From the human T2T-CHM13v2.0 reference genome, Homo sapiens, in NCBI RefSeq assembly GCF_009914755.1, contig NC_060930.1: a stretch of 64,000 nt of DNA. One strand, given 5' to 3'. The notes below the pieces were generated by a model. It was not told where the DNA came from and did no database searches. It saw nothing but the letters and a program-made list of their open reading frames with translations. Below are positions 1-64,000 of the stretch, one piece after another (positions within the stretch are counted from its first letter, which is position 1; the number at the start of each line of letters is the position of its first letter). Made by a program: the position numbers and the translations under genes.

Positions 1-340
1 GTGCCCCTCCACGCAGGCTCCCTCATAGGGTCATCCCATCAACCCTCGCCAAAAACGCCGGCCCCCTCATAGGGCCGTCCGGCCACGCCCCTCCGTGCCC
101 TAACCACAGAGCCACACGTTACGCCGCCGCCCCGTTACGCCCATCCGGCTCCCGCATAGGGCGTCACGTACGTTTAACGTCGGCCCGGCGCGCGCGTCCG
201 GGAGGTTGCCCGTAGGCCGCTAACTGGTGGTTCCCAGTCCCCGCCGACTCGGCCTCTTTCTTCTGCGGCCACCAGATCGCGGGATATCGGAGACTTCGAA
301 CAATCCGCTGGAGTCCTTTACAGTTTAAAAACAGAGGACC
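1..340. promoter_or_regulatory. CpG-island-like GC-rich element with repeated motifs (orphan or alternative promoter); continues into a CpG-rich Alu
   Basis: Very high CpG density; three copies of GGC(T/C)CCC(T/G)CATAGGG at 16-30, 60-74 and 147-161; CGTTACGCC at 117-125 and 133-141; truncated by the window edge. Confidence 0.7.
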
Positions 341-631
341 GGCCGGGCGCGGTGGCTCACGCCTGTAATCCCAGCACTTTGGGAGGCCGAGGCGGGCGGA
401 TCACGAGTTCAGGAGATAGAGACCATCCTGGCTAACACCGTGAGACCCCGTCCCTATCAAAAGTACAAAAAAATTAGCCGGGTGTGGTGGCACGCGCCTG
501 TAGTCCCAGCTACTCAGGAGGCTGAGGCAGAAGAATCGCTAGAACCAGGGAGGCGGAGGTTGCAGTGACCGAGATCGCGCCGCTGCACTCCAGCCTAGGC
601 GACAGAGCGAGACTGCGTCTCAAAACAAAAA
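341..631 (+). mobile_element. Alu (AluS/Y-like), CpG-rich
   Basis: Full dimer GGCCGGGCGCGGTGG...A-tail; TSD-like AAAAACAGAGGACC / AAAAACGGAGGATC after TTT|AAAAA. Confidence 0.95.
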
Positions 632-1112
632 AAACGGAGGATCGAAAATTTTGAAGACTGAGAGCAAGGCAACAATCTTCCCTTGACCTTTTTGCTCCTC
701 TCACAAGGGTTTTTCAGACGGCTGAAACCAACGAAAAGAGTGAGGAAGCAGGCAGAAAATTTCAGCTTTAGTCTCTCAGCATCCTCCTGCTTTCTTCTCG
801 GGGAGCTGGCACTTCCCCCTTCTCTAGTAGCTGTAAATACGCCTCCCAACTCCAAGGAGACCTTTCTTGCATCTCCCTTACTGTTCTCACGCCTGTAGGG
901 CTCTTCGTGTGAGGATTCAGTGTATGTATGTATGTATATGAATGTGTGCGAATAATTATTTCCTAATTGAGTTTTTTTTTAAAAAAATCATCTTCCGGTA
1001 CACGCAGTGCCGTACTCCATTAAACAGCAGGCACGGTGTCTAGGGTCCGCAGTTCTTTTGGAGGCTCATGAAAATATTTTAATTTCTTCTAAAGTCAGAA
1101 GGAAAAAAATGA

Positions 1113-1456
<344 letters not shown>

Positions 1457-1469
1457 CTATGCCCACTAA

Positions 1470-3430
1470 TTCCAATTCTTATTTGATCTAATTGTTTATA
1501 GATTCTTGTGAACTTTTACCTTGACAATTATGTTATTTTCAAAGATAATCATCTTTTCCTATTGAATCCTTGCTCTTCTGACTGCCTGTTCCTATCTCAT
1601 GGTATTGGCCAAACCCTGTGATGCCGTGTTGAATAGGAGTACTTTCTCACCACACTTGTCTTCCTTCCGCCTCTATGGGAATCCTTCCAAAACGGCACCA
1701 TTAAGTGTTATACTCGCTGTAGCTCCTCCTTATGAAGTTCTCTTCTCATTGTAGTCTGTTAAGTGTTTATGATTAAAGAGTGTTATATTTTGTTAAATGC
1801 TTTCGCAGTATCTTTGGAGATGATCATGTTTTTTCTTTATTAATCTCTTTTTTATTTTATTTATTTTATTTTATTTTATTTTATTTTTTATTATTTTAGT
1901 TTTTATTTTGAGATGGAATCTCACTCTGTCTCCCAGGCTGGAGTGCAGTGCCCTGATCTAAGCTCATTACAACCTCTACCTCCCAGGTTCAAGCGATTCT
2001 TCTGCCTCACTTTCCCAAGTAACAGGGACTACAGGTGCGTGCCACCACATCTGGCTAAGTTTTGTATTATCAGAAGAAGATAGGCCGCCATTGGCCAGGC
2101 TGGCCTTGAACTCCTGACATTAAGTGATCCACCTGCCTCAGCCTCCTAAAGTGCTAGGAATACAGGCGTGAGCCACTGCTCTGGGCCTTCCTTTATTAAT
2201 TTCTTAAACTGGCAGATTTAGAATACTAAACTTCCTTCTATTCTTAGAATAAACCCTATATAATCAGCTATTTATTTAAATAACATGGTCTCTGCAATTT
2301 CTCCTGGTTTCCATTTTTTCTCATAATAGGCATTTTTTTCTAAAAAACAAAAATGAATGTTCATTAGTGAGACAAAACTATAATTTTGTTTTTTTCTTCT
2401 TTCTCTCTTCCTTCCTTTTTAAAATTTGTATTCTCCAGTTTTGCTAATAATGTTATACAATTTTACAAGAAAAAAGTGAGTAGGAGAGCTGTTTTTCTAT
2501 AGTAACAGATTCTGTGAAATAGGTATCATGCCAAGTGAGGTGGCACGTCCCTGTAGTCCCAGCTACTCAGGAGGTGAAGCAGAAGGACCACTTGAGCCCA
2601 GGAATTGGAGACTGTAGTGTGCTGCCATCATGCCTGTGTATAGCTTCTGCGCTACAGCCTAGGCAACGTAGCGAGAACCATCTCAGAAAAAAAAAAAAAA
2701 AAAAAGAGATAATCTATTCCTCATAAATTCACTAAAACTTGGAATATCTGACCGGACTTGGCAGCATTTGGGTGGAAGGACGTAGAAAATATTTTTTAAC
2801 TGCCTACCTTATTTTCATAATCATAATTTGTTTAGTCAGCTTGTCTATTTTCTTCTTTTTCTTGAAAATTATTTTCCACTGAGTTTAATTTTTTGTAAAA
2901 GTTACACAGCATTCTCTTGTCATTCTTTATATCTCCCTTTTTGTAGTTATGTTCCTTAATTTCTGTAACTTTCTGAAACCAGGGTTAATTTGTTTTGAAA
3001 TTGTCCAACGTGTGCTTTGAAAAAAAGAAGGGATGTTTTCTGTGTCAAATGAAGGTAATCATAGATCAAATTTGCTTATTGTCTTGTTCAAATCCTAGAA
3101 AACCATTAGCATTTTTCTTTGCTTGTAATATGAGAATCTAACACTCATACAGAATATTGAAAGGTTACCCTACAATTGTAAATTTGAAATTCTCCTTCTA
3201 ATTCTGTCAGTTATTTATTGACATAGTAGTGGTTCTGTAGTCAAGTGCATATAAGGTTTTGAATGTTACATCTTATTTTTGGATTTTTATTTTATCATTA
3301 TGGAGTATAGCAAAGTTCTATTTTGTTCTTTTTCAAATGTACTTGGTTTTGATTATCCCTTGGTCCTTGATTGTTTTATTATTCTATTTTTTATTTCATT
3401 AAACTTTCAGTAAATAGTGATTTTTATAGT
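1470..3430 (-). mobile_element. Old L1 (L1M-type) fragments interrupted by an Alu (about 1850-2186,-) and an Alu monomer (about 2530-2705,+)
   Basis: T-rich antisense L1-like sequence (e.g. TGTTGAATAGGAGT, TATTTTGTTAAATGCTTTT); Alu motifs. Confidence 0.6.
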
Positions 3431-4146
3431 CTGTATCTAATCATTTCAATATCTGAAATCCTTTGTTTGCCTAGGGATCTAGGAGGAAATAGAAGGCTCT
3501 TTGCTTATAAGCCAAACTCTCCATAGTGTCTGTTTTTCTTCGATTTTGTGACATTTGTTATGAACTTATATTTAAACATCCTAAGTTCCTGACAGAGTGT
3601 CTGGCATATAATAGGTGTTCAGTAAATGATTGCTCCATAAATAGATAATGTGTGTAGATGTAGAGAACTTGGGTTCAAGATACTTTCTTCCTGTAGGGAT
3701 TTGTTTTGTCTTCATCAGGCACAAGGGGGCACTATAAGCCCGAGTCAGTTTAATTTCAGGCCTTCTTCACTGGAACTCAAGACTTCATTTATACTTAGGG
3801 TTAAATCTTTGGGGCCAATTTTCTCCATCCACCTCCTCAGAGTCAGAGTCCTGTAGAGACAAACAAGGTTTTATCCCAGAGATGTTTACGAGTTTTTTTC
3901 TTCTTTTTTCCTTTTTTTTCTCCAGTCTACCCCTTTTTCAAACCATTCTGGCTTTATGCTATGTCTTCACTTTTGTTTAAGAGCCTAGAATTCTATTCCC
4001 CAGGGGGCAGACTTTTAATTCCCAGAGCTCATAATCCTGATTAATGGTATTTGCCCCCAGAGAACCAAAGATGTCCTATTTGTCACCCTAGTTTCAGCTT
4101 CTAAATTTTATTGTTCTGGATGGTTTCTGGGAATTTCCCTTGTGGG

Positions 4147-4473
<327 letters not shown>

Positions 4474-4728
4474 CCTTGTGTTTTTTTGTTAATTGAGTAA
4501 CTAAGTACTAGTTTGTTGGTTGTAGTTTCTCTAGTTCATAGGTGTATTGCTTCAATAGAGTTTTCCAGAATATCTTCTTTTCCACATTGCAGATAAGAGT
4601 CCTTACAGTGTCCCTCTCTATCCCTATGAACACCTTTGCTTTAATATTTTCTCTGATATTAATATTGCTAAACTAGCGCTGTCTTGGTAAACATTTATTT
4701 TCCAGGGATATTTGTCCCTCATCTTCTT

Positions 4729-4754
4729 TATTATTATTATTATTATTATTATTA
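4729..4754. repeat. (ATT)n microsatellite
   Basis: Direct reading. Confidence 0.9.
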
Positions 4755-5592
4755 TCTTTTTAAATCCACGCATGATTTGTTTTCAGGCCCAAATAACAGG
4801 AGTACTCTCTAAGGCACATTATTACATATATTTTTGCTTCAATTAAAAAAAATCATAAAAAGATAAAATACTGTTCATGTTCAAAAACTGACATTTACTT
4901 TTTTTTTTGAAAGGCAAAATAAAACTTATAAAATTCCGTGAAATTGCAACCATATAGCAAAATACCTTGGATATATTCCATTTAATTTAATATCTTGCAT
5001 CATTTTTGAGTTTTGTTGTAGGTAAACATGAAAAAAAATCACTGTTCTTGGAGCTGGAGAGAACTTTTATGGGAAAAATTTCTATCAGAGAAATCTACTT
5101 ATTTGTAAGCATAGTAGCCAATTTTGTTTTTAAAGTAATGATCCTGTGGTCCAGGTAACACCCTTCAGCTCATCATCAAGTGATTACTACCTCAGAAGAG
5201 TTAAGAGCAATTGGGATTCAGGAAATATGACTAGACAGGCAATTTTCATTATATCCAACATATATTGCTTTAAATAATATATGTCAGTAATTTCTGATTA
5301 CATTAAAATAAAACCAAATGTATTTAATCTTTTACATTTTTATTTTTTTAAACATCGGACCCAGTGAGATTTAAATGATATGTCATTGATTGCAACTGAT
5401 AATATTGATATTATTTTTCATTTTAATTTTGCCTATTTTTTAGGCAGTGTTCAATGGCCTATTGACCTTTATCTGAGCTCTGTGATAAAAAAAACAGCAA
5501 TGGTTAGCAAAATCCTCCCCACCTTCTTTTGTTCCAAAAATGGCTTATTGCAAAAACCACCCTTCATCATATGTGATTTAAATAAGACTCAT

Positions 5593-5897
5593 GGGTCAGG
5601 CATGGTGGCTCAGGCCTGTAATCCCAGCACTTTGGGAGGCTGAGGCGGGCAGATCACAAGGTCATGAGATCCAGACCATCCTGGCCAATATGATGAAACC
5701 CCATCTCTACTAAAACGACTAAAATTAGCCAAGCGTGGTTCAAGCGATTCTCCTGCCTCAGCCTCCCAAGTAGCTGGGACTACAGGCACGCGCCACCATG
5801 CCCAGCTAATTTTTGTCTCGATCTCTTGACCTCATGATTTGCCTGCTTCAGTCTCCCAAAGTGCTGGGATTACAGGCATGAGCCACTGCACCCAGCC
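5593..5897. mobile_element. Fused inverted Alu pair (plus-strand left arm joined to an internally deleted minus-strand Alu)
   Basis: Sense Alu 5593-5737 switches directly to antisense Alu at 5738; second junction near 5816. Confidence 0.85.
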
Positions 5898-5957
5898 AGG
5901 GAGGACATCTTCTATAGGGAGGTTTTATCTCCTAGGAAGAAAAATGGGAGATCAGAG

Positions 5958-6439
5958 TGAAGGAAGAGAAAGACCCTCTCATATTATTTTATATTGTTTT
6001 ATACTCAGTACCTGTTTTAAGAAAAAACAACAAGGAAGTAAAACCAAAGACAGGCAGCCCGGCGCCAGGCCTGAAACCAGGCCTGGGCCTGCCTGGCCTA
6101 AACCCAGTAGTTAAAAATCAACTCATAACTTAGAAACCGATGTTATTCATAGATTCCAGACATTGTATAGAAGAACATTGTGAAACTCCCTGCCCTGTTC
6201 TGTTTCTCTCTGACCACCAGTACATGCAGCCCCTGTCACGTAACCCCTGCTTGCTCAAATCAATTACGACCCTTTCATGTATAATCTTTAGTGTTGTGAG
6301 TCCTTAAAAGGGACAGAAATTGTGCACTCAGAGAGCTCGGATTTTAAGGCAGTAGTTTGCCGATGCTCCCAGCTGAATAAAGCCCTTCCTTTTACAACTC
6401 GGTGTCTGAGAGGTTTTGTCTCCGGCTTGTCCTGCTGCA
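5958..6439 (+). mobile_element. Solo LTR, LTR2/LTR2B-like (HERV-E/ERV1 group)
   Basis: TG...CA termini; 4-bp TSD AGAG (5954-5957 and 6440-6443); internal AATAAA near 6377; sequence recognisable as LTR2 family. Confidence 0.85.
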
Positions 6440-6938
6440 AGAGCATCCTTCTTGCATCTGCTGTTTTTAAGTCCCTTTAGCTCAAAATAATCCTTATGCC
6501 ACAATGGCATATTGTAATCTGGAATATTCTGCCACCTTTCACATGTTTATGTGAATGTACTATGTGGCAGGCACTATTCTAAGTGCTAGATATACATCAA
6601 TGGACAAAACAAGCAAAAATTCCAGCCCTCTTCGATCTTAACATTTCTGTAGGGTTGTCATTCATTTTGTTTCTTTAACTTAAACAACCAAATCCTACCT
6701 GAATTAACACTGAAAATTTTCATTACTGATGCTTTATCTGTGTGTTGGTTGAATTATTTAAAAAAGAAATTCATGCAATTTATCTTATCAATGAAGGCAA
6801 CTAATCTAATAAGATTAAAATTCACTAATCCATCTCTACATAATTTCCAGGAAAAAATGAACAGATTTAATTCATAGGATTTTGTTTTTAAAGTTCTTAT
6901 CATCAATAGCAATCAAAATATCTTTAAAAGATTAATCA

Positions 6939-7190
6939 GGCCCGACGAAGAGTGGTGGCTCACACCTGTAATCCCAGCACTTTGGGAGGCCAAGGTGGGC
7001 GGATCACCTGCGGTGAGCAATTCGAGAGCAGCCTGGCTAGCATGGTGAAACCTCATCTCTACTAAAATATAAAAATTAGCCAGGCATGGTGGCATGTGCA
7101 TGCAACTCCAGTTACTGAGGAGGCCGAGGCAGAAGAATTGCTTGAATACAGGAGGCAGAGGTTGCAGTGAGCTGAGATCAAGCTACTGCA
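6939..7190 (+). mobile_element. AluS, 3'-truncated, followed by a (GGGCA/GGGAA)n simple repeat
   Basis: Alu dimer breaks off before the A-tail; purine-rich repeat 7211-7262. Confidence 0.85.
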
Positions 7191-7499
7191 GGCGTGTGCC
7201 ACCCACAAACGGAAGGGAAGGGGAAGGGATGGGAGGGCAGGGCAGGGCAGGGCAGGGAAGGGAACTCGGAAGCTGAAAAAAAAATATTACCTAGTGAGAA
7301 ATAGGAAATGGAAAATGGTTCTCTCCATCCAGATATTTTTATGGTCGGTATTTATGATGGTAAGGGACAATTATTCAAACCTTACAAAGACATTAAGGGT
7401 TGAGGGATGGCAGGGTGGCCTGCCATTTTTCTATGCCAGGCTTCAGCCTTGAGCTCTAGATCTGTAGATGTATCTTCACCCTGAGCAGCTCTATGTGAA

Positions 7500-9000
7500 T
7501 GTTTCAACCAGCCTCTCACCTTGTTATATATATACTAGAGAAATGTGTGCACATCTACACCAGGAAACATGTGCAAGAAAGTTCACAGAAGTAATGACCT
7601 CGATAATCCCAGACAGACACAATATGAAGGTCTGTTATAATAAATTGAGTAAACCAGTGTTACTATATATTTAGCTATTTAAAATAATGAAATGATGGTA
7701 CTGGAGTAACATATATGAACATGAATGAATCTCAAAAATATTGGTTTGGATAAAAAACATCATAAAATTATATACAGCTTGTGATTCCATTTATGTGAAG
7801 ATAAAAATAGGCAAAATGAAATGACTTACAATTTATGGATCCATTCTTAGATATTTAAACTAAGAAAAACCAAAAAACAAGCAAAAACAAAAATAAGATT
7901 GATAAAGACAAAATGTAGGGCCATGCTTGGTGTCTGACACTTATAATTTCAGTGACTGGGGAGGCTAAGATGGGAGGATGCCTGGGCAATATAGTGAGAT
8001 CCCCTTCTCTAAAAAAAAATGTTTTTTTTTTTTCTTGAGACAGGGTCTCACTCTGTCTCCCAGGTAGGAGTGCAGAAGCACACAATCTTGGCTCACTGCA
8101 ACCTCCACCTCCTGGGTTCAAGCAATTCTCCTTCCTCAACCTCCCAAGTGGCTGGGATTGCAGGCATGTGTCACCACGCTGGGCTAATCTTGCTATTTTT
8201 AGTAGAGACAGGGTATCACCATATTTGCTAGGCTGTTCTCGAACTCCTGGCCTCAAGCGATCCACCCGCCTTGGCCTCCCAAAGTGCTGCGATTATAGGC
8301 GTGAGCCAACGTGTCTGGCCCAAAAAATTTTTAAATAAAAAACATATATATAGGAGAGTTATACAAGGACTGGTTAATTACTAATGACATTCTAGTTTTT
8401 TGTTTTTTTTTTTTTTTTGAGACATAGCCTCACTCTGTGGCCCAGGCTGGAGTCCAATGGCACAATCTCAGCTCAATGCAGCTTCCATCTCCCAGGTTCA
8501 AGCGATTCTCCCTACCTCAGCCAACCAAGTAGCTGGATTATAGATGTGTGCCACCATGCCCAGCTAATTTTTGTATTTTTAATAGGAACAGGGTTTCACC
8601 ATGTTGATCAGGCTGGTCTCGAACTCCTGACCTCAGATGATCCACCCGCATTGGCCTCCCAAAGTGCTGGGAATTATAGGCATGAGCCACTGCGCCCAGC
8701 CCAACATTCTAGTTCTTAAACTGCCCTTTATTTTGATGATGTATTTGTGTACTCTGTGAAAAGTGAGATATACTGTTCATAAGATTGTGTGAGTGATCGC
8801 TGTTCGCCTAGCTCAAAGTTCTTCCTGTCTCTCCCACGGAATTGGGGAGAGTTATATACAGGGCCTACTTAATTACTAATGACATTTTAGTTCTTAAACT
8901 GGGTTTTTAAGTACCAACCATTTGTTTTACAATTCTTGTTTATGTTGCATATACCCTTTTGTGCAGATATAATATTTACTATAAAAATGTTTAAAACTCT
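7500..9000 (+). mobile_element. Old L1 3'-end region (L1MB/L1ME-like) carrying Alus at about 7919-8020(+), 8021-8320(-) and 8396-8702(-)
   Basis: L1 3'UTR-like text (GAAACATGTGCAAGAAAGTTCACAG, ATGAATGAATCTCAAAAATA, TGATTCCATTTATGTGAAG); Alu TSD ACATTCTAGTT at 8387 and 8704. Confidence 0.6.
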
Positions 9001-9834
9001 CCTGAGATCTCAATCAGAGACAGGAAACCTCAATGCCACTCTACAGTTTTTGTCATTTTTTAAATTTCCCCTATCTTTTTCTTACTTATGTGCCACATCA
9101 CCATTTTTATTCATATAGATATAAAAGTGCAGAAATTTTAGTCTTTAGCAGGAATTTCAAAAATCACAAATGGCAATGTTACCTGCCTCATTAAAATCAT
9201 TTAAGGGTCTCAATCCAATCTTGTCAGTTGAATATCTGATATGTGTAGTTTGGATGTAGTTAAGGGCCTTCATCTGCACTTTTCTTTCTGTTTCTTCTTG
9301 CAGTTGCAGATTGTATCACTGGACTCCTCTCCCTCTGGTTTTCTTTGTGTATGTTCATTTTGTGTCTCTCCAACGTATTAGTTCATCCTCTTTAGGTGAA
9401 TTTCTTTCTTTTTATCCTACTCTTCACGTCTGTCTCTCTTTCCATTGTGTCTGTTTCTTTTTTCTCTCCCTCTGCCACTTTTCCCTTAATACGGTTGAAA
9501 TTTTCTCTCATTTGTCTTTCTCCTTTTTCTCTACTGACTAGATATACCATCAGAGGTTTTTTTTTTCATTTCTAACAACCTCTTATAGTCATTAAAGAAA
9601 TGCTTCATTTTCCATTCTTTTAACATAAGAAGAACAAGAAGCATTTTTCTCTTTTTGCAACACAGCCCACCAAGGTAGGTGAAGATGTTTTCTAACAGAC
9701 TAGATCCAAGCCAGACTGCCTAAATCATCATTCTGGTTACACCTAGTATAAGCGATGGGGTTTGGGGCAGGATGCCGCAACTTGGGTACTCTAATTTCCC
9801 TTTCTGTTAAATGAGAACAAAAGTAATATCACAT

Positions 9835-10756
<922 letters not shown>

Positions 10757-11699
10757 TGATTAAATAAATACAAATAAAGCACATTAGCTATTATTCTGAA
10801 CACTGCTACATTAGCTACATTGAAAATTAAAAAAGATGTTAAACAGATTTTAAGGTTTTCTCGTCATCACTGAAGTGAGAAAAACAAATTATTTTGTGAA
10901 ACAAAGATAAGACACAATAAATTCAGAGTACACTTTTGTTAGATGCTAACCCACAGAGCGGAATACTTTTTGCGCAGCACCTTCATTCCTGGAGACTTAG
11001 GGCCCGGGAAATGGGAATGGTGGCAGGAGAGGAGAAGGGCTAGGGGGCTGGGGAGCGTGGGGTGAAGGAGTGGGGGCTTAAAAAGGACAGTCAAATTTAG
11101 GAAGAACAGTTTCTTAAACTGAAGTTAGCTAAGCAGCGGGCTTCAGCCAAAGATAATAATACTAACTTGAAAGTAAAGCTGTTTGTTAAATAGGCTTTCA
11201 TTTTAATTTTTTAAAAAATATTTTCACTAGTTAGACGGAATATTTATTTCTGATCCTCGTTGTAGGGCTAAACTAGGTGTGACTTGCTTTTCCATTAAGG
11301 ACTGTAGCCATTTTGGCTAAGAAAGTCTTTCCTGTCTTAGCTCTCTTCAAGAGATGCTATTTACTTTTTTGTTGTTGTTTTCTCCGGAGCTTTATTGCCT
11401 ACCCTTTATTTTCACGATGTGTTTGTGCATTCTGTAAAAAGTGGGAAACACTGTTCTCCGGATTGTGTGGGTGATCGCCGGTCGCCTAGCTTGCCGTTCT
11501 TCAGGTATCTCCTGCTGCTCCAGAATCTACATCTGAATGTCAAGGCATAGCTTTTCCAGGAGCTTTTAAACCGACCTTTCAATTCGAAGACGTAACTGCG
11601 CCAGGAGCTTTGTCTCTCTGGCATATAAAAGCATAGAAGAGAGCAACTTCTGGTTTTTAAAATAAGTAAACTAATCTGAATTGTTTGCAATGGTAGGAA

Positions 11700-12311
<612 letters not shown>

Positions 12312-12344
12312 ACTTGTCCCTGCAACTGCCTTAGTAAACCCAAA

Positions 12345-12360
12345 GGCTCTTTTCAGAGCC
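12345..12360 (+). terminator. H2BC6: Histone 3' stem-loop
   Basis: GGCTCTTTTCAGAGCC with purine-rich HDE (GGAGCT) about 20 nt downstream. Confidence 0.97.
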
Positions 12361-13292
12361 ACTCACCTTTTCACAATTGGAGCTATATACTGACATGTGA
12401 AGATACTAGAAACTCCTGCAGCTGAAATAGGCATGTTTTTAAAACTTAAAATGGCACTCACTGTCTGGGCTGGTGGCTTTATGAAACTCTGGTTTCCGTG
12501 TTTTATGAGGTATCACTCGATAGCACCTAAGAGGCAATAGTAATTTGATAGTTTTGCTCTACGAAGAGAAACTTCGTTTCTCAAGAGTCCTTAAAAATAC
12601 GGGTTTTACCAAAGAAGCCCATATTATGGGGGGCTGGAGCGGGGGTGGGGAAGGAGGAGAGGAGACTGCTGCTTTCAAGTAGTTCTTAATGTTGAATTTG
12701 CTTTTTCCCTTTCCTCAATTACTTCAAAAAGGTCTTAATTTGGATTTTTATTTTAGGTTCTAAAGGAAAAAATAAAACCCTCTTCCCTCTACCGCCTCAC
12801 CTGTCTGGTTTCACCAATTAGACTTGAACAATTCTCAGTGTGCAACCATACTCGCGCTCGCACACAAACACATACACACATTGTTCATTGATCGACAATC
12901 CCCATCTCATCTTTATCATGTTCTTAGAGAAGTTGGGTCTCCATTGTTAAGGATTCTCCTAATCACAAAAACTGACTATATACCTATCCCCAATCCAATC
13001 ATTAATAAGGGGCATGTGATCTTTAGGATAGGTGTAGTCAAATTAATCAGATCCCTGAGGCTAGAAGGAACTCTGCCTTCTCTGGAGAACAAGTCAGGGA
13101 ACAAAGAAAGTTGTATTAGGAAGAAAGGAGGGGAAATGACTTTTGGGGAGGAGGCATCTGCACTGCCTGATACAAGCAGCTTCCAGGCGAAGGTGGATGG
13201 AAGGAATATCCAGTAGGTTGAAAATGGATAGTCATTCCTTCATATTCAAGTGCCAAGCAGTGAATTTTGTACTGAGGACTTCTGCACTGAGA

Positions 13293-13360
13293 ACAGTGGT
13301 TCTCAGACTTCAGTGTGCATCAGAATCACCTGGAGAGCTTGTTAAAGGAGATTGCTGAGA
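13293..13360. mobile_element. MER5A-like hAT-Charlie fragment
   Basis: CAGTGGTTCTCA...TGCATCAGAATCACCTGGAGAGCTTGTTAAA. Confidence 0.7.
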
Positions 13361-13802
13361 TAAAGAATATGCTAACCAAGCCTCCTGCTCACGTGGAGTT
13401 TTCTTGTGATAAAGATGTGGGAGAAGATTGTGAAGAGTCTGAATGTCAAACAATGAAGTTTAGATTTATTTTGCAGACAATAAGGTTATAGAAAGCTTGT
13501 GAGCAAGGACTAACAAAATTATAACTAGTTCTAGGAATATGCTTCTGGTGGCAAGAGACTGGATGCAGTGGAGGGAAATGATGTTGAAGGAGGATAAAGT
13601 TTCAAGCCAAAGAAATGGCAGGAGTAATGGAGCAGGGGATACAATAAACAAATCAGAGAGTAGTTGAAGGGATTTCATTCAGTATTTCATCAAATATTGA
13701 TTGCATTCCCTCTGTGCCAGGCATTGAAATACTTCAGTGAGCAAGATAGACAAGAGACTGCCCTTCTGAGGCTCATATCCTAGTGAAGGAAGAGAGATGA
13801 TA

Positions 13803-15013
<1,211 letters not shown>

Positions 15014-15850
15014 TGATCTCTAACTTGTAATTAGCCCCACTCTGTTCTGTCTATAATGGAACCCAACAGAGGTGATACCAAGTCGACAGGCTCATTTGGC
15101 ATCAGCTTTTCTGTAAAGAGCTTTCAGGTCAATGGAAGGACATTCCACAATACTAAATAAGTTTAGTAACAAAACTGAATTTTGTGTGATAAAGTTATGC
15201 TGCTTACAAAGAGACTCAACAATAAATAAGCTTAAAGACAGATATTTTTGTTTCATGGAACAAATCCATTGTGATTAGTCCAGCTTTGTGAAGCAGCTCT
15301 GCTCCTTGTGATCAATCAGGAAATTTCGTTCCTTCCAAGTCAATGTTCTGTCATCTCCTAGGGCCTGATGTTCTCTAATTGCTCAAAATGAAATCAATAC
15401 CATTATACTTGGGGAAGAAGGTAACATGGAAGTTTCAAAGCCCAGACCTGGTAGTAACTTTTCTATGTGTCTCACCTGTGTTGGAAATAATGTAGCCACA
15501 TGCTTACATCTGCTCCCAGAAAGACCAGGAAATGTTGTCTCTTGCTAGATAGCCACCTGTCCAGCTTTCTTTTTATTATGATAAAGTGAAAAAACTTTAT
15601 TGGAAAAATAAGGGTTTACTCAATATTCTCCACAAATTAAAATCCATTTTGAGGACAGCGAATAATACAGTGGCATACTGATAGTCCTGAGATTGTAAGG
15701 ACTGGAGTAACCCACTAGGGAATGGCTTACTTATTTTTGTCTCATTTCCTGAGGTGTAAAGGGAAAGAAGGTGGGAATTTAATCATGACAACCTCGGTTT
15801 TAAACACCCATTCATGCAACCACAGTAACCTGATCTATGATTTAAGGTAA

Positions 15851-16172
<322 letters not shown>

Positions 16173-16748
16173 AATGACTTCTGTTAATAATAAAGTCTAA
16201 GACTATTTAAGATAAAAGGACAACAAAAAAAGAACTCGTTCAACATACCTTTAAATTGGCCACGGGTACATAAATAAAAAGTCCTTTTAAATTCAACAAT
16301 AGAAAATCAGTAGATCTGGATGGAAGGCAGCTCAGAGGAACAGAACCAAACAAGTTGGCCTCTCCCCATTCCACTAAAAAATGTTGAATCTTATGTACTT
16401 TCATGGTTGTTTCTCCCACGGTAATTACTACTTTCTTCTTTAAAGAATGTATTTGCCAGTCAAGTGCCTCCAACACACCTCCCATCCCCCCACACCAATA
16501 ACCATCTGAATGCCATTTTGTCTTCCTTTCATATAACAATGCCTTGGTAGGTAGGAACTAGTAACTACCTCCATTTTTTTCACTATTCTTCACGGCAGCA
16601 TCAGCCTTTACCACTTGCCTTCTGAGATACAGGTTTTGCTACCTTGTTTCTCCAGCAGCTACAGTCTTTGCTACCTTGTTTCTCTGATAGCCATGAAGAA
16701 TGTTAGCAGCAGTTTGCCATGTTTCCTTACAGAAATACAGAAAACACA

Positions 16749-17030
16749 GGCCAAGCGTGGTGGCTCACGCCTGTAATCCCAGCACTTTCGGAGGCGGAGG
16801 AGGGAAATCTCTTTTGAGCTTGAGTTCAAGACCAGCCTGGGAAACATGGCGAAAACCCATCGCTGCAAAAAATACAAAGATTAGCCGGGTGTTGGTGGCG
16901 CAAGCCGGTTGCCCCAGCTACGCAAGAGGCTGAGGCACAAGAATCGTTTGAACCCGGGAAGCGGAGACTGCAGATTGCCGAGATCGCGCCATTGATTACT
17001 CCAGCATGGGCGACACAGCAAGAGTGAAAA
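16749..17030 (+). mobile_element. AluJ-like
   Basis: Diverged Alu dimer. Confidence 0.85.
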
Positions 17031-17175
17031 TAAACTTTAATACACTATCCTCACCGGCCAGTAAGATATGAAGCCAAGGCGTAATAAGACCATTTAGCTT
17101 GAAAACCGGAGCTACTAAACACGTGAAACTACACTTTTAGCAGTGACTACTACTCTTTCTCCTGAGTGGATAGGT

Positions 17176-17191
17176 GGCCCTGAAAAGGGCC
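17176..17191 (-). terminator. H4C4: Histone 3' stem-loop
   Basis: Reverse complement GGCCCTTTTCAGGGCC; HDE AAGAAAGAG downstream. Confidence 0.97.
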
Positions 17192-17225
17192 GTTGGTTTT
17201 GCGGTAGTGTACTGTAGAGGTAAGC

Positions 17226-17670
<445 letters not shown>

Positions 17671-17751
17671 TGTGCAATTCTCCCTTGCTCAGACTGGAGG
17701 AGACCAAGAGGGGCCTGAGGCAACAAAAGAGCCTCAGCTGGGATTTAATAA

Positions 17752-21460
<3,709 letters not shown>

Positions 21461-23849
21461 ACATCAATGTAAGAATTCAAAACAGAGAGAGATCTCATCT
21501 ATTTTGAGAGATGGGGAATGAAAAATATAAAAATTTCAAAGTATGTCATTAGATTAGTTTGAAGTTTAAAACAGGGTGGGGGAGAGAGAAAAAAAGAAGA
21601 AAAAAACTGAAAAAAGATACTCTGCAAGGTAATATAATTAGACCAAGATCACATAGCTGCTAAGGGGCAAAACAAGACTGAAATACATGTCATCATGTTT
21701 GCAAATTCCATGCTTCTACTAAACCACACTGCCAGATTGTTGATTTAAGGCCATATAAAAGAGTTTGATTGCCATACTAAGATTATTCTTAAATCTAAAG
21801 CTATATGAATCCAGCTTTTTCTTCACGGCTTATAAGAATAGAGAAAACCAGTTAAGTGAAGAAAACATAAAGCTACAAGGAGATGGGGCATATAAATTTG
21901 AAGCTCATATGAAGAATATTTCACCCAGAGCAATGAAGAGAATGAATGACAGCACAAAGGGATGAGAGAAAGGAGCCACCCATAAGAAGGCTATAAAAAT
22001 AGCCAGTCCAAAGAAGAGATAGAAGAGCAAGAATTACAACCATGAAAAGGCAAATAAACAAGGAAAGATGAATTTAGGAAGAATTCACCAAACTTAGTAA
22101 CAGATTGGATTTGGCAACAAAGGAAAGGGAATAATTGAAGTGTCAGTTAACAAAGCAATAGTGTTGTTGTGAACAGAATATATAGGAATGTCACTTGAAA
22201 GGTTGCTTCCTAGATGTGGTTGGATATGTTGAGGGTGTGATATACGTAAACAATGAAGCCAATATCCAGCAATCTTAGACAGAAGCTACTTAGATAAGGA
22301 TGGTCATACTGAGAGTCTGGTATAGAAGATGAACAAGCAGATATCCAGCAATCATCCAGAAATCCAACTTTGATACTTAGGCAAGAGGACAGGCCTGAAG
22401 GGAGAGACTTTAGTTACCTGTAAGAAACTAACTCACAAACCCATGAAGGCAAATAGGACAGTACCTCAGAGAATTCCTGCAGTTGGAAGGCTACAAGTCA
22501 GTTCTTCCTTTGTTGGTGCTCCAGGAAATCAAATATAAGTATAAAATATAAATATAAAATGGGTCAAAGCCATTTTAAGATTAGAAATACATGGGCTCCA
22601 TAAAAAGTGAATACACACTCAAAGTAAATGTGGTTCATATTTAGCTCATGTCTCATCTCAAACATTTGATTTTAATTTTTATTAACATTTATTAATTTGT
22701 TCATGTCCTAGTTTAATTTGCTACATGAAGTCATTTGTATTTTGATGAGATCAAAAAGTGTGAAACCCTCACCTTTTGGGCTTTACTCTGTCTGTTCCCA
22801 GCATTTATCTCCTTCATAGTCTTAGTAAAACAGAAATGTATATGCTCCCCAGATCAGCATACGTTCAAGACATTGAGGAGTGAAGAAAATCAGTTAATTC
22901 ACTTTCTGCCATCACTCCATTTTCTTCTCATATCGAACATAAGCTGTACTTCATCACTATAAGCCTATATCCTTGTTTAAACAAGAAATGTAGTACTGAA
23001 TATGAAACATGGCTGTTTTTTAAATTTCTCTCTCTAGGGAATTTTGTGTGTGTGTGGTGCTTGTGTGTATATTCTTTGATCCTGGTACTTGAATAGTTTG
23101 CCAAAGTCTATTTTCCCCGTGTCACCAAGCATGACAGACCCCTGAACCCAAAGACTCATGAATATTTTAATAACAAATTTCCCCCAGTAAAAATTAAAAA
23201 AAAAAATTTTTTTTTGACCCTTAAATGAGTCAAACTCTGTCTCTTTTATGTCCTTTCGTGGATCTCTCCTGAGTTCAGCTATGCAAACAGTCCCAATATC
23301 AGGAGAATCACTGATCATTGTATTTCCCATTTTCCCAAGGAAACGTTGAACATTTACTGGAACCCTCCCAAAGTAACTAAACGTCCAAATAGTTACAAGA
23401 AGCTATCATGAAATATTTTCAGCCCCAGCTAATTTTATCAGAAAGGGCTGTTGTTCTAAGTATCCGTACTGCTGTTCTTGTGGAGAAATTCAAAAAGAAC
23501 CTGTTGTTTCTCTTCTCATATAAAACAGATTTCCTCGTTAAATCTCAATGAAAATCAAGTAGTTGTTCAATGTATGAGAAGCCAAAAATGTGTAGGCTAT
23601 TATTAGAAGACAGCAAACAATTGAAGACACGAATGGAACAATTTATATTTTAAATGAAAATCAAGAAGTTGTCCCTCTGAACTGTGAATCTCTGAAAGTT
23701 GGAACTTTTGATAAAGGCCGAGGCTGCCTTAAATAAAAACTAGAGAAAGAAAATGTAAAGATCATAACACCGTAGCCGTTCCAGTTCATTGTAGAATAGA
23801 ATTGGTGTGATTCCTCCTCAGGAAATTTAAACTATTTTGATTTTCTGAA

Positions 23850-24024
23850 TTTCCGCAAACACAACTCAGAAACAGGGTTGAGACTAGGTTGCTGCCAAGC
23901 TGAAAGACTGAGCTGGGAACCAATCAGCGCGCAGCGTGTCTGTGTGTGACACACACGTAATCACAGACACACTCGCAGCCTGACTTTTTTTTTTTTTAAC
24001 TGTTAGATATCCAAACCTACAATC
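23850..24024 (+). promoter_or_regulatory. H1-12P: Relic H1 promoter (AC box, CCAAT; no TATA)
   Basis: AAACACA 23857-23863; AACCAATCAGCGCGC near 23918-23932. Confidence 0.65.
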
Positions 24025-25103
<1,079 letters not shown>

Positions 25104-25249
25104 CCCCAATTATAATAAAGCTTTTTGCACCAATTCCGTGAGGGGAGGGGGAACGGATAGAGGCAAGAATGCTTACTTACCTTGAGTGAACAGAGGTTCC
25201 AGTTTACGGACAGCAACAGTAAACAGCAACTTTTATAGAAAAGGTGGTT

Positions 25250-25265
25250 GGCTCTGAAAAGAGCC
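25250..25265 (-). terminator. H3C4: Histone 3' stem-loop
   Basis: Reverse complement GGCTCTTTTCAGAGCC. Confidence 0.97.
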
Positions 25266-25300
25266 TTTGGGTTTTGGTTAGCACACATTCACAAGACAAT

Positions 25301-25720
<420 letters not shown>

Positions 25721-25759
25721 CTAAAACCTGCTAAATGACGAAAAAACGAAAGTCTAGCC

Positions 25760-25840
25760 TTTCGTACCCGTATATATAAAGACACCCCTGTTCTGATTGG
25801 ACAAGGCAGCCTTTCCCCTGCAGCTCGATTGGTGGAGACG
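25760..25840 (-). promoter_or_regulatory. H3C4: H3 promoter: TATA and two CCAAT boxes 32 bp apart
   Basis: TATATATA near 25771-25778; ATTGG 25796-25800 and 25828-25832. Confidence 0.8.
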
Positions 25841-26794
25841 CCCACTCCCTGACAGAACATCTCCTGCATGTAGACCAAATATTAAAACTTTCCTCCGTCC
25901 ATCTTTAACTGCTGGTGTTTTCAACCCTTTCCCCTCTGTGCCATGTTTCTAGCTTTTATTTAAAACGTACTTTGGTTTTCCTTGGCAAAATTGTGTCTAG
26001 CTACTAGGATGACGTGTCTTAATTTTTTTTTAAATGTTGGCGCTGAAACTGGCTTTGATCAACGTTTTAAAAAGACGCGCGCTAGTTGTGATTGGCCAAG
26101 TGATTTCTTTTTACCCTCTTAAGTTTAGAAAGGTTAATTTCATATCTTGATTTGTCTATTTAAACTTGGAGATATTTTCAATAATTTGTTCCAAATGCAC
26201 CATGACTATTAACTCATAAGTAACAATATGAAACCTGATGTTAAGCTACATGAACACATTTAATTTCACCACAATATGACATCCTCATATGAAAGCACTC
26301 TCTTATCTTTTACAAGTTCAACTGGTATTTGTGTAATCTGCTGTAAAAAAAAAAAAAAAAAAAAAAAGCCAAATTTATAAATGGCACAAAAAGACCAGTG
26401 TGCCCTTTTAGTCATGCTGAACACTGTGCTAAGAAGCTCCACCTAAGGGCCGTCTGGCTCCAGGGGATGTAGGTTTGTATTCCTATTGATAATTAATTAG
26501 GGTTAGCTCAGTAGAGTTGAAAGTGGCTTGCAAAAACAAACCCAAAAAATACTTACAAATTACAGGTTATTTCGTATCATTAAGATGCATACAAAAGACA
26601 ATAAAACATTTGTTCTGGTTCTGTTGCTTTAAGTCACTAACTATATTTTTATGTAAATGTAAACACTGACAAACATTAACTTCTCTGCTGTATGTCTCAG
26701 GCCTTTTAACAGCTTTGCAATCCTAACGAGCTGCTGCATTGATCGATTTAAATTACATGTGACATAAAGTCTCTTTGCATTTTAATTAGTTTGC

Positions 26795-27097
26795 TTTTTT
26801 GGGTTTTTGTTTGTTTTGAGACAGTCTCGCTCTGTCGCCGAAACTGGAGTGCAGTGGCGCGATCTCGACTCACTGCAACCTCCGCCTCCGGGGTTCAACA
26901 TTTTCTCCTGCCTCAACCTCTTAAATAGCTGAAATTACAGGCGCGCGCCACCACGCCCGACAAATTTTTTTATTTTTAGTAAAGACGGGGCTTCACACCA
27001 TGTTGGTCAGGCTGTCCTGGAACTCCTGACCCTGTGATCCGCCCACCTTGGCCTTCCAAAGTCCTGGGATTACAGGCGTAAGCAACCGCGCCCCGCC
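26795..27097 (-). mobile_element. AluS
   Basis: Antisense Alu dimer. Confidence 0.9.
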
Positions 27098-27254
27098 AAT
27101 TTGCTTATGTATTTTTATGGCATCTTTAAAATGGACGGTTAGTTTCACGATTCAGTGTTAAGAACACCCACTTATAAATGGAAAAATTATTAAAGAAAAC
27201 TGCAAAATAGCTATTTACACAGAAAATGTGAGCCCTTTTAAGGAATACATGAGT

Positions 27255-27270
27255 GGCTCTGAAAAGAGCC
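27255..27270 (-). terminator. H2AC7: Histone 3' stem-loop
   Basis: Reverse complement GGCTCTTTTCAGAGCC. Confidence 0.97.
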
Positions 27271-27316
27271 TTTGTTAAGACTGCTTCCTTAAAAAGCCAA
27301 TATAAGAGTTCTCGTT

Positions 27317-28405
<1,089 letters not shown>

Positions 28406-28433
28406 TTCTAACGTCTTCATACCCAATCCCAAA

Positions 28434-28449
28434 GGCTCTTTTAAGAGCC
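28434..28449 (+). terminator. H2BC7: Histone 3' stem-loop (TTTA loop)
   Basis: GGCTCTTTTAAGAGCC. Confidence 0.95.
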
Positions 28450-29389
28450 ACCCACTTTTTCAGCTATAGAGTTGTAATTACCTGCATATTTTCTGTGTTT
28501 ACCACCAACAGGTTTGGTTTTATCCTCATTTGAGGGGGTTGCTGCTGTGTAGGTCTAGACCACAGTTCTTTTGACTGGTTGAAGGAAAATGCTATACTTA
28601 ACCGTAGCATGTTTGTTTTACCCCAAGTGCTGGTTAGAAGGCTAGCCCATTGTGCTGATAAGCACATTTTTCTTATGTTGTGCTGTGATGTGTCCCTTGT
28701 CAAATTGGTTTCATAAGAAAAGAACTTTTGAAATATCTCTTTTGCTACTGACATAATGTGAGGGAAAGGAATGTCTTCCTTAATTCCGGTTTAGTCATCG
28801 CAGCATTGGCGAATTTAGCTGGTTAAAATAATGTAATCAAATTCTTTAAAATATAAGGAAAGCAAGACAAGTAATGTGCATGAAAACTGAAAAAATGTGA
28901 ACACCCGAGCCTGGATGCAGCACTAATAATCAACATTGTTCTTGATTTAGTTAAAGAAAATTTGGCCACTGGCAAAATACCATTTGGGAGTAATGAGACA
29001 CACCCCTAATCCTAAAATATTTTCTTGTCACTTCCTCAAAGTTGTTTTTGACTTTTTTTCCTTCAGGGTTGACTTCATATGTGTTCATTTTATTCTAATA
29101 AGCAAAAGTTGTAATTTTTAAGTGAAAAAATAATTTATGTCATTCTACTTACAAATACAATTTTTCTATTCTATATACTCATATATAAAGATACTGAAGT
29201 TTTACTGTATTCTTGGTAATTACAAGCCTTACTTAAGATCATAAACTGTTATGAATGGCATCCAGTGTAGAATACTTAAAATTTTTACAAAATGTTTTTG
29301 TATCTTAAAAATATTTAAAATATTATATATAAAAGATTCTTAGAATTTCAACCCAGTTAAGAAAAAAGGAATAGTATTCTATATTATTA

Positions 29390-29766
<377 letters not shown>

Positions 29767-30042
29767 TAAACATTCAAATAAACAAAACCCAACTGAAAAA
29801 ATGAAAGCAACAAGAAAAACCTAGGAAAATGAAAACTAAAAATACTAAATGGCTTCATGTGCCAATTTACATTGGCATAGCAGTCGATTTTTGCTTTCTG
29901 TAGTTCCAGAAGTAAATATCTAAACTAAGGTCTACATCAGCTTGAGGGGAATACAAGTTTCTGAAATTATATGCAGAAATGTGGCCATATGTGTTTCCCC
30001 TTCCCAGAACAAATTATATAGCTTTCTATCAGATTCTAAAAA

Positions 30043-30557
30043 TGTTAAGCAGAATAAGGATACCCCAGTGATGACCACATCCTAATCCCTGGAGTCTGCA
30101 AATTCCTGGAGTCTTTGTTAGGTAACATGACAAAGGGCAACTAAGGTTTCCATGGAATTAAGGCTACTAATTGGCTGACCTTAAAGTAAGGAGATTATAT
30201 TGCATGTTATGAATTAGCCCAATATAATTACAAAGATTCTTAAAAGTGGAAGAGAGAATTGGAATAGAGAACTAGAGATATGGCAGCATGAGAAAAATTT
30301 GGCCATAAATTGCAGACTTTGAAAATGAAAGAAAAGGACCATGATCTAAGGAGAGAGTGGCATCTATCAGTTAAAAAGGCAAGGGAAAAGATACAGGCTC
30401 TTTATTTCTTTACTTAATATCAAGCCAACACCTTGACACTTTTGCTCAGTAAGATCTGTGACTGAGTCCCAATTTTTAAAACTATATAATTACAAATTTC
30501 TATTTTTTAATCATAAAATGTGATAAATTTTCAAACCAGCAATAGGAAACCAATACA
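30043..30557 (+). mobile_element. MaLR LTR (MLT1D-like)
   Basis: GCAGAATAAGG...CCACATCCTAATCCCTGGA...GCAATAGGAAACCAATACA. Confidence 0.7.
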
Positions 30558-30587
30558 CCCATGCAAGTTTAAAAACTGAGTAATGTA

Positions 30588-31179
30588 CCAGCCCCAGCCC
30601 GGGACCCTACAGCTGCTGAGATGTTGATGCGTAAGAAGAACTGGATTGCCATTTATGAACTCCTTTTTAAGGAGGGAGTCATGGTGGCCAAGAAGGATGT
30701 CCATATGCCTAAGCACCTAGAAATGGCAGACAAGAATGTGCCCAACCTTCGTGTCATGAAGGCCATGCAGTCTCTCAAGTCCCAGGGCTACTTGAAGGAA
30801 CAGTTTGCCTGGAGACATTTCTAGTGGTACCTTACCAATGAAGGCATCCAGTATCTCTGTAATTACCTTCATCTGCCCACAGAGATTGTGCCTGCCACCC
30901 TACACCACAGCCGTCCAGAGACTGGCAGGCCTCCGCCTGAAGGTCTGGAGGGTGAGCAACCTGCAAGACTCACAAGAGGGGAAGCCGACAGAGATACCTA
31001 CAGATGGAGTGCTGTGTCCCCTGGTGCTGACAAGAAAGCCAAGGCTGGGGCTGGGTCAACAACCGAATTCCAGTTTAGAGGCAGATTTGGTCGTGGGCCT
31101 GGTCAGCCACCTCAGTAAAACTGGAGAGGATTGTTTTGCATTGAATAAACTTACAGCCGAAAAAACTTAAAAAAAAAAA
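30588..31179 (+). pseudogene. RPS10P1: Processed pseudogene of 40S ribosomal protein S10
   Basis: [26 protein letters not shown]...GQPPQ (30621-31118) with in-frame TAG at 30822-30824; intronless; AATAAA 31144; poly-A; TSD AAAAACTGAGTAATGTA (30571-30587) / AAAAATTCAGTAATGTA (31175-31191) at a TT|AAAA site. Confidence 0.95.
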
Positions 31180-31399
31180 TTCAGTAATGTATTAACTAAT
31201 GTTCTATTAAATTACAATTTTATATATATAATACAAATATGTAAATACTATTAAAATTATTATAGAAGCATGTAAATTCTTCCTAAATATCACAGTCTCA
31301 CAGAGTTTTGATATTGCTGGCATTTTAACAGCAGCAATTTACAGTTCCTTTTTGTTTAGTTTCTACATATTTGATTTCTTTTCACAGTAGAAGTCCTAA

Positions 31400-31955
31400 C
31401 ATTTGCATGCCTAGCAGGGCATACAAATTAACTAACATGTACCCAGTAGCCTTCGAACTGAAGACTCAAAGATACAGGGGAAATCATACATTTTTATGCT
31501 TAGATTCAACAAAGTAGGGACAGCTGTGTAGAAATATGATTGGACACAAAGGGTACGAGCTAATGCTAATAGACTGAGCTAATGATAATAGCCCAGCAAG
31601 GCCTGTCTATATTCTTGGACTTTCTTGGGCAGCATTCTCTCCTCCTGGGAATAGGACAAGCCCTCTCTTGAATCGGGGTCTTATGACCTACAATCAAACG
31701 AGGTAGGCCAGGCAATTTCTTTACTGCCAGTTTTTACACAAAAAGGCAGAAGGAAAGTTGGATTCATATTTTTTAGGTTTTATGGCTAGCTTTGAGTCTA
31801 GCTTTGGTTTATATGTTCCATCTTGGGAAGGAAGCAGTCTAGTTCCTATAGCTAGCTTCGGGGAAGAATGGGAGGGAGAAAGAGGAAGGTAGGAGAAGGA
31901 GAAAAAGTTACTACGGAGGCCTTCATTTTGTAGCATTGTTTTCTGAGTCCCAACA
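31400..31955 (-). mobile_element. MER39-like ERV1 LTR
   Basis: Minus strand starts TGTTGGGACTCAGAAAACAATGCTACAAAATGAAGGCCTC; homologous to the copies at 48165 and 59482. Confidence 0.7.
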
Positions 31956-32239
31956 CCTTTTATTTTAAAAGCCTGTAGGAAGTCGCCTATTTAATAACTT
32001 GGCCCATTACACGTTGCCAATTCTCTTGTGATAAAGGCTGCTACCAGCATCAAAGAGAACAGAAAACTAACAATAGAGAAGTAAACATTAACACACCAGT
32101 GAGTTTCTAGGTTTAGATGTGCGAGTTGGCTAGATATTTAAATGAGAATTATAAATTTTAATAAACAGGGAAGAAAGAAAAATAAGCCAAAAATGTAATA
32201 CGGGCATCCACAGCGAGGACCAGAATTCATGGGATCAAA

Positions 32240-32538
<299 letters not shown>

Positions 32539-32939
32539 GGGATCACTAATTATCCGTGTTTTTCTCTTCGGGAGGAAAATCCTTTTGGTCAGATTTCCCT
32601 TGGCTTGGTGGTGGAGAGGGTGAGATCTTGCAGTTTTCAAACACTTCCTAAGGGGGTTCCGTCCCCAAGAGAGCAAGCAGCAGAAATGCCAGAGGAACCG
32701 TGCCTATGGGGACAAAGCTGAACTCCTCATGGAAGGAGATTGCTGCAGTTCCGGTCTTGTGAGCCAAAGCTCCTGTTCAATCGTCCTAGAGCATCCCAAG
32801 CAGCAAATGATTTTAAACATGTTAATGTATTTAATCTCATTTAGTTGTTAAAATATGCCTAAATTTCCTCTTTGGGAACGCAAGACTTGCAGAGATGACT
32901 CCATGGAGAGCGGACTCTGCCGGCGGGAACTGGAGTCGT

Positions 32940-33420
<481 letters not shown>

Positions 33421-33464
33421 TGCTACCGCTTAAACGACTCAGCATCTCGACTTCCCAAATCAAA

Positions 33465-33480
33465 GGCCCTTTTCAGGGCC
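33465..33480 (+). terminator. H4C5: Histone 3' stem-loop
   Basis: GGCCCTTTTCAGGGCC; HDE AAAAGAGCT. Confidence 0.97.
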
Positions 33481-34039
33481 GCCCACAGTTTTCCGCAAAA
33501 GAGCTCATGACTTGTTAGACGATTGGTTAGTCTCTTTATAAGTTAATTGTTCCTGTCAACAGGTACGTATATTTTTCAGCCGTTTTTTTTTATTCGTTCC
33601 AAATTACATTTGGGGTTTCAGCATACGATTTTTTAGGCTACGATCCTTTTATGTTTATTGTAGTAGGGCCTTAGATTGCACTGAAAAGGCTAGGGTAATA
33701 GTGTCTGTTTACCTTACCACTTTTATTTTGAGTACTTAAAAATGCATGGTTTTCGACATAAGTGGGAAAACCGCAAGACACTGCGTAACCGCTCAAAATG
33801 GCGGAGAGCGAAGAACAAAGCCGGTGCCTGGCAATGGGCTGGACCCGCGAATTAGCGCAACCAATCATCTTCCTGGAAAGGAGTGTGGGCCTTAAATTCT
33901 AGCGGCCTGTTTTCTATTACTTAACCTAACGACCGAGTTTAGGTGTGTAGAAGCTCCTGGGGTAGATAAGCTCACGCAAGGAGAGGTTGCAAGCATTCAT
34001 TTCGGAATTCTATTAAGCCAACCCAGTTGTCCCTTAGAA

Positions 34040-34345
34040 GTTATGATATTTGCTGTTTTTTGAATAAAAGAATTTGACTCTCTTTAAACCCTAAAGCTTG
34101 AAATTTAGCATTTATCTCACATGAGACAAATGTTTAGGAACTCATGTTTAGGAACTCATGTTCCTGCCTGAGGCAGGGAACTGAAACACCAGATCACTTG
34201 CATCGAGACCGTGAGACTCCCTATGTTTCATCCATCATGATTGCGTCCTTATCCCTCCCTGATTTCCTGTTTTCTCGCCCTTCTCGCTACATAAGCCCCC
34301 CAATTTTGGTAGGGGAGACGGATTTGTGATTTCATCTCCTCCCTC
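34040..34345 (+). mobile_element. ERV1 LTR fragment (LTR26/MER41-like) with a 14-bp tandem duplication
   Basis: GAACTGAAACACCAGATCAC...CATCATGATTGCGTCCTTATCCCTCCCT; ATGTTTAGGAACTC twice near 34130-34157. Confidence 0.5.
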
Positions 34346-34935
34346 ATGAATACTCATAGAATTTTTCCAAACCTACTGAATCTGTATGTAAGGTTGACTC
34401 TGTAAGGCATATATATATTCCAGCTCCCCTTCACTGCCACAGAGCGCTCATTCCATCCTGGGATTACTTCTCCCTCTGAAAATAAAGTCTTTGTTACTTC
34501 CTGCTTGGATCTCATTGTCTATTGTTCAAAAAAGATATGTCGTCATTCCACAGTTATGCCCCAGATGTCTTGGAGATGTGGTTTGTTTAAAGAAGGATCC
34601 AGCCATAACTTCCGTTGTGTCTCCAGTTTTCTTATCTAAAACAGGCTCCTCTCCCCTACTTCCCCATTTTTGAACATTGATTTCTCGGAGACCAGACTTA
34701 CAGAATGTTTTTGTTTTGCTTTTGTTTTGTATTGGCTTGATTCTTAATCGTTTTACTTGGCTTCTGTACTCCCCATGTCCTGTAAAGTACAAGTGACTTT
34801 CATACACTTAATTGAAATCGGGTGAATATGCCTGTCAGGAACAGTTTACAGATGTAATGTACATAGTAAACTACATCAGAAACACATGATGTCCGGTTTA
34901 TGTAAATTCCAAGTGATAGAAAAATCGCAACTTTG

Positions 34936-35236
<301 letters not shown>

Positions 35237-35829
35237 CCGTTGGTTTAGGGTGATAGTTCCATTGAAAATCAGATTTTTCTTCTAGCCAGCAAGTTGTCCG
35301 TAGGCTGATACTTTGAAATCAGGAAAATAAATAGTTACTTTGAATGTCATTTTTAAAAAGTGTGAGCTCGTGCATATATATGAAAAGCATCATGTTATTG
35401 GTGCTAAGGCACTAGTTTGAGGAGAAAAAGTTTTATGAGGATGTTAATGTAACAACAGCAACAAAAAGGAGCACATAGCATGTACCAAGCATTGTTCTAT
35501 GCTCTGGGAATTACAGCAGTGAATGAGAAAGAACAAAACAATATGTGTGCATAGAATTTATATTTATTGGGTGGGGGTACACACACAAAATAAGTGAAAC
35601 AGTGTGTCAGATGGTGCTGACTGCTATGAAGATCACTGAAGCAGGAAAAGGCATAGCATGTGGAGGGAAGAGGTGATATTTTAAATGATATGGTCTTGAA
35701 AAATTTTACTCATAAAGTGATAAAGAAAAAATACATTGAGAAAGTGAGAGAGTATTCTAAATAGAATACCCAGCAGGAAAGCCTGGAGGTAAAAAGCAGG
35801 TATTATGACTGGAAAAAGGGGCAGAGGTG

Positions 35830-36408
35830 AGGCAGACAATGGAAGGCAGGACAAGGGACCCCTCCACACTTGTTTACTTGCTGTGCTGACTACAGCAGCA
35901 CCCAGCTCCATAACCTTGCAGCCACTGAAGCTTCCGCTCATAAAATCAGCCAATCAGACATAAAAGAAATAGAACACTCTAACGACAAACATCCTCGCCA
36001 TCAGCATAGGGACTTCCAAAAGACCTTCCCCAAATGAACATGTGCTATAGGGACTTTGATTATCCTAACCTAACTTTTGCATCATGTTAATGATAAAATT
36101 CATACCCCTGCGTGGAGATTTAAGCTGCCAATGAGACCTGAGACACAGGAAAAAGCATGACAAGAGACTGCAAAGGTGTATCCAACAGACCACCCCAAAC
36201 ATGCCATGATGTCACCTAGACGAAGCTCACAGAAGAATAACAAACTAGACTAGCTTGCTTTCAAGGAGCCAGCTGCAAGTATACCTCTGGTTGCTGTCTC
36301 CCTTTCTGCTCAAGCCGAAAGCCCTAATAAACTTCCTTGCTCAAGTCCATCTTAGATTCTTGGTCGATTTCTATTTTCTGAGGGTCAAGAACCCACTGCC
36401 AGTATCAG
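35830..36408 (+). mobile_element. MER66-like ERV1 LTR inserted in L2 sequence
   Basis: TGTTAATGATAAAATT...GTGGAGATTTAAG...GACCACCCC; AATAAA; ends GTCAAGAACCC...CA; flanks are L2-like. Confidence 0.55.
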
Positions 36409-36556
36409 ACAGGGTGCAAAGAAAAAGCAAATATGATCTGCGAGGCAAATGGAGACGAGTCTCTATATGGCCTTGCAGACCAGTGTGACTACTGTTTTAC
36501 TCTGAGTGAGATGGGAGCCACTGCAAGGGTTTGATCGGAGAACTGACATAATCTGA

Positions 36557-36923
<367 letters not shown>

Positions 36924-38474
36924 TGATTTTTATTTTTTTAATGAGCTATCTGGATGCCTGATGAAGAATAAACTATGATGAGACCAGGATAGGAGCAAGG
37001 AGACCAGTTCGGAGGGTACCACAGTAATGCAGTTGAGATGGCAGTGGCTTGGACCAGTGTGTTAGTGGTAGAGGCTGTGAAAAGTGGTTGGATTCTATAT
37101 ATATTTTGAAGTAAGGTTCATAGTTCTTTTCTGAGCTACTGAATGTGTAGAGTATGAAAGACAGACCAAAATGTATGGATGATTCCAATGATTTTGCCAA
37201 AGCAACTGGAACTGGAGGTGTCAATTGCTAAAATGTGGAAAAATAAGGAACAAGTTTTGGAGAGGATTCAAATTCTTAGTTTTGGATATCCAGAGAGAAT
37301 GTAAGATGCCTGTTACATATCTAAGAGAAAGATATGAAAGATATGAAATAGGCAGTTGGCTATAAAAACCTGCAGGTTAGAAAAGAAACATGGAGATATA
37401 ATTCACAGTCGTCAAACCATAATTGCCGTAAGAGTGAAAAAGCCACAAGATGGGATTAAATATCTTAAGAAAGAAGGTAGATAATAAAGAGAAAAAGTTT
37501 TGGGTCAAAGAAGTAAAGAGTGTTTTTTTGTATACATGACATGTGAATTCCTAACTTACAGTTTTACAATTTCTTTCTCCAGTAATTTTCCTTTTCTCCT
37601 GTAATTTTCAGAACAAACAATAAATATTATCCCTATTTTACAAATGTGGAAAAATTCCCTTACTAATAAGAGTATGAAATAACACTGGAATCCTCACTTA
37701 AATAATCTATTAAAGTTAGAGCCATGGGGAGATCACTTTGGAGATCCAGTTATAGATATTCACAGTTTTTCCAAAATACACCCACTCTCACCACATATTT
37801 GGGGACATTTGAATCCCCTGATGCAATTCTATGTGTTCTCAGGCATCCTGAAGCCTATTCGTGGAAACCAGCTTCAGAGCTCTGTATCTGATGCTGCCTT
37901 TTCTCTTCCCTTAGCACTGCCACTTCTGATGGCTCTGAGAAGATGGACCTGGAGAATGAAAATCTCCATCTGATTCTTTTGAACTGATATTTCCTTGTTG
38001 CTGTGGAGATACTATATATATATATTTATGTCATGAACACTTAATGACCAGCCTACAGCGTTGTACTCCATACTCAGAGACCCTGTTATTTACTTGAAAG
38101 TCCAATTAATATGAACTTCAAATTTCAACAGAATCTCGTTATCTTTGCCAAACAGCTAATCTCATCATCTTGAAATTGGTGAATGGCATTTATACACTTT
38201 TAGTTGGAATCATCTCTTTTTCTTTCACATCCTACATAATAATCTATCAGTAAGTTCTGTGAGCTCTTCCTTGAAAACACAAACAGAATTCAACCATTTC
38301 TTATTCCCACTGCTGCTACTCTGGTCAAGCCCTGCCATCTCCTACCTTTATTATTGCAACACCATCATCACCTGGTTCTCCCAGAGGAATTCCAATAAAG
38401 GGCAATTCAGATCAGATGACTCCTCTGCTGAAACCCCCCCAAGTGGTTCTCATGTCACTTAATGAAAAACTCAA

Positions 38475-38779
<305 letters not shown>

Positions 38780-39186
38780 TCAAGGTCCTTTCAGTGGGTT
38801 ACAGCGCCACACTGTCTGATCCTTGTTACCTCTTTAGCCTCAAATCCCGCTACTCTTCCTCTCCTTCCTAGCCAACTCGACTAGTTCCTGGAACTTGCTA
38901 GAAGTACTCATCACTCTCAGGAAGGACGTACTAATGGTTCCCCTTGAGTGGTCCACTCAGCTTCTAGGTTTCTGCAGGTGCTGTTCACTCACTTCCTTCA
39001 GGTTTGTATTCAAATATCATAGTCTTCTTGAAGCTATCCATAACAACACTGTTTAGCATTACAACCCCTCCCCACCGCCTCCCTCTATATTTTTTCCTGC
39101 CCTTGAGGAGCTTTCAGTCTATTTGGTCAGTCAAAACATGCCCTCATGGGAAGCAGAGCAGGAATTAAATATTATATAGAATGTCA

Positions 39187-39533
<347 letters not shown>

Positions 39534-39930
39534 AGAAAGTTCAGAAAATAGTATAAATCATGTCGGTATTGGAAGAGATGGTTGATGCTTGGACAAGTGG
39601 CTTGTTAGGCCAATGACAGGAATGTGGACTTTCTTCTGAACATCGGGAACCATGCAAAATCCCTTTCCTGACCCCTCAACTGTTCTGATTATGTAAAACA
39701 ATTCTCATATCTTTTACAAAACTATTTCTTGCACTGAGTATATTGAATTCAAATTATGTGTTTAATTTATCTGAACAAGTGCCTGAATGGATATGAATAA
39801 AATAAATACAAATCTAAATGAATTTACAAATGATAAAATGAAATACTTCAGCGTACATGTGAAGTATTTCCTTTCCCTTGCAGAAAAGGAAAATATTTCA
39901 AGAAGAATCCCTTACAAAACAAGTCTCACA

Positions 39931-40251
<321 letters not shown>

Positions 40252-40959
40252 TTATATAGTAGCAGAGATTTTTGTTAAGTGCTCACTCTTTTTTCAGCAT
40301 CTACAGACTTTTGGAGTATAAGGGGAGATTTCCTTTTTCATAACCAAATTTTTGCTATAAGCAATATTTCATAGTTTACAGAAGTTCTTTTTATAGAAGT
40401 TGAAGTGACTTTTCCACAAACATGTTTGTACATTATTTTTTCTTGTTTCTTGTTTGTACTTCTAGATACATTTAAAATTGTAATAAATTGATATACAAGT
40501 TATAAAGAATAATATGATGGCCATGCTTGAACCCAATTGTCAATCAAATATATTTGTTATATCTGTTATATTTGTCATATTACCAAAAACTGCTTTGACC
40601 TCTTCTGTCATCTTCCTGCTACTGCCCCCAGAGGTAACCATGACCATAAATTATGTCACTTTCTGGCCTTAATCCTTCTTGTTCCTCTGTTCCTTACAGT
40701 CATTTTGTACTTTTTAAATTAGCCTTCCCATTTGATCCTCTTTGAGGTCATTAGGACATTATTTCATAAACATGAACATGTGCTCAGAGTCACACATATT
40801 ATTAGGTGGTTCACAAATACTTCTTAGTCTATTTTTTCCTGGTTTATTTCCTTTTATGCTAGGATATTCTATTCTCTTGATTTTCGATTTCTTTAGTCAG
40901 CGTATCTTAAATTTACTCTATTCATTTGTATATTGCATAGGATAATAGCTGGTATGTAG

Positions 40960-41363
<404 letters not shown>

Positions 41364-41521
41364 GAGTTTCCTATTTCTTAACCACACCATTGATAGTTTG
41401 GGATAGAGACAAATAGAGAAAGTTATCTTTAGAGGAGCTGTCTGTTGCACCAAAAAAAAAATGTAACAGCACTGTTAACATCTTGGCATTGACCCTTATA
41501 GTCACTCTTTTTTCCTAAAAC

Positions 41522-41525
<4 letters not shown>

Positions 41526-41561
<36 letters not shown>
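41526..41561. repeat. (TG)n microsatellite
   Basis: Direct reading. Confidence 0.95.
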
Positions 41562-41562
<1 letters not shown>

Positions 41563-41989
41563 CATCATGTAAATAAGAATACACTACTTGGCAACTTGGA
41601 TTTACCCCATACAATGCCATGAGCATATTTTATGTCGTTTTTTTTAAAGCATTCTTTTTAACAGCTGCATAATATTCCATTAGGGATAAAACCTAGTTTT
41701 AGGCAAAGTCCAACTCTTCAACATTAGTATTTCCAGTTGTTAGCCACAGTAAACAAAAATATGGACAATATTAACAAAATTAGAAGTTAAAATCAATGAG
41801 TTTGTATATTTTTAAATATTTGCAGAAAAGAAAAGGGAGTAGTCTGGAATGGGGACTAGATTTCAAACTTGGATGAGTAAGTGAAGCCAGGTAGAGTATC
41901 ATAAGGTCTGTCTTGGTTGTGCTGAGTTTCAGATGCCTGTGAAATACTTATTTCATGTACTATTTAGAAGCCTAATCACCATAATTTTT

Positions 41990-42352
41990 GATATTGACTG
42001 AATTGCCTGACTGAAATCCAAGTCAGCCCACAATTCAAACATTGAAGTCCAATACCAACTACTTGAAAATGTGACTATTTGGAGATAAGGTCTTTAAAGG
42101 TGTAAAATGAGGTTTTAAGGGTGGGTCCTAATGTATTCTGACTGCTGTCCTTATAAGATGATATTAAAACACAACCCACACACACACAGGGAAGACCAGA
42201 GAGGGGAAAACCCAAGGAGAGTGGCCCCAGAAAAAATCAATCATGCTCACTGGTTTGATCTTGAACTTGTAGCCTTCAGAATTGTGACAAAATTAATTTT
42301 TTTAAGCCACACAGTCTTTGGTAGTTTGTTTTGGCAGCCCTAGCGAACACAC
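41990..42352 (+). mobile_element. MaLR LTR (MLT1A/B-like)
   Basis: AATGTGACTATTTGGAGATAAGGTCTTTAAAG...GGGTGGGTCCTAAT...TTTAAGCCACACAGTCTTTGGTAGTTTGTTTTGGCAGCCCTAG. Confidence 0.75.
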
Positions 42353-42473
42353 TTCTCAAACATTTTCATTCTGGGAATACTTTTCTCCACACCTTTTCTA
42401 TGTTATGCTAGCTTTTGTACTCCACAAAGACAAACACACAGAACACAGATGCACACCCACCCCTACTGTATGT

Positions 42474-43243
42474 TGTAGGGGAGGAAAGAGCGTTTCCTTT
42501 TACCCATCTTATGTTCATTGGCTGGGGCCCTGAAACAAAATACAGATTAACAACAGAAAAATATACACTTTATTTTTATTTTGATTTATTTATTTATTTT
42601 TGAGACGGAGTCTTGCTCTGTCGCCCATGCTGGAGTGCAGTTGCCCGATCTTGGCTCACGGCAAGCTCCACCTCCCGGCTTCATGGCATTCTCCTGCCGC
42701 AGTCTCCCGAGTAGCTGGGACTACAGGCGCCCGCCACCACACCCGGCTAATTTTTTTCAATTTTCAGTAGAGACGGGGTTTCACCGTGTTAGCCAGGATG
42801 GTCTCGATCTCCTGACCTCGTGATCCGCCCGCCTCGGCCTCCCAAAGTGCTGGGATTACAGGCGTGAGCCGGCGTGAGCCACCGCGCCCGGCCAAGAGAA
42901 AAACATTCACATTTAATATGAAGTTTTACATGACATAAGGAAATAAGGACCTGAAGAAGGGCTTAAACCTGAGTGTGTTTGCACTAGGTTTGATGAAGAG
43001 AGTCATGCAGAAATATAACAAGACAAAAATAATATGAGCTAAGGATAATAAACAAGGAGAAATCTAGCAAGGTTTATTTGTTCAGATTCCTCGCATACTC
43101 TGCAAGACTCCCAGGAGGGTCTTAAGACCTGCTTCAGAGGAAGGTCATACGAACATTCTTGTCTATGTTGTTCTACTAATGTCTTAGAATATTTACTATG
43201 TCAAGGCGCCATACTTTGGAGTACTATGTTGTCAGAAACCTGA
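42474..43243 (-). mobile_element. MER34-like ERV1 LTR interrupted by AluY (about 42570-42892,-)
   Basis: TGTAGGGGAGGAAA...CAGATTAACA...GCACTAGGTTTGATGAAG; the Alu carries GGCGTGAGCC twice. Confidence 0.6.
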
Positions 43244-43339
43244 GGTTGCTCATGGAGTACTATGGAGTAGTGACCTTTTTTTTTTTTTTTGGTCCCATTT
43301 TAGAAATTTGATTAATGAGTATAAACTAATGGTTTCTAT

Positions 43340-44626
<1,287 letters not shown>

Positions 44627-44694
44627 AATCGGAAAAATTATTCCCTAGAAAACGGTGAAATTCAATATTAAAGCTCTTTATGTGAGACTTGAGT

Positions 44695-44710
44695 GGCTCT
44701 GAAAAGAGCC
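44695..44710 (-). terminator. H2BC8: Histone 3' stem-loop
   Basis: Reverse complement GGCTCTTTTCAGAGCC; HDE AAAAGAGCT. Confidence 0.97.
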
Positions 44711-44739
44711 TTTGAGTTTTAAAGCACCTAAGCACACAT

Positions 44740-45844
<1,105 letters not shown>

Positions 45845-45893
45845 AATGATTACTAGTCAAATCCGTCAGTGATCCCGAGTCCCAGAAACCAAA

Positions 45894-45909
45894 GGCTCTT
45901 TTCAGAGCC
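45894..45909 (+). terminator. H2AC8: Histone 3' stem-loop
   Basis: GGCTCTTTTCAGAGCC. Confidence 0.97.
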
Positions 45910-46319
45910 ACCCACCTTTTCTGTAAAGTGCTGGAATACACATACGATGCCTGAAATCTCAATGTTCACTGTCCTAGTTTTTAACGAACGCTTCTGACGT
46001 TACTGGTCAGTTCTTTATTGAAATCCTTGCTCACATTTCATGCACTAATTTATCTTACTGGTGTTTCTTTGCAGTAAAAATGCGTTTATAAAGGTATACA
46101 AAATAGAAACCGAGGTTGTGACACCAAGGTTTCACTGCGTTATTTTGTGTATAGGTCCATGCTGTGTATACAAATTTATCATTAATACACAGGCTGTTTA
46201 TTCATGTGCACTTGTCAGAAAAGGGTGAAATATTAATACAGAAACGAGAGAACAAAGAAGGATAGCTGCCCATTAGCATTTCAGGGCGGGCTTTTTAAGT
46301 TTTAAAGATGACTGCATTC

Positions 46320-47335
<1,016 letters not shown>

Positions 47336-47518
47336 CCCAGGAGCAAAAACTTAGTTTTATGACCTAAATTTATAAATGGACTACACTGTAAAGCACAATT
47401 AATTATTCAACTTTAGTAGAAATCCAGTCACATTTCTCTGTAAAAAATCTCAAATCTAATTGGATCACACACCAGGCCCTATAAAGAGAAGTGATCTGTA
47501 AATCTGATATGAAAGGTC

Positions 47519-47716
47519 ATGGCCTGCACCAAGCCAACCACACGGAAGTCCACTGGTGGCAGACAGCCTCCTAAGCAGCTGGCCACCAAGGCAGCCAGCA
47601 AGAGCACTCTGGCCACCAGCAGCTTGAAGATGTCCCTCAGATATAGGCCCTGAATCATGCTGAAATTCATCGCTACCAGAAGTCACTGAGCTACTTAAGG
47701 GAAAAGCTGCCCTTTC
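47519..47716 (+). pseudogene. H3C5P: Histone H3 pseudogene, 5' half only
   Basis: [44 protein letters not shown] then [16 protein letters not shown]; TATAAA near 47481; symbol inferred from position between H3C4 and H3C6. Confidence 0.88.
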
Positions 47717-48164
47717 TTAAATGTTAGGACAAGGTTGCTGAATGAGATTATTAAAAAAATTAATGCCCCTAGGGTTCTAAATAATTGCAGTTATATGTGT
47801 TCCACTGAACAGAAGTTATTGGCATCACAAATAATTTGCATCAAAAATAATTTCTGGTGATACAAATAACAGAAATTATTTGCATCACCAGACAAAAGCC
47901 TCCAAGAAGTAACTTCGATAGTTTGATACCTTTAATCAATGGTAAATTGTGAGATGATGTAAGCACATTTCCCTGCAAACTTTGTAAAACCTATAAATTT
48001 TTTATAGTGGGATACATTCTTCCCCCTCCCTTTTTTCCTCACAAGTCTTACAATGTTTCTTAAATAAAATTTTCACTAAAACACGATTAAAATATAGCAA
48101 TTGCAAGATAAATGTCTATGAAGCCCCATAGTATAACTCCCTGACATTCTTTACTCAATCAAAT

Positions 48165-49508
48165 TGGGGCTCAGAAACAATACCCCAAAATGAAGGCCAA
48201 AGAAGCAACCTCAGAAGCAAAATTTTTCTGTGACTTTCTCCTGCCCTCTTGTCTCTCAGTCCCATTCTCCCCTGAGGCTAGACATAGAAACTAGAATTCC
48301 GGTTTCCCAAGGTGGCTTATGACAACCAGAATCCTTTTTCCCCAAAGCCAACCATAAAAACTAAAAATATTACTCTAACTTCCCTTCCAACTTTTCGTGT
48401 AAAAACTGGACACAGAGAAATTATTTGATCCACCTTGTTTAATTGCAGGTCATAAGACCCCATTCCAGAGATGGAGCTGTCCCATACCCAATACCCAGAA
48501 GGAAGGAATGCATGTTCAAAGAGGTGAGGGATGAAATGAAAATTCTAAACCCCTTTGACAGAATAATGGACCCTCCTTTGGCTAAAAGACCCCAAAAGTT
48601 TAAGTTCCCAGGCATGACAGGATGGAGGCTGCACATCCTGTTTGTTAATACCCCTCTTCCCCTTTCTAATCACTGCTAGATTTTCTCAAAGTCCGATTTG
48701 AGGGAATAATACACCGGAAAGCCCTTTTACTTACTTTATCTGGCCTCTTCCACCCTCCTCCATGGTGGTCCAGACAAGACAGATATTAAGGACCATAGAG
48801 TTTCTTGATAAATGACTGCAGGCCCACAACTGGTTGTGACCAGTCTCCTGAGAATGCAGATCATGGACTTCTGCCCTACATTTCAGTTTTATATATAGGA
48901 CCTAATTATAACTCATTTAAATGTTAAATCTTCACCCCAAAGTGATCATGGGACATATCTTACATACATGTAAACCTAATACACATCTGATTGGGTGTCC
49001 TTCATGAATATTCATAGCTCCTCCTATAACCTGTTGAATATGTATATTTCTCCAACCCAATCCTCAAAAATTCCTGTTTTATCCCTCCCTGCTTCCCTCC
49101 AAGTGCCTGTCTCTCAGCAAACCAAAGCTACCCTTCCCAGCCTGTCAGAATGGCCACCTTGCAGGCTGCAACTCTTTGAGAAATAAAGCTCCTTTGCAAA
49201 TGTATGAACCTTCTCATTCTTCAGTTGACAGAGGCCAAGAAGAGTCTAGACAAACAGGCCTTGCTGGGTTTCTCCACTCGGTTTATTAACGTTTCATCAT
49301 ACCCTTTTTATCCAATCAAATTTCTACAAGGTTGTCCATATGTTGTTGAACCTAAGCATAGAATTGGACAATTTTTCCTGTATCTTTGTGTTTTCATCCT
49401 AAAGGCTCCCTTGAAGACGTTAATAAATTTGTGTAACTTTTCTCCAATTAATCTGCCTTTTGCAAGCTAATCTTACAGCAAAGCTTCAGAGCTCGCCTTG
49501 GCTCCTAT
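48165..49508 (+). mobile_element. MER39-like ERV1 LTR, split by a MER4-group LTR
   Basis: GGGGCTCAGAAACAATACCCCAAAATGAAGGCC...; the two halves join collinearly with the copy at 59482-60097. Confidence 0.75.
48525..49230 (+). mobile_element. Solo LTR, MER4-group ERV1
   Basis: TG...CA ends; 4-bp TSD GAGG (48521-48524 and 49231-49234); AATAAA near the 3' end. Confidence 0.8.
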
Positions 49509-49769
49509 ATAATAATAAACACTTTAACTTTTTATTCTTTTTAGACTTCAAAGTAATTGACCTGATGTTCTCATCCGAGTTTTTCTTGGAGCTTATGTAG
49601 CTTCCAGGAATAGCAAATTATTTTCCAGACTTTCTTCTTTTCATGAAATGGCATTGTGCTTCCACAGTGATTTCTCTTCCCCTTTTTTTAAACACCAGAA
49701 TTAGCAGTTGTAGAGGCTGTCCCTCAAAAATATATGATCGAGGGGAAAATATTCATATAACATTTCTTT

Positions 49770-49945
49770 TTTTGTTGTTTTGTTTTTTTTTTTTTTTCAT
49801 TTTTGGGTCTTGCTCTGTTGCCCAGACTGGGTTGCAGTCTCACAATTATGACTCACTGCAGCCTCAAATTCCTAGCCTCAAGCAATCCTCCTAACTCAGC
49901 CTCCTGGGTCACTGGCATTATCGGACTGAGCCACTGTGCCCGGCT
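49770..49945 (-). mobile_element. Alu monomer (FRAM/AluJ-like)
   Basis: Antisense monomer. Confidence 0.8.
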
Positions 49946-50200
49946 AAAAGAATTTCAAATACTGTCCACTTACTGATATTTTGCTATGGAAAAATTCAAA
50001 CATCAATAATTTTGCTAGTTGCCCACCTCTTCTTGCGTCATTGAGTAATGGCTTAACAAGCCCCCTTAGTTCTCTAACACAACTGTATAGACATATAGAT
50101 GTAGATATAAATATAGATATTGATTTATTGTAAATAAAGTCCAGATGCTATAACTGGGTTCATAGAAATATATTGAATGTCCTCATTGTTTCAAGGCCTA

Positions 50201-51384
<1,184 letters not shown>

Positions 51385-52289
51385 TCCTATGGGAAATTGT
51401 GTTCAGGTATGGAAATAGTGATGGAAATTACTGATTAATACAAGTGAGCTGCTAAGTTCTTATGTAATCATGTAAATTTTGCACTGACTTCTAAAATAAA
51501 GCTTTACAAATATTTAGAGATGAGGATTATGAAAGGAACTGAAGGTAGGTTCCAATGGCAAAACACCGGATTGACAGATTTAAGAACACTGGGGAGGAAA
51601 TAGAACTATGGGGCATAAAGATGGAATTTCCTTAATGGTTCTCACTGACTGTGACCTAAAGTTTATCTTTTGATTTTGGAAACATTTTTTAGATGTAGAT
51701 ATTAACATTCTAATAATAGAAATGAAAAAACTAAAATGAAAATGAGAAAACAGAAGATAATATCAATAAACAGGTCTTGGGCCTCAGAAGATGAGATGTA
51801 GGGAGTGTGGAGAGGAAAAGCACAGAGGGTGCATAGCTCTCATTAACAAACGGCCCAGCCCACAAATACGTAATCATATTATACAAAAGGATTTCAGTTC
51901 TTCCCTTGCTTCCTATGAAACAATTTTGCCAACATACCTAACCGTTTTACCGTGATTTAAAGTGTACAGAATTTTCTTTTTCTGAAAAGGAGAGAAGCAA
52001 GGGACTCATATATATTTCAGATGTGAGATTGAAACGCACGACAATGTGTAATTTCAGTCAAGACTTGCCCACGAGTCCTAAGATAATTCAAATTTGCAAA
52101 ATAGACACTAACTTGAAAGGTGCAATTGTATCAATCCTGTGGTTAGCAGAATTTTGATGAATGCCCTAAAATAGGGCAGGTTTAACAGAATTCAGGGAAT
52201 GAGCAGGAATGCACAAAGCATCCTTTGTCTCCTCTCCACTCCAGCTTGCAGACATCCGCGGGCATTTGCGGGCAGTGATAAATTTGGTT

Positions 52290-52402
52290 TAGCCGTTTCC
52301 CCTCCCTGGAGGACGGGGGCTCCAGCATATTCGTGATGTCAATCGCCTTGGACTACATGCCAGCGTCATTGCGAACCTGCTACACTTTACAAAATAGCTT
52401 TC
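52290..52402 (-). pseudogene. Highly decayed H2B relic
   Basis: ESYFV (52402-52388); QVRNDAGM*SKAIDITN (52379-52329; 36/51 nt identical to H2BC7 [17 protein letters not shown]); TCCAGGGAG (SRE) 52310-52302. Confidence 0.7.
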
Positions 52403-52484
52403 CAATGAGAAAGAAAACCTACTGGGAAAGAAAAACAAAAAGAAACTAGACCTTGCAACGGGCACGCACGCGCACTATCCCTCT

Positions 52485-52700
52485 CTGAAATATTTATAGT
52501 ACGCTTACACAAACGCGAACTTGTAAATCAAAACTCTGCCTGAACCAAAGTAGCCAATAGATTAAAAGTATGTAAATTAGGAATTCCCAAACTGCTCTTT
52601 TTATTGGCTAGGAAAAGAACACCTTACAGGGAATCCGATAGGTTAATTCACAATAGTGTTAGGCTGTAATGTCATTCCTTAAGAATCTTTTCCAGTAAAC
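52485..52700. promoter_or_regulatory. Relic bidirectional H2B/H2A promoter
   Basis: Minus-strand TATAAATA near 52491-52498; CCAAT 52554; GTATGTAAATTAGG 52568-52581 (13/14 to the H2AC7/H2BC7 octamer context); ATTGG 52603; TTCACAAT 52647-52654. Confidence 0.65.
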
Positions 52701-52730
52701 ATTTGTTACTTTTTCAAAGTAATTGGGAGC

Positions 52731-52876
52731 TGTTGAGTGTGGAAGCGAAAACCAAGTTAAGAAGTCCTGTTATTTGGGTGAGTCCAGTTCCTATAAAAGT
52801 TCTGTTGGATGTGTCTTAAATTGTTCGGTGCACCTCAGCTCTCTCCCGCAGGGATCCGGAGAAACTGCGCCATTGT
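52731..52876 (+). pseudogene. Very decayed H2A relic (tentative)
   Basis: Short collinear H2A-like blocks GTGGAAGC, TCCAGTTCC 52793, GTGCACC 52828, CCCGCAGGG, GCGCCATTGT 52867 at the position expected from the relic promoter. Confidence 0.4.
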
Positions 52877-53439
52877 TGTCTTACAGAGAAACAACCTTCT
52901 AACACTCTCTTCGCCGCCATCTTTTTCAAGATTTTAAATTGAAAATACTTTTTTTGACGGCTCTTGCCATTACGTCTGGACGTTTTAATTTCAACAAAAC
53001 GAAATAATAGTGTTAAGTTCTTTGAGTCAAACCCGATATTACAGAGGTAGGGATTCCAGGATATTAGAATTTTACTATAACACAAATGAAACACAAAGTT
53101 CCTTATGCTTAACAGTGTATCTTAGAAAACCTTGTTTGAGTGAATTAGCCTTGTACTCTATAATGAAACGAGGAATCATTGAGAGATACTTAGGCAACGG
53201 ATTTTAAATGAGTGAATAGGGAAGGGAAAAACTTCAGGAAAATGCAGAAAAAAGCAGCGGAGATTTTGGAAAAAAAAATTCTAAAGCACTTTCTAACGCA
53301 AACACATTCGATTTTTTATAGCTAAACAGGATAACAGATCAGTCTATTAAGTTAAATGATCAATGTCTTTGCAGGTCATGGTCTACGTGAAACATCAAAG
53401 AAACCTGTAACGGAAAACGACTTGTTTGAAAGAGCCAGT

Positions 53440-54038
<599 letters not shown>

Positions 54039-54068
54039 ATTGTTTTGAGTACAAACCTTAAATCCAAA

Positions 54069-54084
54069 GGCTCTTCTCAGAGCC
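54069..54084 (+). terminator. H3C6: Histone 3' stem-loop (TCTC loop)
   Basis: GGCTCTTCTCAGAGCC; HDE GAAAAGGGCT. Confidence 0.95.
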
Positions 54085-54214
54085 AACCACTTTGTCCGTG
54101 AAAAGGGCTGTAATCCTTTGAGACGCATTAGACCACTAAACTGCACTGATCCAAATAGACATTTGAAATAGTGGCATTCAGTTCCCTCGATGCTTCATTT
54201 AAATTTCCAAATTT

Positions 54215-54756
54215 AAGCGCTCCCTCAGGTTTTCGCCTAGGGCTGGGCCTCCCTACGCTGTTCTCCATTGGTTTAGCTGGCTTTGTTTTGCTGTTCAGGC
54301 CCTCTGCTGCTTTCTTGTACATTGTTCTCGTTTTCTAAACTCCTGGCCACTTAATTGTACCCTGCTTAACCCATCCTCTTGTTTTCTGGCTCAACGCTCT
54401 TTCATGTGGTGGCCTGCATTTTAGGTCTTAACTGCATAGGCTTTCAACGCCTTGGTTTTGCCTTTCCTTGATGTTTATTTGACCTTGCCTGAGGGGCCAG
54501 CGCTTTTGATCTGCATCAGGCTGCCTTACTCCACTAGTGTTTTGAGACCCAGCTACTTGCCGGCGACGGTCGGTGCCTTGGGTGCGGTCAACGTTACTCT
54601 CTGTGCGCCTGATACTGGTCTAAGGCTAAGGTTATTAGCTGGAACACCTAGACCCGTGGCACTAACACACAGCTCTTGCAGACTTGACAGCCTTGCATAG
54701 GTTCTAAACTGCAGGAGTCAAAGCAACGAAGGTGCAGATGGGTGTGTCTCAAACCT
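54215..54756 (-). pseudogene. Decayed histone H1 relic convergent with H3C6
   Basis: AGG TTT GAG ACA (cf. MSET) at 54756; VFQLITLA (cf. VSELITKA); LGLKTLVE*GSLMQIKSAGPSGKVK at 54552-54478 (14/25 aa identical to H1-3); K/A/P-rich tail; 3' end approximate. Confidence 0.85.
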
Positions 54757-54758
54757 GA

Positions 54759-55044
<286 letters not shown>

Positions 55045-56340
55045 TAAAAGAACTTTTCAACTTTAGTAAATACCCTGTCTTAATCAAATCTCATTAAAAG
55101 TACCCCATATTTATCAACAAAACATGAAAATCCTTGGACGGCTTCAAAGTTCTTACAGAAAATATTCTGCCTTTCCTTTCCATACAAAGGCACAGCTTCG
55201 AAACTGGTAGGTGAAGGGAAGGAAAATAAGGAATTCTGTTCCGAAATCATACAGGCTGTTATTTGGAAATACAGAAGGGTGTATGTACTATATGGGATAC
55301 TGCATGCTATTTGGAAGAATTTTGTTTATTTAAACATTTCAGCAAATTTCTCAGTTTTGATATGGGGTGCAGTATTTTTAACTCATTGAGAAATTTCTAC
55401 TAACTTTTTTGAATGTGCTCTTTTCCCACTAGTTGCACTAAGGAAAGAGGTTAGTCATGTGGTAAAATTAATAGTGACAAAGCTGTAAATAGCTCTGCAG
55501 GCCAAGGTAGCCATAGTAAGAAGTCCTGGAGATTTATGGAAGAAATTTTTGTTCATGGAAGCCTGTCAGACATGAAGATGTGGGTCTTGTGAATTGGAGA
55601 TTCAGTGCGTGAGGAAAACAGCCTAACTATCCATAATTAAGGTAACTACTGTCAGATATTTGTAACATAGTGAACATCCTATTATGCTAGATAGAAGCAT
55701 TCTCTATTTGAATGTTGTTTCCTGTATCCTGTACTTTCTTTAAGATTCTAGCTCAACAAGTTTTAACCTGTATTTCTCTTACAGCTACTGGAATTCAGTA
55801 CGTGAGGACTTGGACTTGGTGGGCACAGAATGCATCTTTTTATATCATTAAATCCACCAGAACATCTAGCATGGTCATTTGCCTAAAACAAAGCCTCTGG
55901 AAATTTAGTCAAGTTGAGATGTAAAATAAAAGATTACTGAACAGAATTTAACATTGAGTGCATTCCTATTTACAAAAATAAAAGATTAGATAAAGTTTAT
56001 ATAATTTTAATATATAGTTTTTCTAAATAGGAAAAATCCACACTTATTGAGTGGCTGCAATGGGCCAGAAGTCATGCAGTATTTTATGAAGCCTCCAAAA
56101 ATGTAAGTTCAATAGTTATCTATTATCAAAAACAAATTTAAAAACTGAAACTAAGAAAATTTCAGATAGTGCTGGAGCCAAAACTTTCCCCACTAGGCAT
56201 TACTGTTTTAAATAAACAGCCTCAGCAGAATCCTCATCAGTTACTCCTGAGGACTTTATCACCTGGAAGAGCTACTAACATGTTTAATTTTTTCATACAC
56301 AATAAAATAAATGGATGTTTTAAAATTTACAGGGTCTTAG

Positions 56341-56850
56341 GCCAGGCAGGGTGGCTCATGCCTGTAATCCCAGCACTTTGGGAGGCCAAGCCAGGCAGAT
56401 CACCTAAAATCAGGAGTTCAAGACCAGCTTGGCCAATATGGATAAACCCCGTCTCTACTAAAAAAATACAAAAATTAGCCGGGCATGGTGGCACTTGCCT
56501 GTAATCCCAGCTACTTGGGATGCTGAGGCAAGGAGAATCACTTAAACCTAGGAGGCAGAGGCTGCAGTGAACTGAGACTATGCCACTCCACTCTAGGCTG
56601 GGTGACAAAGCAACATTCCATCTTAAAAAAATAATAACACCAGCCTGGCCAACATGGTGAAACACCATCTCTACTAAAAATACAAAAATTAGCTGGGCAT
56701 GGTGGCAGACACCTGTAATCCCAGCTACTCAGGAGCCTGAGGCAGAAGAATCTTTGAACCTAGGAGGCAGAGCTGGCAGTGAGCTGAGATTGCACCACTG
56801 CACTGTAGCCTGGGTGACAGGGAGAGACTCCATCTCAAATAACAATACTA
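56341..56850 (+). mobile_element. AluS (56341-56635) followed by a 5'-truncated Alu (56640-56850)
   Basis: Alu motifs. Confidence 0.88.
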
Positions 56851-57650
56851 ATAATAAGAAAATGAACTTTACAGGGTCTTATATGATTGTGAAGTTCTAT
56901 TATATTATAATTAGTACTGCAAATTGCACAGAAATGTAACTGATGTACATACAGGAAAATATGACATTAACACTGACAAATTTTAGCCTTTCTGCATACT
57001 ATTCAAATAGTAGCCTTGATTTAACCACACATACACAGGCAACTTTTTTCAAAGGCATACACTGAGATAGTAGTAAATAATACCAGATGTCTTTAAAATA
57101 AATTGTGATTTTATTTGGGGAAGATCTCAAATCTGACCCCTGTAAGATCATACTTTCTATGTACTTGTTGGTACACTATATAGTATATATCCATTTCACA
57201 GTTACATAGTTGCCTGCAAGTACTTATAATTAAAATAAAACAAGTATGTAATCTCTGAATAACCAATAGCTTCTTCATATTATAAAGATAATAGCTAAAA
57301 CTCAAGACAATTCAGAAATCCCATTTTATTATTTCTCCATACTCACCCGACTCGACCTGCCAACAGTAAATATTGATATGTAACATTTTGGAATTTGCAA
57401 GGCAAAGGTGAAATTTTTTTTCTTTGTTTTTATTTTGTAGTTGCCCCCACTAAAAATTGTATATATATAAAATGGTATACTTCCGAAGATAAGGTAGTCT
57501 GTAAATCAGGCCATGGAAACAAGGGTCATGAAAGGGGCAGAGAAATTTGTTACTCTTCTTTTCCCACACAGGAAAACAGAAAATGAAACCACTGAATTTG
57601 ATGAGTATCTGACAATAATGTAACCCAACTGATGGAATTTTTTAATTCAG

Positions 57651-57674
57651 ACACACACACACACACACACACAC
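57651..57674. repeat. (CA)n microsatellite
   Basis: Direct reading. Confidence 0.9.
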
Positions 57675-57932
57675 GCCCCTAGAGTAGTGGAAAATAAGAC
57701 AAATGCTCTAGAGTTCAGTTTAGTTAATGGGAGAAAATAATAGATGCATTAAAATTTTTCTATTGATAATAATTGTTCTCAACTATTAAATGTCATGAAA
57801 GCACATTTTCAGAGATAAGTTGATGTTTTGAATTAGAGGGATTTTTGCATGGAGATGTAATTTCAGAAGGAATTGGAAGTATTAGAAAGATTCTCACAGG
57901 GAATTGTTCCTGAACAAAGTTGTAAAAAATAC

Positions 57933-57972
57933 TAATAATAATAATAATAATAATAAAGAAGAAGAAGAAGAA
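57933..57972. repeat. (AAT)n(GAA)n compound microsatellite
   Basis: Direct reading. Confidence 0.9.
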
Positions 57973-58120
57973 ATAGAAAGATTACATTGTTATAGTGTCT
58001 GTGAGTGCCAGCAGAGAGTATTATGAAAAGGGGCTAAGATGCTACAGGGCTTTCCCTTGAACCTATGAGAAGCCAGTGACTTTTTTCATAAGGCATATTT
58101 GGTTTTTGTTTTTGAAAATG

Positions 58121-58474
<354 letters not shown>

Positions 58475-59481
58475 CTAGAGAAATTAGGGAAATAGTAAGC
58501 ATTGGAATAATCCCAGCTATGAGAGAATGAAGAGAGAATGTAGACGGGAGAATATGTCAGAATTATTGAGGATTCTTTAAAAATCAACCTGATTTAGTGA
58601 CTGTGTTAACAGGGATGATTGAGGCCTCCCCACAATACCATGAAATTCTGCATCCTCCAGTTAAAGTAGTGACTTCAGGTTGATCCTAAAAATTACCTTT
58701 GTGTCAGACCTATGCCATACACATAAGTACTCTCCAACAGCTAAGATAATATGAAAATGCCCTTCATAACTTCCATGCTAAGACACTGTTAGTTTTCTTT
58801 ACCAATCTCAAGATATTCATTATAACTGCTACCAAAATTTTAAGATATGGAGAAAGATTTAAACAAGTTCAGATTTCCTTGAAAACAAGTGCATGTCCTC
58901 CGTGGCAAATGAATATGAACATGAATTTATATAAATCAGAGCAACTCTGGAAGATCATTGATTGAATCATCACATTTAATTGCTTCTCTTGCATTCCAAA
59001 CACATTGTGAAATGGATACTTCACAACGGGCCGGAAACAGAAATACATAAATTCTGCTTATTTCTCAATGAGCCTAAAAAGGAACCGGAAAATACCACTC
59101 CTTTTCCAGTTGATGTAACAGAATTGAAGCAGCGTTAAGAATGATTCCAGAAATCAAGAAACTTGTTTGAGACCTAGGTCCACCATTTACTGACAGCAAA
59201 TGGTCATTTCTTGCCATTTCACCTTTCTAAGCCCCAAGTTTCTTAACAGTAAATCAAGCATTTTAGCTATACCTGATATAAATGCATTGTAACTGCCCAA
59301 GTGAGGCAGTTAAGTAAGTGCTTTGTAACAGTAAGAAACTAGAGGTATGTTATAGTCATTTGGACTGCTCTTGCGGAATGCCACATTCCCCACCTAATTC
59401 TCTTATTCCTTATCACTTTTCATCAAAAGCCTAAATCATGTCATTCTGGGTACTAAAGACCTCCCAGATCTCTTCTCCGCA

Positions 59482-60097
59482 TTGGGAATTGGAAAATAAT
59501 ACCCCAAAACGAAGTCCTTAGAAGCAGAAGTGACCTCCTGCTATCCTTTGGCCTCTCATCCTCCATTGAGGCTACACATAATAACTAGAATCCCTCTTCC
59601 CCAAGGTGGTTACTGAAACTAGAACCCCTTTTTCTTCAAAGCCAGCCATAAAACCTAAAAATCTTACTGTAACTTTTCCGCCTCCTTTCTGTGTAAAAGC
59701 TAGCCATAAGAAAGTATATGTCTTACGTTGTTTGGCTGTAGGTCATAAGACCCTCCCTCATTCCAGAGAGGGTCCTCTAGAATGAGGAAGGAATACCCAG
59801 AAGGAAAGAATCTTGCCAGAGGCCAAGAAGAGTCTAGACACAGAGGCCTTGCTATGTTTCCCCAGTCTATTAGCATTAGATGACACCCTTTTTATCCAAT
59901 CACAGTTCTACATGGCAGTTGGTACTTTGTTGAACCTAAGCATAAAAATGGACAGTTTCCCCTGTACCTCTGGGCCTTCATTGTGAAGGTTCCCATGTCA
60001 CATAAACCTATGATGAAGTTTGACTTTTCTATTAATCTGCCTTTTTTCCGTTGATTTTCAGTGAACTTTCGGAGGGTGAAGTTTTGCTCACCCCTAC
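59482..60097 (+). mobile_element. MER39-like ERV1 solo LTR
   Basis: AATACCCCAAAACGAAG...AAAGCCAGCCATAAAACCTAAAAAT...GAGGCCAAGAAGAGTCTAGACA...CCCCTACA. Confidence 0.75.
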
Positions 60098-61555
60098 ATA
60101 CCTGTATTTTTCACTCATTTTCAAAAAGATTATTTTGAATAAATATTTCAAATCCTCCCATTTATTCAGATCCCCTTCTCAATCAAGCCACTCTCATACA
60201 GGGAGGTATTTTGGCTTTCTCTACAAAGAAGAAATTGTGTGATGTAGCCGTGGTTCCCAAAAAATTAAACTCCTGCTTATAACTAGAAAGATGTCACAGG
60301 CTACATCCTTTTCTTTGTGGGGAGGGAGGCAAATAATAATGTAAAATATAATAAAATATTAACTAATAAGCAGAATGTAAACAAAGAAGTAAGATTAAGA
60401 GGTATTATAATCATGAGGGATTTATAGTATTTGGTCCCACTGCAAACTTGTTCAAGAGTTCATGACTTGTTTTGTGCTATGTATTCTGGAGATTCTGGAA
60501 ATCTATAGATGCCTTCTCAAAACCATGTTTTTAAAAAATACTTATACAGGGTAAGAAAGGTAGTGACACTAAATTTTTTTTTCTTAAAGTCTGTATATGT
60601 GCTTTAGTTACACATCAAATAATAAGATCTAGCAGCAAGTATAATGTTGGCTTGAAAGGTTCACAATTAGTGTAAACTATTTCAAGACACCTGTAATAAG
60701 TACAAAGTGATATGAAAATATCTATGATTATCATTGATGTGAAATCCAGTGATTAGCTGCCTGTACTCACAAAGGAAATAAGCAAATTGCATTTAGGATT
60801 TGTGAAAATGTAATTTTTTCCCATCTAGAGTCCCATAACCATCTGTAGAAATCAGATTTTGTCGAGATTTCTCCGTACTGTTAAGTGGGCTTTTCTAAAA
60901 TCAAAAACAAAACAAACAAAAAATAACCTCAGCCTCCCAAATACAATGTAAACAGTAGTACATCCAAGTCAGCCCAACTTCCTATAGCCCATTTATTTGT
61001 CCTGGTAACCCCAATTTCAGGCTTCTTCCTCCCTTCTCCAAGTTTTTTCATTTATTTTTCCCTCTCTATTTCTTATCTAATCACCAAATATGTATTGGAT
61101 AGCTAACTCTAGCTCCCTGGTTCAGCTCAATCTGTGAGAAAGCAATTTGGGAAAAGAAGCAGATTATAAGCTGACAGAGGTTCCTTTCATACTTTTTACT
61201 ATCTCTCAGCATCAGGGTGGTAGCAATACTTGTGCAGATTGACGCAGAATGACAAGGTGAGTAGTCTCCAAAAAGAGAATTCCATTTGGAGAATTCCATC
61301 TGAGGGGGAGGTGGAAAAAAAACAGGCTTTTCGACTACGTCCCAGCATACACAACTGTTAATATCGCAACCTGATTGGTGAAAAATTTTCTCTCGGAAAA
61401 ACCACGCAAATAAAAATCTAAGAATACGTTCTGATTGGTTAATTCAGCAGGCTCTGCAAACCAACAGAAAAAGCAAGTTTTACAAAACTGAGCCAGAGGC
61501 TATGATGAACTATCCCTCCGATTGGCTTAATACAAGAATTGCATTTTTTTCTAAC

Positions 61556-62391
61556 ATTACCTGGACGTGGGAAGCAAGACCACACTCGCGCCAAAAGCAA
61601 GACCTGCTTTGCCACGCGGGCCTACAGTTGCCAGTAGGGCTAATACACCGCGTCCTCCGCAAATACAGCTACTCCGAGCGGGTTGGACCAGCATGCTAGT
61701 GTTACCTGGCGGCAGTGCTAGGAGGTTAAGAGTAGGCAGAAATAAATGAACAAGCAAGAGAGCCCCTGGGAAAATAAGTCCTGGAGACGCTGGCCACTGA
61801 CAGAAAAAGACAATGGGCACACTTTTTATTTTGAGACGGAGTCTCGCTCTATCGCCCAGGCCGGAGTGCAAGTGGCGCGATCTCGGCTTACAACTTCCGC
61901 CTCCCGGGTTCAAGTGATTTTCTACCTCAGCCCCCAAGTAGCTGGAATTACAGGCGCGCGGCACCACGCCTGACTAATTTTTGTATTTTTTTTTAGCAGA
62001 GATGGGGCTTCACCATGTTCTTCAGGCTGGCCTCGAACTCCTGACCTCGTGATGCGCCCGCCTCGGCCTCCCAAAATGCTGGGATTACAGGAGAGCCACC
62101 TCGTCACGCAGTGCAGCCCCCACACTATTTACAAATACAGTACCTGAGGGCCGATATCCCAAAGCTAAGGCTTATCAAAGGCCTGCGAAAAGACAGACAC
62201 CGGGCACCACCAGCAGTTGGCCATTCTCAACGACCAGCTGCACAAGATCGTGGGCCGGAAGCACCTTGGGCATGCCACGTACTGCTCACAACCAGGACGG
62301 GATGTGCTCAGGAAGTCACCTCAACGCTAAAGTAAACTAAAGCATTTACACCACATCCCTGTGCCAGAAATAAAATTTTTTCAGGGCCACT
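61556..62391 (+). pseudogene. H2AC9P: Histone H2A pseudogene interrupted by a 416-bp insertion
   Basis: GGACGTGGGAAGCAA; HAGLQLPVGLIHRVLRKYSYSERVG; resumes at 62141 with TACCTGAGGGCCGATATC; half stem-loop TTTTCAGGGCCAC; ATG lost; upstream ATTGG boxes. Confidence 0.88.
61823..62120 (-). mobile_element. AluS inside the H2A pseudogene insertion
   Basis: TSD-like CACACTTTTT 61818-61827 / CACACTATTT 62121-62130. Confidence 0.9.
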
Positions 62392-62681
62392 TTTAAGCGC
62401 CGCGCTTTAACAGAAATCGGCCGGCCAATCACACACCACCGCGGGAATTTGAAGAAAAAGTAGGACCTGGTGGCTCAAGTAGCCTTAGCTATCCGGTGAC
62501 TGTGGCTGAGACTGAGACGGAAGGATCCTTGCGCCCAGGCTGCTGGGAGCTGTTAATAACTGACCCCCAACCAGCACGACTAGGATAGACCGTGGCCGCA
62601 CAACACCGCAGCACCCGCACCCCTCTCCACCCCACTCCCCCCTCCAAAAAGCTTCAGCTCTTTTGACTGAGACCTGTGGGT

Positions 62682-62697
62682 GGCTCTGAAAAGAGCC
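62682..62697 (-). terminator. H1-3: Histone 3' stem-loop
   Basis: Reverse complement GGCTCTTTTCAGAGCC; HDE AAAAGAGCTG. Confidence 0.97.
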
Positions 62698-62732
62698 GTT
62701 TAAAATTTTCAACGGGGAACGTCCCGCCAGTT

Positions 62733-63398
62733 TCACTTTTTCTTCGGAGCTGCCTTCTTTGCCTTTGTAACCTTCGGCTTCCCCGACTTAGGCTTGGCCG
62801 CCTTGGGCTTAGGGGCTTTGGCCTTAGCTGGACTCTTGGCAGCTTTTTTTGGCTGAGGTGTTTTCACCTTTTTCGCACTCTTGGCCACTTTCTTGGTCCC
62901 AGCAGCGGTTGCTGGCTTCTTTACCTTCTTAGGAGTCTTTTTGATGCTTTTCTTCGGGGTAGCGGCGCCAGCCACCTTCTTGGGCTTCTTGGCTGCCCCA
63001 GCAGGCTTCCTAGGCTTGGCTGCGCCAGCCTTTTTGGCCTTGGGTTTGCCTTCCCCGGAAGCCGCTTTCTTGTTGAGTTTGAAGGAGCCAGAAGCACCGG
63101 TACCTTTGGTCTGCACCAGGGTACCTTTGCTCACCAAGCTCTTGAGGCCAAGCTTGATACGGCTGTTGTTTTTTTCTACATCGTAGCCGGCAGCCGCAAG
63201 CGCTTTCTTAAGCGCGGCCAGAGAAACGCCGCTGCGCTCCTTAGAAGCTGCCACTGCCTTGGTGATAAGCTCAGATACTGGGGGTCCGGATGCTTTGCGT
63301 TTCCCAGCAGTTGCGCCTGCCTTCTTCGCCTTTTTCTTCACAGGTGTTTTTTCTGCGGGTGCAGGAATGGTAGGAGCAAGTGGAGCAGTCTCCGACAT
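62733..63398 (-). CDS. H1-3: Histone H1.3
   Basis: 221-aa [23 protein letters not shown], diagnostic for H1.3. Confidence 0.98.
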
Positions 63399-63469
63399 GT
63401 TTTTGTCTTCCCAGAAAAGACAATAAGTAATCTCAAACTGTCAGAACAGCATGTCCTCTACGAGGGAGG

Positions 63470-63575
63470 CTGAGGGTTTATATAGAGAGACGCTGAGTGA
63501 TGATTGGTTCCTTGCTCCATGCGCGGCGCTGCTGGAAAAGGACTCCTCGTATCTACCGCGCTGCTGTGTTTGTTG
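63470..63575 (-). promoter_or_regulatory. H1-3: H1 promoter: TATA, CCAAT, AC box
   Basis: Reverse complement TATATAAA near 63477-63484; ATTGG 63503-63507; AAACACA 63565-63571. Confidence 0.85.
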
Positions 63576-64000
63576 CCCCTTAAAAAAGAGTAAAAATATA
63601 AGAAATCTGGGCATGAAATAATTAGAGACTTGGGGGAAACTGATCCGAGAGAGTTCGGGCTTCATTCCTGCCTTTGTTTCTATGCATAGTTTTAAAACCG
63701 GCATCTTGAAACTTTTCTTATTCCCCCAACTCTCTTTCAAACTTCGGTCAAATCGAGACAACTTTCATGTTTTCCTTAAAAATACTATTTCTCCCTCTTT
63801 CATTTGCAAATCTCTCTTCCAGGGCATTGTTCTGTGAATTCTTACCGTCTCAACTTTATATAGATAAACTCATTTTTATCCAAATGTGCAGGGAAATTGG
63901 GTTTTTTCGCAGGAACAATAGCACAGGCTCTCTGGAGAGCTGTTTGCATCAACCTCTAGGAATTGGCACTGAGATAGAAAGTTCTATGTACAAGAGGGGT

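What the first reader, a model, noticed from the sequence alone, without database searches (positions are those of the whole stretch)
52290..52880. Fossil divergent H2B/H2A pair whose promoter is better preserved than its coding sequences
Seen: a minus-strand H2B relic (ESYFV; QVRNDAGM*SKAIDITN, 36/51 nt identical to H2BC7; SRE) and weaker plus-strand H2A blocks flank about 300 bp holding TATA(-) 52491, CCAAT 52554, an octamer variant GTATGTAAATTAGG (13/14 to the live H2AC7/H2BC7 promoter), ATTGG 52603, and TTCACAAT...CTGTAA matching H2AC8's TTCACAAT...CTATAA. CpGs are still relatively frequent here. Inference: regulatory function may have been retained after both genes died.
Basis: partly seen in the sequence, partly recalled or inferred. 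Interest (0 to 1): 0.7.

Follow-up and report, generated by a model that had tools for sequence, protein, structure and literature searches.

The report
Decayed histone H2B/H2A gene-pair remnant
About one kilobase upstream of the live histone H3 gene H3C6 lie the worn-down remains of an extra H2B/H2A gene pair: a short H2B fragment and the shared promoter survive and the H2A coding part is gone, so this is an ordinary old gene fossil that now overlaps an annotated upstream start of H3C6.

Summary
Partly confirmed.

- **H2B relic: real.** A nucleotide HMM built from 12 live human H2B genes hits 52402..52329 (minus strand, codons 36-64). E is 5.6e-6 over the whole window. The fragment has a 13-nt deletion and an in-frame TAG.
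- **Promoter: homologous to live H2A/H2B promoters.** Conditional nhmmer gives E 1.1e-4, and 0 of 1000 shuffles reach that score. 50 of 71 conserved promoter columns match. The closest relative is the neighbouring H2BC8/H2AC8 promoter.
- **H2A coding blocks: not supported**. A weak candidate H2A 5'UTR/start lies at 52890-52983 instead.
- **"Better preserved" holds for completeness only.** Per-site identity is about 70% in the promoter and about 73% in the H2B fragment. The proximal octamer, two CCAAT boxes and the H2A TATA are mutated.

Present-day activity is plausible but not shown. CpG o/e is 0.72-0.96 against a background median of 0.27. The supplied RefSeq table also starts a spliced, polyadenylated H3C6 isoform at 52650, inside the fossil promoter.

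I found no name for this relic. It is a new member of a known kind and of modest interest.

The parts
52329..52402 (-). H2B coding fragment, codons 36-64, with a 13-nt deletion (10+3), a frameshift and an in-frame TAG
   Evidence: nhmmer with an HMM of 12 live H2B coding sequences: E 5.6e-6, 19.8 bits. blastn 38/51 to H2BC8 and 38/52 to H2BC7. 52-59 of 74 identities to the 12 live genes, K2P 0.24-0.39.
52302..52312 (-). Possible further H2B trace: an exact 11-mer equal to live codons about 91-94 (T-S-R-E). It would imply a 63-nt in-frame deletion
   Evidence: Colinear exact 11-mer in blastn, E about 5 on its own. Not supported by nhmmer.
52491..52498 (-). H2B-side TATA box (TATAAATA on the minus strand), intact
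   Evidence: Read directly. Aligns with the H2B TATA column of the live promoters.
52505..52514 (-). Position of the H2B-proximal octamer, degraded. Coordinates approximate, read off the sequence
   Evidence: Aligned opposite the ATGCAAAT block of the live promoters but no longer matches it.
52554..52558 (+). CCAAT box
52568..52581 (+). Distal octamer-like 14-mer, 13/14 to the live H2AC7/H2BC7 promoter
   Evidence: 2 matches in the window at up to 1 mismatch (the live site and this one), 0.03 expected.
52573..52612 (+). Best-scoring promoter core segment, including ATTGG at 52603-52607 (CCAAT on the minus strand)
   Evidence: nhmmer with the intergenic HMM: E 0.044 over the whole window. E 1.1e-4 when only the 358 nt upstream of the H2B relic are searched on one strand; 0 of 1000 dinucleotide shuffles reach that score.
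52630..52634 (+). H2A-proximal CCAAT position, mutated to GGAAT
   Evidence: Alignments.
52647..52669 (+). TTCACAAT ... CTGTAA: the H2A-side element plus a mutated TATA, arranged as in H2AC8 (TTCACAAT ... CTATAA at 45346-45370)
   Evidence: 3 matches in the window, 0.01 expected. The third match, at 56869, has no supporting homology. Spacing data.
52650..52777 (+). First exon of the second RefSeq H3C6 transcript. It starts inside the fossil promoter, ends at a GG|GTGAGT donor, and is spliced to 53375. The transcript ends at 55946, after an AATAAA
   Evidence: Exon coordinates come from the gene table supplied with the finding. Splice sites and the poly(A) signal were read.
52890..52983 (+). 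Weak candidate for the H2A 5'UTR and start codon region (ACG TCT GGA CGT at 52972-52983)
   Evidence: Local alignment to the H2AC8 region from TATA to codon 4: score 15, against 10.6 +/- 1.4 in shuffles; 8 of 500 shuffles reach it. blastn 61% over 97 nt, E 0.1. A 14-mer match with 3 mismatches. No nhmmer support.
51801..55300 (.). Continuous CpG-preserved domain (o/e >= 0.4) holding both the relic and H3C6
   Evidence: Domains around the other live genes are mostly 1000-1900 nt. The one around H2BC8/H2AC8 is longer, at 4200 nt.

Best explanation
This is the remnant of a third H2B(-)/H2A(+) divergent gene unit in this part of the human HIST1 cluster. It is most likely a DNA-level tandem duplicate of the adjacent H2BC8-H2AC8(-H3C5P) unit.

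After the duplication the two copies decayed in complementary ways. The upstream copy kept H2B and H2A and lost its H3, which is now H3C5P. This copy kept its H3, which is H3C6, and lost H2B and H2A.

What survives is:
- a 74-nt H2B fragment (codons 36-64);
- the roughly 180-nt TATA-to-TATA promoter core, at live-like spacing but with about half of its boxes mutated;
- perhaps a trace of the H2A 5'UTR and start about 220 nt further on.
The rest of both coding regions and both 3' stem-loops are gone.

Shown: homology of the H2B fragment and of the promoter, absence of detectable H2A coding sequence, and CpG retention.

Inferred:
- The relic is old. K2P of about 0.3 suggests roughly 100 Myr or more.
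- It sits in a germline-hypomethylated domain continuous with H3C6.
- Its remaining CCAAT boxes plus a C-A initiator at 52649/52650 now act as a weak, TATA-less upstream alternative promoter. That promoter would give the annotated spliced, polyadenylated H3C6 isoform.

My odds: the fossil is real, 0.9; transcription initiates there, about 0.5; the promoter remnant is maintained by selection, about 0.25.
For: Fossil identity:
- H2B HMM hit E 5.6e-6, against a best E of 4.8 on the reversed window.
- Promoter homology: conditional E 1.1e-4 with 0 of 1000 shuffles reaching it, and 50 of 71 conserved columns against 32.8 +/- 4.8 in shuffles.

Nearest relative:
- The TATA-to-TATA core scores best against H2BC8/H2AC8: about 10, z = 4.7. 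1 of 300 shuffles and 0 of 300 GC-matched genomic controls reach it.
- That score lies within the live-versus-live range of this promoter subfamily (4-26).
- TATA-to-TATA spacing is 171 nt, against 167-195 nt in the live pairs.

Duplication model:
- Order and orientation repeat three times: H2BC7-H2AC7-H3C4, H2BC8-H2AC8-H3C5P, and relic-H3C6 (gene table).
- H3C5P matches H3C6 at 72% over 118 nt (family D6).

Present activity:
- CpG o/e is 0.72-0.96 against a background median of 0.27. The CpG-preserved domain spans 51801-55300.
- The supplied RefSeq table starts an H3C6 transcript at 52650. Its donor GG|GTGAGT, its acceptor and an AATAAA about 20 nt before the 3' end at 55946 were read.
- The live triad has the same architecture: an H3C4 transcript starts at the H2AC7 start site (27759) and is spliced to just before the H3C4 coding region.
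- HIST1H3E (= H3C6) is reported as the one H3 gene among ten replication-dependent histone genes expressed as polyadenylated mRNA in differentiated human tissues (PMC5100578, passages read).
Against: - Per-site identity of the promoter (70% at conserved columns, and inflated by alignment) is no higher than that of the dead H2B fragment (70-80%). The sequence therefore does not require selection.
- The H2B-proximal octamer, the first GATTGG, the H2A-proximal CCAAT and the H2A TATA are all mutated.
- The annotated start at 52650 is about 47 nt upstream of the ancestral H2A start predicted from H2AC8 spacing. It rests on an annotation I could not inspect.
- PMC5100578 never uses 'upstream', 'alternative promoter', 'transcription start' or 'first exon' (0 occurrences of each). 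Its Table 1 lists the HIST1H3E poly(A) mRNA as not spliced.
- No homology was detected in the spacer between the H2A position and H3 among the three triads. The duplication model therefore rests on order, orientation and the promoter's best match.
- The H2B fragment itself is not closest to H2BC8: the best is 59 of 74 to another gene, against 54 of 74 to H2BC8.
- CpG retention could simply reflect nearness to H3C6. A 1.9-kb CpG-preserved domain also surrounds the dead H1-12P.
Confidence: 0.6

Rival explanations
1. Purely neutral fossil. The unit died long ago and every part decays at the same rate. The promoter looks better only because it happened to escape large deletions. The annotated upstream H3C6 start is low-level, unselected transcription in an open, highly transcribed cluster.
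For: - Equal per-site identity in the promoter and the H2B fragment.
- About half of the promoter boxes are mutated.
- The whole-window promoter hit is only E 0.044, 7.5 bits. That is about 7% of the 104-120 bits of the live promoters. The H2B fragment keeps about 4.5% of the live 435-450 bits.
- The annotated start is off the ancestral start position.
- CpG-preserved domains also surround other dead histone genes, such as H1-12P.
Against: - CpG o/e reaches 0.96 in sequence that would have lost its CpGs if methylated for about 100 Myr. Several of the H2B fragment's CpGs fall where the live consensus has none in the nhmmer alignment.
- A curated database annotates a start and a consensus splice donor here.
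- TATA-to-TATA spacing is kept within the live range.
Confidence: 0.35
2. One reading: the bidirectional histone promoter is still maintained as such after both genes died, that is, S-phase, Oct-1/NF-Y/NPAT type and active in both directions.
For: An intact minus-strand TATAAATA, two CCAAT boxes, the 13/14 octamer-like site, live-like spacing and CpG retention.
Against: - The H2B-proximal octamer position no longer matches. From recall, not from any call here, this is the element that gives H2B promoters their S-phase control.
- The H2A TATA is CTGTAA.
- The surviving octamer-like site carries a change inside the ATGCAAAT core.
- The supplied gene table lists no minus-strand transcript.
- No histone stem-loop remains on either side to make a histone-type RNA. 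Rfam finds only the H3C6 stem-loop at 54064-54109.
Confidence: 0.08
3. Chance resemblance in AT-rich intergenic DNA.
For: - The genome-wide protein search did not list this place.
- tblastn on the region found nothing on the claimed strand and place.
- The TTCACAAT...CTRTAA pattern also has one match with no homology behind it, at 56869.
Against: - nhmmer E 5.6e-6 for H2B, against a best E of 4.8 on the reversed window.
- The promoter homology is colinear, correctly oriented and correctly spaced, and 0 of 1000 shuffles reach it. 0 of 300 GC-matched genomic controls reach the H2BC8/H2AC8 score.
Confidence: 0.02

Closest known systems
Live divergent H2B/H2A pairs of human HIST1, especially H2BC8/H2AC8 (window 44677-45914) and H2BC7/H2AC7
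   Same: Same orientation (H2B minus, H2A plus). Same order of promoter elements: H2B TATA, octamer, CCAAT boxes, TTCACAAT, H2A TATA. TATA-to-TATA spacing is 171 nt, against 167-195 nt. The best promoter match is to H2BC8/H2AC8.
   Different: Only codons 36-64 of H2B remain, and they are broken. There is no detectable H2A coding sequence and no stem-loop. About half of the promoter boxes are mutated.
Named histone pseudogenes of the cluster, such as H2AC9P and H3C5P in this window
   Same: In-situ decayed copies of clustered histone genes. H2AC9P also keeps part of its promoter (units HMM positions 491-884 at 61369-61721).
   Different: Far more decayed: 19.8 bits here, against 75.7 + 29.8 bits for H2AC9P. 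It covers 29 of 126 codons, so it fails the HGNC rule of at least 50% identity over at least 50% of the reading frame, as quoted in 10.1101/720235. No H2B is named between H2BC8 and H2BC9 in the human or mouse tables of PMC9526256.
The H2AC7-to-H3C4 read-through transcript of the live triad (RefSeq alternative H3C4 transcript, exons 27325-27759 and 25245-25730)
   Same: An H3 mRNA isoform that starts at the H2A side of an H2B/H2A promoter lying upstream in the same orientation, and is spliced to just before the H3 coding region.
   Different: There the H2A gene is alive, the first exon is H2A mRNA and the intron is GC-AG. Here the H2A gene is gone, the exon is 128 nt of non-coding sequence with a GT donor, and the start lies about 47 nt upstream of the ancestral start position.
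Polyadenylated isoforms of replication-dependent histone genes (Lyons et al. 2016, PMC5100578)
   Same: HIST1H3E (= H3C6) is one of the ten genes reported there. The RefSeq isoform that starts in the fossil promoter reads through the stem-loop to an AATAAA at about 55925.
   Different: That paper does not describe an upstream start or a 5' intron for HIST1H3E (0 occurrences of the four terms searched).

Membership tests
Replication-dependent H2B gene or named H2B pseudogene | Recognisable H2B coding homology | tested here: met
   nhmmer E 5.6e-6, codons 36-64.
Replication-dependent H2B gene or named H2B pseudogene | HGNC pseudogene rule: at least 50% amino-acid identity across at least 50% of the reading frame (as quoted in 10.1101/720235) | tested here: not met
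   Only 29 of 126 codons are alignable. 9 of 17 residues are identical in the best protein block. Nothing else was found.
Replication-dependent H2B gene or named H2B pseudogene | 3' histone stem-loop | tested here: not met
   An Rfam scan of 51000-54500 at E<=10 finds only the H3C6 stem-loop at 54064-54109.
Replication-dependent H2A gene or pseudogene | Recognisable H2A coding homology on the plus strand downstream of the promoter | tested here: not met
   No nhmmer hit even at E<=1000 on 52670-53600. Nucleotide score at the 90th percentile. Protein rank 135 of 686. The only trace is a 5'UTR/start candidate reached by 8 of 500 shuffles.
H2A/H2B divergent (bidirectional) promoter | Sequence homology to live intergenic regions, colinear with and next to the H2B gene | tested here: met
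   Conditional E 1.1e-4 with 0 of 1000 shuffles. 50 of 71 conserved columns. z = 4.7 against H2BC8/H2AC8.
H2A/H2B divergent (bidirectional) promoter | Two outward-facing TATA boxes at live-like spacing | tested here: inconclusive
   The H2B-side TATAAATA is intact. The H2A side reads CTGTAA instead of CTATAA. Spacing is 171 nt, against 167-195 nt.
H2A/H2B divergent (bidirectional) promoter | Intact octamer (ATGCAAAT block) next to the H2B TATA. Its role in S-phase control is recalled, not from a call | tested here: not met
   The proximal position no longer matches. The distal copy has one change inside the core.
H2A/H2B divergent (bidirectional) promoter | Multiple CCAAT boxes | tested here: inconclusive
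   Two are intact (52554; 52603 on the minus strand). Two aligned positions are mutated (about 52533 and 52630).
Active alternative promoter of H3C6 | Transcription initiation, open chromatin and factor binding at the site | not testable with these tools
   Only indirect evidence: the RefSeq exon in the supplied table, CpG retention and consensus splice sites.
Element under purifying selection | Cross-species constraint above the flanks | not testable with these tools
   No other vertebrate genome is held. The within-genome per-site comparison shows no excess preservation.

The most novel reading that the evidence does not exclude
An H2B/H2A bidirectional promoter that lost both of its genes perhaps 100 Myr ago has been taken over by the neighbouring H3C6. 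Its leftover CCAAT boxes would drive a TATA-less upstream start whose spliced transcript reads through the histone stem-loop and is polyadenylated. The fossil would then be the switch that lets this one H3.1 gene be expressed outside S phase in differentiated tissues. The live H2AC7-to-H3C4 read-through transcript would show the ancestral state of that arrangement.
Probability: 0.25. Interest if true: 0.55.

Novelty: new member of a known kind. Interest (0 to 1): 0.3.

Why it matters
The relic adds an unnamed, very old member to the catalogue of human histone pseudogenes. It also suggests that this stretch of HIST1 grew by tandem duplication of an H2B-H2A-H3 unit, followed by complementary loss: H3C5P died in one copy, and H2B/H2A died in the other.

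If the promoter remnant really drives the upstream H3C6 start, it would offer a concrete, testable cis-element. It could explain why H3C6 is the H3 gene reported as polyadenylated mRNA in non-dividing tissues.

If it does not, this is simply a well-documented neutral fossil. It would still be useful as a local yardstick of decay inside the cluster.

Tried and rejected
- tblastn of the window's histone proteins against 51500-53600 found no hit at the claimed H2B or H2A places. The relic is only visible at nucleotide/profile level.
- The genome-wide six-frame searches with H2B and H2A proteins listed 55 and 58 matches but not this place.
- A DNA search of the whole genome with 52250-53050 found only itself. 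No other copy of this stretch was detected. That search skips very common words.
- nhmmer found nothing for the H2B N-terminal tail or the H2B 3' part.
- An Rfam search for stem-loop relics found none.
- blastn between the three triads found no homology in the H2A-to-H3 spacers.
- Internal direct, inverted and tandem repeats that might explain the roughly 220 nt between CTGTAA and the candidate H2A 5'UTR: none found.
- A third TTCACAAT...CTGTAA match at 56869-56893 was checked and has no histone homology.
- A high H2A protein score at 23251-23550 (minus strand) proved to be a weak, unconvincing alignment.
- A bacterial-type promoter/terminator scan was run and is irrelevant here.
- Four literature searches found no description of this relic or of the upstream H3C6 exon. 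Figures and supplements of PMC9526256 were not seen. Its Figure 1 marks 'present but unannotated' genes and might show this relic.
Full report
**Setting.** The window is part of the human HIST1 cluster (gene table supplied with the finding). The finding lies 0.7-1.3 kb upstream of the H3C6 start. I read 51900-53700 and translated both flanks of the putative promoter.

**Check of the observation.**
- minus-strand TATAAATA at 52491-52498;
- CCAAT at 52554;
- the 14-mer GTATGTAAATTAGG at 52568-52581;
- ATTGG at 52603;
- TTCACAAT at 52647 and CTGTAA at 52664.

The 14-mer differs at one base from the live H2AC7/H2BC7 promoter site at 27867-27880. At up to 1 mismatch these are the only 2 matches in the window, against 0.03 expected. 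At up to 2 mismatches there are also 2, against 0.55 expected.

TTCACAAT followed 8-12 nt later by CTRTAA occurs 3 times, against 0.01 expected. The three sites are H2AC8, this place, and 56869-56893. The last has no histone homology, so the pattern alone is not decisive.

The minus-strand peptides LESYFV, QVRNDAGM*SKAIDITN and SSRE are present.

**The H2B relic is real.**
- From the window's own genome I collected 12 live H2B/H2A pairs. I built nucleotide HMMs of the H2B coding sequence, the H2A coding sequence, the intergenic promoter and the whole unit. The relic was not in any model.
- The H2B model hits 52402..52329 on the minus strand (model positions 106-192, codons 36-64). E is 5.6e-6 and the score 19.8 bits for the whole 64-kb window. 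It is the only H2B hit below E 0.9 outside the three annotated genes.
- The alignment shows a 10-nt and a 3-nt deletion and a TAG. On the reversed window the best H2B hit has E 4.8.
- blastn gives 38 of 51 to H2BC8 and 38 of 52 to H2BC7. Identity to the 12 live genes is 52-59 of 74 (53 of 71 for one gene), with K2P 0.24-0.39.
- Nothing is detectable for the N-terminal tail or for anything 3' of codon 64. The 'SRE' block is one exact 11-mer. There is no stem-loop relic.
- At protein level the relic is marginal (rank 15 of 686 tile-strands). The genome-wide six-frame search missed it.

**The promoter is homologous to live H2A/H2B promoters.**
- Over the whole window the intergenic HMM gives E 0.044 for 52573-52612, and the unit HMM gives E 0.4 for 52561-52647. 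Both are colinear with the H2B hit.
- Searching only the 358 nt upstream of the H2B fragment, on the expected strand, gives E 1.1e-4. 0 of 1000 dinucleotide shuffles reach that score; their maximum is 5.8 bits against 7.6.
- Added to the alignment of the 12 live promoters, the relic matches 50 of the 71 columns that at least 75% of live promoters share. 40 shuffles give 32.8 +/- 4.8, with a maximum of 43.
- The TATA-to-TATA core scores best against the adjacent H2BC8/H2AC8 promoter: about 10, z = 4.7. 1 of 300 shuffles and 0 of 300 GC-matched genomic controls reach that score. It falls inside the live-versus-live range of that promoter subfamily, 4-26. Pairwise, 105 of 170 aligned bases are identical.
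- TATA-to-TATA spacing is 171 nt, against 167-195 nt in 11 live pairs.

Element by element:

| Element | State |
|---|---|
| H2B TATA | intact |
| Proximal octamer | lost |
| First GATTGG | lost |
| Distal octamer-like site | 13 of 14 |
| ATTGG | intact |
| H2A-proximal CCAAT | now GGAAT |
| TTCACAAT | intact |
| H2A TATA | CTGTAA |

**The H2A coding relic is not supported.**
- There is no H2A HMM hit at E<=100 in the window apart from the two live genes, H2AC9P and noise. There is none even at E<=1000 when only 52670-53600 is searched on the plus strand.
- The nucleotide Smith-Waterman score of tile 52626-52875 is 28. That is the 90th percentile of 836 non-histone tile-strands.
- The protein score of tile 52651-52950 ranks 135 of 686.
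- A different and mutually exclusive candidate exists. 52890-52983 aligns to the H2AC8 region from just after its TATA to codon 4, ending in ACG TCT GGA CGT. The score is 15 against 10.6 +/- 1.4, and 8 of 500 shuffles reach it.
- If that candidate is real, about 220 nt of unexplained sequence separates the fossil TATA from the fossil 5'UTR. No repeat or duplication explains it. I leave the H2A side open.

**Is the promoter 'better preserved'?**
- In extent, yes. The full core survives without net length change, while forced alignments of the two coding regions are no better than shuffles (131 of 344, z = -0.4; 118 of 339, z = 0.6).
- Per site, no. Conserved promoter columns match at 70%, a figure inflated by alignment since shuffles reach 46%. 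The H2B fragment matches at 70-80%.
- In profile bits, the promoter keeps about 7% of a live promoter's score (7.5 of 104-120). The H2B fragment keeps about 4.5% (19.8 of 435-450), and H2A keeps none.
- Uniform neutral decay plus large deletions in the coding parts fits these numbers as well as selection on the promoter does.

**Evidence for present activity.**
- CpG observed/expected is 0.72 over 52290-52880 and 0.96 over 52230-52529. The latter ranks 5 of 340 background tiles, whose median is 0.27 and 95th percentile 0.81.
- The CpG-preserved state is continuous from 51801 to 55300, through H3C6. Most other live genes sit in domains of 1000-1900 nt. The H2BC8/H2AC8 domain is longer, at 4200 nt.
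- Several CpGs in the H2B fragment fall where the live consensus has none in the nhmmer alignment. This suggests long-term escape from methylation-driven decay. That is an inference.
- A 1.9-kb CpG-preserved domain also surrounds the dead H1-12P, so this feature is not specific.
- The supplied RefSeq table lists a second H3C6 transcript with exons 52650-52777 and 53375-55946. Its first base is the A of a C-A step, 3 nt into TTCACAAT. It lies 96 and 47 nt downstream of the two intact CCAAT boxes and 14 nt upstream of CTGTAA.
- From H2AC8 spacing (TTCACAAT at -52, CTATAA at -33), the ancestral H2A start would be near 52697. The annotated start is therefore about 47 nt off.
- The exon ends at GG|GTGAGT, the acceptor is a good one, and an AATAAA lies about 20 nt before 55946. 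The isoform is thus spliced in its 5'UTR, reads through the stem-loop at 54064-54109 and is polyadenylated.
- Lyons et al. (PMC5100578; passages read) report HIST1H3E as the single H3 gene among ten replication-dependent histone genes expressed as poly(A) mRNA in differentiated human tissues. They do not mention an upstream start. Their Table 1 calls the mRNA unspliced.

**Evolutionary reading (inferred).**
The order H2B(-), H2A(+), H3(+) recurs three times: H2BC7-H2AC7-H3C4 (inverted), H2BC8-H2AC8-H3C5P, and relic-H3C6. Three observations bear on this:
- The relic promoter is closest to H2BC8/H2AC8.
- The candidate H2A 5'UTR also matches H2AC8.
- H3C5P matches H3C6 at 72% over 118 nt.

This fits a tandem duplication followed by complementary loss. 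Against it, the spacers show no homology and the H2B fragment is not specifically closest to H2BC8.

In the live triad, RefSeq also has an H3C4 transcript that starts at the H2AC7 start site. It is spliced, through a GC-AG intron, to just before the H3C4 coding region. The upstream H3C6 exon may be the leftover of that same arrangement.

**Known or new.**
- The relic covers 29 of 126 codons. It fails the HGNC pseudogene rule quoted in 10.1101/720235.
- No H2B is named between H2BC8 and H2BC9 in the human or mouse tables of PMC9526256.
- Four full-text searches found no description of the relic or of the upstream exon. I could not see the figures of PMC9526256.
- It is a new, very decayed member of a known kind. 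Function is unproven and interest is modest.

Noticed in passing
window 61369-61721 and 62139-62334 (+): H2AC9P is larger than its annotated span (61587-61720). The H2A HMM matches positions 5-169 at 61561-61721 (E 6e-23) and positions 170-387 at 62139-62334 (E 5e-9), so the pseudogene appears split by about 417 nt of inserted sequence. The unit HMM also matches promoter sequence from 61369. No H2B partner was seen.
   Followed up: partly
window 27325-27759 and 25245-25730 (-): The alternative H3C4 transcript in the supplied table starts at the H2AC7 start site and leaves H2AC7 two codons before its stop. It uses a GC donor (AAGG|GCAAGT) and joins at TTTAG|CAGG, 19 nt before the H3C4 ATG. It is an H2A-to-H3 read-through/spliced transcript.
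   Followed up: partly
window 47811-47889 and 48416-48434 (+): Four copies of a 19-nt unit containing ATTTGCAT-like octamers lie just downstream of H3C5P (family D8). Copies of a 22-nt CCAAT-containing piece of the H2BC8/H2AC8 promoter lie at 48150 and 49307 (D10). A 19-mer resembling the end of the H2BC8 coding region lies at 49581-49599 (D20). The only nhmmer signal nearby was a unit-HMM hit with E 14 at 48701-48527. These may be chance matches or another, even more decayed fossil.
   Followed up: partly
window 52422-52445 (-): On the minus strand, where the H2B N-terminal tail should be, the sequence is a 20-nt pyrimidine run ending in CAG, which looks like a 3' splice acceptor. The supplied table lists no minus-strand transcript here.
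   Followed up: no
window 23201-25100: A 1.9-kb CpG-preserved domain (o/e >= 0.4) lies around the pseudogene H1-12P with no live gene inside. The best H2A-like protein score among non-histone tiles also falls here (23251-23550, minus strand, score 52), but the alignment is unconvincing.
   Followed up: partly
window 54064-54109 (+): The H3C6 stem-loop scores 33.4 bits against Rfam Histone3, just under the family's gathering score of 34.
   Followed up: no
G000:C6:25751283-25751573 and 25749947-25750066 (outside the window): Weak H2B-like matches with several stop codons (46% and 58% identity) appeared in the genome-wide search. I did not check whether they are named pseudogenes.
   Followed up: no

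What the first reader, a model, noticed from the sequence alone, without database searches (positions are those of the whole stretch)
54215..54756. Decayed H1 gene tail-to-tail with H3C6, invisible in the ORF track
Seen on the minus strand: AGG TTT GAG ACA CAC CCA TCT GCA CCT (R/F-E-T-H-P-S-A-P, cf. MSETAPAAP with ATG>AGG), KAVKSARAV...ATG, VFQLITLA (cf. VSELITKA), a deletion over [10 protein letters not shown], then LGLKTLVE*GSLMQIKSAGPSGKVK (14/25 aa identical to H1-3 in this window), followed by a K/A/P-rich tail. I recall only H1-12P being named in this interval, so this relic may be unannotated; that needs checking. Inference: a lost somatic H1 subtype gene.
Basis: seen in the sequence. 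Interest (0 to 1): 0.7.

Follow-up and report, generated by a model that had tools for sequence, protein, structure and literature searches.

The report
Unnamed dead linker-histone gene beside H3C6
A heavily broken copy of an H1 linker-histone gene, missing from the RefSeq and HGNC lists checked, lies tail-to-tail with human H3C6; it is likely a long-dead sister of H1-12 with no present function, a small fossil of how the histone cluster evolved.

Summary
The relic is real. The H1-3 coding sequence aligns to the minus strand at 54753-54298 (E 1.5e-9, 31.6 bits; best of 200 shuffled queries 5.5 bits), a mammalian H1 profile gives E 2.4e-14, and Pfam matches only Linker_histone. It is dead: start codon lost, about 8 stops and 15 frameshifts, a 27-base globular-domain deletion, no H1 promoter boxes, no stem-loop. 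It is not H1-3-like. The nearest human paralogue is H1-4, and profiles favour the H1-12 type by 5.8 bits; 0 of 64 matched decays of H1-1 to H1-5 reached that margin. It is at least as decayed as H1-12P. No row exists in RefSeq (hub table) or the HGNC/VGNC H1 lists for eight species; HIST1H1PS2 is listed beside H1-1, about 210 kb away. At 45% identity over aligned codons it misses HGNC's 50% rule. It lies antisense within the long 3' UTR of an H3C6 isoform. A mirror duplication with H1-12P/H3C4 is only weakly supported. GENCODE and mammalian orthologues could not be checked. Verdict: new member of a known kind, modest interest.

The parts
54225..54756 (-). H1 pseudogene body (former coding region; 3' end approximate)
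   Evidence: nhmmer alignments; lesion counts
54668..54756 (-). Decayed N-terminal domain: start codon position reads AGG; A-x-K-S motif of H1-4/H1-12 type
54478..54647 (-). Decayed globular domain with a 27-base deletion near 54557; the best-kept block is 54552-54478
   Evidence: Pfam Linker_histone E 4.2e-4 for residues 3-25 of 54552-54427
54225..54477 (-). Decayed C-terminal tail with large deletions; V-A-x-S remnant at 54350-54339
54814..55029 (-). Partial Alu-like insertion with A-rich tail and a 16-base target-site duplication (2 mismatches), about 60 bases upstream of the dead start
   Evidence: 81-83% identity to repeats elsewhere in the window; duplication; the name Alu is recalled, no repeat library was searched
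53608..54089 (+). H3C6, convergent neighbour; stem-loop at 54069; stop-to-stop distance to the relic about 190 bases
   Evidence: hub annotation
54090..55946 (+). Extended 3' UTR of the long H3C6 isoform, which contains the relic antisense; poly(A)-signal hexamer near 55925
   Evidence: hub annotation (exon 53375-55946); hexamer scan; PMC5100578 passages

Best explanation
This is a broken H1 linker-histone gene of the HIST1 cluster that likely arose by local duplication as a sister of H1-12, likely died in place early in placental history, and likely has no function today. Shown: H1 homology over the former coding region, loss of start, reading frame, promoter boxes and stem-loop, and a convergent position about 190 bases from the H3C6 stop. 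Inferred: it was once a replication-dependent gene with its own promoter and stem-loop; it was redundant beside seven other cluster H1 genes (birth-and-death evolution); after inactivation it decayed neutrally, took an insertion where its promoter would have been, and is now read only passively, antisense, when H3C6 transcripts pass their stem-loop and use a distal poly(A) site.
For: Homology with shuffled and reversed controls. Lesions against H1-4: 157 of 219 codons aligned, 71 identical, 8 stops, 15 of 25 gaps not a multiple of three; these counts depend on the alignment. No ATG frame over 25 codons on the minus strand. H1 promoter profile hits H1-12P (E 5.6e-10) but not the relic, with or without the insertion; best stem-loop match 8 of 16 mismatches against 4 for H1-12P. 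First and second codon positions of the globular region differ from H1-4 at 39 of 135 sites, against at most 3.6% for H1-2, H1-3 and H1-5, so constraint is gone. Subtype: H1-4 50.7 bits against at most 31.6 for the other five human paralogues. Group profiles give H1-12 49.2, H1-4 43.4, H1-2 41.6, H1-3 38.5; of 64 score-matched decays of H1-1 to H1-5, 2 chose H1-12 and none reached a 5.8-bit margin, while 7 of 18 further-decayed H1-12P copies chose it and 3 reached the margin. The N-terminal plus tail motif pair occurs in 14 of 18 H1-12-type, 0 of 6 H1-4, 0 of 14 H1-3, 2 of 10 H1-2, 1 of 5 H1-5 and 0 of 7 non-placental proteins. H1-12P has the same tail-to-tail layout with H3C4, about 225 bases stop to stop.
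Against: The H1-12 group was assembled by name and motif around one named anchor (cattle H1.12, P0130), not by synteny, and the quick tree does not resolve it as one clade. It is the broadest profile and may attract any old placental H1. The motif pair was chosen after seeing the relic. H1-12P itself does not align significantly to the relic (best E 0.07). Promoter and stem-loop are absent, so an in-place gene origin is inferred from position. Substitution load in the globular region equals that of H1-12P (0.289 against 0.279), whose orthologue is still coding in dog, cat, horse and cattle, so an early death is not proven.
Confidence: 0.68

Rival explanations
1. It is a dead in-place H1 gene, but a copy of H1-4 or of an extinct stem-placental somatic H1 rather than an H1-12 sister.
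For: Best human DNA match is H1-4; H1-12 and H1-4 are not separated in the protein tree; decayed H1-4 was called H1-12 in 2 of 17 simulations.
Against: Those two margins were 0.3 and 2.6 bits against 5.8 observed. The tail remnant fits the valine-bearing motif, and none of 6 H1-4 proteins carries both motifs. H1-12P also scores best with H1-4 among human genes.
Confidence: 0.22
2. It is a processed (retroposed) copy of an H1 mRNA that landed in the cluster.
For: No promoter boxes and no stem-loop are detectable.
Against: No poly(A) tract follows the 3' end. A whole-genome protein search returned 12 matches among 48 candidates and showed no scatter of somatic-H1 copies, though it missed this relic too. 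Insertion into this cluster, in the same layout as H1-12P/H3C4, would be a large coincidence.
Confidence: 0.04
3. The relic has been co-opted: as part of the polyadenylated H3C6 3' UTR it pairs with H1 mRNAs or acts as a regulatory element.
For: It lies antisense inside an annotated exon, and H3C6 was the one replication-dependent H3 gene found as poly(A) mRNA in differentiated human tissue (PMC5100578 passages). CpG observed/expected is 0.45 and GC 50%, above the downstream flank.
Against: The longest exact match to any of six human cluster H1 coding sequences is 13 bases; the isoform is about 1 FPKM; H1-12P and H2AC9P keep CpG as well or better.
Confidence: 0.05
4. Chance resemblance in lysine/alanine-like, purine-rich sequence.
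For: Protein-level E-values alone are weak (0.028), and the Pfam score is below the family cut-off (20.9 against 22.4).
Against: Colinear N-terminus, globular domain and tail; 26 bits above the best of 200 composition-matched shuffles.
Confidence: 0.01

Closest known systems
H1-12P (formerly HIST1H1PS1), window 24025-about 25075
   Same: Dead cluster H1 gene, tail-to-tail with an H3 gene at about 200 bases, same N-terminal type, similar substitution load in the globular region.
   Different: H1-12P keeps ATG, CCAAT box, H1 box and a stem-loop remnant and scores 169 against 49 bits. It is named and has coding orthologues in dog, cat, horse and cattle. No orthologue of the relic is named.
H1-4 (H1.4)
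   Same: Best-scoring human paralogue at DNA level, 50.7 bits.
   Different: H1-4 is intact; the relic shares 71 of 157 aligned residues and its tail remnant fits the valine-bearing motif.
In-situ histone pseudogenes of HIST1 (H3C5P, H2AC9P, H2AC10P)
   Same: Pseudogenisation in place is described as a feature of these clusters (PMC9526256 section 10).
   Different: Those are better preserved and named after coding orthologues.
HIST1H1PS2 (old symbol)
   Same: A second H1 pseudogene symbol once used in this cluster.
   Different: Listed beside HIST1H1A (H1-1) in a table of PMC11484728, about 210 kb from this site. Near H1-1 my scans find an H3 relic and no H1 relic.

Membership tests
Linker histone H1 family (by descent) | Homology to the H1 globular domain | tested here: met
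   nhmmer E 1.5e-9 to 2.4e-14; Pfam PF00538 E 4.2e-4, the only family hit, but 20.9 bits against a cut-off of 22.4 for a 23-residue piece
Linker histone H1 family (by descent) | N-terminal, globular and basic tail regions in order | tested here: met
   Colinear alignment over profile positions 3-614 of about 665; tail weakly aligned
Functional replication-dependent H1 gene | Open reading frame with start codon | tested here: not met
Functional replication-dependent H1 gene | TATA, CCAAT and H1-box promoter | tested here: not met
   none at the expected spacing; promoter profile finds H1-12P only
Functional replication-dependent H1 gene | 3' stem-loop | tested here: not met
   Best match 8 of 16 mismatches
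H1-12 lineage | Sequence closer to H1-12 proteins than to H1-1 to H1-5 | tested here: inconclusive
   Favoured by 5.8 bits and by a motif pair, but the group is not defined by synteny and is unresolved in the tree
H1-12 lineage | Orthologous position of H1-12 (next to H3C4) | tested here: not met
   That position is held by H1-12P; the relic can only be a paralogue
HGNC-nameable pseudogene | [quoted passage not shown] | tested here: not met
   45% over 157 aligned codons; H1-12P 51% over 171
Unitary or lineage-lost gene | Coding orthologue at the same position in another mammal | not testable with these tools
   No mammalian genomes other than the window's are held; protein hits carry no context
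Processed pseudogene | Poly(A) tail and target-site duplications | tested here: inconclusive
   No A-tract seen after the 3' end, but such marks would have eroded at this age

The most novel reading that the evidence does not exclude
The relic marks an eighth cluster H1 locus, an H1-12 sister made in an old inverted block duplication, that is still coding in some mammals; some database 'H1.4-like' proteins of afrotherians or bats could be its orthologues rather than H1-12. Aardvark and elephant-shrew 'H1.4-like' proteins were the top 2 of 126 in frameshift-aware scoring (94 and 89 against 76 for human H1-3), although the afrotherian profile did not win at DNA level (40.9 against 47.2).
Probability: 0.15. 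Interest if true: 0.55.

Novelty: new member of a known kind. Interest (0 to 1): 0.3.

Why it matters
It adds an eighth H1 locus to the map of the HIST1 cluster and is direct evidence of birth-and-death turnover of somatic linker histones in the placental lineage. It gives curators a fixed position at which to look for an unnamed coding H1 in other mammals. It also explains the origin of part of the long H3C6 3' UTR. It is unlikely to matter for human cell function.

Tried and rejected
H1-3 as parent: scores below H1-4 and H1-12. Identity with HIST1H1PS2: different place. A stem-loop-like run near 54110 on the minus strand: it is the reverse complement of the purine-rich element after the H3C6 stem-loop, which aligns in the plus sense to H1 3' ends, so it was not counted. 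Mirror duplication of [H1-12P, H3C4, H2AC7, H2BC7]: the H2AC7/H2BC7 and H2AC8/H2BC8 promoters are the best of 6 pairs (z 9.0, next 8.4), but H3C4-H3C6 tie for 4th of 15 pairs in synonymous similarity, the H1-H3 spacers share nothing (z -0.9), H3C5P lies between, and H1-1 is also tail-to-tail with an H3 relic; left at about 0.3. Dating by substitutions: 0.289 corresponds to roughly 0.3-0.55 changes per site in simulation, too wide to order it against H1-12P. Protein tree of 123 rows (13 chimeric, fish or start-less rows dropped; only the quick search finished) did not resolve H1-4 from H1-12. A protein search with the best relic fragment found 6 candidates and none at E<=10, which is uninformative. 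The leucine-lysine-threonine-leucine match to aardvark is one site, shared by 4 of 126 proteins, and was not used. The relic DNA has a single match in the genome, itself.

Full report
1. Observation. The 14/25 block is exact but weak alone (tblastn E 0.028). At DNA level the H1-3 coding sequence aligns from position 4 to 568 with 54753-54298 (E 1.5e-9, 31.6 bits), while 100 codon-shuffled and 100 block-shuffled queries reach at most 1.6 and 5.5 bits. A profile of the six human cluster H1 genes run over 264 kb (chr6:25.87-26.134 Mb) finds the five intact H1 genes in that stretch, H1-12P in three pieces, and this site (E 8e-11); nothing else passes E 0.1, and the reversed sequence gives 6.6 bits at best. 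A further 10 kb held no H1 hit above 6 bits. The rest of HIST1 was not scanned. A 42-residue read-through fragment matches only Pfam Linker_histone (E 4.2e-4, below the curated cut-off); a second 24-residue fragment matched nothing.

2. Anatomy. The start position reads AGG. Against H1-4, 157 of 219 codons align, 71 are identical, 8 are stops, and 15 of 25 gaps break the frame; the counts depend on the alignment. A 27-base deletion removes the middle of the globular domain. TATA, CCAAT and H1 boxes are found at the usual spacing in the six intact genes (H1-1 lacks the exact H1 box), CCAAT and H1 box in H1-12P, and none in the relic; a promoter profile finds H1-12P at E 5.6e-10 and nothing at the relic. 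An Alu-like piece with a target-site duplication sits about 60 bases upstream. No stem-loop remains. The relic's end is about 190 bases from the H3C6 stop, and the whole relic lies antisense in the 53375-55946 exon of the long H3C6 isoform (hub table). Lyons et al. (PMC5100578, passages read) report HIST1H3E as the one replication-dependent H3 gene detected as poly(A) mRNA in differentiated human tissue, at about 1 FPKM.

3. Which H1. Among human paralogues H1-4 scores 50.7 bits, H1-3 31.6, H1-2 24.1, H1-5 17.5, H1-1 9.0 and H1-6 8.1. Two searches gave 130 H1 proteins, mostly mammalian, including cattle H1.12 (only the best 120 of 2278 and of 3221 hits were listed). I sorted 58 non-primate proteins into seven groups by name and motif, back-translated them into profiles and scored the relic: H1-12-type 49.2, H1-4 43.4, H1-2 41.6, non-placental 39.4, H1-3 38.5, H1-5 36.4, H1-1 28.8. 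Of 240 simulated decays, 82 fell in the matched 30-65 bit band and only those were counted. Of 64 from H1-1 to H1-5, 2 chose H1-12 (margins 0.3 and 2.6). Of 18 from H1-12P, 7 chose it and 3 had margins of 5.8 or more. A motif pair seen in the relic occurs in 14 of 18 H1-12-type proteins and 3 of 42 others, but was picked after the fact. Against this, the tree leaves H1-4 and H1-12 unresolved, the H1-12 profile is the broadest, and H1-12P does not align significantly with the relic. An H1-12 sister is favoured, not proven.

4. Age. First and second codon positions in the globular region differ from H1-4 at 39 of 135 sites, H1-12P at 43 of 154, and the intact H1-2, H1-3 and H1-5 at 1-4%. Simulation puts the relic near 0.4 changes per site with a wide range. 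It has more stops, a lower profile score and has lost the flanking signals that H1-12P keeps, so it likely died earlier. H1-12 is coding in dog, cat, horse and cattle, and none of the seven VGNC species has a further cluster H1 named, which fits death before or near the boreoeutherian split (inference).

5. Origin. The layout H1-12P to H3C4, then H2AC7/H2BC7, is mirrored by relic to H3C6, then H2AC8/H2BC8. Support is thin: the two H2A/H2B promoters are the closest of 6 pairs (z 9.0 against 8.4), but the H3 genes and spacers are not specially alike, H3C5P and an H2B relic intervene, and H1-1 also faces an H3 relic. I give the mirror model about 0.3; local duplication of some form is the likely origin.

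6. What is known. The hub's RefSeq table has no row here other than the H3C6 exon. Seal et al. 2022 (PMC9526256: passages, section 10, and searches of both supplements; Figure 1 not visible, and it marks some unnamed genes) list H1-1 to H1-6 and H1-12(P) as the only cluster H1 genes in human and seven other mammals, with no H1-11, H1-13 or H1-14 in the supplements. HIST1H1PS2 appears in 1 paper of the library, beside HIST1H1A (PMC11484728, one passage). Searches for 'H1 pseudogene' with 'histone gene cluster' and 'human' (0 papers), HIST1H1PS1 (6, listings only), H1 subtypes/H1.12 (11), unannotated histone pseudogenes (158, 20 listed), cluster duplication (4) and unitary pseudogenes with Zoonomia (0) showed no description of this site. 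Passages of PMC13525598, PMC13396413 and 10.1101/720235 were read and did not mention it; the last quotes HGNC's 50%-over-50% rule, which the relic misses at 45%. The older mapping papers (Albig and Doenecke 1997, Marzluff 2002; recalled, not seen), GENCODE and the preprint's supplements could not be checked.

7. Verdict. A real, apparently unnamed, non-coding fossil of a cluster H1 gene. It descends from the H1 family and works like other in-situ histone pseudogenes, that is, likely not at all. It fails every test for a functional replication-dependent gene. New member of a known kind; interest 0.3, rising to about 0.55 if a coding orthologue exists in another mammal (probability about 0.15).

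Noticed in passing
window 52403-52329, minus strand: Unannotated H2B fragment (profile positions 105-192, E 5.5e-5 in 264 kb), divergent from H3C6 and just below the upstream exon 52650-52777 of the long H3C6 isoform. It could be the human remnant of H2BC25, which PMC9526256 lists in dog and cat with no human orthologue and places after H2BC8.
   Followed up: partly
window 24025-25075, plus strand: H1-12P is annotated only to 24231, but its 3' half continues at 24734-25062 beyond a roughly 490-base insert holding an Alu-like element (24361-24657); a stem-loop remnant lies at 25088.
   Followed up: yes
window 61561-62335, plus strand: H2AC9P is annotated to 61720, but its 3' half continues at 62139-62335 beyond an Alu-like element (E 2.9e-9), tail-to-tail with H1-3.
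   Followed up: partly
G000:C6:25882321-25882546, plus strand (locus L015): Decayed H3 gene tail-to-tail with H1-1 (E 2.9e-25), about where the old symbol HIST1H1PS2 is listed; no H1 relic was found there. An H2A relic lies at about 25885513-25885641 (E 2.1e-14). Their annotation status was not checked.
   Followed up: partly
window 46000-62000: No H4 relic was detected at E<=3, so H4C19 of dog and cat left no detectable trace between H4C5 and H4C6 by this scan.
   Followed up: partly
window 54814-55029: The partial Alu-like insertion keeps many CpGs (11 in the 250-base bin from 54750, observed/expected 1.0), which suggests low germline methylation here (inference).
   Followed up: no
3' flanks of H3C1/H3C7 and of H2BC3/H2BC8: These pairs share strongly similar sequence beyond the stem-loop (z 21.6 and 13.8); shared repeats were not excluded.
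   Followed up: no
L011, G000:C6:147138460-147138693: A weak H1 globular-domain match outside the clusters (E 0.0013, 35% identity), identity not examined.
   Followed up: no
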